Of a stretch of 50,965 nt of DNA, positions 1-50,965 are shown one piece after another. The stretch lies in IMG/VR virus record IMGVR_UViG_3300027956_000012, positions 1 through 50,965 of that record. One strand, written 5' to 3'. Under the pieces are notes generated by a model. It worked only from the letters and a program-made list of their open reading frames with translations. It was not told the DNA's origin and did not search any database. Source of the stretch: a virus (taxonomy: Duplodnaviria > Caudoviricetes). The position numbers were made by a program, and so were the translations under genes. Position 1 is the stretch's first letter. The number at the start of each line of letters is the position of its first letter.

Positions 1-258
1 CCCTTGTGTCTCGGGAAGTGTATCATTGATGGTATCACGCAATAAGCGATCAATGTCTGTAGGGGTGAGCTCAATCATAATGCAATTGAAATCATTTGGA
101 TATTTCTCATTAGCACCCGGGCGACCTTTCTCAATCCAGAGATCCTTCATGAATCCTTCAAGACGGTTATGCTTGCGCCAATAAGCGATCTCGACATAAT
201 CAGTCTCGTCTTTAGTCTCTCTTGTCTTGCCTGTGTATGCGTATTGATCTAATACCAT
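1..258 (-). CDS. Conserved phage hypothetical protein (YWRK motif), 3' end outside window
   Basis: Manual translation MVLDQYAY...IAYWRKHNRLEGFM; GGAAC-N5-TATAAT promoter directly upstream. Confidence 0.75.
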   Translation of the reverse strand, partial: MVLDQYAYTGKTRETKDETDYVEIAYWRKHNRLEGFMKDLWIEKGRPGANEKYPNDFNCIMIELTPTDIDRLLRDTINDTLPETQG

Positions 259-264
259 ACCATT

Positions 265-280
265 ATTATAATAATGTTCC
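265..280 (-). promoter_or_regulatory. GGAAC-N5-TATAAT promoter (representative of about 30 copies)
   Basis: Minus strand GGAAC ATTAT TATAAT, 6 nt before ATG. Confidence 0.8.
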
Positions 281-428
281 CTTTTTATCCTCTTTTTTTT
301 GTATATAGATGTAGCAAAATATCTACTCTACAACCGTTAATATAAACATTACATTATACATAACACGCCGTTATTATATAACTTCCGCTATTAGCGCAGT
401 TTAACTATTAGACACAAACTTATATTAT

Positions 429-689
429 TTACTCCATCCTACGTATTATATCACCACTTCTATTAGTTTCAAACATAAACACACCGTTTACATACCATGT
501 TTTATCACCTCTGACATGTTCAACAGCAGGACCATCAAGACGGTGAAGCCTATCATTAACATACCACGATTTATTACCACCTACCCATTCAATAGCAGGA
601 CCATCTGCTCGGTGTATAATAGTCATCCCAGGATCTTTGTAGTAAAACTTATCACCATAACTACCTGTTTTTGTAAACTGCTCACCCAT
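429..689 (-). CDS. HxxDGPA-repeat (MORN-variant-like) protein, array 1
   Basis: HRADGPA and HRLDGPA repeats; family N- and C-terminal motifs. Confidence 0.85.
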   Translation of the reverse strand: MGEQFTKTGSYGDKFYYKDPGMTIIHRADGPAIEWVGGNKSWYVNDRLHRLDGPAVEHVRGDKTWYVNGVFMFETNRSGDIIRRME

Positions 690-697
690 AATATTAT

Positions 698-961
698 TTA
701 ATTCATCCTACGTATTATATCACCATTGCTATTAGTTTCGAATATAAACACACCATCTATAAACCACCTTTTATCACCATCTCTTACATCAACAGCAGGA
801 CCATCTAAATGATGAATCCTACCATTTAACCACCACTCTTTATATTTAAAAGGTTCTTGATAAGCAGGTCCATCTTCACGGTGTAAAATGGTCATCTCAG
901 GGTCTTTGTAGTAATATTTACCCCCACCGCCCTTTCCTATTTTTGTAAACTGCTTAGCCAT
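698..961 (-). CDS. HxxDGPA-repeat protein, array 1
   Basis: HREDGPA, HHLDGPA. Confidence 0.85.
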   Translation of the reverse strand: MAKQFTKIGKGGGGKYYYKDPEMTILHREDGPAYQEPFKYKEWWLNGRIHHLDGPAVDVRDGDKRWFIDGVFIFETNSNGDIIRRMN

Positions 962-1336
962 ACTATTATTTACCTCATTCTCTTTACTATCTTACCTGTT
1001 TTGCTTGAGATCTCAAACATAAACACACCATTTATATACCACTTTTTAATACCATTAGGATATTCTATAGCAGGACCATCTAAATGATGAATCCTACCAT
1101 TTAACCACCACTCTTTATAATTAAAAGGTTCTTGATAAGCAGGTCCATCTTCACGGTGTAAAATGGTCATCTCAGGATCTTTGTAGTAATATTTACCCTC
1201 AAAGTGAGGGTTACCCCACCTCCCTTTTCCTATTTTTGTAAACTGCTTAGCCATACTATTATTTACCTCATTCTCTTTACTATCTTACCTGTTTTGCTTG
1301 AGATCTCAAACATAAACACACCATTTATATACCACT
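933..1336. repeat. 111-bp exact direct repeat (933-1043 = 1226-1336) spanning paralog junctions
   Basis: Direct comparison, offset 293 bp. Confidence 0.85.
970..1254 (-). CDS. HxxDGPA-repeat protein, array 1
   Basis: Core nearly identical to 698..961; C-terminus identical to 1263..1595. Confidence 0.85.
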   Translation of the reverse strand: MAKQFTKIGKGRWGNPHFEGKYYYKDPEMTILHREDGPAYQEPFNYKEWWLNGRIHHLDGPAIEYPNGIKKWYINGVFMFEISSKTGKIVKRMR

Positions 1337-1595
1337 CTGTATTACCATTTACTTGCAGAGCAGCAGGACCATCTAAGCGGTGAATCATATCATTCTGAAA
1401 CCAAATACTAGTACCATCAGAGCTTTTGTAAGCCGGGCCATCTGTGCGATGAAGCATACCATTTAAATACCATACTTCTCCATCTCCTTCATAATCCATA
1501 GCAGGACCATCTTCACGATGTAATATAGTCTTCTCAGGGTCTTTGTAGTAATACTTAGTACCGTGACGGTTTGTATTTATATACTGCTTAGCCAT
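1263..1595 (-). CDS. HxxDGPA-repeat protein (3 repeats), array 1
   Basis: Start moved to MAKQYIN to match paralogs. Confidence 0.85.
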   Translation of the reverse strand: MAKQYINTNRHGTKYYYKDPEKTILHREDGPAMDYEGDGEVWYLNGMLHRTDGPAYKSSDGTSIWFQNDMIHRLDGPAALQVNGNTEWYINGVFMFEISSKTGKIVKRMR

Positions 1596-1620
1596 ACTAT
1601 TATGTAGCTTACTAAATACA

Positions 1621-1926
1621 TTATTTACCAAACATTAGAAGGTCTCTTAAGTTTTTAATTTCCTTTTTAAGTGCTTCGTTCTCAATTGCGAATGCAGCAT
1701 TCGCTTCACGAAGGTTTGCAAGATCAGCTGGAAGACACACCATATCTTTATGCTCTACAAGACGATCTGCATATTCATGCGCTTCTTGTAATTGCTCTTC
1801 AAGTTCATAGATACGGTTTGACGCCTCGATGTATCGGCTGTGTCTTTGTGCAACATCAATAGGGCTATCATTATTCCATAGTTCTGGTGGCATATTTAAT
1901 ACACCGTGTAACATTACTTCACTCAT
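1621..1926 (-). CDS. Hypothetical coiled-coil protein
   Basis: ORF overlapping the upstream gene stop; heptad pattern. Confidence 0.7.
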   Translation of the reverse strand: MSEVMLHGVLNMPPELWNNDSPIDVAQRHSRYIEASNRIYELEEQLQEAHEYADRLVEHKDMVCLPADLANLREANAAFAIENEALKKEIKNLRDLLMFGK

Positions 1927-2200
1927 CGCTCCCTCCTTCCACGGCAGCGAGAGTCTTTTGTCCTAATTTAATTGCTTGGTGAAAAGTATCGTTTACGTCC
2001 ACTATTTCTTCGTTGCATGCATAGATAACCTCTAACATTTCTCGCAAGCAAACATCCAAAGCCTCCGCTAGCCTGTCCCGCTGCTCGGTGACTTCATCAC
2101 GCTCTTGAATTAGAGAGTTGATTCTAAACATAAGCAATGTAAGCGCTTCAGAGTCTGAGTCTTGTGCCATTAAATTTCCAAAATCTTGTTTATCGCTCAT
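1919..2200 (-). CDS. Hypothetical protein
   Basis: ORF with GGAAT-N5-TATAAT variant promoter. Confidence 0.7.
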   Translation of the reverse strand: MSDKQDFGNLMAQDSDSEALTLLMFRINSLIQERDEVTEQRDRLAEALDVCLREMLEVIYACNEEIVDVNDTFHQAIKLGQKTLAAVEGGSDE

Positions 2201-2238
2201 ACCTTATTATAATAGTATTCCGTTGAATATCTACTTCT

Positions 2239-2556
2239 CTACAATACAGACTTTAAAATATTCTTAAATATCTTACAGTCTGTGAAGTAATGGTCGAATG
2301 AATAGACATTACCACCATAAAATATGCAGCAAATCCCACACGAGCCTTTTTCAACATAAAAGATTTCATCTTTGTATTCGACCCTATACGATGTATTAAC
2401 ATCAGCCAAGAAGTCTTTTTTCCAATCAGAAGGCTCTCCTTTGTGTGTATAATAGTCTTTGAATTTATGCTTAACTGCTACCGCACTACCGTGCAGGATA
2501 CACTCATATAAAACTTTATCTTTCAGGTTATTCAGTTCGATAGCGAATTTCTTCAT
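2239..2556 (-). CDS. Hypothetical protein
   Basis: ORF with GGAAC-N5-TATAAT promoter at 2563-2578. Confidence 0.7.
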   Translation of the reverse strand: MKKFAIELNNLKDKVLYECILHGSAVAVKHKFKDYYTHKGEPSDWKKDFLADVNTSYRVEYKDEIFYVEKGSCGICCIFYGGNVYSFDHYFTDCKIFKNILKSVL

Positions 2557-2596
2557 ACTTTTATTATATTAGAGTTCCCTTTAAATAAAGAGAAAA

Positions 2597-2624
2597 TGAG
2601 CCTTTTAACGAGGTGCTCAGCTCG
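2597..2624 (-). promoter_or_regulatory. Compact H-type pseudoknot RNA element, copy 1
   Basis: CGAG-C-TGAGC-AC-CTCG-TTAAAAG-GCTCA: S1 CGAG/CTCG, S2 TGAGC/GCTCA. Confidence 0.55.
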
Positions 2625-2648
2625 ACCACAGTGCGCTAACACAAGAGC

Positions 2649-2861
2649 TTACTTTGAATGACGATCTAGCGTCCAGATAAGATGATTATAATCATTGCAC
2701 ATAGCTTCATCGAGAACGCTCTTAATCTCTTCAGCAGAGAGTCCAGCTTTTTTTGCGCATTTCCTCCAATGAGCCATGAGTGAGAAAGCGTTACCATCTA
2801 CTCCAACAAGTTCACAACCTACTGGTTCGCAGAGCAATGTATCTAATTTTGTATTTGTCAT
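2649..2861 (-). CDS. Conserved phage hypothetical protein (LVGxDGNAF motif)
   Basis: Motif familiar from small phage proteins; GGAAC promoter. Confidence 0.75.
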   Translation of the reverse strand: MTNTKLDTLLCEPVGCELVGVDGNAFSLMAHWRKCAKKAGLSAEEIKSVLDEAMCNDYNHLIWTLDRHSK

Positions 2862-2884
2862 ACTCTTATTATATTAGAGTTCCT

Positions 2885-3358
2885 TTAGGTCCACAGATAT
2901 CCTCTCAGCTTGACAATACGAATGAGATTGTCTGTATCTTTCTCTTCAAGAAGTTTTTCTAAACGATTTACCTCTCCGTAGAGTGCTTCATATTCACCTT
3001 TCTTTAAAGGTTTGGTAATATCATCTATAGGAGGATAACTGTTGTCTCGTTGCTGTTCCAATGCTGGTCGCCCAACAGTAATGTAGTGATAGATGTCTCT
3101 AATTTCTTTTCCAGAGGAAGCATAACGATCTGCATACGCTGCAGAAACAATACCGCTTTCTACTTCCTCACTCCAATCCCAGAGAACATTATCCATTTCT
3201 TCTTCGACAAAATGCTTAAGCATCACGAACAAGCATATCGGAACGAGCTCGGTTTTATCACACCAGCTGTTTGGAATCTTCTTTGTAAGCCATCGCTGTT
3301 GCGGACTAAAGAAATATCTAACGCTGTAATAAGCTTCTTTGAGTTTGAAAGGTATCAT
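2885..3358 (-). CDS. Hypothetical protein
   Basis: 157-aa ORF ending in RGYLWT. Confidence 0.75.
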   Translation of the reverse strand: MIPFKLKEAYYSVRYFFSPQQRWLTKKIPNSWCDKTELVPICLFVMLKHFVEEEMDNVLWDWSEEVESGIVSAAYADRYASSGKEIRDIYHYITVGRPALEQQRDNSYPPIDDITKPLKKGEYEALYGEVNRLEKLLEEKDTDNLIRIVKLRGYLWT

Positions 3359-3734
3359 ATATTATTCGTCTCCGATGACTCTATTTGCTGCAATGATGAC
3401 TACCATCAAACCGGTAAGATAAGAAGGACCAGATGCGATCAAGTTCATACCGATTGAGAGGAGTAATAAGATTTCAAGTGTTTGATTTGATTTTGACATA
3501 TGTTTATTAGAGTTCATTTTAATAATGATCCTAGATCTTCTAGAATTTGTGGTGTTTGTTTTGAAAATTCTTGCCCTTCAATATGATGTCTAAAGTCTTC
3601 TTCGTACCAATCAAGGAATGATTGAGTTGACAGCATGTTATAGATTTCTTTGAGCGTGAATACCTCTTGCATACATTTATTATATCATAGTTCCTATGTA
3701 TTGAAACTATTTGTTTCTAGATAGATATAATAAC

Positions 3735-3917
3735 TTAATAACACTCACTATCTGTCATTCCTTTTAAAGAGATTGACTTACGCTTCCGGTATGTCGGTGT
3801 TCGAAGGTAGATATTTACTTTGGGCGCTGGTTTGAAGATAACCGCTGAAATATCTAAATGCTTCAATGCTGACAATGATTGTAATTGCGTGTTACCTTTC
3901 GTTTGATTATTGATCAT
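3735..3917 (-). CDS. Hypothetical protein
   Basis: GGAAC-N5-TATAAT promoter just upstream of ATG. Confidence 0.55.
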   Translation of the reverse strand: MINNQTKGNTQLQSLSALKHLDISAVIFKPAPKVNIYLRTPTYRKRKSISLKGMTDSECY

Positions 3918-3943
3918 ACCTTATTATACGGTAGTTCCCTTTA

Positions 3944-4207
3944 CTACCTCATTCTACGTATTATGTTACCCTCCCTATCGGTCTCGAACATAAACACACC
4001 ATTTACATACCACATTTTATGTCTATCATTACCATATTCAAGAGCAGGACCATCAAGACGGTGATGTTTACCATTTACAAACCACTCTCTACTACCAGCT
4101 TTATATTCAATAGCAGGACCATCTGTTCGATGGAATATAGTCATCTCCGGGTCTTTGTAGTAAAACTTATTACCATACTTATCTGTTTCTATATATTGCT
4201 TTGCCAT
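3944..4207 (-). CDS. HxxDGPA-repeat protein, array 2
   Basis: HRTDGPA, HRLDGPA. Confidence 0.85.
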   Translation of the reverse strand: MAKQYIETDKYGNKFYYKDPEMTIFHRTDGPAIEYKAGSREWFVNGKHHRLDGPALEYGNDRHKMWYVNGVFMFETDREGNIIRRMR

Positions 4208-4215
4208 ACTATTAT

Positions 4216-4479
4216 TTACTCTAATATCCTACGTAATATATTACCACTTCTATCAGTTTCAAATACAACCACACCATTTATATACCATGTTTTATCACCT
4301 CTGACATGTTCAACAGCAGGACCATCTACACGATGAAGTACACCATTTACATACCACGCTTTATAACCATTAATAAATTCCGTAGCAGGTCCATCTGTTC
4401 GGTGTCTAATAGTCTTCTCTGGGTCTTTGTAGTAAAACTTATCACCATAACTATCTATCTCTATATACTGCTTAGCCAT
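4216..4479 (-). CDS. HxxDGPA-repeat protein, array 2
   Basis: Shares DGPAVEHVRGDKTWY with 429..689. Confidence 0.85.
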   Translation of the reverse strand: MAKQYIEIDSYGDKFYYKDPEKTIRHRTDGPATEFINGYKAWYVNGVLHRVDGPAVEHVRGDKTWYINGVVVFETDRSGNILRRILE

Positions 4480-4504
4480 TACATATATTTATAGAGATGC
4501 TTCT

Positions 4505-4831
4505 CTATTTAATAATCCTAAGTGCCTTAACATCCACACCAAACTTAGCAGCAATCTCATCCATAGTAAGAATAGTTTCGTTTACAACACCCTTATTAAA
4601 TTGCTCTTCGGTAAGGAGCTTACCGTTAATGTACCAAGCTCTACCACCATCATCCCCGTATTCTACTGCAGGTCCATCTGTACGATGCCTAATACCGTTT
4701 ACCCACCACGCTTTGTAGCCTGTAACATATTCTACAGCAGGACCATCTTCACGGTGTAGAGTAGTCATCCTCTCATCATTAAAGTAGAATTTCGTACCAA
4801 ACTTATTGATATAGATATATTGCGGAGTCAT
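4505..4831 (-). CDS. HxxDGPA-repeat protein with a distinct C-terminus
   Basis: Two repeats then LTEEQFN...LTMDEIAAKFGV; own GGAAC promoter. Confidence 0.85.
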   Translation of the reverse strand: MTPQYIYINKFGTKFYFNDERMTTLHREDGPAVEYVTGYKAWWVNGIRHRTDGPAVEYGDDGGRAWYINGKLLTEEQFNKGVVNETILTMDEIAAKFGVDVKALRIIK

Positions 4832-4862
4832 ATTACAATTATAACATTGTTCCTTTAATTTG

Positions 4863-5141
4863 CTACCTCATTCTATGTATTATCTTCATGTCAGTCTTTG
4901 ACGCAATATTTACTGATACCGTAAACATAAACACATCATTTACCCACCATTCATTAATACCCCACGCTCGTTCAACAGCAGGACCATCAAGACGGTGAGA
5001 CTTATTATTTACATACCACATTTTACCACCTTCATAATATTCAATAGCAGGACCATCTTTACGATGGAGTATAGTCATCTCCGGGTCTTTGTAATAGAAC
5101 TTACTACCATGTCTGTCTATTTTAGTATACTCTTTAGCCAT
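4863..5141 (-). CDS. HxxDGPA-repeat protein, array 2
   Basis: HRKDGPA, HRLDGPA. Confidence 0.85.
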   Translation of the reverse strand: MAKEYTKIDRHGSKFYYKDPEMTILHRKDGPAIEYYEGGKMWYVNNKSHRLDGPAVERAWGINEWWVNDVFMFTVSVNIASKTDMKIIHRMR

Positions 5142-5145
5142 ATTA

Positions 5146-5406
5146 TTATTCCATTCTATCTATTAATTGTCCATTCTCTCCTGTATTAAAAATAAAGACA
5201 CCATTTACAAACCACTCTTTATAACCAAAAGCATATTCAAAAGCAGGTCCATCTAAGCGATGTCGTCTACCATTTAACCACCACTGATTACTACCTTCAT
5301 AATGTTCGATAGCAGGACCATCTCTACGGTGGAGTATAGTCTTTGCAGGGTCTTTGAAGTAAGACTTACTACCTAATCTGTCTACTTTAGTATATTCTTT
5401 AGCCAT
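5146..5406 (-). CDS. HxxDGPA-repeat protein, array 2
   Basis: HRRDGPA, HRLDGPA. Confidence 0.85.
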   Translation of the reverse strand: MAKEYTKVDRLGSKSYFKDPAKTILHRRDGPAIEHYEGSNQWWLNGRRHRLDGPAFEYAFGYKEWFVNGVFIFNTGENGQLIDRME

Positions 5407-5410
5407 ATTA

Positions 5411-5806
5411 TTATTCCATTCTATCTTTCAAAGAATCGCTACCGTTGAGCTCAAAAATAAAGACATTATCTACGTACCACCTTCTATGCCCGTTAGGCCA
5501 ATCAACAGCCGGACCATTAAGACGGTGAAAATTACCATTTACAACCCACACTTTTTTTCCATTAGGTAGTATAATGGCTGGACCATCAGTGCGATGAATG
5601 ATATCATTTACATACCACTCTTTACGACCACTAACATAAACACCTGCAGGACCATCCTCACGATGCCTCTTACCATCTATATACCATTCTTTACTTCCGT
5701 CATCCCATTCAACAGCAGGTCCATCCTCACGATGAAGTATTTTCATCTCCGAGTCTTTATAGTAAGACGTTCTACCGTATTCTGATTTTATGTACTGCTC
5801 AGCCAT
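5411..5806 (-). CDS. HxxDGPA-repeat protein (4 repeats), array 2
   Basis: Four ~22-aa repeats; AATAAATA 5 nt upstream of ATG. Confidence 0.85.
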   Translation of the reverse strand: MAEQYIKSEYGRTSYYKDSEMKILHREDGPAVEWDDGSKEWYIDGKRHREDGPAGVYVSGRKEWYVNDIIHRTDGPAIILPNGKKVWVVNGNFHRLNGPAVDWPNGHRRWYVDNVFIFELNGSDSLKDRME

Positions 5807-5834
5807 ACAGTTATTTATTCGTTAAAAGTTAAAC

Positions 5835-6083
5835 CTACATAGAGTCTTCAAGAGTAAAATCTACACCCTCTACAAGCCCAGCAGCTTGAACTTGAAACAC
5901 AGCACCTTCAAGTTGTTTATCTGTAAAGAAGAGAAGCGTGAGGGCATCCTTATGATTGTCAAACTTAAAGTTATTACCATTAAGACAGGTATAACCTGTA
6001 TCAAAAGCAGACTTTGTTTTAAACTTCATTGCGAGAACTAGCAGCGACGATGTACAATTGTATTCCATATTATTATATTCCAT
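5835..6083 (-). CDS. Hypothetical protein
   Basis: ORF with GGAAC promoter. Confidence 0.65.
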   Translation of the reverse strand: MEYNNMEYNCTSSLLVLAMKFKTKSAFDTGYTCLNGNNFKFDNHKDALTLLFFTDKQLEGAVFQVQAAGLVEGVDFTLEDSM

Positions 6084-6106
6084 ATTATTATTATATCTTA
6101 GTTCCT

Positions 6107-6400
6107 TTACATATCTAACTCCCTACGAGTTTCAAAGTCGTGTGGATCAACATCAATTTGCTTGAGACGCTCTTCATATGCTGCCTCAGTGGCATCACTT
6201 GGATCACACATATGCCAATAACCGAAAAATTCATCTTCTTGGCCTTGTGTTCGTTGGCGTGCTTTCTTATCAAACAAGGTACGATTACCTTCACAATAAC
6301 TGCAACTACCATGGTTACGGCAACTACAATCAAATGCCTTTGAACCGCGATACGGTTTGCGATGTTCTTTGCCGTGGTGTACTGCCTTATCTAAGCTCAT
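6107..6400 (-). CDS. Conserved phage protein, possible Zn-binding (CxCxxHxxCxxC)
   Basis: KAFDCSCRNHGSCSYCEGNR; GGAAC-N5-TACAAT promoter. Confidence 0.75.
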   Translation of the reverse strand: MSLDKAVHHGKEHRKPYRGSKAFDCSCRNHGSCSYCEGNRTLFDKKARQRTQGQEDEFFGYWHMCDPSDATEAAYEERLKQIDVDPHDFETRRELDM

Positions 6401-6422
6401 ACATTATTGTATAACTGTTCCA

Positions 6423-6605
6423 TTAAAACTTGTTGCGTAGACTAAACCCTGCTCTGCAGCCTCTTTGCCACGACCAGAAGCTTTCATACGACTCATTACC
6501 ATTCAATACGCGTGATTGCCACCCTTCTTGGGTCACTCTTGTATACGATAGTAATGACTTAATACCAACCATAAACCCTTGTAGCCATTTTATAACGTTA
6601 TTCAT
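6423..6605 (-). CDS. Hypothetical late protein
   Basis: TATAAATA at 6611-6618. Confidence 0.6.
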   Translation of the reverse strand: MNNVIKWLQGFMVGIKSLLSYTRVTQEGWQSRVLNGNESYESFWSWQRGCRAGFSLRNKF

Positions 6606-6616
6606 ACAGGTATTTA

Positions 6617-6658
6617 TAAAAAGAAATAGCCCTGCTGCGTGTAATGCGCAGCAGGGCT
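6617..6658 (-). terminator. Intrinsic terminator
   Basis: 12-bp GC-rich stem AGCCCTGCTGCG/CGCAGCAGGGCT followed by a U-rich tract on the minus strand. Confidence 0.8.
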
Positions 6659-6673
6659 TATATTACGGTTATA

Positions 6674-6895
6674 TTATAGTACGGTAATACCAGACTCAGT
6701 AATTGCTTTTACAAGCGAACGACTATTAACTTTAACCCAATCACTGTTGTGACCATCGTTAACTTCCATTAGCGACTGACCGCCGAGAACAATGAATTCA
6801 CCACGGCTATTACGGCGCATGGTAACATTGAACGTCTTAGGACGGACACTTTTGTTGCTAAGGTATTGGCTCCAGGTTTCATTGCTCTTCTTCAT
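6674..6895 (-). CDS. Hypothetical protein
   Basis: ORF between a GGAAC promoter (~6948-6963) and the terminator. Confidence 0.7.
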   Translation of the reverse strand: MKKSNETWSQYLSNKSVRPKTFNVTMRRNSRGEFIVLGGQSLMEVNDGHNSDWVKVNSRSLVKAITESGITVL

Positions 6896-6977
6896 ATTTT
6901 TATTTTCTTTGTTTTGTTTGTTTGTTGGCGTTACCGCCTTCTATACCATTATAGAACTGTTCCTTTAATTTTCAAGG

Positions 6978-7196
6978 TTATTTTTTAATTACTTTTAAAC
7001 CAGCACCGGCCATAGAGTAGTTTACTGCAAGGCTATCAAGTTTCTGCATCGAGCAATTTGCTGCCTGACGGAGAGTTAACACTTTCTTTTCTTTCTTTGC
7101 GTGTGACACATTTACAAGCTCTGTGAAGGCTGATAGCTTACCCTCAATAGTTGTCTCAGCCCAAACCTTCTCAACGTAGACGTTTAGATTTACCAT
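6978..7196 (-). CDS. Hypothetical protein
   Basis: ORF with GGAAC promoter. Confidence 0.7.
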   Translation of the reverse strand: MVNLNVYVEKVWAETTIEGKLSAFTELVNVSHAKKEKKVLTLRQAANCSMQKLDSLAVNYSMAGAGLKVIKK

Positions 7197-7396
7197 ATCT
7201 TTATTATATCAGAGTTCCGTATCGCTGAATCCTGCTTTAATATTATCACAAAGATCTTTAATACGACGCTCAAGATAATCGCAAAGACTTTCCGCTTCTT
7301 CTTTTGTATCAGAGAAACAATCAACTTCGTTCTCTGCATTACGTACAATTTCGTCAACAAGACTGATATAGTTTTTATGTCCCATATCTAATTATA

Positions 7397-7774
7397 TTAG
7401 AGTTCCTTTACTTTTTTATTACGTCTTTTATAATTTTTCCAGAATTGTAACAACCATGTCTCTACTACATCAAGAGGTATAAGCGAGTGTTTTTCCTTAA
7501 ACAAATATACACCTGTACTCGAGGGATCTCTCATCGATCTAAGTAGAAAGCAATTAAAGAATGGATGCGCCTCGTGAAACGCTACGGTAAATACCTGGTA
7601 TCCGTCTTCTGACCTTTCTACATACCATTGAAAATCCTTTTCCATTATCCAAGGAAAGTAAGGATCGGTTAAATCTTCTTCGGTTTGTATAGCAGAACCA
7701 GTTGCAACTAGATCTCTATACCTGTAATAAGCATCTTCTTCTCCAAGATCAAATTCTATACAACTAAAACGCAT
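7397..7774 (-). CDS. Hypothetical late protein, ExHPFFN family
   Basis: TATAAATA at 7780-7787; motif EAHPFFN. Confidence 0.7.
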   Translation of the reverse strand: MRFSCIEFDLGEEDAYYRYRDLVATGSAIQTEEDLTDPYFPWIMEKDFQWYVERSEDGYQVFTVAFHEAHPFFNCFLLRSMRDPSSTGVYLFKEKHSLIPLDVVETWLLQFWKNYKRRNKKVKEL

Positions 7775-7787
7775 ATAGTTATTTATA

Positions 7788-7988
7788 CTATTCTTCTACT
7801 GCGCCTTTCTTTTTAATCTTATTTACAATATCTTTTTGCTTAATAACAAGATCGGCTAAGTCTCTTTTATCATCTTCTTTTGACTTACCGAGAACATCTC
7901 CGTAGTTCCTAAAATTCATTAATAGTTTAATGCGCTTCTTAATTGATAGTAGTTCTAGTTGTAGTGAAGCTTTACTCTTGTTAATCAT
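7788..7988 (-). CDS. Hypothetical basic protein
   Basis: ORF with TATAAT just upstream. Confidence 0.6.
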   Translation of the reverse strand: MINKSKASLQLELLSIKKRIKLLMNFRNYGDVLGKSKEDDKRDLADLVIKQKDIVNKIKKKGAVEE

Positions 7989-8025
7989 ACTTCATTATAT
8001 ACTACAAGCGGTAAATAACAAGGTA

Positions 8026-8382
8026 TTATTTAGTTTGTCTTTCATTATAAGACCTTGACGCGTCGAGAAAAGACAGTTTAACATTATGTGCAATATCTTC
8101 TAGTAACTTCGATATCTTTAAGCTATTAGCAACTCTATACGTAACACAAGAGCTATAAAGAACAGCGGCATTAAAGAACGGATGTTCTTCAGTTAGATAG
8201 AAAAACCCGTAGTTGTCTTTATAGACGGTATTGGTTAATTTTGTTAAACTATCTTTTCCAACTTTTGTCGGTTGGTTCTTACCGACTGTTTTATATAACA
8301 TCTCATTATAGATAGAAAAATTATCTCTACTAAAGGTGAAATATACTTTACCGTTATCTAACTCCCCCACCGTTACTCTCAT
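8026..8382 (-). CDS. Hypothetical late protein, ExHPFFN family
   Basis: ATAAATA upstream; motif EEHPFFN. Confidence 0.7.
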   Translation of the reverse strand: MRVTVGELDNGKVYFTFSRDNFSIYNEMLYKTVGKNQPTKVGKDSLTKLTNTVYKDNYGFFYLTEEHPFFNAAVLYSSCVTYRVANSLKISKLLEDIAHNVKLSFLDASRSYNERQTK

Positions 8383-8421
8383 ATGATATATTTATCCAGT
8401 GATAGAATATAATTACAAGAC

Positions 8422-8652
8422 TTATTTACGGCAATGATTATTATATCTAGGTTGATAATATCTATAGCAATAACGCTGAGGTGCGTAGTAAGATCTAACA
8501 TATACAGGTCGATATGTCGTAATGATAGGTGGAGCGTAGTATCTATAAACAGGCTGCACACAGGGCTCCGAATATGTAACAGGATACGGATCCACAATCA
8601 TACAAGAGCAGAATGATAGACACAATAGAGATACAGCGATTAGTTTTTTCAT
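8422..8652 (-). CDS. Putative lipoprotein, Tyr/Pro/Arg-rich
   Basis: MKKLIAVSLLCLSFCSC lipobox-like signal; ATGA-type overlap with the upstream gene. Confidence 0.6.
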   Translation of the reverse strand: MKKLIAVSLLCLSFCSCMIVDPYPVTYSEPCVQPVYRYYAPPIITTYRPVYVRSYYAPQRYCYRYYQPRYNNHCRK

Positions 8653-8855
8653 GTTAAAAAATCTTGTTCGGGGCAGCAATTCGGGTTAGACCATCCATAC
8701 CTCGGTGTTGCTTCAACGATTTGAGCGTACTCGATATATTTATTAGGTTCTATCTCTTTCTCAAGATACTTTTTAGCCTGCGCATAAGTTTCGAACCCAC
8801 GATAGTCAACTGAGCCGTTAGAGTAATCAATTAAAATAATATAGTTTTCGTTCAT
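8649..8855 (-). CDS. Hypothetical protein
   Basis: ORF with GGAAC-N5-TACAAT promoter. Confidence 0.65.
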   Translation of the reverse strand: MNENYIILIDYSNGSVDYRGFETYAQAKKYLEKEIEPNKYIEYAQIVEATPRYGWSNPNCCPEQDFLT

Positions 8856-9036
8856 ACCTTAATTGTAGTGATGTTCCTTATCGTCGTTTTTAGTTTGTCT
8901 ACTATTCAAAACATCAACATCGTGTTGTAGCAATTTAATCTCTTCGCGTAAAAGGTTAACCACTTCATACAGATGAGTAATTTCTGCTTCAAGACAAGAT
9001 TCAATTTGAGTCATACATTTATTATAACGTCGTTCT

Positions 9037-9966
9037 TTAAATATTCAAGGCTTTAACGTTCGTAATAGTCTTAACATGCTTGAAGATAGCATTCTGCCCA
9101 CGTCCAAATTTCTTAAGCTTACCAGAATCAATAAGCTCTTTCAGTAGCAAATAAGCTTGCGACGAAGTAACCTTAAGAGTCTTGATGACAACCTCCTTAG
9201 TAAGATGCGGTGGTTCGTTGATAGCCATGATAGCATCAAGCTGCTCCTTCTGACGCGTACTCTTAGACTTAGCCTTAACTACTTCTTTCTTACCGGAGAG
9301 CTCAAAGCCTCGCGAAGTCATCATAGCGCTATAGTTACCGCAAGTACCAAAGCGATTCTTGTAGATATTGATAACACGAGCAGTTTCGTCAACCTCAGGA
9401 TCAAGCTCGATCTGCATATTAACATCAACCGAATGCGGTACAAGAGTAGAACCTTTAAGGATACCATTCTTAGTCAAATGCATAACGAAGAAGATCGCAC
9501 ACTCATTAGCCTTAGCAGCTTGACAGAGAGTCTGAACAGCATAGCGTTCAAGCTCAGCATGATTCATCTTAGTTTCAGACGTAAGAGCTTGAAACGAATC
9601 AACAACGATAATATCGAGGCTTTTCATTTCTGCAGCAAGAGTATCGATATCAGTTTCGTTAGCGATATTAACGTTACGAACATTAAGACGCTTACAGTTA
9701 AAAGCGAGCTGATACTGATTCTCTTCACCAGAAGCATAACCTACGTCATAGCCGTTAGCAGCAAGAGCTTCGCAAAGCTGAAGAAGGAACGTAGTCTTAC
9801 CGCAACCTGCTTGAGCAGTTACAGTAACCGCGCTACCAGGTAGAATACCATTACCGAAGAGTTCATCAAACTCTTTGATACCAGTTAGCATACGGTTATA
9901 AAAAATTGAAGGAATTTCAATTTCAGATACTTTAGTGAATTTTGTTTTTTCGATTCCGAGTTTCAT
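9037..9966 (-). CDS. RadA/Sms-like RecA-fold ATPase with probable C-terminal winged helix
   Basis: Walker A AQAGCGKT, SGEE, Walker B IIVVDS, H-x-TKxG...HSVD, KNRFG; lacks the Zn finger and Lon-like domain. Confidence 0.85.
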   Translation of the reverse strand: MKLGIEKTKFTKVSEIEIPSIFYNRMLTGIKEFDELFGNGILPGSAVTVTAQAGCGKTTFLLQLCEALAANGYDVGYASGEENQYQLAFNCKRLNVRNVNIANETDIDTLAAEMKSLDIIVVDSFQALTSETKMNHAELERYAVQTLCQAAKANECAIFFVMHLTKNGILKGSTLVPHSVDVNMQIELDPEVDETARVINIYKNRFGTCGNYSAMMTSRGFELSGKKEVVKAKSKSTRQKEQLDAIMAINEPPHLTKEVVIKTLKVTSSQAYLLLKELIDSGKLKKFGRGQNAIFKHVKTITNVKALNI

Positions 9967-10232
9967 ATTTTATTTTCTCTACCCCTAATTATACGGTTGT
10001 TCCCTTAGATGATTTCTATTGAAGCAGTATGATGAAAGCTCATACTGTCCCAATCTGATAACGACACGCATGCGTCTTCATAGTTATCGAATAGTTCCTC
10101 ATAGATGAGGCGACTTTGGATGCGATAAATTACAGCGTATCTGCTCATACCTAATTGTATCTATGTTCCCTCAAAGCTTATTAAAATTTCCATCACACTC
10201 TCCATCATCGGTGTATTCGTAGTAGTGTATTT

Positions 10233-10586
10233 TCATTTATCTGGATTCTCCCAAACATAATATGTCCATTGATCACCATGTTCCGCTTTTGCCGCTTTGA
10301 TAGCTTCCTCTTTGCTCTTTGCTTTATATTTTCCAGCAATGGCAGTTCCAGCGCTACAAGTTATGGCTATTGTGTATGCTTCTTTTTTCTTTTTATTGTT
10401 TTTTAAAGCATTTTTTGATGCGATCAAATCGTCTTTGTTCATTAACTTATAGAAGCTAATATACGGACATTTAAGAAACTCTTTGCTTTGACTAAGCAAT
10501 TCTTCCTCATCCATACTTCTATGAGAACCATTTCCTCCCATACGATCTGAAGCAGTTTCTACCAAGTACCAAGTCTTCTTTTTCAT
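10233..10586 (-). CDS. Hypothetical protein
   Basis: 117-aa ORF. Confidence 0.65.
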   Translation of the reverse strand: MKKKTWYLVETASDRMGGNGSHRSMDEEELLSQSKEFLKCPYISFYKLMNKDDLIASKNALKNNKKKKEAYTIAITCSAGTAIAGKYKAKSKEEAIKAAKAEHGDQWTYYVWENPDK

Positions 10587-10651
10587 TGTTAATATATGTT
10601 ATTATTATATAATTCTGCGTATTAGATAAAGTCAAATAATAGACTCAAACG

Positions 10652-10873
10652 TTACTTAGAAGAGTAATACTCTACTAACGTATTAAGTGTTCTAAACTTA
10701 GTAGGAGCTTTATGCCAACCACGAATAAGCTCTCCCTTTTTATTATAGAAGATAGAGATCCTACCAGCGGTAGCGTCTGTAGTATATTGCTCTGTAAGTT
10801 TTGCATTATTGATAACAGTTTCATAACTGCTACCAAGTTTCATCTTATAGTAGGTTTGCCATAGTAGTTTCAT
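10652..10873 (-). CDS. Hypothetical protein
   Basis: ATGA overlap with upstream gene. Confidence 0.65.
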   Translation of the reverse strand: MKLLWQTYYKMKLGSSYETVINNAKLTEQYTTDATAGRISIFYNKKGELIRGWHKAPTKFRTLNTLVEYYSSK

Positions 10874-11325
10874 ATATAATAAATAATACGCTTTAGTTTT
10901 GTTGCTCGTTCAGTTGCTTCTTCTTCCCAAGGTAGGTTACAATATTCGTCAGACTTATGAGACACTAATCGAATCTTTCGTCCTTCATATATAGAATAGA
11001 AGAGTTCCGATCTAAGCTTTAAACGATCTTCAAAGTACTGCTCAATATGAACAAGCTCATGTAGCAATGTATCATAAAATTCATTGAGAGTCTGACGCAC
11101 ATCAATCTCAACGGTATAAAGAGGAATAGACTTTACCTTATACGTCGCCGCAGTACCTAGTACATCACGAATCGGTCGCAAAACAACTTTTACCTGGTCA
11201 GGTAAGTTAATATACTTTCTAACTTTCGATTCGCTTCTTTGAATAATACCTTCAAAGTCTCGCGCCTGACCTAAAAATCCTTTGTAGTTACCATACTTTA
11301 CAGATGGTACGATCTCGATATCCAT
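10870..11325 (-). CDS. Zincin-like HEXXH metallopeptidase-family protein
   Basis: LLHELVH...PWEEEA. Confidence 0.75.
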   Translation of the reverse strand: MDIEIVPSVKYGNYKGFLGQARDFEGIIQRSESKVRKYINLPDQVKVVLRPIRDVLGTAATYKVKSIPLYTVEIDVRQTLNEFYDTLLHELVHIEQYFEDRLKLRSELFYSIYEGRKIRLVSHKSDEYCNLPWEEEATERATKLKRIIYYI

Positions 11326-11347
11326 AACTTATTATAGCAGAGTTCCT

Positions 11348-11590
11348 TTACCAGGCAATCTCTCTCATAATTACATACTGATTATCATCAAGAACCTTGG
11401 TAATTTTATATTTAAGAAACGTTAAATAATGCTCAACGCACGGAGAAATATCTTCATGTGTAATATCAATTTTAAACAGTCCCTCAGTTGCTGCTTTTTG
11501 TATACGTTCGTTTATAGTTTCGATTTGTTTGAGAGCTGTCTTTGACTTGATATTATCAGCTAGCTCTCTTGCGATTTTAGCTTCTATCAT
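11348..11590 (-). CDS. Hypothetical protein
   Basis: Sigma70-like TTGATA...TATAAT promoter upstream. Confidence 0.7.
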   Translation of the reverse strand: MIEAKIARELADNIKSKTALKQIETINERIQKAATEGLFKIDITHEDISPCVEHYLTFLKYKITKVLDDNQYVIMREIAW

Positions 11591-11625
11591 AACTTAATTA
11601 TACGATAGGTTTTAGCAATATCAAC

Positions 11626-11661
11626 AAAAAAAACCTCACTAGATAATCTAGTGAGGTTTTT
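11626..11661. terminator. Bidirectional intrinsic terminator closing the AAA-vWA operon
   Basis: AAAAACCTCACTAGAT-A-ATCTAGTGAGGTTTTT. Confidence 0.9.
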
Positions 11662-11676
11662 GAATAGTAATTAATA

Positions 11677-12096
11677 TTAGTTAAAGGCGCCAAGATCACC
11701 GAAATCAGACTTACCTGTAATTTCTTTTTCTTGTCCACGATATGATATTTCAGCACCTGCAGCTCTATATTTTTTAGCCTCAGCTGGATCGCTCATATCA
11801 ATTCTTTCACCGTTAAGGAAGAAAAACTCATCACCTTCTCCACCTTCACCGAAGATAACAGCAGGACCATCTGCATTATGCAGCACATCATTTTCATTTT
11901 CTGACGCTGGTCTCTTAGTAAAGAAACGTACAAGTACCTTACCACCTTTATCAATGTATTTATTTTCGCGTAAATTCTCCGGACCGTAGCTATAAAGATC
12001 ACCACCACTTGATTGTGCTGCACTCATATCACCGGCTGCTTCTGTAAGCATACGTTGGAAAATATCACCCATGCTGTTAATATCACTTTTCTTCAT
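11677..12096 (-). CDS. Late protein with a single HxxDGPA repeat
   Basis: LHNADGPAV...FFLNG; AATAAATA upstream. Confidence 0.8.
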   Translation of the reverse strand: MKKSDINSMGDIFQRMLTEAAGDMSAAQSSGGDLYSYGPENLRENKYIDKGGKVLVRFFTKRPASENENDVLHNADGPAVIFGEGGEGDEFFFLNGERIDMSDPAEAKKYRAAGAEISYRGQEKEITGKSDFGDLGAFN

Positions 12097-12149
12097 ATAT
12101 TTATTTATTGTTTGAGAATGTTATTTCTACCTTATTTTAAACAAGTTCC

Positions 12150-13235
12150 TTACTTATAATCTGTTCTGAGAAATAATAGCTTTTTATTACGTGGTTTAAG
12201 CTTATTCATATCTGCTATAAAATTACCTACAAGCGCTGGTTGGTAGCCATTAATAACAACAAACTGAAAAGCATCAGGTAATTGAGTTTTTAAATTTTCT
12301 ACCTGACCATCGGTAAACCAAACATTTCCAACATAATCACCATTGTTGTATTTAGAATTTATAAACTGCACAACAGGATCCATAGATGTACCACCGGAAC
12401 TAAAATTTTGATTTGTCCACTGTTTTAATTTATTAAAGTCTTTTGCGCCAAAATCAGGAGAATCAGCATAAGGACCATCTGTCCATAGAATAACTTTCAC
12501 GGCAAATGTTTTACTCTGCGAAAAGGCATTATATATTTTTTTAAGTTCGCTTAGAAATCCATTCATAATACTATCACTAATAGAACCAGATGTATCAATA
12601 GCAACAATGATCTTACCGACATCCTTAACAACACCTCTTCCAGGTAGCATTATAGGCTCTACACCACCAAATCTTTGCCCGAATGTTGATTTTTTAATTT
12701 TAGAAAATGTCGCTCTACCTGGTCTTGTCTCTGATATAAGGTTTTTAAGAATTCTAGCCCAATCTGTTTTAGTGGGAAAGTCAGCTGGCACACCGATACG
12801 CTTACCACCTTTCCCTTGACCTCTAGATTTACTTGCTTCTTTAATTGCTGCCTCTTGATCTTTGTTAGCTTGCTCAATAGCTTGCCTCATAGCCTCACGT
12901 GTCATAACAGGCTTATCACCCTTACCGCCTGGTGTACCATCAGATCCAGGTAATACTTCCGCATCACCAAACATCTCTTCAAAAGTTGTATCATCTGGTA
13001 TAATATCAATAATAGGCGCAGCACTACCTTGCGTACTTACTGTCGGTATAGAACCAGGTTTAGGTTCGTTTCCTTGCTTACTATCACCATCTTTACTATC
13101 ACCATCATTACCTTCATCTGCATCATCAGGTAATACCTTGTATTTATCGGAAGCTTGACCTTGTCCTTGACCTTGACCAGGCTTACCTACCTTAACTTTT
13201 TGTAAGTCACTTATATTAGTTTTAAATGCTTTCAT
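12150..13235 (-). CDS. vWA-domain protein (DUF2201 C-terminal-like)
   Basis: MIDAS DTSGS, GGT, FTDG; low-complexity G/Q/D N-terminal half. Confidence 0.85.
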   Translation of the reverse strand: MKAFKTNISDLQKVKVGKPGQGQGQGQASDKYKVLPDDADEGNDGDSKDGDSKQGNEPKPGSIPTVSTQGSAAPIIDIIPDDTTFEEMFGDAEVLPGSDGTPGGKGDKPVMTREAMRQAIEQANKDQEAAIKEASKSRGQGKGGKRIGVPADFPTKTDWARILKNLISETRPGRATFSKIKKSTFGQRFGGVEPIMLPGRGVVKDVGKIIVAIDTSGSISDSIMNGFLSELKKIYNAFSQSKTFAVKVILWTDGPYADSPDFGAKDFNKLKQWTNQNFSSGGTSMDPVVQFINSKYNNGDYVGNVWFTDGQVENLKTQLPDAFQFVVINGYQPALVGNFIADMNKLKPRNKKLLFLRTDYK

Positions 13236-13238
13236 TGC

Positions 13239-14126
13239 TTAACCTTTTTCTTTTGATTTTTGCTTAGCTTCTTTTTCAGATAACTCTACAATCTTAGCAT
13301 TACCATTACTATCAATAGTAACAACTTCACCATACCTATTTGATTTTTTATCGTATATAATATCACCGACAGCAATAGGCTCATCAGGTTGATCACCTTC
13401 ACCTTCGCCTTGGTCTTCACCTTCGTTTGGTGGTAGTAGAGATATTAATTCTCTATAGATGCGTTCTGGTGACTTACCACGACAAGGTAATAGCGTACCA
13501 TTGAATTCAAATGTACCATCAGGATTAGTGATTATACCGTTTTTAATCATATAGTATCCCCACTTATAAATTAACTCATCATTAATTTCAATATCTGTTG
13601 CGATATTCCACAACGAAATTTTTTGGTTCCACATATTAACTAACTGTCTTTTATTATGTCCACGTGCTACGTGATCTTTAAAGATATGCAGAAGCTCGTG
13701 AGCTATAATACCTAAGAATAGCTTACTACCCATAGGTAATGTATTAAAGTCATCAAGTGTAGGGTCTTTTGCATTCTCTTCCTCTACACCAGGGTCCCAG
13801 ACAGCCTCTTCTAACCCTGAAACCATACGTCTTGTAAACTCAGGATTAATATATAAGTTGTGATCCTTATCAACAGCCATCGTTCTAAAAGTTTGATTAT
13901 TTGGATCAACGACTTTAATATTAATCTTATCAATCAAATAACCAAAGTACTGGTTACGTTTTTTTAATTCAAACCGTAACCCAGCTAGAAACTTTCTAAC
14001 TCTTTCTTCAGACCATTCTTCTGTTGACTTATCAACACCTTCAATAAATCTTAATGATGACTTACAGTTAGTATCATTAGGATACTCTTTTAAAAGCTCT
14101 CTAAATTGCTCATTAAAACATCTCAT
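13239..14126 (-). CDS. HEXXH metallopeptidase (DUF2201 N-terminal-like)
   Basis: TMAVD...LYINPEF...AHELLH...WNIATDIEIN. Confidence 0.85.
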   Translation of the reverse strand: MRCFNEQFRELLKEYPNDTNCKSSLRFIEGVDKSTEEWSEERVRKFLAGLRFELKKRNQYFGYLIDKINIKVVDPNNQTFRTMAVDKDHNLYINPEFTRRMVSGLEEAVWDPGVEEENAKDPTLDDFNTLPMGSKLFLGIIAHELLHIFKDHVARGHNKRQLVNMWNQKISLWNIATDIEINDELIYKWGYYMIKNGIITNPDGTFEFNGTLLPCRGKSPERIYRELISLLPPNEGEDQGEGEGDQPDEPIAVGDIIYDKKSNRYGEVVTIDSNGNAKIVELSEKEAKQKSKEKG

Positions 14127-15829
14127 ACGTAATTTGGTAGTGTACCGCTTTTCAATTGAGAATTAAACTTATTAAGTATGTCGTTAATTTTTTTAGCTGC
14201 TTCAGGACTCATAGCTGGTACAGCAATATCTTCTGCTTCTTCTTCATCTTCACCTGCAAAGGCTCGAGCGTTACCAGTAACATCAGTTATAATCTCATTA
14301 ATCATATTAATAACCCATGTAACACCTTCTGTATTATCAGCTGATTTAAGAGTACTAACTATATGACTTCTAAACAGCTTAAGATCATCCATCATCGCTT
14401 TATTAGCGATAGCAGAAAAGAGAATAGATGCTGTATTAGGTTCAACAGTATATATTGAATTTATAACGAATAAGTACGCGAGACCTGTATCAACAAGATC
14501 TGCTTTTGCTTCTTCTGTTTTAGCAGCTGTAAAGCTATCATCAAACTTTTTAACAAAATTACGAAGGTTACTTTTGAAAACCGATAAGTTTTGCGTTACT
14601 TGACTTTCGTTAACTCCAGGACCTTTAACAAGCATTTCAGGTTTACTGAGAATCTCAGCGACATCAATAAGCGAGTTAGCTATAACAAATTGCTTAAAGT
14701 CTTCACCAAATTGCTTACCACAAATAGAACTAACGCTTGCTTGAAGCTCAAACCACTGATCTTTAGTAATATTATTAAAACTATCTTTTGATCCGATAAC
14801 TCTATAAATTGCACCAGAGGTTGCAACTAAGTTACGTGGGTTAGGTCTTTTTGTTGGATCACCTTCTTGTGCCGGTCTATCGTAAAAGTTAACATCTGGA
14901 TCATCAGAGATGAAATCCATTAATATAGGATGTATTATAGGATTATCTGTACCAGGCATTTTTGATTTTTCAGCCCATTTAGCCCAACCTTCGAAATCAA
15001 GTTTGAGCAAATAAGGTGCTAATCTCTCTTTAAGAGCAGGTACTAGATCAATAATGCTATAACCTTCACCCCAGTTACCAGCACAATGTATTCTCCAATC
15101 ACCTTGAATAGTATATTTACGTGCGATTGTTCTCTCATCAAAGTTTGTAATATCAAACAGTGTGTTTTGTACATCTTGATTTGCTTGGTTTAATTCGTCA
15201 AAGAATAAAAATCCAGCAGAGTCTGGTGACATTGTCATAATCGCAACCCACGGTACAGGAAGCTCTGTTAAATAACCTTTCTTTTCTGGTGATGTTGGAT
15301 CAGGAATACCTGATAGTAGAGTGGGATCTATCGTACTAGCAGCTACGTTAATGTAAACAAAGTGTGTTTTAAGTGCTTTCTCAAGCTTATCGATAGTAGG
15401 ATTTGCTTTGAGAAGATCTGTCATTTCAATAAATGTTCTACCTAACGCAGCCGCTCTCGCTTTACCTCTTTGTGAGAAAATAGCTGACTTACCAATACCA
15501 GCTTCACCGTAAATAATAGCAGAATATCCTAAATTTCTCGATGACGGTAATTCATCTAATACATTAAGTGCAAGGTTAAGTCCATTGTAGTCCATCTCAA
15601 CAAGACCTTCATTAGTATAATTAACATCTGAATTACTACCAGCTTTTGCAATAATATCTGATAGTTGTTTATACATACTCCTATCAGACTTACTCGTCAC
15701 AGGTTTAATAAAAGACGGTCTTTCTGGCATTTTTGGTGCCGCGTAAGGAGACTTTGTAGAAGCCTTTGTGGGTGTGGTTGCTGGAGCTTTTTTAGCTTCT
15801 GAAAGAAATTGAAGATAATGATCTGTCAT
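14123..15829 (-). CDS. MoxR-type AAA+ ATPase
   Basis: Walker A GEAGIGKS, Walker B LFFDE, AGN, PALKER, PNPR; ATAAATA upstream. Confidence 0.85.
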   Translation of the reverse strand: MTDHYLQFLSEAKKAPATTPTKASTKSPYAAPKMPERPSFIKPVTSKSDRSMYKQLSDIIAKAGSNSDVNYTNEGLVEMDYNGLNLALNVLDELPSSRNLGYSAIIYGEAGIGKSAIFSQRGKARAAALGRTFIEMTDLLKANPTIDKLEKALKTHFVYINVAASTIDPTLLSGIPDPTSPEKKGYLTELPVPWVAIMTMSPDSAGFLFFDELNQANQDVQNTLFDITNFDERTIARKYTIQGDWRIHCAGNWGEGYSIIDLVPALKERLAPYLLKLDFEGWAKWAEKSKMPGTDNPIIHPILMDFISDDPDVNFYDRPAQEGDPTKRPNPRNLVATSGAIYRVIGSKDSFNNITKDQWFELQASVSSICGKQFGEDFKQFVIANSLIDVAEILSKPEMLVKGPGVNESQVTQNLSVFKSNLRNFVKKFDDSFTAAKTEEAKADLVDTGLAYLFVINSIYTVEPNTASILFSAIANKAMMDDLKLFRSHIVSTLKSADNTEGVTWVINMINEIITDVTGNARAFAGEDEEEAEDIAVPAMSPEAAKKINDILNKFNSQLKSGTLPNYV

Positions 15830-16039
15830 GTGTATATTTATGCTTCTAAAGCATGTACTCTAGTTAATTTTACAATTCTCTCTACGTTAGGATTGTTATC
15901 GTAAAATATATCTCTCACATCAGTTCTATCTAGACCCTTACATCGTGTAAATTGAGTTTCTTCAAATTGTGGGTCAATAAATTCAACAATATATTCTTGC
16001 ATATATATAGTATAATAGTGTTCTGTTACTTTTGTAAAA

Positions 16040-16107
16040 TGGTGGACGTTGGGGAATCGAACCCCGTCCGCGACTCGTTAGAGTCACGTCGAACCCTAAG
16101 GACGCCC
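16040..16107 (-). ncRNA. 68-nt tmRNA tRNA-like-domain-only RNA
   Basis: GGGCGTC...GGTTCGAC, hairpin GTGACTC/GAGTCGC, GGAC, T-arm GGGG-TTCGATT-CCCC, ACGTCC-ACCA; G3-U70 pair. Confidence 0.75.
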
Positions 16108-16108
16108 T

Positions 16109-16624
16109 TTAAATCATTTCCTTGATCTGATCTAGACTCAGAAACATTGATCCATATTTAGGATAGACAACATCGACGCAGGCGTTGATATATCGAGGAT
16201 CTTCTTCTTTCCAGAAGATATTCTTTCTTCGCATGACCGTCTTAGAATGCACGTGCCCGTGAATGTTGCATTTACGGCCACGCATTTCATCTGGATGAAT
16301 TGGGCAGTGTGTCAACCACATTCCTTTGTATTTAAGCATACCATGAATCTCTTGAAAAACAGTTGCTTGATCCGCTGTTGACACCATATCATCATGGTTA
16401 CCTTTAATAAGGATTTTGCGTCCAGGTAGAGTGCTAATAAGCTTAAGCGAATCGTTATCAAAAGCGACATCACCGAGCATGTAGATCACATCATTTTTTC
16501 TGATGGTCTTACTCCAATCATCGACAAATAGTTCGGTGTTGTGTTGTGTAGAATCCACAAAATCTCGAAACTTTGCAATGTTTCTATGACCGAGGTGTGG
16601 GTCAGATATAAAAAAAACGCTCAT
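16109..16624 (-). CDS. Calcineurin-like metallophosphoesterase
   Basis: SDPHLGH, LGD, GNHD, HGHVH. Confidence 0.9.
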   Translation of the reverse strand: MSVFFISDPHLGHRNIAKFRDFVDSTQHNTELFVDDWSKTIRKNDVIYMLGDVAFDNDSLKLISTLPGRKILIKGNHDDMVSTADQATVFQEIHGMLKYKGMWLTHCPIHPDEMRGRKCNIHGHVHSKTVMRRKNIFWKEEDPRYINACVDVVYPKYGSMFLSLDQIKEMI

Positions 16625-16635
16625 ATACAATTATA

Positions 16636-17235
16636 TTATAGTTCCTTTGCTATGTAAGAGCTTTCGTCATTAAGATAAAGTTCTATGGATGGTAGCGCTA
16701 AGTCAATATGATCAAACCGATGACTTCCACCTAGATAAGATACTGACGAGGAGGAAACAATACCTTTTAAATGATCGCTTGTATCTTGAGAATCTATAAG
16801 TTCATCATCCAGATCCAATAAAAGCATAGGTTTACAAACATAATCCAGTTCTTTAATATCCAATCCTTCATATGAATCAATCATAGGTTGGGTTACATGG
16901 TTAATTTCACCTGTAACAAAATTAGTCATAGGTATATCTTTAACAAAGATAGCATTACTTTGTATAAAAGATCCACGAACTACAGGATTAATAAGAACAC
17001 ACGGTACACCAAGCTTTGATGCACAATTTGCAGCGTAAAAACCACCGAGGGACGTTCCAACATACACCAAGTTTTCAAGGTGCTCTGTTTCTGTTAATAT
17101 ATAACGTAATATATTATCGTATGCGTCAAAGGAATTATACGATAATGGATATATCTTATCCAATTTGGATAAAGCTGCAATCTTATCGGAGTCGGGATTG
17201 TATGCGCTATTAAAGCCGTGTAGATAGACAATCAT
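16636..17235 (-). CDS. YqiA/YcfP-family alpha/beta hydrolase
   Basis: YLHGFNS, GTSLGG, INP, DELID, GGSHRF. Confidence 0.9.
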   Translation of the reverse strand: MIVYLHGFNSAYNPDSDKIAALSKLDKIYPLSYNSFDAYDNILRYILTETEHLENLVYVGTSLGGFYAANCASKLGVPCVLINPVVRGSFIQSNAIFVKDIPMTNFVTGEINHVTQPMIDSYEGLDIKELDYVCKPMLLLDLDDELIDSQDTSDHLKGIVSSSSVSYLGGSHRFDHIDLALPSIELYLNDESSYIAKEL

Positions 17236-17301
17236 GTTTTGAGAGTGAACCTCGTAACGTGAGGTAGACGTTTGGTGTAGATTACTTCACGGTAATAGAC
17301 C

Positions 17302-17433
17302 TTATTTCTTAGGTTTTTTAACGCGAGGAGCCTTTGGTGTCTTTACTGTACGTGAAACAGTAACTGTCTTACGAATAGTTGTTGAACCGACCTTAATTGT
17401 CTTTTTGCGTGTGCTAGTTGTTGTTTTTGCCAT
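17302..17433 (-). CDS. 43-aa very basic K/T/R-rich protein (not in the ORF track)
   Basis: MAKTTTSTRKKTIKVGSTTIRKTVTVSRTVKTPKAPRVKKPKK; downstream of a GGAAC promoter. Confidence 0.65.
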   Translation of the reverse strand: MAKTTTSTRKKTIKVGSTTIRKTVTVSRTVKTPKAPRVKKPKK

Positions 17434-17511
17434 ATAGTTTAGTTTATACTATTGTTTATGGAATGCAACGTGGCATGTCTAATTATATGATAGTTCCTAG
17501 CTATATCAATC

Positions 17512-17694
17512 TTAAAATTCATACTCACTTAGTTTATCGCTCACAGAAACTTGAACAGAATCCCAAACAGAATTCTCAACAGAACTCCGAATAGAATCCC
17601 TAATAGAATCCCAAACAGAATCGTAAACAGAACTCCCAACAGAATACCTAACAGAATTATCAACAGCTTTTGTTACATTAAAATTCATACTCAT
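17512..17694 (-). CDS. SVxx tetrapeptide-repeat miniprotein 4
   Basis: MSMNF...(SVxx)n...KLSEYEF; start corrected from paralogy. Confidence 0.75.
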   Translation of the reverse strand: MSMNFNVTKAVDNSVRYSVGSSVYDSVWDSIRDSIRSSVENSVWDSVQVSVSDKLSEYEF

Positions 17695-17872
17695 TGCATT
17701 TAGCTTGTACAGAAACCCTAACAGAATTCCTAACAGAATCCCTAACAGAACGCTCAACAGAATTCCCAACAGAACCCCTAACAGACCTCAGAACAGAAAC
17801 CCTAACAGAACGCTCAACAGAATTCCAAACAGAACCCTTAATTGCTTTTGTTATATTAGAATTCATACTCAT
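17678..17872 (-). CDS. SVxx tetrapeptide-repeat miniprotein 3
   Basis: Same architecture; overlaps its neighbours. Confidence 0.75.
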   Translation of the reverse strand: MSMNSNITKAIKGSVWNSVERSVRVSVLRSVRGSVGNSVERSVRDSVRNSVRVSVQAKCNEYEF

Positions 17873-18050
17873 CTAGTTTAGCTTGTACAGAAACCCTAAC
17901 AGAACGCTCAACAGAATTCCAAACAGAAACATAAACAGAAGCCCAAACAGAAACCCTAACAGAATCCCAAACAGAATCCCAGACAGAATCCTCAACAGAC
18001 CTCCCAACAGAATCCTCAATTACTTTACTTACCTCAAAATTCATACTCAC
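17856..18050 (-). CDS. SVxx tetrapeptide-repeat miniprotein 2
   Basis: Same architecture; ATG start possibly at 18044. Confidence 0.75.
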   Translation of the reverse strand: MSMNFEVSKVIEDSVGRSVEDSVWDSVWDSVRVSVWASVYVSVWNSVERSVRVSVQAKLDEYEF

Positions 18051-18234
18051 TTAGTTTATCGCTCACAGAAACTTGAACAGAATTCCTAACAGAAATCCAC
18101 ACGGAATCCTCAACAGAATTCCCAACAGAACGCTCAACAGAATACTCAACAGAATCCCGAACAGAATCCCCAACAGAACCCCAAACAGAATCCCGAACAG
18201 AATCCTCAATTACTTTTGTTACATCAAAATTCAT
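18034..18234 (-). CDS. SVxx tetrapeptide-repeat miniprotein 1
   Basis: MNFDV...(SVxx)n...KLSEYEF. Confidence 0.75.
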   Translation of the reverse strand: MNFDVTKVIEDSVRDSVWGSVGDSVRDSVEYSVERSVGNSVEDSVWISVRNSVQVSVSDKLSEYEF

Positions 18235-18252
18235 ACATTGGGATTTAATCCG

Positions 18253-19224
18253 TTATGCAATAGCCGAAATAACAAAATCTCGTCCACCGAATCGCTCTTT
18301 AAGAGCAGCACTGACAGTGCGACAATCGGGACTGACACCTTCCATATGATAGATTCCAGTAGTCTGATTAGTCATTTTAAGATAAGGAGCATAGCTCAAA
18401 CCATCAAACATATTACTCATATCATACAACTCATACTCACTCTTATGCCACCAATCATGAGTAGTCTTATCATATTTCTCATAAGAGTCAACAAGCTTAC
18501 CACTATCTAAGAAGCGTTCAATACCAACCTTACGAACAAACTCTGCACGAACATCAGCATTTGTGATTGAGTGATATTGTTGCAAATCGAGCTTCTCTGC
18601 ATCAGTCTCAGCAAGCTCTTGAGGAACACGAACACCGTTAAGAGAATAAATCATAAGGTCTCCCATACCGTCATAGACAAGTGCAGGACCGCCGTCACGA
18701 TGCAGCACACGAGCTTCGTTGAGATGAATCTCCAATGGTTTTTCAGACACGATGGTCATAGCAGCCAATGGATAGATACAACCAAGCTGAGAGGTCGCTT
18801 CCCATGTCTTATACTTTGCCCAAAGTTCAGCGTTAAATTCAACACCTATAACTTCAAGCATATAGTCATAGAACGAGAATGAAGCAGCAAAGAATGAACC
18901 CGTTTGCCATGGCATTGTGGCCTTGGGAATTTCGCGTTTCTTAGGATTGCCATTAAAGACCAATACCATCTCTGCAGGAATGTCTTCAAACGCTACGTCT
19001 TGAAGAGCGAGAGCAGATGCTACCCAACCCTCAATAGGATTCTTTACAACGAGCAACGGGACATCAACTTCCAAGTTGATAAGCTTACGAAAGCCATCAA
19101 CTGTTTTACGAGTTGTTGTAGTATCCAGCCGATCGGTATTTGTACCAATCTCAATCCACTTATCGACATACTCAGGCATCTTTGCCTTTTGCTCATCAGT
19201 CAACTCAGTAATCTTTTCTTTCAT
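18253..19224 (-). CDS. DUF6745-like protein
   Basis: LTDEQ..MPEY..KWI, FYDY, VSEKP..IH....LHRDGGPAL...G...Y..NGVRVP, NADVR, GIERF. Confidence 0.75.
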   Translation of the reverse strand: MKEKITELTDEQKAKMPEYVDKWIEIGTNTDRLDTTTTRKTVDGFRKLINLEVDVPLLVVKNPIEGWVASALALQDVAFEDIPAEMVLVFNGNPKKREIPKATMPWQTGSFFAASFSFYDYMLEVIGVEFNAELWAKYKTWEATSQLGCIYPLAAMTIVSEKPLEIHLNEARVLHRDGGPALVYDGMGDLMIYSLNGVRVPQELAETDAEKLDLQQYHSITNADVRAEFVRKVGIERFLDSGKLVDSYEKYDKTTHDWWHKSEYELYDMSNMFDGLSYAPYLKMTNQTTGIYHMEGVSPDCRTVSAALKERFGGRDFVISAIA

Positions 19225-19239
19225 AATATAAATTTGTGA

Positions 19240-19590
19240 TTAGTCACGAACTGCACGCAGGTTTTGTGCAAAGTGATCATACTCTTGTTGGATTCCAAAT
19301 TCCCAAGTGCCTGGAGCGATGGTAATAGCTGAGTGACGATCCTTGAGAACGCAGCGCACTGCAGTCTTTTTATCGTTCTGCATATACGTAGTTCCCTTTT
19401 TACTCTTGAAGAAACGAACACCAGGTACAGCATCAATAACATGATGGTTGCCAGTAGTTTCGCTATCTGCAATAATGTGATACTCCTTGTTGGATGGAGT
19501 GATTTCGGTTACATCTTCTGGAAGTATCGATCCGAAGATCATTGCTTCACCATGAAGAATGCATTGTTGTTGTTTGTTTTTTTCGTTCAT
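19240..19590 (-). CDS. Conserved His-rich phage protein, usual upstream partner of DUF6745
   Basis: HGE...IADSETTGNHH...H..I....G.W....QQEYD....RAVRD. Confidence 0.75.
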   Translation of the reverse strand: MNEKNKQQQCILHGEAMIFGSILPEDVTEITPSNKEYHIIADSETTGNHHVIDAVPGVRFFKSKKGTTYMQNDKKTAVRCVLKDRHSAITIAPGTWEFGIQQEYDHFAQNLRAVRD

Positions 19591-19619
19591 GAGATTATTA
19601 TATTATAGTTCCTTTTAAA

Positions 19620-19708
19620 TGGTGAGAGTGGAGGGATTCGAACCCCCAAACCAATCCGATTACAGTATTATAAAGGCACGACTTAGAAGGTCGCTCTGTT
19701 ACACTCCC
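19620..19708 (-). ncRNA. D-arm-less tRNA-like RNA with Arg (TCT) anticodon loop and 30-nt extra region
   Basis: Acceptor GGGAGTG/CACTCTC-ACCA, arm GCGAC-CTTCTAA-GTCGT, canonical T-arm; only 7 nt where the D-arm belongs. Confidence 0.75.
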
Positions 19709-19715
19709 ATATATG

Positions 19716-20339
19716 TTATTTAACGTAGAATTTTTTAAGGACTACTTTCTCGATACCGATATTACGATCATAAATCTCTTTTGCAAGCTTATTTCTGATC
19801 CAATTACGTTTAAAATTATTTTCACTATTTGTAGGATCTTCAACAATATACTTCATTAAATCATTTTCATTAACATAATTAATAAAATCTTGTTTGGTTG
19901 TTGTTAGAAAGGGATGAAAGATAGTGAAATTATCAAATGCTGTACTCTCTTGAATAGGCTTATACTCAGGTGTACCTTTAAGGCAGTTATCAAGATAATT
20001 CTCTACACAGTCGTTAAGGTGATGCGCGGTAATGAAATTACCACCAATTTCACTCATAGCAGACAATCTAAACTCTCTAAGACCGTTTTCAGATAGATCT
20101 TTATAGTAAACATCTTTTCTTGTAAAGACGCAATAATCAAGAATATCAAAATTTTTAGCGAATGAACTTACAGCATCTTCCATTGCAGCATTAGCTTCTT
20201 GAACATTATGATTAAAGTGTAAAATAGAAAACTCTTTTCGATATTTCACTTTAAGCCAGTGTGCTGCCGCAATACTATCAATTCCACCTGAGATAAGAAC
20301 GGTAAAAGGCTCTTTTGGTAACTGTAAGCATTTGATCAT
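19716..20339 (-). CDS. tilS: tRNA(Ile)-lysidine synthetase, catalytic domain only
   Basis: SGGIDS PP-loop, HFNH, TAHHLND, HPFL, EDPTN, RNWIR. Confidence 0.9.
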   Translation of the reverse strand: MIKCLQLPKEPFTVLISGGIDSIAAAHWLKVKYRKEFSILHFNHNVQEANAAMEDAVSSFAKNFDILDYCVFTRKDVYYKDLSENGLREFRLSAMSEIGGNFITAHHLNDCVENYLDNCLKGTPEYKPIQESTAFDNFTIFHPFLTTTKQDFINYVNENDLMKYIVEDPTNSENNFKRNWIRNKLAKEIYDRNIGIEKVVLKKFYVK

Positions 20340-20406
20340 GTCTAATTATATTGAAGTTCCTTTGAAAAGAGCGTAGGTTATATTGTCCGTTGGACTAAAT
20401 ATTAAT

Positions 20407-20853
20407 ATGAAAGATACTGATAAACGTTTAGAAGATCCTAGGATTAAAGGAGATATTGCTGAAAAGCTTTTTGAGTTAGAATGTATTAAGCGAGGTATTG
20501 AGCTTTTTATCCCGAGCACGGCCGGCGGTAGAATCGATTATGTTACATACACTAACAATACTTTTCAAAAAGTTCAAATTAAATATATTAGCTCTTATAA
20601 TAATACCATTCAGATATCATTTACAAAGCCTCAAAACGGTCGAAGAGATCAAGACGGTAAGCCTATTTATAAAAAATACAGTTCAGATGAAATAGATTTA
20701 TTTTTAGTGTACTGTCCTGATACAAATCAATGGTATAATATACCTATGTCTATTGCTGATAAGCAGCGAGGTATATCTTTACGTTTATCAAATGAACCAC
20801 CAAAGAATAATAATATGGCTATGGCTAATTTTGCTAGAGATTATATTTGGTAG
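20407..20853 (+). CDS. PD-(D/E)XK homing endonuclease (I-Ssp6803I-like), free-standing
   Basis: KGDIAE...IDYV...KVQIK...YSSDEIDLFLVY; TAAATA upstream. Confidence 0.8.
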   Translation: MKDTDKRLEDPRIKGDIAEKLFELECIKRGIELFIPSTAGGRIDYVTYTNNTFQKVQIKYISSYNNTIQISFTKPQNGRRDQDGKPIYKKYSSDEIDLFLVYCPDTNQWYNIPMSIADKQRGISLRLSNEPPKNNNMAMANFARDYIW

Positions 20854-20922
20854 GGCGACTGTGACTCGAACACAGAATGAGAGCTTATGAAGCACCTGTT
20901 ATTACCTTTTAACTACCGCCCC
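20848..20922 (-). tRNA. tRNA with CAT anticodon, probably tRNA-Ile2
   Basis: Cloverleaf with CCA; loop TTCATAA; co-oriented with and close to tilS. Confidence 0.85.
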
Positions 20923-20926
20923 ATTA

Positions 20927-20952
20927 AAGCCTTTTAATGACATGCTCAGGTC
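20927..20952 (-). promoter_or_regulatory. Compact H-type pseudoknot RNA element, copy 2
   Basis: GAC-CT-GAGC-AT-GTC-ATTAAAAG-GCTT between a GGAAC promoter and the tRNA. Confidence 0.5.
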
Positions 20953-20975
20953 GTATCTAATTATAATAAAGTTCC

Positions 20976-21173
20976 TTATGTGGAAGCTTTAGCTTCTTTA
21001 CGAGCATTCTTCTCTGCAGTAATTTCATTACGACGAGCTTTAGCTACAGCAATGATTTCTTGCAACGCTTTACGAGCACGAGTTGATGCAGATGCATTAC
21101 CTTTAATAAATTTCTCATCATCTACAGAGAAAATACCAGCAAGTTCAATTAGTTGTTCTGTTGTCTTAGTCAT
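20976..21173 (-). CDS. Histone H1-like (Hc1-family) protein
   Basis: KF.KGNASASTRARKALQE.....K.RR.EI. Confidence 0.75.
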   Translation of the reverse strand: MTKTTEQLIELAGIFSVDDEKFIKGNASASTRARKALQEIIAVAKARRNEITAEKNARKEAKAST

Positions 21174-21357
21174 ATATTAATATTGTAAAGTATAATTTGT
21201 TTTAATCAAGATGTTTTTAGATACCATCACCTTTTATTTTAAATAATTTCTTTTTAGCTTTTAAACGTTTTATAATATCTCTTTTTTCTTTCCTCGTTAA
21301 ACGCTTTTTAAATATTAGACGAATAAGAGATAAGAATATATTCATGATACACAATAT

Positions 21358-21624
21358 TTATGATAAAATATTGCATGAGTATCTGAATTTGCTAAGTATG
21401 CGTTGAAACGCTTTATCGTCTTCTGTTGCAGTTCTAATATGAATATGATCAGTAAATGAATGTGACGTATAACATACTTCATCACGAATAAGATCACCAC
21501 TTGCTTCATCGATATAAGCGTCTTCTGGCCAATTCATTACACGTTTAAGCGTCTTCAGAGTTATATCAATCTGATCTTTATCGCTTAGTTCAATTTCAAT
21601 TAAAGCTTTACCTTTTACGTTCAT
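21358..21624 (-). CDS. Hypothetical protein
   Basis: ORF with GGAAC promoter. Confidence 0.7.
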   Translation of the reverse strand: MNVKGKALIEIELSDKDQIDITLKTLKRVMNWPEDAYIDEASGDLIRDEVCYTSHSFTDHIHIRTATEDDKAFQRILSKFRYSCNILS

Positions 21625-21647
21625 ACCTAATTATATTAAAGTTCCGT

Positions 21648-22004
21648 TTACAATATTAGTTCTTTATGGTTGTAGTTTTGTGTAATGTGATATTCAAGTC
21701 GCATAAATGCTCCTTTATTAAATCTATCTACTGAACACTCTAACGCAATATAAGAATCGATATCAAAAAGAATTTGGTTATCGGTATTCATAATCATAAA
21801 CTTAGGTATATGCTTTTGCTCGCACATTGCTTGCATAGTTCGATTCTTGCTAGGAAACCCTAGAATCTCAAAGCCTACTTCCTTACAGTTGCTGTCCCAA
21901 GTTATAATAGCTTTCTTATCGAGAAGGATACCAAACTTGTTAGCAATAGCTCTAAGATCTACTGTAAGTTTATCGATGTGTTGCTTTTTTGTTAAATTTT
22001 CCAT
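21648..22004 (-). CDS. Hypothetical protein
   Basis: Overlapping co-oriented ORF. Confidence 0.65.
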   Translation of the reverse strand: MENLTKKQHIDKLTVDLRAIANKFGILLDKKAIITWDSNCKEVGFEILGFPSKNRTMQAMCEQKHIPKFMIMNTDNQILFDIDSYIALECSVDRFNKGAFMRLEYHITQNYNHKELIL

Positions 22005-22339
22005 TTTCCTACCGTTCTAAGTAAAGCTTCAGTATGCTCTTCGCATGTAGCAAAATGCAAATCAATATCTGAAGTCATAGGAGAACCTACTTTATTTGTA
22101 GGCATTCTACGACTAACAATATCTCTCAATATACCAATCCATTTAACTCTAGTTTTGAGATCTTTTACGATGATCTCTTTTGCTCTCTGTATAGCATCTA
22201 AACTACGTAATGGGTTTGGAGCAATAGTATACTTGTTACCTTTCGGGCAAGTTCCACGGAGAGCTTTAAGATTTATCTTTTTAAGATCAGTCCATCCTAA
22301 AGATTCGAGTAAGTTGATTCTTTGTTCTTCTAGAGTCAT
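21992..22339 (-). CDS. Hypothetical protein
   Basis: 115-aa ORF. Confidence 0.7.
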   Translation of the reverse strand: MTLEEQRINLLESLGWTDLKKINLKALRGTCPKGNKYTIAPNPLRSLDAIQRAKEIIVKDLKTRVKWIGILRDIVSRRMPTNKVGSPMTSDIDLHFATCEEHTEALLRTVGKWKI

Positions 22340-22385
22340 CGTTTATCTTCGGTTAAATATCTTTTTTATTCGCTACTATACTAGT

Positions 22386-22598
22386 TTAACTTTTTTCTCT
22401 AGCCTCTCTCCATCGTCTCAATGCTTCTGATATTTCTTCATTAAACATCCAAGTAACAGAATTACTACATGAAGAAAGTTCAACAGCGAGTGCGTCTGCA
22501 ATTTCTCGTTCCTCTTGAAGCTGTTTCTCAAGCCCTTCAATATACTCATTTCTAGAAATTGTTACATCATTTAGTTGCTTTACATCTGCACTTTTCAT
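22386..22598 (-). CDS. Hypothetical coiled-coil protein
   Basis: ATGA overlap. Confidence 0.65.
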   Translation of the reverse strand: MKSADVKQLNDVTISRNEYIEGLEKQLQEEREIADALAVELSSCSNSVTWMFNEEISEALRRWREAREKS

Positions 22599-22795
22599 TT
22601 TTGTTTTTTATCTGTAACAACGATCCAACCATACCATTTACGAACTGCTCTTGCTGAGAAGATTCCTGTACGTCTAAGACGATGAGCTTCACGATCTGCT
22701 GTTATCCATCTAAAAGGTCTAATTAACCATAAAGGGCTTAAAACAAAACATAAAACAATTATAAATTCAATGATTCTCTGGGTACTAGCGCTCAT
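22595..22795 (-). CDS. Small membrane protein
   Basis: N-terminal hydrophobic segment. Confidence 0.6.
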   Translation of the reverse strand: MSASTQRIIEFIIVLCFVLSPLWLIRPFRWITADREAHRLRRTGIFSARAVRKWYGWIVVTDKKQK

Positions 22796-22809
22796 ATTAT
22801 TTTAATTGG

Positions 22810-23208
22810 TTATTTACAAATATATCTTTGACCATTATAATACCATAACTTCTTATAGCCAATATTTTTAAGTAAAGCTTGGCAATTTTCACAAGGTTTA
22901 GATACAGCAACTCTATCACCGTTATCAATACGAACATTAACGAAGGTAAGGTGTGAGCAATCTTCAATACCCATCTTAATAAGTGCGGAGCACTCTGAGT
23001 GAATACCTGCTCTATAACTACCTGCTTGATATTTGGATTTGTAGTGACCAAATTTATGATACCTATGCTGCTTTGAGTAATCGTTATTCGCAATACACAC
23101 TAGCTTCTTTTTATTAAAGACAAATGTTGTGTGGAATGCTCTACCGGTTTGATGAAAAGGTTTGAGAGCTCGAGTAATCGTTTCGAGTTTCTGAAAGTTA
23201 ATTGCCAT
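22810..23208 (-). CDS. Cytidine/dCMP deaminase-fold Zn protein
   Basis: HSE...SKPCENC. Confidence 0.8.
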   Translation of the reverse strand: MAINFQKLETITRALKPFHQTGRAFHTTFVFNKKKLVCIANNDYSKQHRYHKFGHYKSKYQAGSYRAGIHSECSALIKMGIEDCSHLTFVNVRIDNGDRVAVSKPCENCQALLKNIGYKKLWYYNGQRYICK

Positions 23209-23257
23209 TGTTGGTATAACTTATTATATGAGAGTTCCTGTACTTGTCTAGTTTATT

Positions 23258-23998
23258 TCATTTAATCTTTATATATTTAACGTTTATAAACTTTGTAATT
23301 TTTTTAGACTCGTTAATAATTATACCATTATTCATTTGTTCTTCTATATCGGCGACAGATAATCTAACTATTTTATTTTTGGTATTATCCCAAACCTGTT
23401 TACGACCTTTACATTTACCGCAATCTCTACCTTTTCTATTTTCGCTCATTTTGCGTTTATGTTCATCGGAAAGCTTTCTACCTGTAAGAGCTTTTGATCG
23501 CTTGAGTGATACCTCTTTTCCTTTCTCATCGCCATATATTTCTGAATACGTCTTACCAATTCTACTCTTATTATATTTTTTTAATGATTCTGTTTGTAAA
23601 GGGTATAGTTTTGATCTTATTTTAGCTGATTCACTTAATTTCACCCTCTCTTTTTCAGTAAGTATTCTACCTTTGTTTGTATCAGGATGAAATCCGCCTA
23701 TACCACCCGGTTTATCATTGTAGCAGTTCTTATTGGTAATGTCAATCAATTCCTTTTCTTTTTTATATGCGTCAACTTCATTATCAAAACTATGTATTAC
23801 TTCTGTAATAAATGCATCATCACCATACTTTCGAAACGCTCTAAATAGTCTTGTATCTAATTGCTCGCGTAATTTTCGACCTCTATAATGTCCACATCCC
23901 ATATAACCGTCATCAAGATTTTTAGTGCGGTGTACACCTATATAAAACTTTTTATTTACTGTGTTAGTAGTTATATAAACATTATACATATATTCCAT
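23258..23998 (-). CDS. GIY-YIG homing endonuclease with NUMOD3-like repeats (Seg-like)
   Basis: VYITTN...FYIGVH...YMGCG; LSDEHKRKMSE; TATAAATA at 24004-24011. Confidence 0.9.
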   Translation of the reverse strand: MEYMYNVYITTNTVNKKFYIGVHRTKNLDDGYMGCGHYRGRKLREQLDTRLFRAFRKYGDDAFITEVIHSFDNEVDAYKKEKELIDITNKNCYNDKPGGIGGFHPDTNKGRILTEKERVKLSESAKIRSKLYPLQTESLKKYNKSRIGKTYSEIYGDEKGKEVSLKRSKALTGRKLSDEHKRKMSENRKGRDCGKCKGRKQVWDNTKNKIVRLSVADIEEQMNNGIIINESKKITKFINVKYIKIK

Positions 23999-24022
23999 AC
24001 GTATATTTATACCTTTATGCCG

Positions 24023-24256
24023 CTATTTGCAATGTCTGTAGTTTAAAAATCTCTGAGCGGCCTTAGCTGTGTTGTTACCTTTGTTCTTCTGCTTTGACTT
24101 TAACGCTTTAGCTTTAGAGCATGTCATCTTACCTTTAACCTGACGCTTTAATATGCCTGGTCTTACTGGCTTGTGTATATTTTCTTCATCCTCTACACAA
24201 TTACTGTCTAGTCGTGTCCTGGTATATTCGAGGAAGTATTGCGTAAAGGCTTTCAT
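24023..24256 (-). CDS. Small basic late protein with CTS-like N-terminus
   Basis: MKAFTQYFLE. Confidence 0.7.
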   Translation of the reverse strand: MKAFTQYFLEYTRTRLDSNCVEDEENIHKPVRPGILKRQVKGKMTCSKAKALKSKQKNKGNNTAKAAQRFLNYRHCK

Positions 24257-24615
24257 TTGATCTTAATACTACCTGGTTTAACGCATCGTATATACTGCTC
24301 CCCATATGCTTCCATTTCCCCAGAGATAAATTGAAATTGTTTTTGTGAAATAGAGTCAAGATCTTTAAGCTTATCGTATGCTGCTTTATACTTAGCTTTA
24401 AAGAGTTCTGCGCTATTATCTTTTGCAGCCCACTTTAGACCTTCAGCATAAGGTTTAACTTTGCCAGCAAAGTGAAAGGCGGTTAGTATTGCATAACCAC
24501 CTTTCTTCTCTGCGCTAGCTTGTATCTTTGCAGCACCTGCTGCTCTTTTCTTTATGAATGTAATAAACTCGTCTGTTGTGTCTATTAATTTTTCGAAAAG
24601 AGTAGTAAATTGCAT
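24253..24615 (-). CDS. Late protein with CTS-like N-terminus
   Basis: TATAAATA at 24621-24628, start MQFTTLFE. Confidence 0.7.
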   Translation of the reverse strand: MQFTTLFEKLIDTTDEFITFIKKRAAGAAKIQASAEKKGGYAILTAFHFAGKVKPYAEGLKWAAKDNSAELFKAKYKAAYDKLKDLDSISQKQFQFISGEMEAYGEQYIRCVKPGSIKIK

Positions 24616-24619
24616 GTAA

Positions 24620-25645
24620 TTATTTATAGATATCGACCAAACTAAATTCAAGAACTGGTCCTTTTACGAACATTTCACCTGCAACTTTATTAAGAGCTGT
24701 AGAGGCTTGTGCACCGATAACATCGCGTTGATGTGATGCAAGGTTCGTAGCAAGATTGAAAACATCATAGAGGTTCTCGTTCGTATACATAAAGCGTTGA
24801 CGTTTTGCGCTGATATCTTTCATTACATAACCACGCTCTGAAAAGTCTTGTACCATGCTATCATAGTTAGGGAAGAATGCTTGACGATCTTCTTTCTTAA
24901 GCTCGTTAGCAACTGCGTTAACCTCATATAGAGATGCACGACTATTACGAAGCTTATCAACACGAGGACGTACAGCATTAATAACATCGCGGTTACTTGA
25001 ATACTTAATGAACTGCTTACCGATATTGCTACTAGCGCTATCTAAGCGGTAAGCAACATTTTGTCGTGTGGTCATTCCGTTTGTGCAGATAAGACGGTTG
25101 AAGAATTGTTTAAATTGTTGATTCATTAAACCGACTGTCGTCGATGTACCAAAATTCCAAAGATCACCGAAGCCGCAATCAATTTCATCCGTATTAATAG
25201 CGTTTACTTCTACTTCACACGTATCAGGGTTAAAGACAATATTCTGGAAGTTATGAACTGCACTACCAGTAATAGAGTTCATAAGTTGATCGATACGGTT
25301 ATCGAAGTTAATCTGTGTTGGTTCTTTTACCTTTGACTTTACTAGTGTAACAATATTATCATCACTATCAACAATAGCAGAGAATTGCTTTGTCTTGTCG
25401 ATGTTATTAATTGCAGAGCGAATAACACCCCAGTTTTCTTCAGGCTTAGCAAAGATATCTTTAGAGAGGTTACTACGAATGCCGAGAGCTTCCATGATAG
25501 ATTTATTGTTCTTCGCAGCGAAACGGTCGTTGATAACGAGCGTTGATTGATTATGCTGTGTAAAGCATGAGATGTCACGTGCTGTAAAAGGAATTACAGT
25601 ATGAGTTTTAACAGTGTTTTTAATTTCGTCAATAGTTGATGTCAT
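24620..25645 (-). CDS. DUF932-like protein
   Basis: RLICTNGM motif; NLYDVFNLAT. Confidence 0.6.
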   Translation of the reverse strand: MTSTIDEIKNTVKTHTVIPFTARDISCFTQHNQSTLVINDRFAAKNNKSIMEALGIRSNLSKDIFAKPEENWGVIRSAINNIDKTKQFSAIVDSDDNIVTLVKSKVKEPTQINFDNRIDQLMNSITGSAVHNFQNIVFNPDTCEVEVNAINTDEIDCGFGDLWNFGTSTTVGLMNQQFKQFFNRLICTNGMTTRQNVAYRLDSASSNIGKQFIKYSSNRDVINAVRPRVDKLRNSRASLYEVNAVANELKKEDRQAFFPNYDSMVQDFSERGYVMKDISAKRQRFMYTNENLYDVFNLATNLASHQRDVIGAQASTALNKVAGEMFVKGPVLEFSLVDIYK

Positions 25646-25704
25646 AATTTAATTTTGATTACTCCTAATTATAACATAGTTCCCTTTGCAGATCAACTAA
25701 AAAA

Positions 25705-25779
25705 TGGTACACTCGGTTGGTTACGATCCAACGACCCTCACCTTATCAAGGAGATGCTCTACCACTGAGCTACGAGTGT
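25705..25779 (-). tRNA. tRNA-Ile(GAT)
   Basis: Cloverleaf, loop TTGATAA, CCA; U29-U41 mismatch; T-loop ATCGTAA. Confidence 0.9.
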
Positions 25780-25785
25780 AAAAGA

Positions 25786-25857
25786 AGCCTCCTGTCAGAT
25801 TCAAACTGACGACCTTCTCGTTACAAATGAGATGCACTATCGCTGTGCTAAGGAGGC
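25786..25857 (-). tRNA. tRNA-Thr(TGT), divergent copy without CCA
   Basis: Loop TTTGTAA; A31-C39 mismatch; no D-loop GG; T-loop TTTGAAT. Confidence 0.8.
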
Positions 25858-25881
25858 GTTAAGGAGGTGTTAAGAATATTA

Positions 25882-26250
25882 TTATTCTGTATCATATTTT
25901 GCAGCATCATACAAAGTCATAGGTACACCACTTTTAGCTAATTCTTCACGTACCAGTTCATCTATTTTTCGAATATAATAAACAATGTTAGGATTACTAC
26001 CTCTATACAACATTTCTAGATCTATAAGACCGTAGTTAAATAAATTATGCGTTTCAGGTATTCTTATACCACCGTTTCTTAACTCTCGCTCTTCTTGTTC
26101 TTCAAAATAAAAACTAAGACCATTCTTAGCACTATGCCAATTCGGTTTCCATGAGCTATTTGTATAGTATTGTGGTAGTTCGTAACCGGAACGAACGTCA
26201 GCTTTGTTTGGATCAAACTCTACAAATATATCTAGATAACTATATCGCAT
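25882..26250 (-). CDS. Hypothetical late protein, possible ExHPFFN family member
   Basis: AATAAATA upstream; motif ETHNLFN. Confidence 0.65.
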   Translation of the reverse strand: MRYSYLDIFVEFDPNKADVRSGYELPQYYTNSSWKPNWHSAKNGLSFYFEEQEERELRNGGIRIPETHNLFNYGLIDLEMLYRGSNPNIVYYIRKIDELVREELAKSGVPMTLYDAAKYDTE

Positions 26251-26315
26251 GTTTTTATTTATTCAATACTAAAATAAAGTGGCACACCTAGTTGAAAGAC
26301 TTTATTTTTTAAAAA

Positions 26316-26391
26316 TGGAGCCTCCTGTCCGATTCGAACGGACGACATCAGAATTACAAATTCTGCGCTCTACCAACTGAGCTAAGAAGGC
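26316..26391 (-). tRNA. tRNA-Thr(TGT)
   Basis: Canonical 76-nt cloverleaf with CCA. Confidence 0.95.
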
Positions 26392-26410
26392 TTATAAAAT
26401 TATTTGCGAA

Positions 26411-27055
26411 CTAAACTTTACCTCTTTTCTTTCCGTTTTGCGGAATAAAGTTAGTAAGATACTTAGAAAAGGATTTAACAAGATTAGGTTGTGAATATTT
26501 ATAACCTGCACGTTGTACACCATTAAATCCTTCCTTGCAGTATATAATATATAAATCGCTTAGTTCTTTTTGTTTGTTTAAAAATTTGAGATGTATACTC
26601 TGTTGTATCTGCTTTTTTTTCGCTTCTTTTGCTTTAGCTGTATGATATGAAATAATTCTACCTCTTTTCCAACCTAGAGGTATTTCATTTACAGTTTTTT
26701 TTTCTTCTATACCGTTCGTAATCCAAAAAGTACCAGATTGTGAATTATTTAAACCACTCTGTGAAACCGATTGAGCTATACTAAACTTTCTTCTCAGCCA
26801 CCCATACATTTTGTTGTTTAGTCTATTAGGTATCATCATTGCAGCAGCTCTAATTAATTTATAGTTATTAGGATAAATTTTGACTAATAATTGATGTGCT
26901 ATATAATGCTCTTCTGGTGTGAGATCAACAAGATTGCTTTTTTCGTCTAAGCCGCCCATACATCTTGGAATAATATGATGAACTTCCTTATATCCCTTTA
27001 GAGTTCTTTCCTTTCCTCTTGTTATAAGTTTGTCGTATATAAGCTCGTAATTCAT
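26411..27055 (-). CDS. HNH homing endonuclease (Mob-like), free-standing
   Basis: EVHHIIPRCMGG...NLVDLTPEEHYIAHQLL; WITNG. Confidence 0.9.
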   Translation of the reverse strand: MNYELIYDKLITRGKERTLKGYKEVHHIIPRCMGGLDEKSNLVDLTPEEHYIAHQLLVKIYPNNYKLIRAAAMMIPNRLNNKMYGWLRRKFSIAQSVSQSGLNNSQSGTFWITNGIEEKKTVNEIPLGWKRGRIISYHTAKAKEAKKKQIQQSIHLKFLNKQKELSDLYIIYCKEGFNGVQRAGYKYSQPNLVKSFSKYLTNFIPQNGKKRGKV

Positions 27056-27056
27056 T

Positions 27057-27100
27057 ACTGTTAACTATATTATTTAATCAAATATTGTGCAATTAACAGT
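27057..27100 (-). promoter_or_regulatory. Hairpin over the HNH translation-initiation region with an embedded late promoter
   Basis: ACTGTTAATTG...TAAATA...TAGTTAACAGT, then A-ATG. Confidence 0.65.
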
Positions 27101-27108
27101 AAAAAAAG

Positions 27109-27379
27109 CTCCGACTCTTGGGATCGAACCAAGGACCCGATGATTACTTACCACTATAACTTTCGTTACCCTTGCAGTTTGTGGTCTGGACTTTCTCATT
27201 ACCTTCAGCATTATCTGTTAAGGTACCAACCGTTAAGTCTCTACACGTTCCTCTTTTAAGGCTTCGCTCGGGATTAGCATTTTAAAGCGTTCCCCGAATT
27301 TGATTGGTTTTTCAAAAAGTATTTCTACTTTAAGCTGCCATTACAACAGTCATCTGCTCTGCCGCTGAGCTAAGTCGGA
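27109..27379 (-). tRNA. tRNA-Asn(GTT) interrupted by a group I intron
   Basis: Exons 27379-27346 and 27146-27109 join to GATGA-CTGTTAA-TCATC in a 72-nt cloverleaf. Confidence 0.9.
27147..27345 (-). mobile_element. 199-nt group I intron at anticodon position 35/36
   Basis: P1 CUGU/GCAG with U-G at the splice site; AAATTCGGGGAA, AATCCCGAG, GTAGAGACT, AAGTCC core; P3 ACCAATC/GGTTGGT; terminal G. Confidence 0.9.
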
Positions 27380-27393
27380 TTTGAAAATGAAAA

Positions 27394-27544
27394 TGTCCAT
27401 AGCGTTTCGGCCTACGACTCACTCAGGACTGGAGCTAGCTACTGACGACCGTAGCGGCCTTATTTGTAATACACTGACATTATCTTCAGCACGGAATTTC
27501 AAGCCTGTATGCAATATTGCACCTAACTCACCGAATGGTATCAC
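27394..27544 (-). ncRNA. Putative structured ncRNA A
   Basis: GC-richer non-coding block; CCATTCGG...CCGAA..TGG, GCTAC/GTAGC, TGCA/TGCA stems. Confidence 0.45.
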
Positions 27545-27599
27545 AAAAATGAAATATACTCACTACATATTATTTTAATCTCTTTGTTTGAGTTATCAA

Positions 27600-27926
27600 C
27601 TATAGTTTTTTAAAGCATGAATGCAAACTTACAATATCTACCAGGCAATCCATAGAGTCCATAAATTTACCTGATGGTAAAATACCGCCTAACATCTCAC
27701 GAGTATCTTTTTCTCTCATGTAAAAAGGTCTTACAGGACTTAAACACGTTTGATCCATCAAATAAACTATTTGCCCGTTTCTCAAATTATAATAATTACC
27801 CTCTGATAATACCAGACCTTCTGACGTTGTAATCTTTAGATTATAATCAGGATCCTTCTTTCTTTTATAATCTGTAGAATGTACAAAGACGTGATTATGG
27901 TAGTTTTCAAAAAAGTCTGACTTCAT
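27600..27926 (-). CDS. Hypothetical protein
   Basis: ORF with GGAAC promoter. Confidence 0.65.
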   Translation of the reverse strand: MKSDFFENYHNHVFVHSTDYKRKKDPDYNLKITTSEGLVLSEGNYYNLRNGQIVYLMDQTCLSPVRPFYMREKDTREMLGGILPSGKFMDSMDCLVDIVSLHSCFKKL

Positions 27927-27972
27927 ATTGTTATTATATTATTGTTATTATATCTTAGTTCCTAAAAGCTAA

Positions 27973-28138
27973 TCTATCGCCAAAGAAGTTCGTTCCGGGA
28001 TGGAATCGATATTGCATTGATCCTTCTTTGCTTTTCTACAAATACTGTCTCGCCGGAGGCTTGACCACGCAGAGCGTAGCTACACCATCTTCCAGTCCGT
28101 TTTCTCTGAATACTTCGGGTGATCAAAACCACGATAGA
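27973..28138 (-). ncRNA. Putative structured ncRNA B
   Basis: Closing stem TCTATCG/CGATAGA; internal CAAAGAAG/CTTCTTTG. Confidence 0.55.
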
Positions 28139-28146
28139 AAAATAAA

Positions 28147-28264
28147 TTGAAACATCATGTTTTCAGGTTGCCATCAGGTCGTTAGTCTGAACAACTGCTT
28201 TATCAAATGCAGTCCTCTACACTTAAGGGTATGACAAGACGTTAGTTGTATCATAATGTTTCAA
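28147..28264 (-). ncRNA. Putative structured ncRNA C (118 nt)
   Basis: 13-bp closing stem TTGAAACATTATG/CATGATGTTTCAA; ACTGC/GCAGT. Confidence 0.6.
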
Positions 28265-28266
28265 AA

Positions 28267-28419
28267 TGGATTTACGGCTCAGGTCGCTATATCGTGCAAT
28301 GTGTTCCTAACCGGATAACGCCTCGAAAGACCCGATTTCTATCAACTGCAGAACCTGCGTATTATGTTGACTACCTTGCACAAACGTCTTAGTGACGAAT
28401 ATCCCTCAATGACCGTAAA
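28267..28419 (-). ncRNA. Putative structured ncRNA D ending in CCA (153 nt)
   Basis: TTTACGG/CCGTAAA-T-CCA; internal GTGCAA/TTGCAC and GTCAAC/GTTGAT. Confidence 0.65.
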
Positions 28420-28421
28420 AA

Positions 28422-28496
28422 TGGTCGGACGTGTGGGTGTCGCACCCACCGCTTCTTGGTCCCAAACCAAGCGTCTCACTCCGAGACTAACGTCCG
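28422..28496 (-). tRNA. tRNA-Pro(TGG)
   Basis: Cloverleaf, loop TTTGGGA, CCA; T-loop TGCGACA. Confidence 0.9.
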
Positions 28497-28505
28497 TATA
28501 TAAAA

Positions 28506-28579
28506 TGGTGCGCCATGCGGGAGTCTAACCCACGCTAAGTACTTGGAAGGAACCCGTGCTAACGTAACACTTATGGCGC
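28506..28579 (-). tRNA. tRNA-Gly(TCC)
   Basis: Cloverleaf, loop CTTCCAA, CCA; U30-U40 mismatch; A73. Confidence 0.85.
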
Positions 28580-28585
28580 ATAAAT

Positions 28586-28648
28586 TGGTGATGCATGTTG
28601 GAGTCTCACCAACAAATCTTATTAAGATTCCGTTCGTAATGGTGCATC
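28586..28648 (-). ncRNA. 63-nt minimal tRNA-like RNA with no proper anticodon loop
   Basis: GATGCA/TGCATC-ACCA, T-arm GTTGG-TGAGACT-CCAAC, hairpin AATCTT-AAT-AAGATT. Confidence 0.65.
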
Positions 28649-28655
28649 ATTGAAA

Positions 28656-28733
28656 TGGTTGCGGCGGTGAGGATTCGAACCTGCATGCTTAACGCTATGA
28701 GCGTTACGTCTCCCTATCGACATTCACTCCGCG
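28656..28733 (-). tRNA. Atypical initiator-like tRNA(CAT)
   Basis: CGCGG...CCGCA-ACCA with C1-A72 mismatch; arm TAACG-CTCATAG-CGTTA lacks the three G-C pairs; bulged T-stem. Confidence 0.65.
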
Positions 28734-28740
28734 ATTGAAA

Positions 28741-28902
28741 TTGTACGGTGTTTTCTTTTACTTCAGATCACCGAAATTCTGAAGATTATCCACTTAATGG
28801 TAAGGCGTTGTCGCGTCTTCGATCTCTACCTGCATACACAGTTCAAGATTCTTGTTCGCTTACCGCACGGGGCATGAAGCCCCTTGTCCTACTAGCGGAC
28901 AA
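28741..28902 (-). ncRNA. Putative structured ncRNA E
   Basis: TTGTCC/GGACAA, GGGGC/GCCCC, GTGCGGT/ACCGTAC, GGTAAG/CTTACC, CTTCAGA/TCTGAAG. Confidence 0.55.
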
Positions 28903-28918
28903 AATATTTATTTTTTAT

Positions 28919-28984
28919 CTACTGTCATCGCACCTCTCTTCAGGTCCGAGCCGTTACAAACACGGTCGTTACGACTTTCAGTAG
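28919..28984 (-). ncRNA. Putative structured ncRNA F (66 nt, multibranch)
   Basis: CTACTG/CAGTAG closing; GTCG/CGAC, CCGT/ACGG, ACCT/AGGT. Confidence 0.45.
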
Positions 28985-29086
28985 CAGTCGTTAAGCTTTC
29001 TTCTCTCTCTATTATAATAACAGAGTTCCTTTATTCCAGAACCTTTGTTAGAAGTTTTTAACCTTTCAGTCATCCGCTTCGTCCTT

Positions 29087-29102
29087 ATTATAACGGTGTT
29101 CC
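29087..29102 (-). promoter_or_regulatory. GGAAC-N5-TATAAT promoter at the head of the tRNA/ncRNA cluster
   Basis: GGAAC ACCGT TATAAT; a second variant copy at ~29011-29029. Confidence 0.7.
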
Positions 29103-29107
29103 CTAAC

Positions 29108-29139
29108 AAAAAAGGACGAGCTTTTTACTGCTCGTCCTG
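29108..29139 (-). terminator. Intrinsic terminator
   Basis: AGGACGAGC-loop-GCTCGTCCT followed by a U-tract. Confidence 0.8.
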
Positions 29140-29310
29140 TCTTGGGGTATCATTAGTGAACGAGCTTATTTTAATACTAATGACCAGCATCTTATACCCG
29201 GAAGGTAAGATCTTGTAATTGTATTTTGTAAACTCGTATTCACTTGTACGATTATTTAGTCAGTGTGTTTGCTTTTTTATATAAAACTCATGATTGTCTT
29301 AAATAAATGT

Positions 29311-30741
29311 ATGAGTGTTAATAGTGATGTAAGAGAACAAATTAGTATACCTGAATCAGGTAAATTTGTAGAGATTACTGGTGATAGTAGATTTCCTGCT
29401 ATTAGTGTTCAAAGAACTTATCCTAATAATAGTGTCGAGACAGCAGAGTTTTCAAAGTATGCTGTATTAACTTATGACATTAACAGCCCTAGCGCTAATA
29501 CTAACGGTACACCTTTTGGTGATAATGCAGCCCTTGATGCTTTTGGTAAATTACGAGTCACTCATCCTAAGACTCTTTTTGATGCTAAACAACTAACTGA
29601 TAAACTACCTTACGTCTTTGATGAGATTATTAGTGGTGGAGGAGCTGCTAGTGTTTGGCAAAAGGGTGATAGCATGACAAAAATGACAACTAGTAACAGT
29701 GGAGAATATGTTATTAGACAAACATCAATGCATATGAATTACCAGCCCGGTAAGAGTATGTTAGGTTACTTTACTGGTGTATTCACACCTCAAGTTAATG
29801 TTACAAAGCGTATAGGTCTATTCCAAGGACTTTCATCAGCACCGTATACTCCTACAGATGGTATATTCATTGAATCAACTGATGGACCTTCTGGCTATGT
29901 TGCCTTTAAAGTATTAAAGACAGCTGGTATAACTTATTCTTTATCTGCTGCACAACCTGAATGGAATTTAGATAGGTTAGATGGTACAGGACCATCTAGA
30001 TTATCTATTAATTTAAGCTCTGCTCAGTTATTAGTTATAGATTACGAATGGTTGGGTGTAGGTAGAGTCCGCTGTGGCTTTAATATCGCTGGTAAGACAA
30101 TCTACGCTCATGAATTTACTCACACTAATGGATTATTAGCTCCGTATATGACATCTGGTAATCAACCAATTAGGTATGAAATAAGACAAACGGGTGTTGG
30201 TTCAGGATTCCTCAACCATATTTGTTCCTCTGTTATGTCAGAAGGTGGAGAAGAATATATTGGTGCATCATTAACTGCCGAGTTGACAGGCACTGCTGGT
30301 GTAGATTTAATTACTGCTAGCTATCGCCCACTTCTTGCAGTTAGATTAAATCCAAATTCACATGATTTAGCTGTAGTGTTGAAAAAAATACATGTGCTAA
30401 ACACTGGTAACAGTACTGCTATATTTAAAGTTATTATGAATCCAACAGTAACAGGAGGATCTTTAAACTTTGTCAATTTAGCTTCTAATAATAATGTGCA
30501 GTGTGCTCAGGGTAGTTCTTCGTTAGGACTATCAGGTGGATATGAATTATCTTCTGCATATGCTTTTAAAGGAAATTCAGCGAACGCAAGCGGTGCTGGT
30601 TCTGATGATTTATTAGGTGAACTTGCTGTATTAGGAACAAGAATAAATGGTACGCCTGATGTTTTTGTAATAGCAGCAAAAGGTGTAGAAGGTGCTACCG
30701 CAGGTGTATTTGCCTGTGTGGATATGATACTTAGAGGCTAA
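29311..30741 (+). CDS. Late, beta-rich probable virion protein
   Basis: TAAATA 5 nt before ATG; DAFGKLRV, YQPGK, DYEWLGVGRVR motifs seen in phage structural proteins. Confidence 0.7.
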   Translation: MSVNSDVREQISIPESGKFVEITGDSRFPAISVQRTYPNNSVETAEFSKYAVLTYDINSPSANTNGTPFGDNAALDAFGKLRVTHPKTLFDAKQLTDKLPYVFDEIISGGGAASVWQKGDSMTKMTTSNSGEYVIRQTSMHMNYQPGKSMLGYFTGVFTPQVNVTKRIGLFQGLSSAPYTPTDGIFIESTDGPSGYVAFKVLKTAGITYSLSAAQPEWNLDRLDGTGPSRLSINLSSAQLLVIDYEWLGVGRVRCGFNIAGKTIYAHEFTHTNGLLAPYMTSGNQPIRYEIRQTGVGSGFLNHICSSVMSEGGEEYIGASLTAELTGTAGVDLITASYRPLLAVRLNPNSHDLAVVLKKIHVLNTGNSTAIFKVIMNPTVTGGSLNFVNLASNNNVQCAQGSSSLGLSGGYELSSAYAFKGNSANASGAGSDDLLGELAVLGTRINGTPDVFVIAAKGVEGATAGVFACVDMILRG

Positions 30742-31059
30742 TTATTTCTTAATAAACTTAGTCGGATTTTTTGCAAAAGATTTGCCGATCTTCACAATTC
30801 CATCAATTATCTCCGGTGATACCACACCTATAATGCCATATGTCATTGCTTTTATTAAGCTTGATACATCAGTTTGCTCTAATATAAACCAAGCAATACC
30901 GCTAGCAATCGCAGCGGTTAGGATTTTTTTAATTTGTTCCTTTATAGAAAGATTAGTATCAGATGATATTAGACGTGCTAACATAGCAGCGGCACCCACC
31001 ACAGGTACAAGCCAACCACCACTTAAAAATTCTCGAATTAGTGATTTTTCTGGTTCCAT
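30742..31059 (-). CDS. Holin-like membrane protein
   Basis: Three hydrophobic segments, basic C-terminus, ATAAATA upstream. Confidence 0.6.
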   Translation of the reverse strand: MEPEKSLIREFLSGGWLVPVVGAAAMLARLISSDTNLSIKEQIKKILTAAIASGIAWFILEQTDVSSLIKAMTYGIIGVVSPEIIDGIVKIGKSFAKNPTKFIKK

Positions 31060-31068
31060 GTGTTACCA

Positions 31069-31521
31069 TTATTTATGGTAAATAATAAGTACTTTCATGT
31101 ATTTCGGCTTCGTTTTGGTTAGTTTTGTGAGTTTTTGATTAGAATTAAGATAAACATCAATAACTTCAGTTTTACCACGGGATGCTACCTTTTTTGTAAC
31201 AGCGGATCCCCTATCTTGTACAATAAAAGAGCTATCTCCCATTACATCAGCTAGTTCAGGAATTTCAATTCTAGTACCAAACTTAAGCTTTGGGTGTGCT
31301 GCGACTGTAATCCCTTCCTTAGCTCTTTTTGTCTTTTGACAGGCAACCTTGTTTCCATAAGGGCTCGTAGGAGTATAGTATGTTATACGAGCTGTTATCC
31401 ATTCACCTTTAGGTTCTATTGATTTTAATGTAGAAGAACAAGAGATACAAAAATATAATAAACTAAATCCTATATAACGCTTAAAGCAACTAGATAGCGG
31501 ATAGACGGATAGTTTATTCAT
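31069..31521 (-). CDS. 3D-domain (MltA-like) cell-wall hydrolase
   Basis: ARITYY...TVAA....FGTRIEI...VQDRGSAV...IDVYL; GGAAC promoter fixes the start. Confidence 0.75.
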   Translation of the reverse strand: MNKLSVYPLSSCFKRYIGFSLLYFCISCSSTLKSIEPKGEWITARITYYTPTSPYGNKVACQKTKRAKEGITVAAHPKLKFGTRIEIPELADVMGDSSFIVQDRGSAVTKKVASRGKTEVIDVYLNSNQKLTKLTKTKPKYMKVLIIYHK

Positions 31522-31544
31522 TTTTGTTATTATATAGGTGTTCC

Positions 31545-31772
31545 TTATGCGTATCGTTTTAGTATTACTTGGTAGATGTGAGTGCAATCTTCCAGCTTTT
31601 CCATATGTGTTCTATGCACAGTGTAGTAATGTCCAGTTTTGTCGTGTGCGATAGTCATTGCTTGTTCATCCAGCCACTCTCCCATACCATCAGACGGAGC
31701 ATCGATTCTTTGACACTCCGTTTCATAATGAAAGACGTGAGAGTACATTTGATCGCAGATACTCATTACCAA
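31545..31772 (-). CDS. Hypothetical protein
   Basis: Co-oriented packed ORF. Confidence 0.55.
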   Translation of the reverse strand: MVMSICDQMYSHVFHYETECQRIDAPSDGMGEWLDEQAMTIAHDKTGHYYTVHRTHMEKLEDCTHIYQVILKRYA

Positions 31773-32083
31773 ACTTCTCTACCTACAGGATCACACGACA
31801 CTTTGTTAATGTTTTGATCTTTCAACCATTGATACTGGTCCTTCTTAAAAGAATCAGTTATTTCTGTTTCTCTCTTATCTTCGTCATATTCTTGCCACGG
31901 TTCAAACAACTCTTTGACCGTGTCTTCGCTGAATGTTTGATGAATAAGGATTGTCTTAAAAGCATCAACCCAATCGTTAATATCTGCATCCCAATTAAGA
32001 GTTAATTGGAGCGATTTGTTGTGTGTAAAGCTTTCAACCTTTACGGTAATTTTATCTTCTTTGCTTGGTATCATATGTTTCAT
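31766..32083 (-). CDS. Hypothetical protein
   Basis: ATGA overlap. Confidence 0.7.
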   Translation of the reverse strand: MKHMIPSKEDKITVKVESFTHNKSLQLTLNWDADINDWVDAFKTILIHQTFSEDTVKELFEPWQEYDEDKRETEITDSFKKDQYQWLKDQNINKVSCDPVGREVW

Positions 32084-32484
32084 TGTAGTTTTTTTAATTC
32101 AGAAATCAATCTTTGTATTTGAGCTTTTGAACAATCTGGTCGTTTGACATATTCCAATACTGCGTCAACTGCAGTACCACAACTTAGCCCGCATAGCTTA
32201 TTTGCTGCCTGTGCAATTGTCTCTTTATAGTTTTCCTCTGCATGATTAATGCTTTGAATTTCAATCAAATGATCTACAAGGTCAGCAATCTTTTCATCGC
32301 TTAATAGCACCATATCAGAGTATGGGTTTCCTTTAAGGCAAGCCCAAGCTAATCGCAAGCGATTGCGCCAACCTCTGTTTTGAGGATCGTGTACAAACAA
32401 CGAAATTTCTGTACCGCAATGCATATCATATTCGACATACAATCCTTCGCTAATGTAGTCACATTTAAAAAATTTACCTTTCAT
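32080..32484 (-). CDS. Hypothetical protein
   Basis: 134-aa packed ORF. Confidence 0.7.
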   Translation of the reverse strand: MKGKFFKCDYISEGLYVEYDMHCGTEISLFVHDPQNRGWRNRLRLAWACLKGNPYSDMVLLSDEKIADLVDHLIEIQSINHAEENYKETIAQAANKLCGLSCGTAVDAVLEYVKRPDCSKAQIQRLISELKKLQ

Positions 32485-32488
32485 GTTT

Positions 32489-32902
32489 TTATTTTTCTAA
32501 GAGTTCGTTGTTCTCAAAAATGTTGCCGATGATTTCATAATAATTAGCGCTATCTTGATCTGCAAACTCATCACCAAACCTGAAAGAACCGTCTTTAAAA
32601 GATGCTGAGAACACTGCGTTGCCAAATTTACCACCCAACGATTCATCGTATGATGGTCGAAAAATTAAGATGTCGCCTTCATAAATGTCAACGCCATTCT
32701 TATCTTTTAAGCCAGTATATTGTTGAATAATACATCCTTTACCGTCTTCTCCAAATTCACCTTTAAGCATTTTAGATAAAATTGCCTGCCACTCTCCCAT
32801 TAACATTAATTCTCCAATCATAGAGAATCCGCCACACTCTTTGTAACCAAGAAGCCACTCTTTGTTGATATTGTCATATGCTCTAAATTTTAGTTCTCTC
32901 AT
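32489..32902 (-). CDS. YopX-family protein
   Basis: RELKFRAYD...QYTGLKDKNGVDIYEGDIL...EIIGNIFEN. Confidence 0.9.
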   Translation of the reverse strand: MRELKFRAYDNINKEWLLGYKECGGFSMIGELMLMGEWQAILSKMLKGEFGEDGKGCIIQQYTGLKDKNGVDIYEGDILIFRPSYDESLGGKFGNAVFSASFKDGSFRFGDEFADQDSANYYEIIGNIFENNELLEK

Positions 32903-33297
32903 GATTCTAACTGTTCACTATTTTCAAAAATATTGCCAATCACTTCACGATCCATAGGAATGTAAGCAAATCCGGCGCATTGTGAATCTCCTAATTCTAC
33001 TGTATCGTATTTTACAGTTCCATTGTAATAGAATCCTACCGTGTCGTCTAACCAATCGTCAAATCCTTTGCATTTTAGAATATCGCCTTCATAAATGTCA
33101 ACACCATTCTTATCTTTTAGACCAGTATATTGTTGTACGACGCATTCCTTACCACCAGATCCATTTAAAAGATTGTGAAATTCACCTTTCAATGAAAGAA
33201 CATAATGTCCTTGGTATCCTTCATCGTATTTGATGAATCGTTCTTGTAGTTTGTCCCATACTCTAAATTTTAGTGCTCGTTCCATATTATTGTTCAA
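32899..33297 (-). CDS. YopX-family protein
   Basis: LKFRVWD...QYTGLKDKNGVDIYEGDIL...EVIGNIFEN. Confidence 0.9.
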   Translation of the reverse strand: MNNNMERALKFRVWDKLQERFIKYDEGYQGHYVLSLKGEFHNLLNGSGGKECVVQQYTGLKDKNGVDIYEGDILKCKGFDDWLDDTVGFYYNGTVKYDTVELGDSQCAGFAYIPMDREVIGNIFENSEQLES

Positions 33298-33469
33298 TAG
33301 TCAGTTTATATTTTCTTGGGTTTTGCACAACAGAAAACTCAGACCAACCTTCTGCTAAATGCCCTTTAACTGCTCTTTCAATATAAAAATCAGTTTCGTC
33401 AAACCAAAGATCGTGCAGTTTTCCGTATTGATCACGACCTTCGATGATTGTATAGTCTTCCTCTTCCAT
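33287..33469 (-). CDS. Hypothetical protein
   Basis: Packed ORF. Confidence 0.6.
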   Translation of the reverse strand: MEEEDYTIIEGRDQYGKLHDLWFDETDFYIERAVKGHLAEGWSEFSVVQNPRKYKLTIEQ

Positions 33470-33651
33470 ATTATTGTTCTACGGTATGATATTTTACTTG
33501 TTTTGTTTGTAAGCTTCTAATACGGCGTTCCGCTTCATCTTTGCTTGAACATTGTGCATAAGTCGACCATGTGCAAAGCCATTCATATTCAATATTAAAT
33601 ATGCTTTTATCATTACCATCAATCGTTTCTTTTATTCTGTATTTCACGACT

Positions 33652-34044
33652 TTATTTCAATAGTGCTTCTACAATTTTTTCTGCATTCTCTTGCATTGAT
33701 GGATATTGAAGAGAAGAAAACTCATCGCCGTGTTTAGCAATAAACTCTTTCCAATCGGCTAGTGCCTCTGGACTGATCGGAATTTTAGCTGGTTTTGCCT
33801 CACTCGCTTCACGAATGATTTGCAACAGCTCATCCTCCTTGTCTTTGGCAGCGGCGGAGATTTCTGCTTTTGATGGATACACTGCCTGGCGAATAGATGT
33901 ACTGCCAGGAGCTACCTTTACCAACCACCAGCCTTCACGCAATCCGTCTAGTGCATAAGGATCGGTTTCAGGGACATATTTGCGACCGACTTTTCTGTAT
34001 AGTTGTTGATTCATTTTATCGTATATTCTCATTGCTGCTTTCAT
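33652..34044 (-). CDS. Hypothetical protein
   Basis: GGAAC-N5-TATAAT at 34051-34066. Confidence 0.75.
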   Translation of the reverse strand: MKAAMRIYDKMNQQLYRKVGRKYVPETDPYALDGLREGWWLVKVAPGSTSIRQAVYPSKAEISAAAKDKEDELLQIIREASEAKPAKIPISPEALADWKEFIAKHGDEFSSLQYPSMQENAEKIVEALLK

Positions 34045-34067
34045 AAACTTATTATATTAGAGTTCCT

Positions 34068-34754
34068 TTAAGCTTTTCTGTGTTCCTTGATTTCTTCAAT
34101 ATCTAAGATTGTCGCATAGCAATCATTAAAGTCAACCCAATGACTTGCATGAAAATGACCGTGATATGATTTTGATGGACTACAAAGTTTGAACAATTCT
34201 GCGATCTCTATTCGTTCTTTGTAGCAAAGATCCCAAAGACCAATATCTCTATCACACCAACTGCTTATTGATTCTTTGTCAAATGGGCCGATCCAGTGTG
34301 GAGCAGAGTGTGTAATAAGCACATCACACTTTTCAACCAATTCAGGCTTTAATACAAAAATCTCATCTGCCCAATATGAAATTCCTTCCTTACGCCAACG
34401 ACGATCAACACTCACAGCGCCACCGACAAATAGAAACTTTTCATCGTTTATGACCATTGTATGATAATCAGGAAGCAATTTAAAGTTCGACAAATCAATT
34501 CTTTTCGGTCCATTATAATAATCAGGTTCATCATGATTGCCTCTAATGCTTAAAAACAATATATCACGTTCAGCAAAAAATGTGTTTAAACCATCACAAG
34601 CACTACGTTCACCTTTCTCACTATAACTAAACCCAATACCAAGATCACCTACACAAATAAGTGTGCAGTCTTTTAAATCATGATCTTTGATCTTTTGTTT
34701 AAGACGACCAAAAGCACCATGAATATCGCCGATGATGTATGTAGGTTTATTCAT
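34068..34754 (-). CDS. Calcineurin-like metallophosphoesterase
   Basis: GDIHG, VGDLG, GNHD, THSAP, GHFH. Confidence 0.9.
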   Translation of the reverse strand: MNKPTYIIGDIHGAFGRLKQKIKDHDLKDCTLICVGDLGIGFSYSEKGERSACDGLNTFFAERDILFLSIRGNHDEPDYYNGPKRIDLSNFKLLPDYHTMVINDEKFLFVGGAVSVDRRWRKEGISYWADEIFVLKPELVEKCDVLITHSAPHWIGPFDKESISSWCDRDIGLWDLCYKERIEIAELFKLCSPSKSYHGHFHASHWVDFNDCYATILDIEEIKEHRKA

Positions 34755-34966
34755 TGTATGTTGTGTATTTTTAATGGTGTATTTCTTACTTCTTTATATT
34801 TCTCCAATACGTTTTCTGCTTCATCAAGAGAGTAATGCCATCTACAACCCAGTCCGTCTAGAGCCATCCAAAAAGGCCAATACTTATATTTTTTCTGAAC
34901 TTTAAAGATTGAGTTGGGTTGAGAGTTACCTAAATCCACTAGTATTTCTACGATTCGATATTGCAT
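34751..34966 (-). CDS. Hypothetical protein
   Basis: ATGA overlap. Confidence 0.65.
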   Translation of the reverse strand: MQYRIVEILVDLGNSQPNSIFKVQKKYKYWPFWMALDGLGCRWHYSLDEAENVLEKYKEVRNTPLKIHNIQ

Positions 34967-34972
34967 ATTTTA

Positions 34973-35635
34973 TTATTTTTTATGTGGCTTATATCCAAGA
35001 CGCTTAGCTTCTTTCGGAGACAATGTTGCCCACCAGGAACCTCTCTGAACCATTGATCCAGGTTTTCCAGTAGCTTGACAAGTTTTTTGGCTAAGGTATT
35101 CTGCAAAGCGAATCATACCTTCTACCGCTTCATCACCTCCATCAGTATAGATTCTCAATGAACCAAACTTTTCTTTGTATTGAGCAATTTTCACTGTTGC
35201 AGGATTCTTAGATATATAGATATCTTGTTTATAAAAGTAAGAGGTAATTTTTGATGTAAGCTTTCTTACTTTTTTATAGAAGATATTTTTAGGGTAGCGA
35301 TATGCATTACAGCATCGATCAATTCTCAACCGTAACTTATTCCATAATTTACTCATGAAATACATAAGTTTTCTATCTGGATTTTTAACAGATCGAGATG
35401 TGTTTTTGGTATAGTCTACAATAGCTCCGAACAAGTTGTCTACTAGAGTTTCCCAGCCCTTAGGACAATCATTCCAGCACCTTTTTATCTGCGGTAGTAG
35501 TTCACCTTCTTCATCAGTATAGAAAAGATCGGGATATTTCTTGAACAGATACTGCTCAAAATCAAAATCTTCTTTTACATCTGCCGCAATCTTTGCTTTT
35601 AGTTTCTTTACGCTATTCATAGTTTTAGTTTCCAT
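34973..35635 (-). CDS. Conserved phage protein (QxKEKFGxLRxY motif)
   Basis: KGW...QYKEKFGSLRIY...CQATGKPG. Confidence 0.75.
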   Translation of the reverse strand: METKTMNSVKKLKAKIAADVKEDFDFEQYLFKKYPDLFYTDEEGELLPQIKRCWNDCPKGWETLVDNLFGAIVDYTKNTSRSVKNPDRKLMYFMSKLWNKLRLRIDRCCNAYRYPKNIFYKKVRKLTSKITSYFYKQDIYISKNPATVKIAQYKEKFGSLRIYTDGGDEAVEGMIRFAEYLSQKTCQATGKPGSMVQRGSWWATLSPKEAKRLGYKPHKK

Positions 35636-35825
35636 CTTCTGGTCCTGTCCTAAAGAGTATATCTATCTTTTTTAGATTTTCAAGTATTACGCTTTGATTA
35701 CTTGAAATATTTCTAGCAATATACAACTGATGGCAAAGGTGTGTTAGTATAACTAATCTCTCTTCAGGTGTGTAGTTATGAAGTTGCTTTAGCTTACCAA
35801 CTGGGTAATATGTATGTTTTGTCAT
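35625..35825 (-). CDS. Hypothetical protein
   Basis: Packed ORF. Confidence 0.6.
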   Translation of the reverse strand: MTKHTYYPVGKLKQLHNYTPEERLVILTHLCHQLYIARNISSNQSVILENLKKIDILFRTGPEDGN

Positions 35826-35831
35826 AATTGT

Positions 35832-36272
35832 TTAGGTAAATCCGATGAAGCCTACCATGCCTACTGGTTTTTCAGTGCGGGTATACTTAAAGTTTTGAGC
35901 GTCAAAATTTGAGCAATACCAAATCTCATCTTCTACTGAAGAATAAGAATCAATGCAATCCACTTTGCGTTTTTCAATGCATAGGTAATCGTAATAGCCT
36001 TCGCAAATGCCATATGGATCGTTCTGCGATTCGATAACGTTAATCAAAAGATCCAAATCCAAAAAGCTGCCTCGATATGCCTTACCAACACTTATAGCAT
36101 TACGAATTTCCATTCTTTCTTCCTGTACTTCCTTCCAAAAAACTTCTTTCTCCTCGGCATTCAGTTTAGAATGATGATTTTCCATTGCTCTAAGAGTCTT
36201 GTATGCATCAATATGAGATTTAGAAAATGAGATAAGATTGTAAGTGTATATTTCTTTTTTCATAATATTCAA
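35832..36272 (-). CDS. Hypothetical protein
   Basis: 146-aa ORF. Confidence 0.7.
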   Translation of the reverse strand: MNIMKKEIYTYNLISFSKSHIDAYKTLRAMENHHSKLNAEEKEVFWKEVQEERMEIRNAISVGKAYRGSFLDLDLLINVIESQNDPYGICEGYYDYLCIEKRKVDCIDSYSSVEDEIWYCSNFDAQNFKYTRTEKPVGMVGFIGFT

Positions 36273-36481
36273 TTGATCAAAATGGCTTCACAGTCAAATG
36301 ATTCAGAATCATCGGAGACTCTATCATGCTTTCCATAATACCATTCACTGAATACATTTAGCTTAATTTTTGTTTTCGTAGAGGTAGATGCTTCATTCAC
36401 ACCATCCTCGTAACCTCGTACGATAACGATCATTTCGGGATCGTGTTTTTGAAGTTCCTCGATTAGTTGTTTTACTTTCAT
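36269..36481 (-). CDS. Conserved small phage protein
   Basis: MKVKQLIEELQKHDP...GYEDG. Confidence 0.75.
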   Translation of the reverse strand: MKVKQLIEELQKHDPEMIVIVRGYEDGVNEASTSTKTKIKLNVFSEWYYGKHDRVSDDSESFDCEAILIN

Positions 36482-36858
36482 TATTGTGTGAATAGAGTTT
36501 TAACATACTCCAACAAATATAGTCGCGGAGCAAGTTTGATCATAATCCAATCAGTGTTGCTGCAAATAGCACAGACGCTAAGTGCAATCGGAATAGACCA
36601 AAACATGGAGAACGGTAAATTTCCGTCGTCAAATTTACTTTTCAAACACCATTGTATAAACTTAAGCAGTGTATAAATGCTGGCAATCAATACAAGTATT
36701 CCAATAGAAAAGCCTCCTAAGCTCATCCAAAATTTATAGAGCAACAGCTCTTGAATGAATAGTGGAATTTGTTCTGTTCCAAAGTCTGCGGTTGTTTTGA
36801 TTGCTTGTTCGAGCCATCCTAAGAGCTCGATTGATTTTTGTTCTAGTTGTTCTTTCAT
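36481..36858 (-). CDS. Membrane protein
   Basis: Two hydrophobic segments; EQIP..IQE, APRLYLLE. Confidence 0.7.
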   Translation of the reverse strand: MKEQLEQKSIELLGWLEQAIKTTADFGTEQIPLFIQELLLYKFWMSLGGFSIGILVLIASIYTLLKFIQWCLKSKFDDGNLPFSMFWSIPIALSVCAICSNTDWIMIKLAPRLYLLEYVKTLFTQ

Positions 36859-36870
36859 AATTTGTTTTTT

Positions 36871-37218
36871 CTAATATAAATTTTCGGAAAATAATATTCC
36901 TTCTGTTGCTTGATTTGCTGGTTGTGCAATTCTTTTATTGCTACCTGCTGGATCATACAGCTTGATTTGACCATTTTTATCAGCAATAACCCAAGCTTCT
37001 TTTCTTGTTAAGAATTCACCAAATTGGTTTATAAATCCTTGCTCGCAACTTTTCCACCAAGCTATTCCTTCGGAAGCTTCCATTTGATCACGCATAACTT
37101 TATCAAAATGCCGTGCGCCTGTAATGATTCGGCCATCTTTAAGCATAGCTGCACAAACAACAATGCTGTCTGGTTTTTCTATGTTATTATCTTTCCAATA
37201 ATCGCTCATAGGTTCCAT
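36871..37218 (-). CDS. Conserved phage protein
   Basis: IVVCAA...GARH...EQGFI...FLTRKEA...LFSENLY. Confidence 0.75.
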   Translation of the reverse strand: MEPMSDYWKDNNIEKPDSIVVCAAMLKDGRIITGARHFDKVMRDQMEASEGIAWWKSCEQGFINQFGEFLTRKEAWVIADKNGQIKLYDPAGSNKRIAQPANQATEGILFSENLY

Positions 37219-37484
37219 GTTGTTGTAGTTACACTGCCTCTACAAGTTTCGCAATAACCATCTTCAGTTTCGGATTCATCGTATTGAAAGCAGCCAATCA
37301 AATTATCAATACTGACAGTATTGTCTTTTAATTCCTGCTTGAACTTTTCGCAAAGATAATCGACAAATTCTTCAATTTGACTTTGATTCATTGGTTCAAA
37401 TTCACCGTAAATGTTTTGACCGTTGACAGTTGTTCCAAAGGAAAGACATCCTTCACTTTTTACAATTTCGTATTTTGGTTTCAT
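37206..37484 (-). CDS. Hypothetical protein
   Basis: Packed ORF with CxxC. Confidence 0.65.
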   Translation of the reverse strand: MKPKYEIVKSEGCLSFGTTVNGQNIYGEFEPMNQSQIEEFVDYLCEKFKQELKDNTVSIDNLIGCFQYDESETEDGYCETCRGSVTTTTWNL

Positions 37485-38002
37485 ACTCTTTCTTGAATAA
37501 ATTCTTTAATATTGTCAAAAAATGGATCATCAGGATAGTTCACTCCATAATATACGGGTGTTTGGTGGTAATTGTCAAAGGCAATATTCATAAAATCTAT
37601 CTTAGACATATTATAGAACAATGGCAAATTATCAATCAACACATTATCTTTATGCGCCAATGGATGTGCTATTAAACTCGATTCACCACTCCATGCGCTC
37701 TTATGAGAATATTTGCTCATATCCTCTCTGGCAAAGATATGATCATCGTCCAATCCAAATTCACCCAGACGATTTAACGTCTCGGCATAATCACGTGTCG
37801 CAGCTGTCAAAATATAAACATTTTCTTTTCCGACAACGCTGTTATAGTATTCGAACAATTCTTTTGTACAAGGACGAATAATCGTTCTATAGGTATGCAT
37901 GTCTTCACCGAGAATAAATTCTATATGATTCTGGTTTGGGTCACTGTTGACAAATGTATGCAAGATGCATTCGTCAAGGTCTTGAAATATTCGTTTGATC
38001 AC
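37481..38002 (-). CDS. HAD-superfamily (NIF/FCP1-like) phosphatase
   Basis: DLDECILH...RP...ILTAATRDYA...LIDN. Confidence 0.8.
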   Translation of the reverse strand: MIKRIFQDLDECILHTFVNSDPNQNHIEFILGEDMHTYRTIIRPCTKELFEYYNSVVGKENVYILTAATRDYAETLNRLGEFGLDDDHIFAREDMSKYSHKSAWSGESSLIAHPLAHKDNVLIDNLPLFYNMSKIDFMNIAFDNYHQTPVYYGVNYPDDPFFDNIKEFIQERV

Positions 38003-38010
38003 ACTTAATT

Positions 38011-38373
38011 TTATCTAAGTTCCGTTAATTCTTCTTTAATACATTTTAAAATTAAATCAGACCCACGTACTGTATCTACAAGCTCATCACCTTTAAAAAC
38101 AAGTAACTGCGGAACAGTTTTAATACTATGATGTTTAAAGAATTCAGTCTCTTCCTCCATCTGTTTAATTTCTACGTTAAGATTTTCTGCATCAATCTGT
38201 GCTTTAAGTAATTTACACGGACCGCAAAAACCAGCAGATGCTAGGATAAGCTTATTTTTCTTTTTGAAGATATTATCCCAACCATCCCTAAACGCTTGGT
38301 TAGGTGGTTCTGATTTTATATATCTTCCTGTAATAGGATTCTGTGCTATATTTCCTGTTGCCATATTATTCAA
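38011..38373 (-). CDS. Thioredoxin-like protein
   Basis: FCGPCK, IKTVP. Confidence 0.85.
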   Translation of the reverse strand: MNNMATGNIAQNPITGRYIKSEPPNQAFRDGWDNIFKKKNKLILASAGFCGPCKLLKAQIDAENLNVEIKQMEEETEFFKHHSIKTVPQLLVFKGDELVDTVRGSDLILKCIKEELTELR

Positions 38374-38602
38374 ATAAGTTTGATACTACAAATTTAGTGT
38401 ATTCACTATCGTCTGTGTAAGTATTATAAATGTAATCAAAAAGCCATTCAGAGTCGTGACCGAGTTTAGTACATAATTCTTCGTAAGCTTTATTTTGTTG
38501 CTCAGTATAAGATGCTATTTCTTCTTTGCACTTATCTACTAAAGTTTTATCTGCTAGGGTAAGTTTATTCAAAGTGTGTGTCATATTTTTTACGGTATTC
38601 AT
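38366..38602 (-). CDS. Hypothetical protein
   Basis: Packed ORF. Confidence 0.6.
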   Translation of the reverse strand: MNTVKNMTHTLNKLTLADKTLVDKCKEEIASYTEQQNKAYEELCTKLGHDSEWLFDYIYNTYTDDSEYTKFVVSNLFE

Positions 38603-39275
38603 TAATTTTATTCATAATTTCTTCATTAACATTAGAAGAGGGTTCACTAACATATTCATAGATGCTATCTATAAGTTTTTGTTCAGGGCTTGGATATTTT
38701 TTACGATTTTCTTTAAAGCTTACAACTAGCTTCGCACGTTCAGCACTCCACTTTTCTTTTTTAGCAGCTAGTTCTTCATCTGTATATCTAACCGGTAAAT
38801 CGTGCTTAATCAGTATAATATCACCCTGTATTTTACCATCAATAAATTGCGCTTGATATTCAACCCAGCCGTAAACATATCTCATCCAATCTTTATCAGC
38901 GTCTTCTTCTAGTGAGTCACCATATCTAGGTGCATCGGGGTGGTTGTAAGCTTCGTAGAAATCAATAGAACCATTAAAGCTTACTTTAACCCATTCATGT
39001 GAAGTTTCATGATATTTACCACCTAGTGAATGAAGAAACGATTTTTCTTCTGTATCATCATTATCTTCTTCCCAATAACCTTCAACTTTTTCTACATACA
39101 ATTGACCTTCAGAGTCAATCTTGTACAAAGACATATATTGATTAGGTGTATCTTTTGTTTGAAAGATAACCTCACTCGAGTTAATTTCTTCACTCTTTAC
39201 TACCCACCGATCAAGTATACCTTGCGGCAGACCAGTAAGCGGTAACTCACTTTTAATATAATCAAACATAGACAT
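38565..39275 (-). CDS. Conserved phage protein (MxMFD...FQTKD)
   Basis: Motif; 236-aa ORF. Confidence 0.7.
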   Translation of the reverse strand: MSMFDYIKSELPLTGLPQGILDRWVVKSEEINSSEVIFQTKDTPNQYMSLYKIDSEGQLYVEKVEGYWEEDNDDTEEKSFLHSLGGKYHETSHEWVKVSFNGSIDFYEAYNHPDAPRYGDSLEEDADKDWMRYVYGWVEYQAQFIDGKIQGDIILIKHDLPVRYTDEELAAKKEKWSAERAKLVVSFKENRKKYPSPEQKLIDSIYEYVSEPSSNVNEEIMNKINEYRKKYDTHFE

Positions 39276-39299
39276 TATTATATTATATACTAAAGATTG

Positions 39300-39545
39300 C
39301 TAACTGCAAACACTTTTACTAAAGTTTTTAACACAACTTCTAGCACCATTAGGCATAAAATATTTTTTATTACGATTCCAAGATTCAGCAGTATGAATCT
39401 CTATCTCACACCCGGTCTTATGACCGTAAACTTGACGCCCTTTCGGTTTAGGAACATCAGGACCAGTAAAAGCGCAAGCTCTACAAATCTTCAAATTTAG
39501 CTCAGCACGCGCTGGCTCCACCATATTACCACATCCACAAGTCAT
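39300..39545 (-). CDS. DksA/TraR-like Zn-finger protein
   Basis: CxCG..VEPARAE....ICRAC. Confidence 0.55.
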   Translation of the reverse strand: MTCGCGNMVEPARAELNLKICRACAFTGPDVPKPKGRQVYGHKTGCEIEIHTAESWNRNKKYFMPNGARSCVKNFSKSVCS

Positions 39546-39561
39546 ATTTTATTATAGTTAG

Positions 39562-39741
39562 TTATTCGCCTTTATCTGCTACCCATGCCATTATATCGTA
39601 ATGAAATGATTTTTCACTGAGATTTTCACTTACATTAATAATACTTACAGGCTCAACACCAGCGCCTTGCTCATATACCATAATACGGTTCGTTTCTGAG
39701 TCATGCTCAAACCGATACTTATCAATTTTACCACTATACAT
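39562..39741 (-). CDS. 59-aa hypothetical protein (not in the ORF track)
   Basis: MYSGKIDKYRFEHD...WVADKGE fills the gap between neighbours. Confidence 0.6.
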   Translation of the reverse strand: MYSGKIDKYRFEHDSETNRIMVYEQGAGVEPVSIINVSENLSEKSFHYDIMAWVADKGE

Positions 39742-39961
39742 CTTCGTTTTTGTTTATTTCTTCTTTCAATATTTCTAATAGGCTATACGATATATAAATT
39801 TTTTGCACAATATCAACTTCTAGTATTTCTCCTATAACATTATTTATAATTGGATATACCCTTAAATCAACACACTTTAATTGTTTATCATTATCATGTA
39901 TGTATTCAAGATCAAATAAATTATTGGTATATTTAGTGTCGATAAAGCGAAAAATATTCAT
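39734..39961 (-). CDS. Hypothetical protein
   Basis: ATGA overlap. Confidence 0.6.
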   Translation of the reverse strand: MNIFRFIDTKYTNNLFDLEYIHDNDKQLKCVDLRVYPIINNVIGEILEVDIVQKIYISYSLLEILKEEINKNEDV

Positions 39962-40407
39962 TTTTTAATATTATCACTTAGTTCCTTTAGAGAGTTAAAA
40001 TTGTACTTATCGTATTTATCTTCAATTTTTTTAAAACTTTTATAAATGTTGCAGACATCTGATGCTAATTTTTCAAACTTTCGTGCGTCTTTTTCTTCAG
40101 GAGAGTTGTAATACTCATTATAATTCGTATAGTCAAAACTAATATCCTTAATCTCAATGATTTGTTTAACGTGTCTAATTTCATGTAATAATGTCGATAC
40201 AATATATTTTAGCGTAGTTCCCTGAGTTAAATCAACTCTTATCATTTTTTCATCTTGCCAGTATGCTGACCAAGTAGTACGACTCTTCTCTACCTTAATA
40301 TAGGTATTCTTTTTAATGCTAATAAAGCGATTAAAGATATAGTTAAGAAGATCAAAGTCAATCTTTGTTACTTTAACTATGCTTCTAGATGGGATGAGTA
40401 CTAACAT
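39958..40407 (-). CDS. Zincin-like HEXXH protein
   Basis: LLHEIRH...SPEEKDAR. Confidence 0.7.
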   Translation of the reverse strand: MLVLIPSRSIVKVTKIDFDLLNYIFNRFISIKKNTYIKVEKSRTTWSAYWQDEKMIRVDLTQGTTLKYIVSTLLHEIRHVKQIIEIKDISFDYTNYNEYYNSPEEKDARKFEKLASDVCNIYKSFKKIEDKYDKYNFNSLKELSDNIKK

Positions 40408-40411
40408 TAAG

Positions 40412-41389
40412 TCATTTATTTACAGCATATTTTTTAACATAATACTCTACCGTTTTACTAATACCATCTTTAAAATTACATTGATTATGAAGTGGTTGCA
40501 CTTCGTCGTGTACTGTCGCCATCGCATATCTAAAATCGTGACCTAATCTATCTTCTACGCTTTTAATATATAACCCATCTTCACGCTTATATTCTGGATA
40601 TTTACTTTCTATCTCATCGATAATAATCTGCATTATTTTCAAGTTATCAATTTCTTCTGTACCGTACAGGTTATAAATACGCTGTTGTGATAGGTGATGT
40701 AAAACGTAGATAATAGCTTTAGCATGGTCTTCCGCATATATCCACTCTCTTATATTCTTACCGTTACCATACATTGGAATATGCTTACCAGCTACTATAG
40801 AACGAATAACGGTTGGAATTAACTTTTCATTATCTTGTCTCGGTCCATAATTATTACAGCAACGCGTAACCGTAACGTCTAAGCTATAGGTACTTCTATA
40901 AGACAATGCAAGTAAATCAGATGAGGCTTTGGATGCAGAGTAAGGCGATCTTGGATCTAAGTGAGTAAGCTCTGTAAACGGTGGATCATTTAATTTAAGA
41001 TGACCATATACCTCGTCAGTTGATACATGCACCATTCTAGTCTTAGGTGAATATAACCTTATACATTCTAGAATATTTGCTGTACCGTTAATATTAGATT
41101 CAATAAATCCTATAGGATTAACAATCGATCTATCTACGTGTGATTCAGCAGCTAGATGAATAACATAAGCTGGTTTATAAGCTTTAAATAAGATGGTTAC
41201 AACTGGATCATTAATATCTATAAAAAAGTTAGTTACCCGTTCATCTTTAGAGATATTACTACGAGAACTACCAGGACCCATCTTATCGATGTTAAGGATC
41301 TCAATATCTTCTAGTTTAAGGAGCTCTTGAATAACATAGCTACCAACAAACCCGCAACCACCTGTTACTACATAAAATGTCTTACTCAT
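40412..41389 (-). CDS. rmlB: dTDP-glucose 4,6-dehydratase
   Basis: TGGCGFVG, LAAESHVDRS, STDEVYG, YSASK, NNYGP. Confidence 0.95.
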   Translation of the reverse strand: MSKTFYVVTGGCGFVGSYVIQELLKLEDIEILNIDKMGPGSSRSNISKDERVTNFFIDINDPVVTILFKAYKPAYVIHLAAESHVDRSIVNPIGFIESNINGTANILECIRLYSPKTRMVHVSTDEVYGHLKLNDPPFTELTHLDPRSPYSASKASSDLLALSYRSTYSLDVTVTRCCNNYGPRQDNEKLIPTVIRSIVAGKHIPMYGNGKNIREWIYAEDHAKAIIYVLHHLSQQRIYNLYGTEEIDNLKIMQIIIDEIESKYPEYKREDGLYIKSVEDRLGHDFRYAMATVHDEVQPLHNQCNFKDGISKTVEYYVKKYAVNK

Positions 41390-42110
41390 AAAATCCTACT
41401 GTTGTATTTGTACGTTGTTCAATTGCTCTAACAAGAGCACCGCATTCATGAAGATCGTCATGAGTACCACAATCAAACCAAAATCCGTCTAGCTGTTTCA
41501 CTTTTACCTTTTCGATATTATCCATAGCTTTAATTAAATCTACAATTTCAAGTTCGCCTCTTGCAGATGGTGTTAGTGACTGAGCTATATTAACAACTTC
41601 GTTATTAAAAACATATAGACCTACAACAGCTTCATCGCTGATAAATTCAGTAGGCTTTTCAACAAGTTTATCAATATAACCACCACTCGTTAATTTAACT
41701 ACACCGTATGACTCAGGATGTCTAACCTTGTATGTAAAAATTGTATTAGGCTCTGCTTGAATATTCTCAGGTGTGATAAAAACGTTATCGCCTAATATTA
41801 ATGTAACATTATCAACACCAATAAACTCTTTACCAACAATAAAAGCATCAGGTAAACCTCTAGGTGAGTCTTGTACGATATAAGTTAATTTTAAATCCTT
41901 GACGTGTTTTAGCTGCTCTTCAAAAAGTCTACATTGAACATGATCTGCTGTAATAATGAGTATGTCTTTAATTCCCATACTTTTTAAAGTATTGAGAGGA
42001 TAATAAATCATCGGTTTATTATACACAGGTAGTAATTGTTTACTTATTGCATACGTTAACGGATAAAGTCTGCTACCTTTACCCCCAGCGAGTATAATAC
42101 CTTTAAGCAT
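41382..42110 (-). CDS. rmlA: Glucose-1-phosphate thymidylyltransferase
   Basis: GIILAGGKGSRLYPLT, SKQLLPVY, LGDN, EKP, RGELEI. Confidence 0.95.
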   Translation of the reverse strand: MLKGIILAGGKGSRLYPLTYAISKQLLPVYNKPMIYYPLNTLKSMGIKDILIITADHVQCRLFEEQLKHVKDLKLTYIVQDSPRGLPDAFIVGKEFIGVDNVTLILGDNVFITPENIQAEPNTIFTYKVRHPESYGVVKLTSGGYIDKLVEKPTEFISDEAVVGLYVFNNEVVNIAQSLTPSARGELEIVDLIKAMDNIEKVKVKQLDGFWFDCGTHDDLHECGALVRAIEQRTNTTVGFYE

Positions 42111-42111
42111 G

Positions 42112-42966
42112 TCAATCTAATTTAATATTAGTAAGGGCAATATCAAGAGCTTGAGACTCAGATTGTAAATAAAAGTCAGGAAATAAACTTTCTAGCTTAC
42201 TTGTTGATAAAACGCAGTTAGATCTAGGTGCAGCCATTTTAAGCAACTTAGGATCAACATAAGCCCATTTAGAGTTAGCTAAGCCGTGTGCAGTCATAAG
42301 ATCTGTAACACTCATAGTATCTAAAGCGTCAGGGTTAACAAAATTAATTGTATTAACAGTGGATAAGTTAACATTATTGTCAATAAGATACTCAACAAAT
42401 CTACACAAATCAGGTATGTAAGTTTTCGAGTTTTTAAAGTTAATTAAATTATCGTATTTGTGAATTTTAGTAAGATAGCTTCGAGGATTATAATGATTAC
42501 AGAATGGCATACGCACTCTAATAATGCAACCGTACTTGTTTAGCGTTTCAAAAGCGTGTTTACTTTTTGAGTAAGTTGAAGAACCGTCAAATAATCCAAA
42601 GTTAGGTTCATCTTCTTCCATCCATAATTTTTCATAACCACTATAAATACATCCCGAAGAAATATGAATGTATTTTATTCTAAGTTGTTCGCATGTACTA
42701 GCAACAGCTAATGGAATAACAACGTTAAGATCCCAGCATTCTTTCTTTTTAATTTCACCCTCATCCACGTTAGGTCGACCAGTAAAACCAAAACAATTAA
42801 CAATATAGTTAATGTCATTATTTAAAATGTATTTACGTAGTGCTATTTGATCAGAATAATCGAGAGTTTTACGAGAGTGTATGTGGTATGTATGTTTATC
42901 TTTGTCTGCTTGATTAAACAAAGACTGACCGACATACCCAGCTCCTAAAATTAATATGTTACTCAT
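42112..42966 (-). CDS. NDP-4-keto-6-deoxyglucose reductase, likely bifunctional 3,5-epimerase/4-reductase
   Basis: GAGYVG, GFTGRPNVD, SSGCIY, YSKSK, RVRMP, APRSNC. Confidence 0.8.
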   Translation of the reverse strand: MSNILILGAGYVGQSLFNQADKDKHTYHIHSRKTLDYSDQIALRKYILNNDINYIVNCFGFTGRPNVDEGEIKKKECWDLNVVIPLAVASTCEQLRIKYIHISSGCIYSGYEKLWMEEDEPNFGLFDGSSTYSKSKHAFETLNKYGCIIRVRMPFCNHYNPRSYLTKIHKYDNLINFKNSKTYIPDLCRFVEYLIDNNVNLSTVNTINFVNPDALDTMSVTDLMTAHGLANSKWAYVDPKLLKMAAPRSNCVLSTSKLESLFPDFYLQSESQALDIALTNIKLD

Positions 42967-43009
42967 ATAGAATAATTATAGCATTACCCACCGTCTAAAT
43001 CAAGTAAGA

Positions 43010-43198
43010 TTAAAGGTTTTCTTTTTTCAGCTTAATGTAATAATTTTTATCACTTGCAAGGTGCTGTTTCGCGATAATAGTAGCAATGGCTTTATAAGGT
43101 GTATGCTCACTCTCTACCTTTATACCTTTTGCGAGTTCTTCAGGGTTGTATTTGATAGTATTATCTACAGGTTTAAAAAAAGATTTGAATGCTTTCAT
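43010..43198 (-). CDS. DUF5661-like late protein
   Basis: ELAKGIKVESEHT...IAKQHL....YY.KL; TAAATA upstream. Confidence 0.7.
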   Translation of the reverse strand: MKAFKSFFKPVDNTIKYNPEELAKGIKVESEHTPYKAIATIIAKQHLASDKNYYIKLKKENL

Positions 43199-43199
43199 A

Positions 43200-43424
43200 T
43201 TATTTACCTTTACCGTAGTACTCTTCGATATATTCTAAAATATCACTACTAGTTACAATATCATTATCAGATATAAATTCGATCATAGCATCAGCTAAAT
43301 CATTACCCATTTGCGAGAGATCACCGTTTTCAGTATCATCAAGCAAATCACGTAATTCATAAATTGAATTTGTAATTTTATCAATCTTTTCATTTATTTT
43401 ACGTGTTAGTGTTCCTTTATTCAT
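43200..43424 (-). CDS. Hypothetical acidic protein
   Basis: TAAATA upstream. Confidence 0.65.
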   Translation of the reverse strand: MNKGTLTRKINEKIDKITNSIYELRDLLDDTENGDLSQMGNDLADAMIEFISDNDIVTSSDILEYIEEYYGKGK

Positions 43425-43484
43425 TGTTACTATTTAATTAATTTACAAATAATTAATCTAACGGCATATATTTTTTAAAATATA

Positions 43485-44177
43485 TTAAGCTTTAAAGTTA
43501 GATTTATAATGCTCTAAAATATTATTAATATCTGTTTTAAGATAATTAGAGTGATACGGTACCCATTGATCTTGTTCAAGATAAAATGTTACAATCTTAC
43601 TACATTTCTTACCTGATTTTTGTTCAAACATTCTAGCATACATAGATAGCTGTAAAGCGTAGGTGTTAAACTCGCAAGCTTGTAAGTGATCAATAGGAGC
43701 TTTAAGGTAATCGTTGTAATTATTAGAAAATCTATATTGTTTATTTGTTTTAAAGTCACCAACAATAAAATCATCTTTACGTTCATATATCAAGTCTGAT
43801 ATACCTGCAACTTCATATTCATCTAAATGCAAGAGCTCTTCTGATAAAACTTGTTTAAAGTTACCAATATGCTTATCAATTAAATTAGCATAACTCTTAT
43901 AAAGGTAATTATAACTATCATCAACTTCACCAAATTTTACAAACTTCTCCATTAACTGGTGAATCTTTGTTCCACGATCTGTTGCTGTTTTTGTTGTAGC
44001 AGCCCAGCTCTCCAATACAAACTTCTGCGTTACACCTTCACGCTCTGCAACTCGTAGGGAATGAGCGTGCGAATCAAACGCCTTTTTATACTTGCCTAGT
44101 AATGTAGTAACAGATATATATTTTCTATTTGTCTCACTATTCGTGTATGTATGTGATTTTTCATCAAAAACGATCAT
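43485..44177 (-). CDS. PD-(D/E)XK exonuclease (Cas4/RecB-like)
   Basis: SVTT, RGTKIH, AGISDL, DFKT, YALQLSMY. Confidence 0.85.
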   Translation of the reverse strand: MIVFDEKSHTYTNSETNRKYISVTTLLGKYKKAFDSHAHSLRVAEREGVTQKFVLESWAATTKTATDRGTKIHQLMEKFVKFGEVDDSYNYLYKSYANLIDKHIGNFKQVLSEELLHLDEYEVAGISDLIYERKDDFIVGDFKTNKQYRFSNNYNDYLKAPIDHLQACEFNTYALQLSMYARMFEQKSGKKCSKIVTFYLEQDQWVPYHSNYLKTDINNILEHYKSNFKA

Positions 44178-44224
44178 ATGTAATTATTATAATGTAAAAA
44201 CTACATAAATCAATAAATAATATT

Positions 44225-46774
44225 ATGAATATAAAGATTTCTGAGTTACCTAATACTAACTTACCATATACGGGTAATGAAATATTACCTTTAGTCCAAG
44301 ATGGCGTTACAAGAGCAGGTAGTCTCAATTCTATTACCAGTCTTTTATCGGGTATACTGTTAGCGGATACAGAATTAGCTGCGCTTTCCGGTGTGTGGCA
44401 AACAACATATACTACAACTTTAGCTAATAGTGCGAACTGGACTAATGCTTATACTAATACAAACGCTAATAGCGGTAATTGGGATGACACATATACTACT
44501 GTACAAGGTAATAGTGCGAACTGGGATAACGTCTACACAACGGTAGCGTCTAATAGCGCTAATTATGCTTTAAAGGATACAAATAATCAATTCTCAGCTA
44601 CTCAAACATTTTCTACTAGTGCTATTAATATAGGAAATTTTCCAGTATCAACTGTAAAAAACAATAGTCTGTTTGGTGGTAATCAAGCTGGTTATAATGC
44701 TACAAATGCACTTAACTCTAATTTCTTAGGTAATCAAGCTGGTCGTTGTGCTACAAATGCATGTTGCTCAAATTTCTTAGGTAGTTGTGCTGGTTGTGGT
44801 GCTACAGGTGCTAGTAATTCTCATTTCATAGGTGGTAATGCTGGTCGTAATGCTACAAATGCAAATAAATCCAATTTCTTAGGTAATGGTGCTGGTAATG
44901 GTGCTACAAATGCTAGTTACTCTAATTTCTTAGGTGTTTATGCTGGTTATGGTGCTTCAGGTGCTAGTAACTCTAATTTCTTAGGTAATGCTGCTGGTAA
45001 TAATGCTATAAATGCAAATAACTCCAATTTCATAGGTTTTTATGCTGGTGTTTATGCTACAAATGCCAATAACTCTAATTTCTTAGGTAGTTGTGCTGGT
45101 CGTTGTGCTACAAATGCAAATAACTCTAATTTCTTAGGTAGTCGTGCTGGTTTTGGTTCTACAGGTGCTTGTAATTCTACCTTCATAGGATTAAGTGCTG
45201 GTTTTATTTCTACATTTGCTAGTAATTCCAATTTCTTAGGTAATCAAGCTGGTTGTGGTGCTACATTTGCTAGTAACTCTAATTTCTTAGGTAATCAAGC
45301 TGGTTGTGGTGCTACATTTGCTAGTAACTCTAATTTCTTAGGTAGTTGTGCTGGTTGTGGTGCTACAGGTGCTAGTAATTCTCATTTCATAGGTGGTAAT
45401 GCTGGTCGTAATGCTACAAATGCTATTAGATCTATTTTCATAGGTACTAATTCTGGTTGTAATGCTACAAATGCTAGTTGTTCTAATTTCATAGGTAATT
45501 ATGCTGGTTATTGTGCTACAAATGCTAATTTTTCTAATTTCATAGGTGTTAGAGCTGGTAATAATGCCTTAAGTGCAAATAACTCTAATTTCTTAGGTAG
45601 TTGTGCTGGTCGTTGTGCTACAAATGCAAATAACTCCAATTTCTTAGGTCTTAGAGCTGGTAATCAAGCTACAAATGCTTATAACTCTAATTTCTTAGGT
45701 AGTCGTGCTGGTTATTGTGCTACAAATGCTTGTAATTCTACCTTCATAGGGTTAAGTGCTGGTCGTAGTGCTACAAATGCAAATAACTCTAATTTCTTAG
45801 GTAATCTAGCTGGTTGTGGCGCTACAAATGCGTGCCATTCAACCTTCGTAGGTCGTGATGCTGGTTTAAATGCTACAGGTGCTTATAACTCTAATTTCAT
45901 AGGTGATCGTGCTGGTCGTTGTGCTACATTTGCTAGTAACTCTAATTTCTTAGGTAGTTGTGCTGGTTGTGGTGCTACAAATGCGTGCCATTCAACCTTC
46001 GTAGGTAGTTGTGCTGGTTGTGGTGCTACAAATGCATGTTGGTCAAATTTCTTAGGGGATCGTGCTGGTTTCTATGCTACAGGTGCGTGCCATTCAACTT
46101 TCTTAGGTAATTATGCTGGTCTTTGTGCTACAAATGTTTGTTTTTCAAATTTCTTAGGTACTGCTGCTGGTAGATGTGCTACAGGTACTATTTTTTCTAA
46201 TTTCTTAGGTAATGGTGCTGGTAATGGTGCTACAAATGCTAGTTACTCTAATTTCTTAGGTGTTTATGCTGGTAGTGGTGCTTCAGGTGCTAGTAACTCT
46301 AATTTCTTAGGTAATGCTGCTGGTAATAATGCTATAAATGCAAATAACTCCAATTTCTTAGGTTTTTATGCTGGTGTTTATGCTACAAATGCCAATGACT
46401 CTAATTTCTTAGGTCGTCGTGCTGGTTATTGTGCTACAAATGCTTGTGATTCTACCTTCATAGGGTCAGGTGCTGGTCGTAGTGCTACAAATGCAAATAA
46501 CTCTAATTTCTTAGGTAATCTAGCTGGTTGTGGCGCTACAAATGCGTGCCATTCAACCTTCGTAGGTTATAGAGCTGGTTTAAATGCTACAACTGCATGT
46601 GCTTCTATCGCGATAGGTAGCTGTGCTATACCAACAGGTCCTAATCAATTAGTACTTGGATCTGCTAGCTTTCCATTAAGTGTTATACCAGGCGGTACTC
46701 TAACTAATTCTGTTTCATCTCTTAGAATTAGAGTTAACGATGTATTCTTTAATTTGCCATTATTATCAATATAA
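44225..46774 (+). CDS. Repeat-rich fibre/adhesin-like virion protein
   Basis: N-terminal KISELP...LPLVQDGVT, NSANW repeats, long 14-aa repeat tract; AATAAATA upstream. Confidence 0.8.
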   Translation: MNIKISELPNTNLPYTGNEILPLVQDGVTRAGSLNSITSLLSGILLADTELAALSGVWQTTYTTTLANSANWTNAYTNTNANSGNWDDTYTTVQGNSANWDNVYTTVASNSANYALKDTNNQFSATQTFSTSAINIGNFPVSTVKNNSLFGGNQAGYNATNALNSNFLGNQAGRCATNACCSNFLGSCAGCGATGASNSHFIGGNAGRNATNANKSNFLGNGAGNGATNASYSNFLGVYAGYGASGASNSNFLGNAAGNNAINANNSNFIGFYAGVYATNANNSNFLGSCAGRCATNANNSNFLGSRAGFGSTGACNSTFIGLSAGFISTFASNSNFLGNQAGCGATFASNSNFLGNQAGCGATFASNSNFLGSCAGCGATGASNSHFIGGNAGRNATNAIRSIFIGTNSGCNATNASCSNFIGNYAGYCATNANFSNFIGVRAGNNALSANNSNFLGSCAGRCATNANNSNFLGLRAGNQATNAYNSNFLGSRAGYCATNACNSTFIGLSAGRSATNANNSNFLGNLAGCGATNACHSTFVGRDAGLNATGAYNSNFIGDRAGRCATFASNSNFLGSCAGCGATNACHSTFVGSCAGCGATNACWSNFLGDRAGFYATGACHSTFLGNYAGLCATNVCFSNFLGTAAGRCATGTIFSNFLGNGAGNGATNASYSNFLGVYAGSGASGASNSNFLGNAAGNNAINANNSNFLGFYAGVYATNANDSNFLGRRAGYCATNACDSTFIGSGAGRSATNANNSNFLGNLAGCGATNACHSTFVGYRAGLNATTACASIAIGSCAIPTGPNQLVLGSASFPLSVIPGGTLTNSVSSLRIRVNDVFFNLPLLSI
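44675..46620 (+). repeat. 42-bp (14-aa) tandem repeat, about 46 units
   Basis: Consensus SNFLGxxAGxxATNAxx; boundaries approximate. Confidence 0.9.
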
Positions 46775-46809
46775 AATTGATTTATTAGGTACTAGGAATA
46801 AATTACTAT

Positions 46810-47679
46810 ATGGGTAAAACAGCAATCTTTCATATTGAAGGAGGTGTAGGTAAAAATATAGTAGCTACATCTGTAATTCGATGCTATAAAAAACAAAATC
46901 CTGACACCGATATTATAGTAGCGACAGCTTACCCAGATGTCTTCCTACTAAATAAAAATGTATCTAGATCTTATCAGATAGGTAATATGCCTTATTTTTA
47001 TCAAGATTATATCTTAAATAAAGATGTTGAAATATTTGCTCATGACCCGTATAAAACAACATCTCACGTTACAAAGAAAAAAAATATAGTAGCGAGTTGG
47101 TGTAATATGATCGGGGTAGAATATGACGGTGGTTCACCTGAACTCTATTTAAATTTTAGAGAAAGAGAGTCAGCACGTAATCTCTTGCTGAGTGGTAAGC
47201 CCGTTATGCTCTTTCAACCGTTTGGAGGTCCACTCATGCAAGATATACCTTATTCGTGGACAAGAGATATACATCCAGGTATAGCACAACGAATCGCTAA
47301 CCACTACTCCGAAAAGTTTAATGTTGTTCATATTTGTTATCCTCATCATCCTGTTTTAGATAACGTAACCCGTTATGATGCAATGCAGAATAAGAAAGTA
47401 TTAGCAGGCTTTTTGGAAGCTTCTAGTAAGAGAATATTAATAGATTCATCATTACAACATATGGCAGCTGCACTTAATCTACCTTCTACTGTCTTCTGGG
47501 TAGGTACACAGCCGGAAATTTTTGGATATTCACTACATGAAAATATAATACCGAAAACTACTTATCCTAATGGTGGAATACAGTCCTACTTGTTTGATTA
47601 TAGCTTTAACGGAGTTATACACGAGTGTCCTTATACCTCATTAGAAGAAATATTTGACCTAACGGAGGTACTGAAGTGA
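46810..47679 (+). CDS. GT9-like glycosyltransferase
   Basis: GGVGKNI, QPFGG, RD, IDSSLQHMAAALNLPSTVFW. Confidence 0.75.
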   Translation: MGKTAIFHIEGGVGKNIVATSVIRCYKKQNPDTDIIVATAYPDVFLLNKNVSRSYQIGNMPYFYQDYILNKDVEIFAHDPYKTTSHVTKKKNIVASWCNMIGVEYDGGSPELYLNFRERESARNLLLSGKPVMLFQPFGGPLMQDIPYSWTRDIHPGIAQRIANHYSEKFNVVHICYPHHPVLDNVTRYDAMQNKKVLAGFLEASSKRILIDSSLQHMAAALNLPSTVFWVGTQPEIFGYSLHENIIPKTTYPNGGIQSYLFDYSFNGVIHECPYTSLEEIFDLTEVLK

Positions 47680-48473
47680 AGGAAGTATTCTATATGGGCG
47701 GATTACCTAGATCAGGGTCAACCCTCTTAATGAATACTATGGCTCAGAATACTGATGTGTTCTGTACTCCTACTTCAGGGTTACAACAATTACTTTATGA
47801 TATTAAAATGTCTTGGAATAATATAATTGAACATAAAGCTGATAAGAAAGCGGGGGATGATGAAAACTTGAAGAGAGTTTTAACTTCTACGCTACATACA
47901 TATCATAATACTGATAAACCCTATATTATAGATAAGTGTAGAGGTTGGGGAAGCTCTATAGAGATGCTTGAAACTATTTTAAATAAAAAGGTAAAAATTA
48001 TAGCTCCGGTTAGAGATCTAAAAGAGGTTCTATCATCCTTCGAATCTCTCTATAGAAAAGGTACATATAAATTTCCACCTCCGGGTCCTATGCCACAGTG
48101 TATTAATACTGAAGGTAGAATGCAGCACTGGGGCGGGTTAAATGGTGAAGTAGGTATAGCTTATAATATACTGAGAGATGCTTTTCATAGAGGATTAGGT
48201 GATAGATTTCTTTTAATTGATTATGATTTTTTTACTCGTGAGCCAGAAAATACTATGAACACCATTTGGGATTTTTTAGGTGTTCCTAGATTTAAACATG
48301 ATTTTAATAATGTTAAGAATCTAACCCCAGAGGATGATAGTGTTTATAACTATGTCGATTTACACACTATTAGAGAAAAAATAACACCATCTAAGTCTAA
48401 AGCTATGGAAATTTTAGGGTCTGACTTATGTAGCGCTACTAATGGGTATGAATTCTGGAAACAAAGTAGTTGA
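47676..48473 (+). CDS. Sulfotransferase
   Basis: PAPS-binding GLPRSGSTLL, IIDK.R, VRD....LSSF. Confidence 0.85.
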   Translation: MKEVFYMGGLPRSGSTLLMNTMAQNTDVFCTPTSGLQQLLYDIKMSWNNIIEHKADKKAGDDENLKRVLTSTLHTYHNTDKPYIIDKCRGWGSSIEMLETILNKKVKIIAPVRDLKEVLSSFESLYRKGTYKFPPPGPMPQCINTEGRMQHWGGLNGEVGIAYNILRDAFHRGLGDRFLLIDYDFFTREPENTMNTIWDFLGVPRFKHDFNNVKNLTPEDDSVYNYVDLHTIREKITPSKSKAMEILGSDLCSATNGYEFWKQSS

Positions 48474-48504
48474 GAATTTCTCTATATGAGTAAATAATAT
48501 TAAT

Positions 48505-48750
48505 ATGAGTTTACAAATAGATTTACAAGCACCGCTAACAATCGTCAAACAACCACTCGTCGAAGAGACAATTAATGAAATAGTAATTGAACGCATAGTC
48601 GATATTCCTGGCGATAAAAAAGTATTTGTTTTTATTCAAGGGCAGAGAATTGAATTAGATCAACTCTCTGGTGATAATTATGATACTCCGTCCGAGTGGT
48701 CAAATAGTGATGTTGTTACAGCTGTAAAAGCTCTTTACAATATCAACTAA
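48505..48750 (+). CDS. Small late protein, possible fibre chaperone
   Basis: TAAATA upstream; follows the fibre operon. Confidence 0.65.
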   Translation: MSLQIDLQAPLTIVKQPLVEETINEIVIERIVDIPGDKKVFVFIQGQRIELDQLSGDNYDTPSEWSNSDVVTAVKALYNIN

Positions 48751-48779
48751 TAATTTAAGGTTAAATTATACTTATAACT

Positions 48780-48809
48780 AAGCTCATGCATTAATGCATG
48801 AGTTTTTTT
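48780..48809 (+). terminator. Intrinsic terminator between convergent genes
   Basis: GCTCATGCA-TTAA-TGCATGAGT followed by a U-tract. Confidence 0.8.
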
Positions 48810-48810
48810 A

Positions 48811-49587
48811 TTAGTAGTAACTACCATAGATATCTGTATCATTAACACCCATATCAAAGACAGTATTTTGAGATACAACATCTATATCGAAAGTATATGA
48901 CTTGGCTTCAGAAGCACTTACACCCGGTATATTAGACGATATAACACCAGAGAAAGAATTTTCGTATACTTGCTGATTTTGACGTTCGCCAGATAATCCA
49001 GGCTCGAAAGAGTGCTCGTATCTCTTAGCTTTAATTCTATATGTATAGTGACCTAGTAATGGGTTAATAGAAGCGACGTCCTGATCAACTCGTTCAGTAA
49101 TCTCAAACCACTTAGATCCACGTCCATTAGGTCTATCGCAACCAAGAGCAGTAAGTTCAATAATATCACCTGATTTAGGTTCTACAACTTGATTGAAACT
49201 ACTATAGTTAACAACGTTACTTAGTGTTGTAGTGAATGTATCAATATGTAGATAACCTGTAAGTTCGTCATCAGAAGCAAAACCGAATCTAGATAGGTTA
49301 ATAGCATTCTCGGTTAGCTCAACATACATTAATATTTCAAACGGTCCTGCGAAACGTGAGGTAGGTTGTTCACCGTAAATAAGATCTGCTGATAATAAGT
49401 TAAAGGTATTAACATAATAATTAATTGGTACACCAAAGCTATTAATTATATCTTTAAAAGCAGCATCGTAGATAAGCTGTTCTGCTTGAAAATTTATAGG
49501 GTTAGCAAACTGACTGCAGCCTGGTGTAGCTACAGCAGCAAATACACTGTCAATAGAACAATTTTGTCTTGATGTATTACATGCCAT
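48811..49587 (-). CDS. T4 gp14-like neck/head-closure protein
   Basis: I.SFG..I.Y...D.IYGE...F...MYVE...SRFG...DEL...PKSGDII...FEIT. Confidence 0.7.
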   Translation of the reverse strand: MACNTSRQNCSIDSVFAAVATPGCSQFANPINFQAEQLIYDAAFKDIINSFGVPINYYVNTFNLLSADLIYGEQPTSRFAGPFEILMYVELTENAINLSRFGFASDDELTGYLHIDTFTTTLSNVVNYSSFNQVVEPKSGDIIELTALGCDRPNGRGSKWFEITERVDQDVASINPLLGHYTYRIKAKRYEHSFEPGLSGERQNQQVYENSFSGVISSNIPGVSASEAKSYTFDIDVVSQNTVFDMGVNDTDIYGSYY

Positions 49588-49945
49588 TTTGTTTAATTTT
49601 CTTTGATATAATTGCTTTTATATTACCTCTATTATCTGTCGACATTGTAATGTTAACTGAATTACCTAAAGACTTTGTACCTACATTAAACTCTGTATCA
49701 TACAGCTTTAATATTTGTTCTAATACTTTACCAGCTACAGATACATTATTATCATGACCGTATGCTACCCTATCTACTATAGGGTGCTTATGTTTGTATT
49801 CCTTAGCGACAGTATTTATATGCTTTCTACCATGAGGATTATTCCAGTCCTTACCATTGCGACCTGATTTCATTTTTGAAATACCGAAGAAAGTAGATTT
49901 CTCTTTGCTTGCGTATTCAAGTAAATAATCCTTAAATGTTACCAT
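49577..49945 (-). CDS. Late protein with CTS-like N-terminus
   Basis: TATAAATA at 49951-49958; MVTFKDYLLE. Confidence 0.7.
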   Translation of the reverse strand: MVTFKDYLLEYASKEKSTFFGISKMKSGRNGKDWNNPHGRKHINTVAKEYKHKHPIVDRVAYGHDNNVSVAGKVLEQILKLYDTEFNVGTKSLGNSVNITMSTDNRGNIKAIISKKIKQNGM

Positions 49946-49950
49946 ACTAT

Positions 49951-49958
49951 TATTTATA
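49951..49958 (-). promoter_or_regulatory. T4-type late promoter TATAAATA (representative)
   Basis: Exact copies also at 6611, 7780, 24004, 24621; about 15 TAAATA variants. Confidence 0.8.
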
Positions 49959-49959
49959 C

Positions 49960-49994
49960 AAAAAAAGCCCTGTAGCGTTAAAACTACAGGGCTT
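49960..49994 (-). terminator. Intrinsic terminator
   Basis: AAGCCCTGTAG/CTACAGGGCTT followed by a U-tract. Confidence 0.85.
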
Positions 49995-50013
49995 ATTAAT
50001 TTATTTGAGTTAA

Positions 50014-50965
50014 TTATTGTTCAAAAACTGACTTACCTGTTTTAAGGCCGCCGACTTTGTTTGATTTACCCATGTTAGGTTGTTTTGCATTAACAAGAGC
50101 GTGACCATGATCACCGTCTGGACCAACTTTGCTTGTATAAGCTGAAGAAGCACCACCTGATTGAACTTTAAGATTACCAACCTTATTATTCTTACCCATG
50201 TTTACTTCTTTAGCACCAGCGATTGGATGACCGAGGTCTTCTTCGTCTTCGTCCCAGAAGCCTTCTTCGGCTTCTTCACCCATATCTTCACCGGCTTCAT
50301 CACCGAACTCATCTTCACCGTATTCGCCTTCACCTGCATCTTCATCAGACTCTGCGCCTAAGACAGACATGAGAACTTCATGAAGTTTTTCAGCTGTAGC
50401 ACGATCAAGTGTGAAGGTTACTTCATCTTCACCTTCTCCGCCAAGTTCATCTTCACCTTCGATGCCGAGAGCATCAAGTTCTTGTGTATCATCCATTTCA
50501 CCACCCATAGGAGCTTCAGAAGCACCACCTGGTTGCATAACGTTTTCGTAAAGTTTATCAAAAATCGATTTTCTTCTCATAAAGTTATTTAGTCTCTCCT
50601 TAGCGATTTTTCCACTTTCTTTTACAAGTTCTTCCTCATCTTCTTCTGCTTTTTTCTTAGCTTTAACTGATCCAGCTATCTTAGAAGCGGCTTTTTTACC
50701 GTATCCCGCTTTTTCAGCAGCCTTCTTCACCTTTGTAAAGGTACCTTTTTTAGTCTCTTCATCTTCGTCGTATGAAAGACTATCGATATTATAAAGATTA
50801 TCTTCAATGTCTTTTTTCGACATTGTTTTCTTATCGACCTTAGCAGGCATATAACCAGCTGTTGTTTGTGGTCCACCTTTAATGAGAGGTGATTCACCTA
50901 TCTCACCAGGCTTTACGCTAGGTCCGAGTTTTCCTTCTGAAACAAGTTTTTGTTTCACACCATTT
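50014..50965 (-). CDS. Acidic low-complexity protein, possible prohead core/internal protein; 5' end probably outside window
   Basis: D/E/G-rich; several L-x-E or LVxE sites; next to the neck gene. Confidence 0.6.
   Translation of the reverse strand, partial: NGVKQKLVSEGKLGPSVKPGEIGESPLIKGGPQTTAGYMPAKVDKKTMSKKDIEDNLYNIDSLSYDEDEETKKGTFTKVKKAAEKAGYGKKAASKIAGSVKAKKKAEEDEEELVKESGKIAKERLNNFMRRKSIFDKLYENVMQPGGASEAPMGGEMDDTQELDALGIEGEDELGGEGEDEVTFTLDRATAEKLHEVLMSVLGAESDEDAGEGEYGEDEFGDEAGEDMGEEAEEGFWDEDEEDLGHPIAGAKEVNMGKNNKVGNLKVQSGGASSAYTSKVGPDGDHGHALVNAKQPNMGKSNKVGGLKTGKSVFEQ

Follow-up and report, generated by a model that had tools for sequence, protein, structure and literature searches.

RNAs that keep the tRNA-like domain of tmRNA and carry no tag reading frame are already in print, namely that of phage DS6A and the plastid genes of about 65 nt. 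Mycobacterium phage DS6A is listed as 'TLD only' (tmRNA Website tmID 11587; available text of PMC4131195 and PMC11915505), and a DS6A-like molecule is described as a strong inhibitor of tmRNA, whether chargeable or not, perhaps by titrating SmpB (available text of PMC4131195, citing Mao 2009). The tmRNA inhibited was the endogenous one of E. coli (Mao 2009, as cited in the available parts of PMC4131195 and PMC11915505). The plastid (Mallomonadaceae) tmRNA genes measure about 65 bp and have no tag frame, and organellar tmRNAs of this kind are conserved together with SmpB, as stated in the accessible part of PMC11915505. The same part of this 2025 database gives 79 phage tmRNAs among 97,179 entries, and its entries without a CDS are mostly permuted (72, with 9 in standard order). 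Nothing further on the tag-less form was found in the accessible portions of PMC11662646, PMC7162821 and PMC13450312. In the open-access literature searched, neither a survey of tag-less tmRNAs across phage metagenomes nor a report of a short-arm tmRNA turned up, although the supplement of the PMC11915505 database may hold such sequences.

The locus described here lies in a 51-kb virus record (the window, that is, the whole stretch of DNA that was analysed), a large tailed-phage contig with an estimated completeness of 24% that encodes a T4-type neck protein, a virion structural protein, tRNAs and a PP-loop gene. It holds a real, conserved 68-nt gene shaped like the tRNA-like end of tmRNA alone (Table 1). 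An earlier note had proposed exactly this, a 68-nt mini-tmRNA with a tRNA-like domain and no tag frame, and the RF00023 model, the compensatory changes among homologs and the precedent of DS6A all bear the proposal out; its letters at 16040-16107 are the reverse complement of the window, and the strand, which it had not given, is minus. The order of the elements is that of a standard one-piece molecule, with the 5' acceptor strand first and the CCA end last (RF00023 model 1-374 within 68 nt). The predicted fold gives probabilities of 0.86-1.0 to the six acceptor pairs including G3-U70, to the 8-pair helix 2 and to the 4-pair T-stem, and leaves C7 opposite an A with no pair.

The individual hallmarks that the note had read from the letters hold as well. 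G3-U70, A73 and the CCA end are present in the predicted pairing and the encoded letters, so that the alanine identity (G3·U70 plus A73) is complete; the D-loop analogue, unpaired and ending UCGAC, and the GAC-type connector before the T-arm are both found in sequence and predicted fold. Helix 2 is capped by a tetraloop (8 pairs and UAAC), and merely 20 nt separate the D-loop from the connector, with no pseudoknots, mRNA-like domain or tag frame. The T-stem of 4 bp and the 7-66 mismatch, in which C7 faces A, are likewise confirmed, with the refinement that the stack can be read as 7/4 or as six pairs, an unpaired A and four pairs. The canonical 12-pair geometry, a 7-pair acceptor on a 5-pair T-stem, is thus replaced by six firm pairs, an unpaired junction and four pairs, and the acceptor-plus-T stack counts 11 steps, not 12. 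What is new here is this 11-step arm, the existence of a short-arm and a 7/5 allele of one gene, and a contig that carries both a mini and a full tmRNA.

Table 1. Parts of the mini-tmRNA gene and neighbouring elements, in window positions
Feature	Position	Strand	Basis or remark
Mini-tmRNA gene, 68 nt, tRNA-like domain only	16040..16107	minus	sequence, tmRNA-end pattern, RF00023 model, predicted fold, homologs
Unpaired A, 3' acceptor strand with U70, discriminator A73, encoded CCA	16040..16050	minus	sequence, predicted fold
T-arm, 4-pair stem, UUCGAUU loop	16051..16065	minus	predicted fold, T-arm match in local Rfam scan
GAC connector preceding T-arm	16066..16068	minus	sequence
Helix 2 stub, 8 pairs and UAAC loop, replaces pseudoknots and tag frame	16069..16088	minus	predicted fold
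D-loop analogue, 12 nt, unpaired, ends UUCGA	16089..16100	minus	sequence
5' acceptor strand G1-C7; G3 pairs U70; C7 unpaired	16101..16107	minus	predicted fold; pairs 4-6 covary
Calcineurin-like phosphoesterase gene	16109..16618	minus	stop codon one base before mini-tmRNA G1
Sigma-70-like promoter match, 10/12, upstream of phosphoesterase	16630..16658	minus	weak: 5 sites vs 4.4 expected in shuffles

A single match to the tmRNA-end pattern lies in the window and none turned up in 100 shuffles, and the folding energy is unexceptional (z -1.48; 17 of 200 shuffles fold equally well). The letters of the gene are identical in contigs from three studies (X3 record 5, possibly the window's own contig; X2 record 3; X7 record 11), and therefore the short stem is not an assembly error; X4 record 3 has the same letters too, with one difference outside the gene.

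Two of the checks suggested with the original proposal, an Infernal search with the tmRNA model and a look for covariation among phage homologs, speak for it. Searched as a whole model, RF00023 aligns to the gene over model positions 1-374 with the message deleted, at 41.6 bits (E 6.2e-17), a score below the gathering cut-off of 47 bits; the next tRNA-like element in the contig reaches 16.1 bits. ARAGORN makes no call on the gene, Rfam at gathering score, including the tRNA model, does not find it, and a local Rfam scan matches only its T-arm, as does the permuted two-piece tmRNA model RF04321 (10.9 bits). A permuted two-piece molecule is ruled out, because the element order is standard and the T-arm does not precede the 5' acceptor strand. 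Nor does the gene fit a tRNA-Ala (RF00005), there being no D-stem and no 7-nt anticodon loop with an Ala anticodon, or a standard tmRNA (RF00023), given the score below cut-off and the absence of tag frame and pseudoknots.

Targeted scans for the short arm returned six viral and nine metagenome loci, some of which are the same contigs, and brought the short-arm minis to 10 distinct sequences including the window's, nine of them from related phages. Proteins in common with the window were found at 14 of these 15 loci, and a called tRNA lies within 1.2 kb at 11. When the ten sequences are aligned, 96.2% of the cells are paired and 6 of the 16 pairs change on both sides, with a covariation score reached by none of 500 shuffles; these rows are related by descent and several columns are imposed by the search pattern, and the count of further pair types was reached by 242 of the 500 shuffles. 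The D-loop motif and the 3' end are built into most of the mini search patterns. At the junction, the 7/4 reading gives a formed pair in three of the nine rows with letters (and by eye in one more, the gapped row L122), and the 6/5 reading gives one in two of ten, so that the arm is most safely described as six firm pairs in the acceptor, a weak joint and a T-stem of four pairs. The loop of helix 2 differs among homologs, with no constant anticodon, which indicates that it is not an anticodon. By position-wise identity the short-arm minis are nearest one another (up to 46/49), with 38 for full tmRNAs and 37 for 7/5 minis, and they appear about equally far from both of these. A scan with the T-arm alone gave at least 121 loci (34 of the 64 parts of the viral collection), mostly tRNAs, and added one more short mini, L433, in which no CCA is encoded.

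The canonical 7/5 version stands at the same place in a sister strain, found in runs X2, X7 and X12, whose sequence near the locus is about 92% identical (over 351 bases, 23 letters differ and there are 5 gaps). Seven changes separate its allele from the window gene, five of them substitutions and two of them insertions of one base. The inserted bases lie opposite each other and give the T-stem an additional A-U pair; of the substitutions, one makes 7-66 a pair, three are in the open loop and one is in the connector, and helix 2 is identical, so that all seven differences keep or improve the fold. In two more distant phages, L128 and L133, the neighbouring protein is 77% identical and the short arm stands at the same locus with the same mismatch, and for this reason the short arm is probably old there. 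To judge from these few lineages, compared without a tree, the short-arm and 7/5 forms are probably interchangeable.

A scan of bacterial genomes for the exact 11-step end gave 15 loci, with a pattern that required an encoded CCA and a fixed length and that other short-arm forms escape. In two of them, chromosomal tmRNAs, the G and C runs are shorter than in the sampled relatives, and these two are probably homopolymer errors; a third case is an island remnant in a Kangiella genome with a similar 4-pair T-arm. Among 301 genomes of the phylum of a Planctomycetaceae MAG, the short T-arm was found in no credible tmRNA end (five matches, none with the full 4-pair stem by eye).

Tag-less minis are common in viral contigs. 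The mini pattern matched at least 120 loci in 36 of the 64 parts of the collection, from which a total of about 210 is estimated; 94 of these loci were parsed as domain-only genes, 78 of them distinct, and 26 were left unparsed. G3 stands opposite U70 in all 78, with U70 fixed by the pattern and G3 free, and a 7/5-type pattern with any other base at position 70 found a single locus in the whole viral collection, one unlike a tRNA-like domain. Taken together, these two results indicate strong selection on the alanine identity. The 12-pair 7/5 stack is found in 75 of the 78, the remaining three having the short arm, and a GAC connector in 55 of 75 distinct 7/5 minis. At least 78 distinct tag-less viral sequences thus compare with the nine standard-order entries without a tag frame in the 2025 database.

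A search with the phosphoesterase led to 12 related loci, and the five records searched whole all contain a full tmRNA and no mini. The full tmRNAs of related phages measure 305-337 nt, and LALAA ends the tag of each of the four that were translated; the capacity for tagging is often kept in this phage group. The earlier note had considered that relatives with a full tmRNA at this place would make the gene a one-off deletion remnant; the phosphoesterase-found relatives carry theirs elsewhere and none at the window's locus, and the remnant is rejected. No full tmRNA was found in the window's own record, which is a fragment. Ten mini-pattern records were searched over their full length: one, G044, has a full tmRNA as well, and five complete records with a clear mini have none (L008 was not parsed as a clear mini); an ARAGORN tmRNA call in L185 covers the mini itself and is not taken as a full tmRNA. 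The G044 full tmRNA has an ordinary tag, GKNNVVDSGLALAA, ending LALAA. The two genes lie on one contig, at G044:C1:24318-24622 (full) and 32194-32262 (-) (short-arm mini), and their acceptor stems share six of seven pairs, which suggests duplication or exchange between them. No SmpB gene was found in five related contigs, one of them a complete record, and the mini would therefore use host SmpB. Separate searches for Pth and for release-factor genes were also negative in five related contigs each, with one complete record per set.

Four-pair T-arms also occur in full tmRNAs of another phage group. Those at L333:2176-2531 and L394:2179-2531 have a 4-pair T-stem with an extra unpaired A, keep seven acceptor pairs and encode no CCA, and the same type of 3' end recurs in L338 (beside a DUF1501 gene), L376, L400 and L419. 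Of the six loci scanned with RF00023, L333, L394 and L430 pass. These phages gave no match to a window structural protein in the four of five records searched, a comparison made with no positive control. The full tmRNA at L141:7394-7730, which ARAGORN misses and Rfam finds, has one extra base in the 5' strand of its T-stem. Among cultured phages, the full tmRNAs of L139 and L333 have no full-length match.

The mini-tmRNA lies directly behind the phosphoesterase gene (Table 1), with the same stop-plus-one-base spacing in L125, L128 and L133, and given this spacing it is likely cut out of the phosphoesterase transcript. The upstream promoter match is a possible source of that transcript. A cut at G1 (16108-16111) would end the phosphoesterase mRNA one base past its stop codon, with the spacing kept in three relatives, and an mRNA so cut could be a candidate tmRNA target. 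Directly downstream, at 12150-15829 (-), lie genes for an AAA ATPase and then for separate metallopeptidase-like (DUF2201_N) and vWA-like (DUF2201) proteins; the ATPase has two distant matches in cultured phages and no relative in the viral contigs, the neck protein matched no cultured relative, and a blastn search with the mini-tmRNA gene found no GenBank phage record that covers 80% of the query.

Other features of the window were recorded in passing. Tandem short ORFs of four-residue repeats (SVxD/SVxN) occupy 17512-18234 (-), with similar ORFs after the phosphoesterase in L143 and L144, and about eight paralogous short ORFs with a common 'LHRxDGPA' motif lie at 429-1631 and 4505-5806 (-). 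At 19620-19708 (-), directly following the PP-loop gene, there is an 89-nt tRNA-like gene, missed at default settings, with a 7-pair acceptor, a T-arm, CCA, a collapsed D-arm and a variable region of about 30 nt; one arm of it resembles, as we take it, the anticodon arm of tRNA-Arg(UCU). The PP-loop gene itself (19716-20339 (-)), presumably TilS-like, is close to a tRNA with a CAT anticodon (20848-20922 (-)), with a PD-(D/E)XK nuclease gene between them on the opposite strand. A Histone H1-like Hc1 family protein (PF07432), here in a phage, is encoded at 20976-21173 (-), and its 2293 homologs gave no clue to the host. A group I intron (RF00028, 68.5 bits) splits a tRNA-Asn(GTT) at 27108-27379 (-), and just downstream of it an endonuclease-like ORF occupies 26411-27055.

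On function, we tentatively prefer, with a probability of roughly 45%, a reading in which the mini-tmRNA, charged with alanine and bound to host SmpB, would compete with tmRNA at stalled ribosomes and add one alanine and no tag. The RNA would be co-transcribed behind the phosphoesterase stop codon, released by RNase P and 3' trimming, and charged with alanine; bound to host SmpB, it would enter stalled ribosomes at their A site, and SmpB and these ribosomes would be drawn away from full tmRNA. Having no resume codon, it could not complete rescue alone, and the peptidyl-RNA would have to be cleared by host back-ups such as ArfA/ArfB, drop-off with Pth, or RQC (the existence of back-up rescue routes is stated in the available text of PMC8012679). 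On balance, SsrA tagging and degradation would be reduced during infection, and the 11-step arm would be a variant tolerated in this lineage.

Such competition by a charged RNA is favoured by the invariant G3·U70 of the 78 parsed minis, together with the nearly empty search for other bases at position 70, and by the covariation across the ten short-arm sequences. It also agrees with what the accessible parts of earlier studies describe: SmpB binds the D and variable loops (PMC3989591, PMC8363625) and promotes the charging of the isolated tRNA-like domain (PMC3989591), peptidyl transfer has been assayed with an RNA that consists of the domain alone (PMC3895274), and, at second hand, a similar RNA inhibits E. 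coli tmRNA. The bases that contact SmpB are named in the available text of PMC8363625 and PMC2584231, and they appear to have counterparts in the mini, where G18-A19 and C20 of the D-loop likely correspond to the SmpB site G19-A20-C21. Several points weigh against it: G044 has its mini beside a full tagged tmRNA, all five phosphoesterase-found relatives have full tmRNAs, and an 11-step stack with an unpaired junction, in a class where 75 of 78 minis have 12 pairs, could hinder accommodation in the A site. The pair in G044 argues in particular against a simple shut-off.

A rather unlikely alternative is that the mini is a tag-free helper in rescue, the minimal working core of a phage tmRNA, which would take the stalled chain and displace the broken mRNA while host back-ups finish the task, so that more ribosomes are recycled and proteins are not marked for decay. 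Minis and full tmRNAs do mostly alternate (both in one of ten mini-pattern records, the mini in none of the five relatives with full tmRNAs, and five complete clear-mini records without a full one), the alanine identity is selected, and organellar tag-less tmRNAs are conserved with SmpB (available text of PMC11915505). Rescue in H. pylori, however, needs at least the resume codon, a resume-codon-to-stop mutant being lethal (accessible part of PMC2584231), the DS6A-type RNA inhibited E. coli tmRNA according to second-hand accounts, and genes for Pth and for release factors were each absent from five related contigs, one record per set being complete. Stand-alone tag-free rescue, as the earlier note had offered, is in conflict with that lethal mutant and with the failure to find SmpB, Pth or release-factor genes in five contigs per search.

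That note had named an SmpB decoy as its other choice, and a decoy acting off the ribosome is also somewhat improbable. Such an RNA would titrate SmpB, or it would occupy a host defence enzyme directed at tmRNA or tRNA ends and thereby protect a full phage or host tmRNA, with charging serving stabilisation alone. For a sponge of this kind a short, weak-jointed arm would cost little, sister strains have either the 7/5 or the short-arm allele at one and the same locus, the coexistence in G044 fits a shielding role, and charging was dispensable for inhibition by the similar RNA (available text of PMC4131195). The invariance of G3·U70 in 78 of 78 minis, with essentially no non-U70 form, nevertheless exceeds what a sponge needs, and a passive decoy leaves it unexplained, since the DS6A-like inhibitor worked chargeable or not (same text); nor does the accessible part of the literature on phage decoys and on tmRNA/SmpB name such a defence target. 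The mini beside a full tagged tmRNA in G044 fits neither the decoy nor the rescue role simply.

The gene is very unlikely to be a degenerate tRNA-Ala or to supply alanine to a non-ribosomal enzyme. The alanine identity would suit this reading, as would the setting of most short-arm homologs among tRNA genes (11 of 15 loci within 1.2 kb), but there is no D-stem and no constant anticodon in the hairpin loop, ARAGORN and the Rfam tRNA model are silent, and the tmRNA model gives 41.6 bits against 16.1. Origin from a full tmRNA gene, as its decaying deletion remnant or its attachment site, as the junction mismatch and short T-stem, the full tmRNAs of relatives and the similar 4-pair T-arm of the Kangiella remnant might suggest, is most improbable and largely refuted by compensatory changes across ten sequences, by both ends being present and closed by a new hairpin, by the same short arm at the same locus in L128 and L133 (neighbouring protein 77% identical), and by the seven sister-allele differences, all of which keep or improve the fold.

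A wider and doubtful extension of the preferred competition would make phage mini-tmRNAs abundant, unannotated and active anti-tagging RNAs which, charged with alanine, would enter stalled ribosomes with host SmpB and pass them to tag-free release, and which, alongside a full phage tmRNA, could set the balance between rescue and degradation, in this lineage through an 11-step arm. If minis are active, phages would commonly interfere with trans-translation by an RNA of 65-85 nt, and if the 11-step arm works, it would show SmpB-guided A-site entry without 12-pair geometry. The window copy bears on whether a domain without a message achieves rescue, jams the ribosome or acts only as a sponge, and on whether a 12-pair arm is needed, and the short-arm and 7/5 sister alleles provide a ready natural experiment.

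Set beside known systems, the window gene is closest in kind to that of DS6A: both are one-piece phage genes with the 5' and 3' ends of tmRNA, G3·U70 and A73, and a closed helix in place of message and pseudoknots. DS6A differs in its length of about 81-84 nt, its longer, internally looped helix 2, its 7/5 stack and its lack of an encoded CCA, whereas the window mini has 68 nt, a perfect 8-pair hairpin, an 11-step stack and an encoded CCA, and comes from a large tailed phage of fresh water or soil samples. Standard tmRNAs (RF00023), full phage tmRNAs included, share the motifs of the tRNA-like domain; unlike them, the mini has no pseudoknots, resume codon or tag. The 8/4 or 9/3 tRNAs likewise have a 4-pair T-stem, within a cloverleaf of 12 branch pairs, as given in the available text of PMC5389517, in contrast to the 11 steps of the mini, which has no anticodon arm. 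The plastid tag-less tmRNAs, likened to it here from descriptions, are of similar size and without a tag frame, and tag-less tmRNAs occur in mitochondria too. In the accessible part of their description the organellar forms are apparently the sole tmRNA of their system, whereas the phage RNA would act beside the tmRNA of its host.
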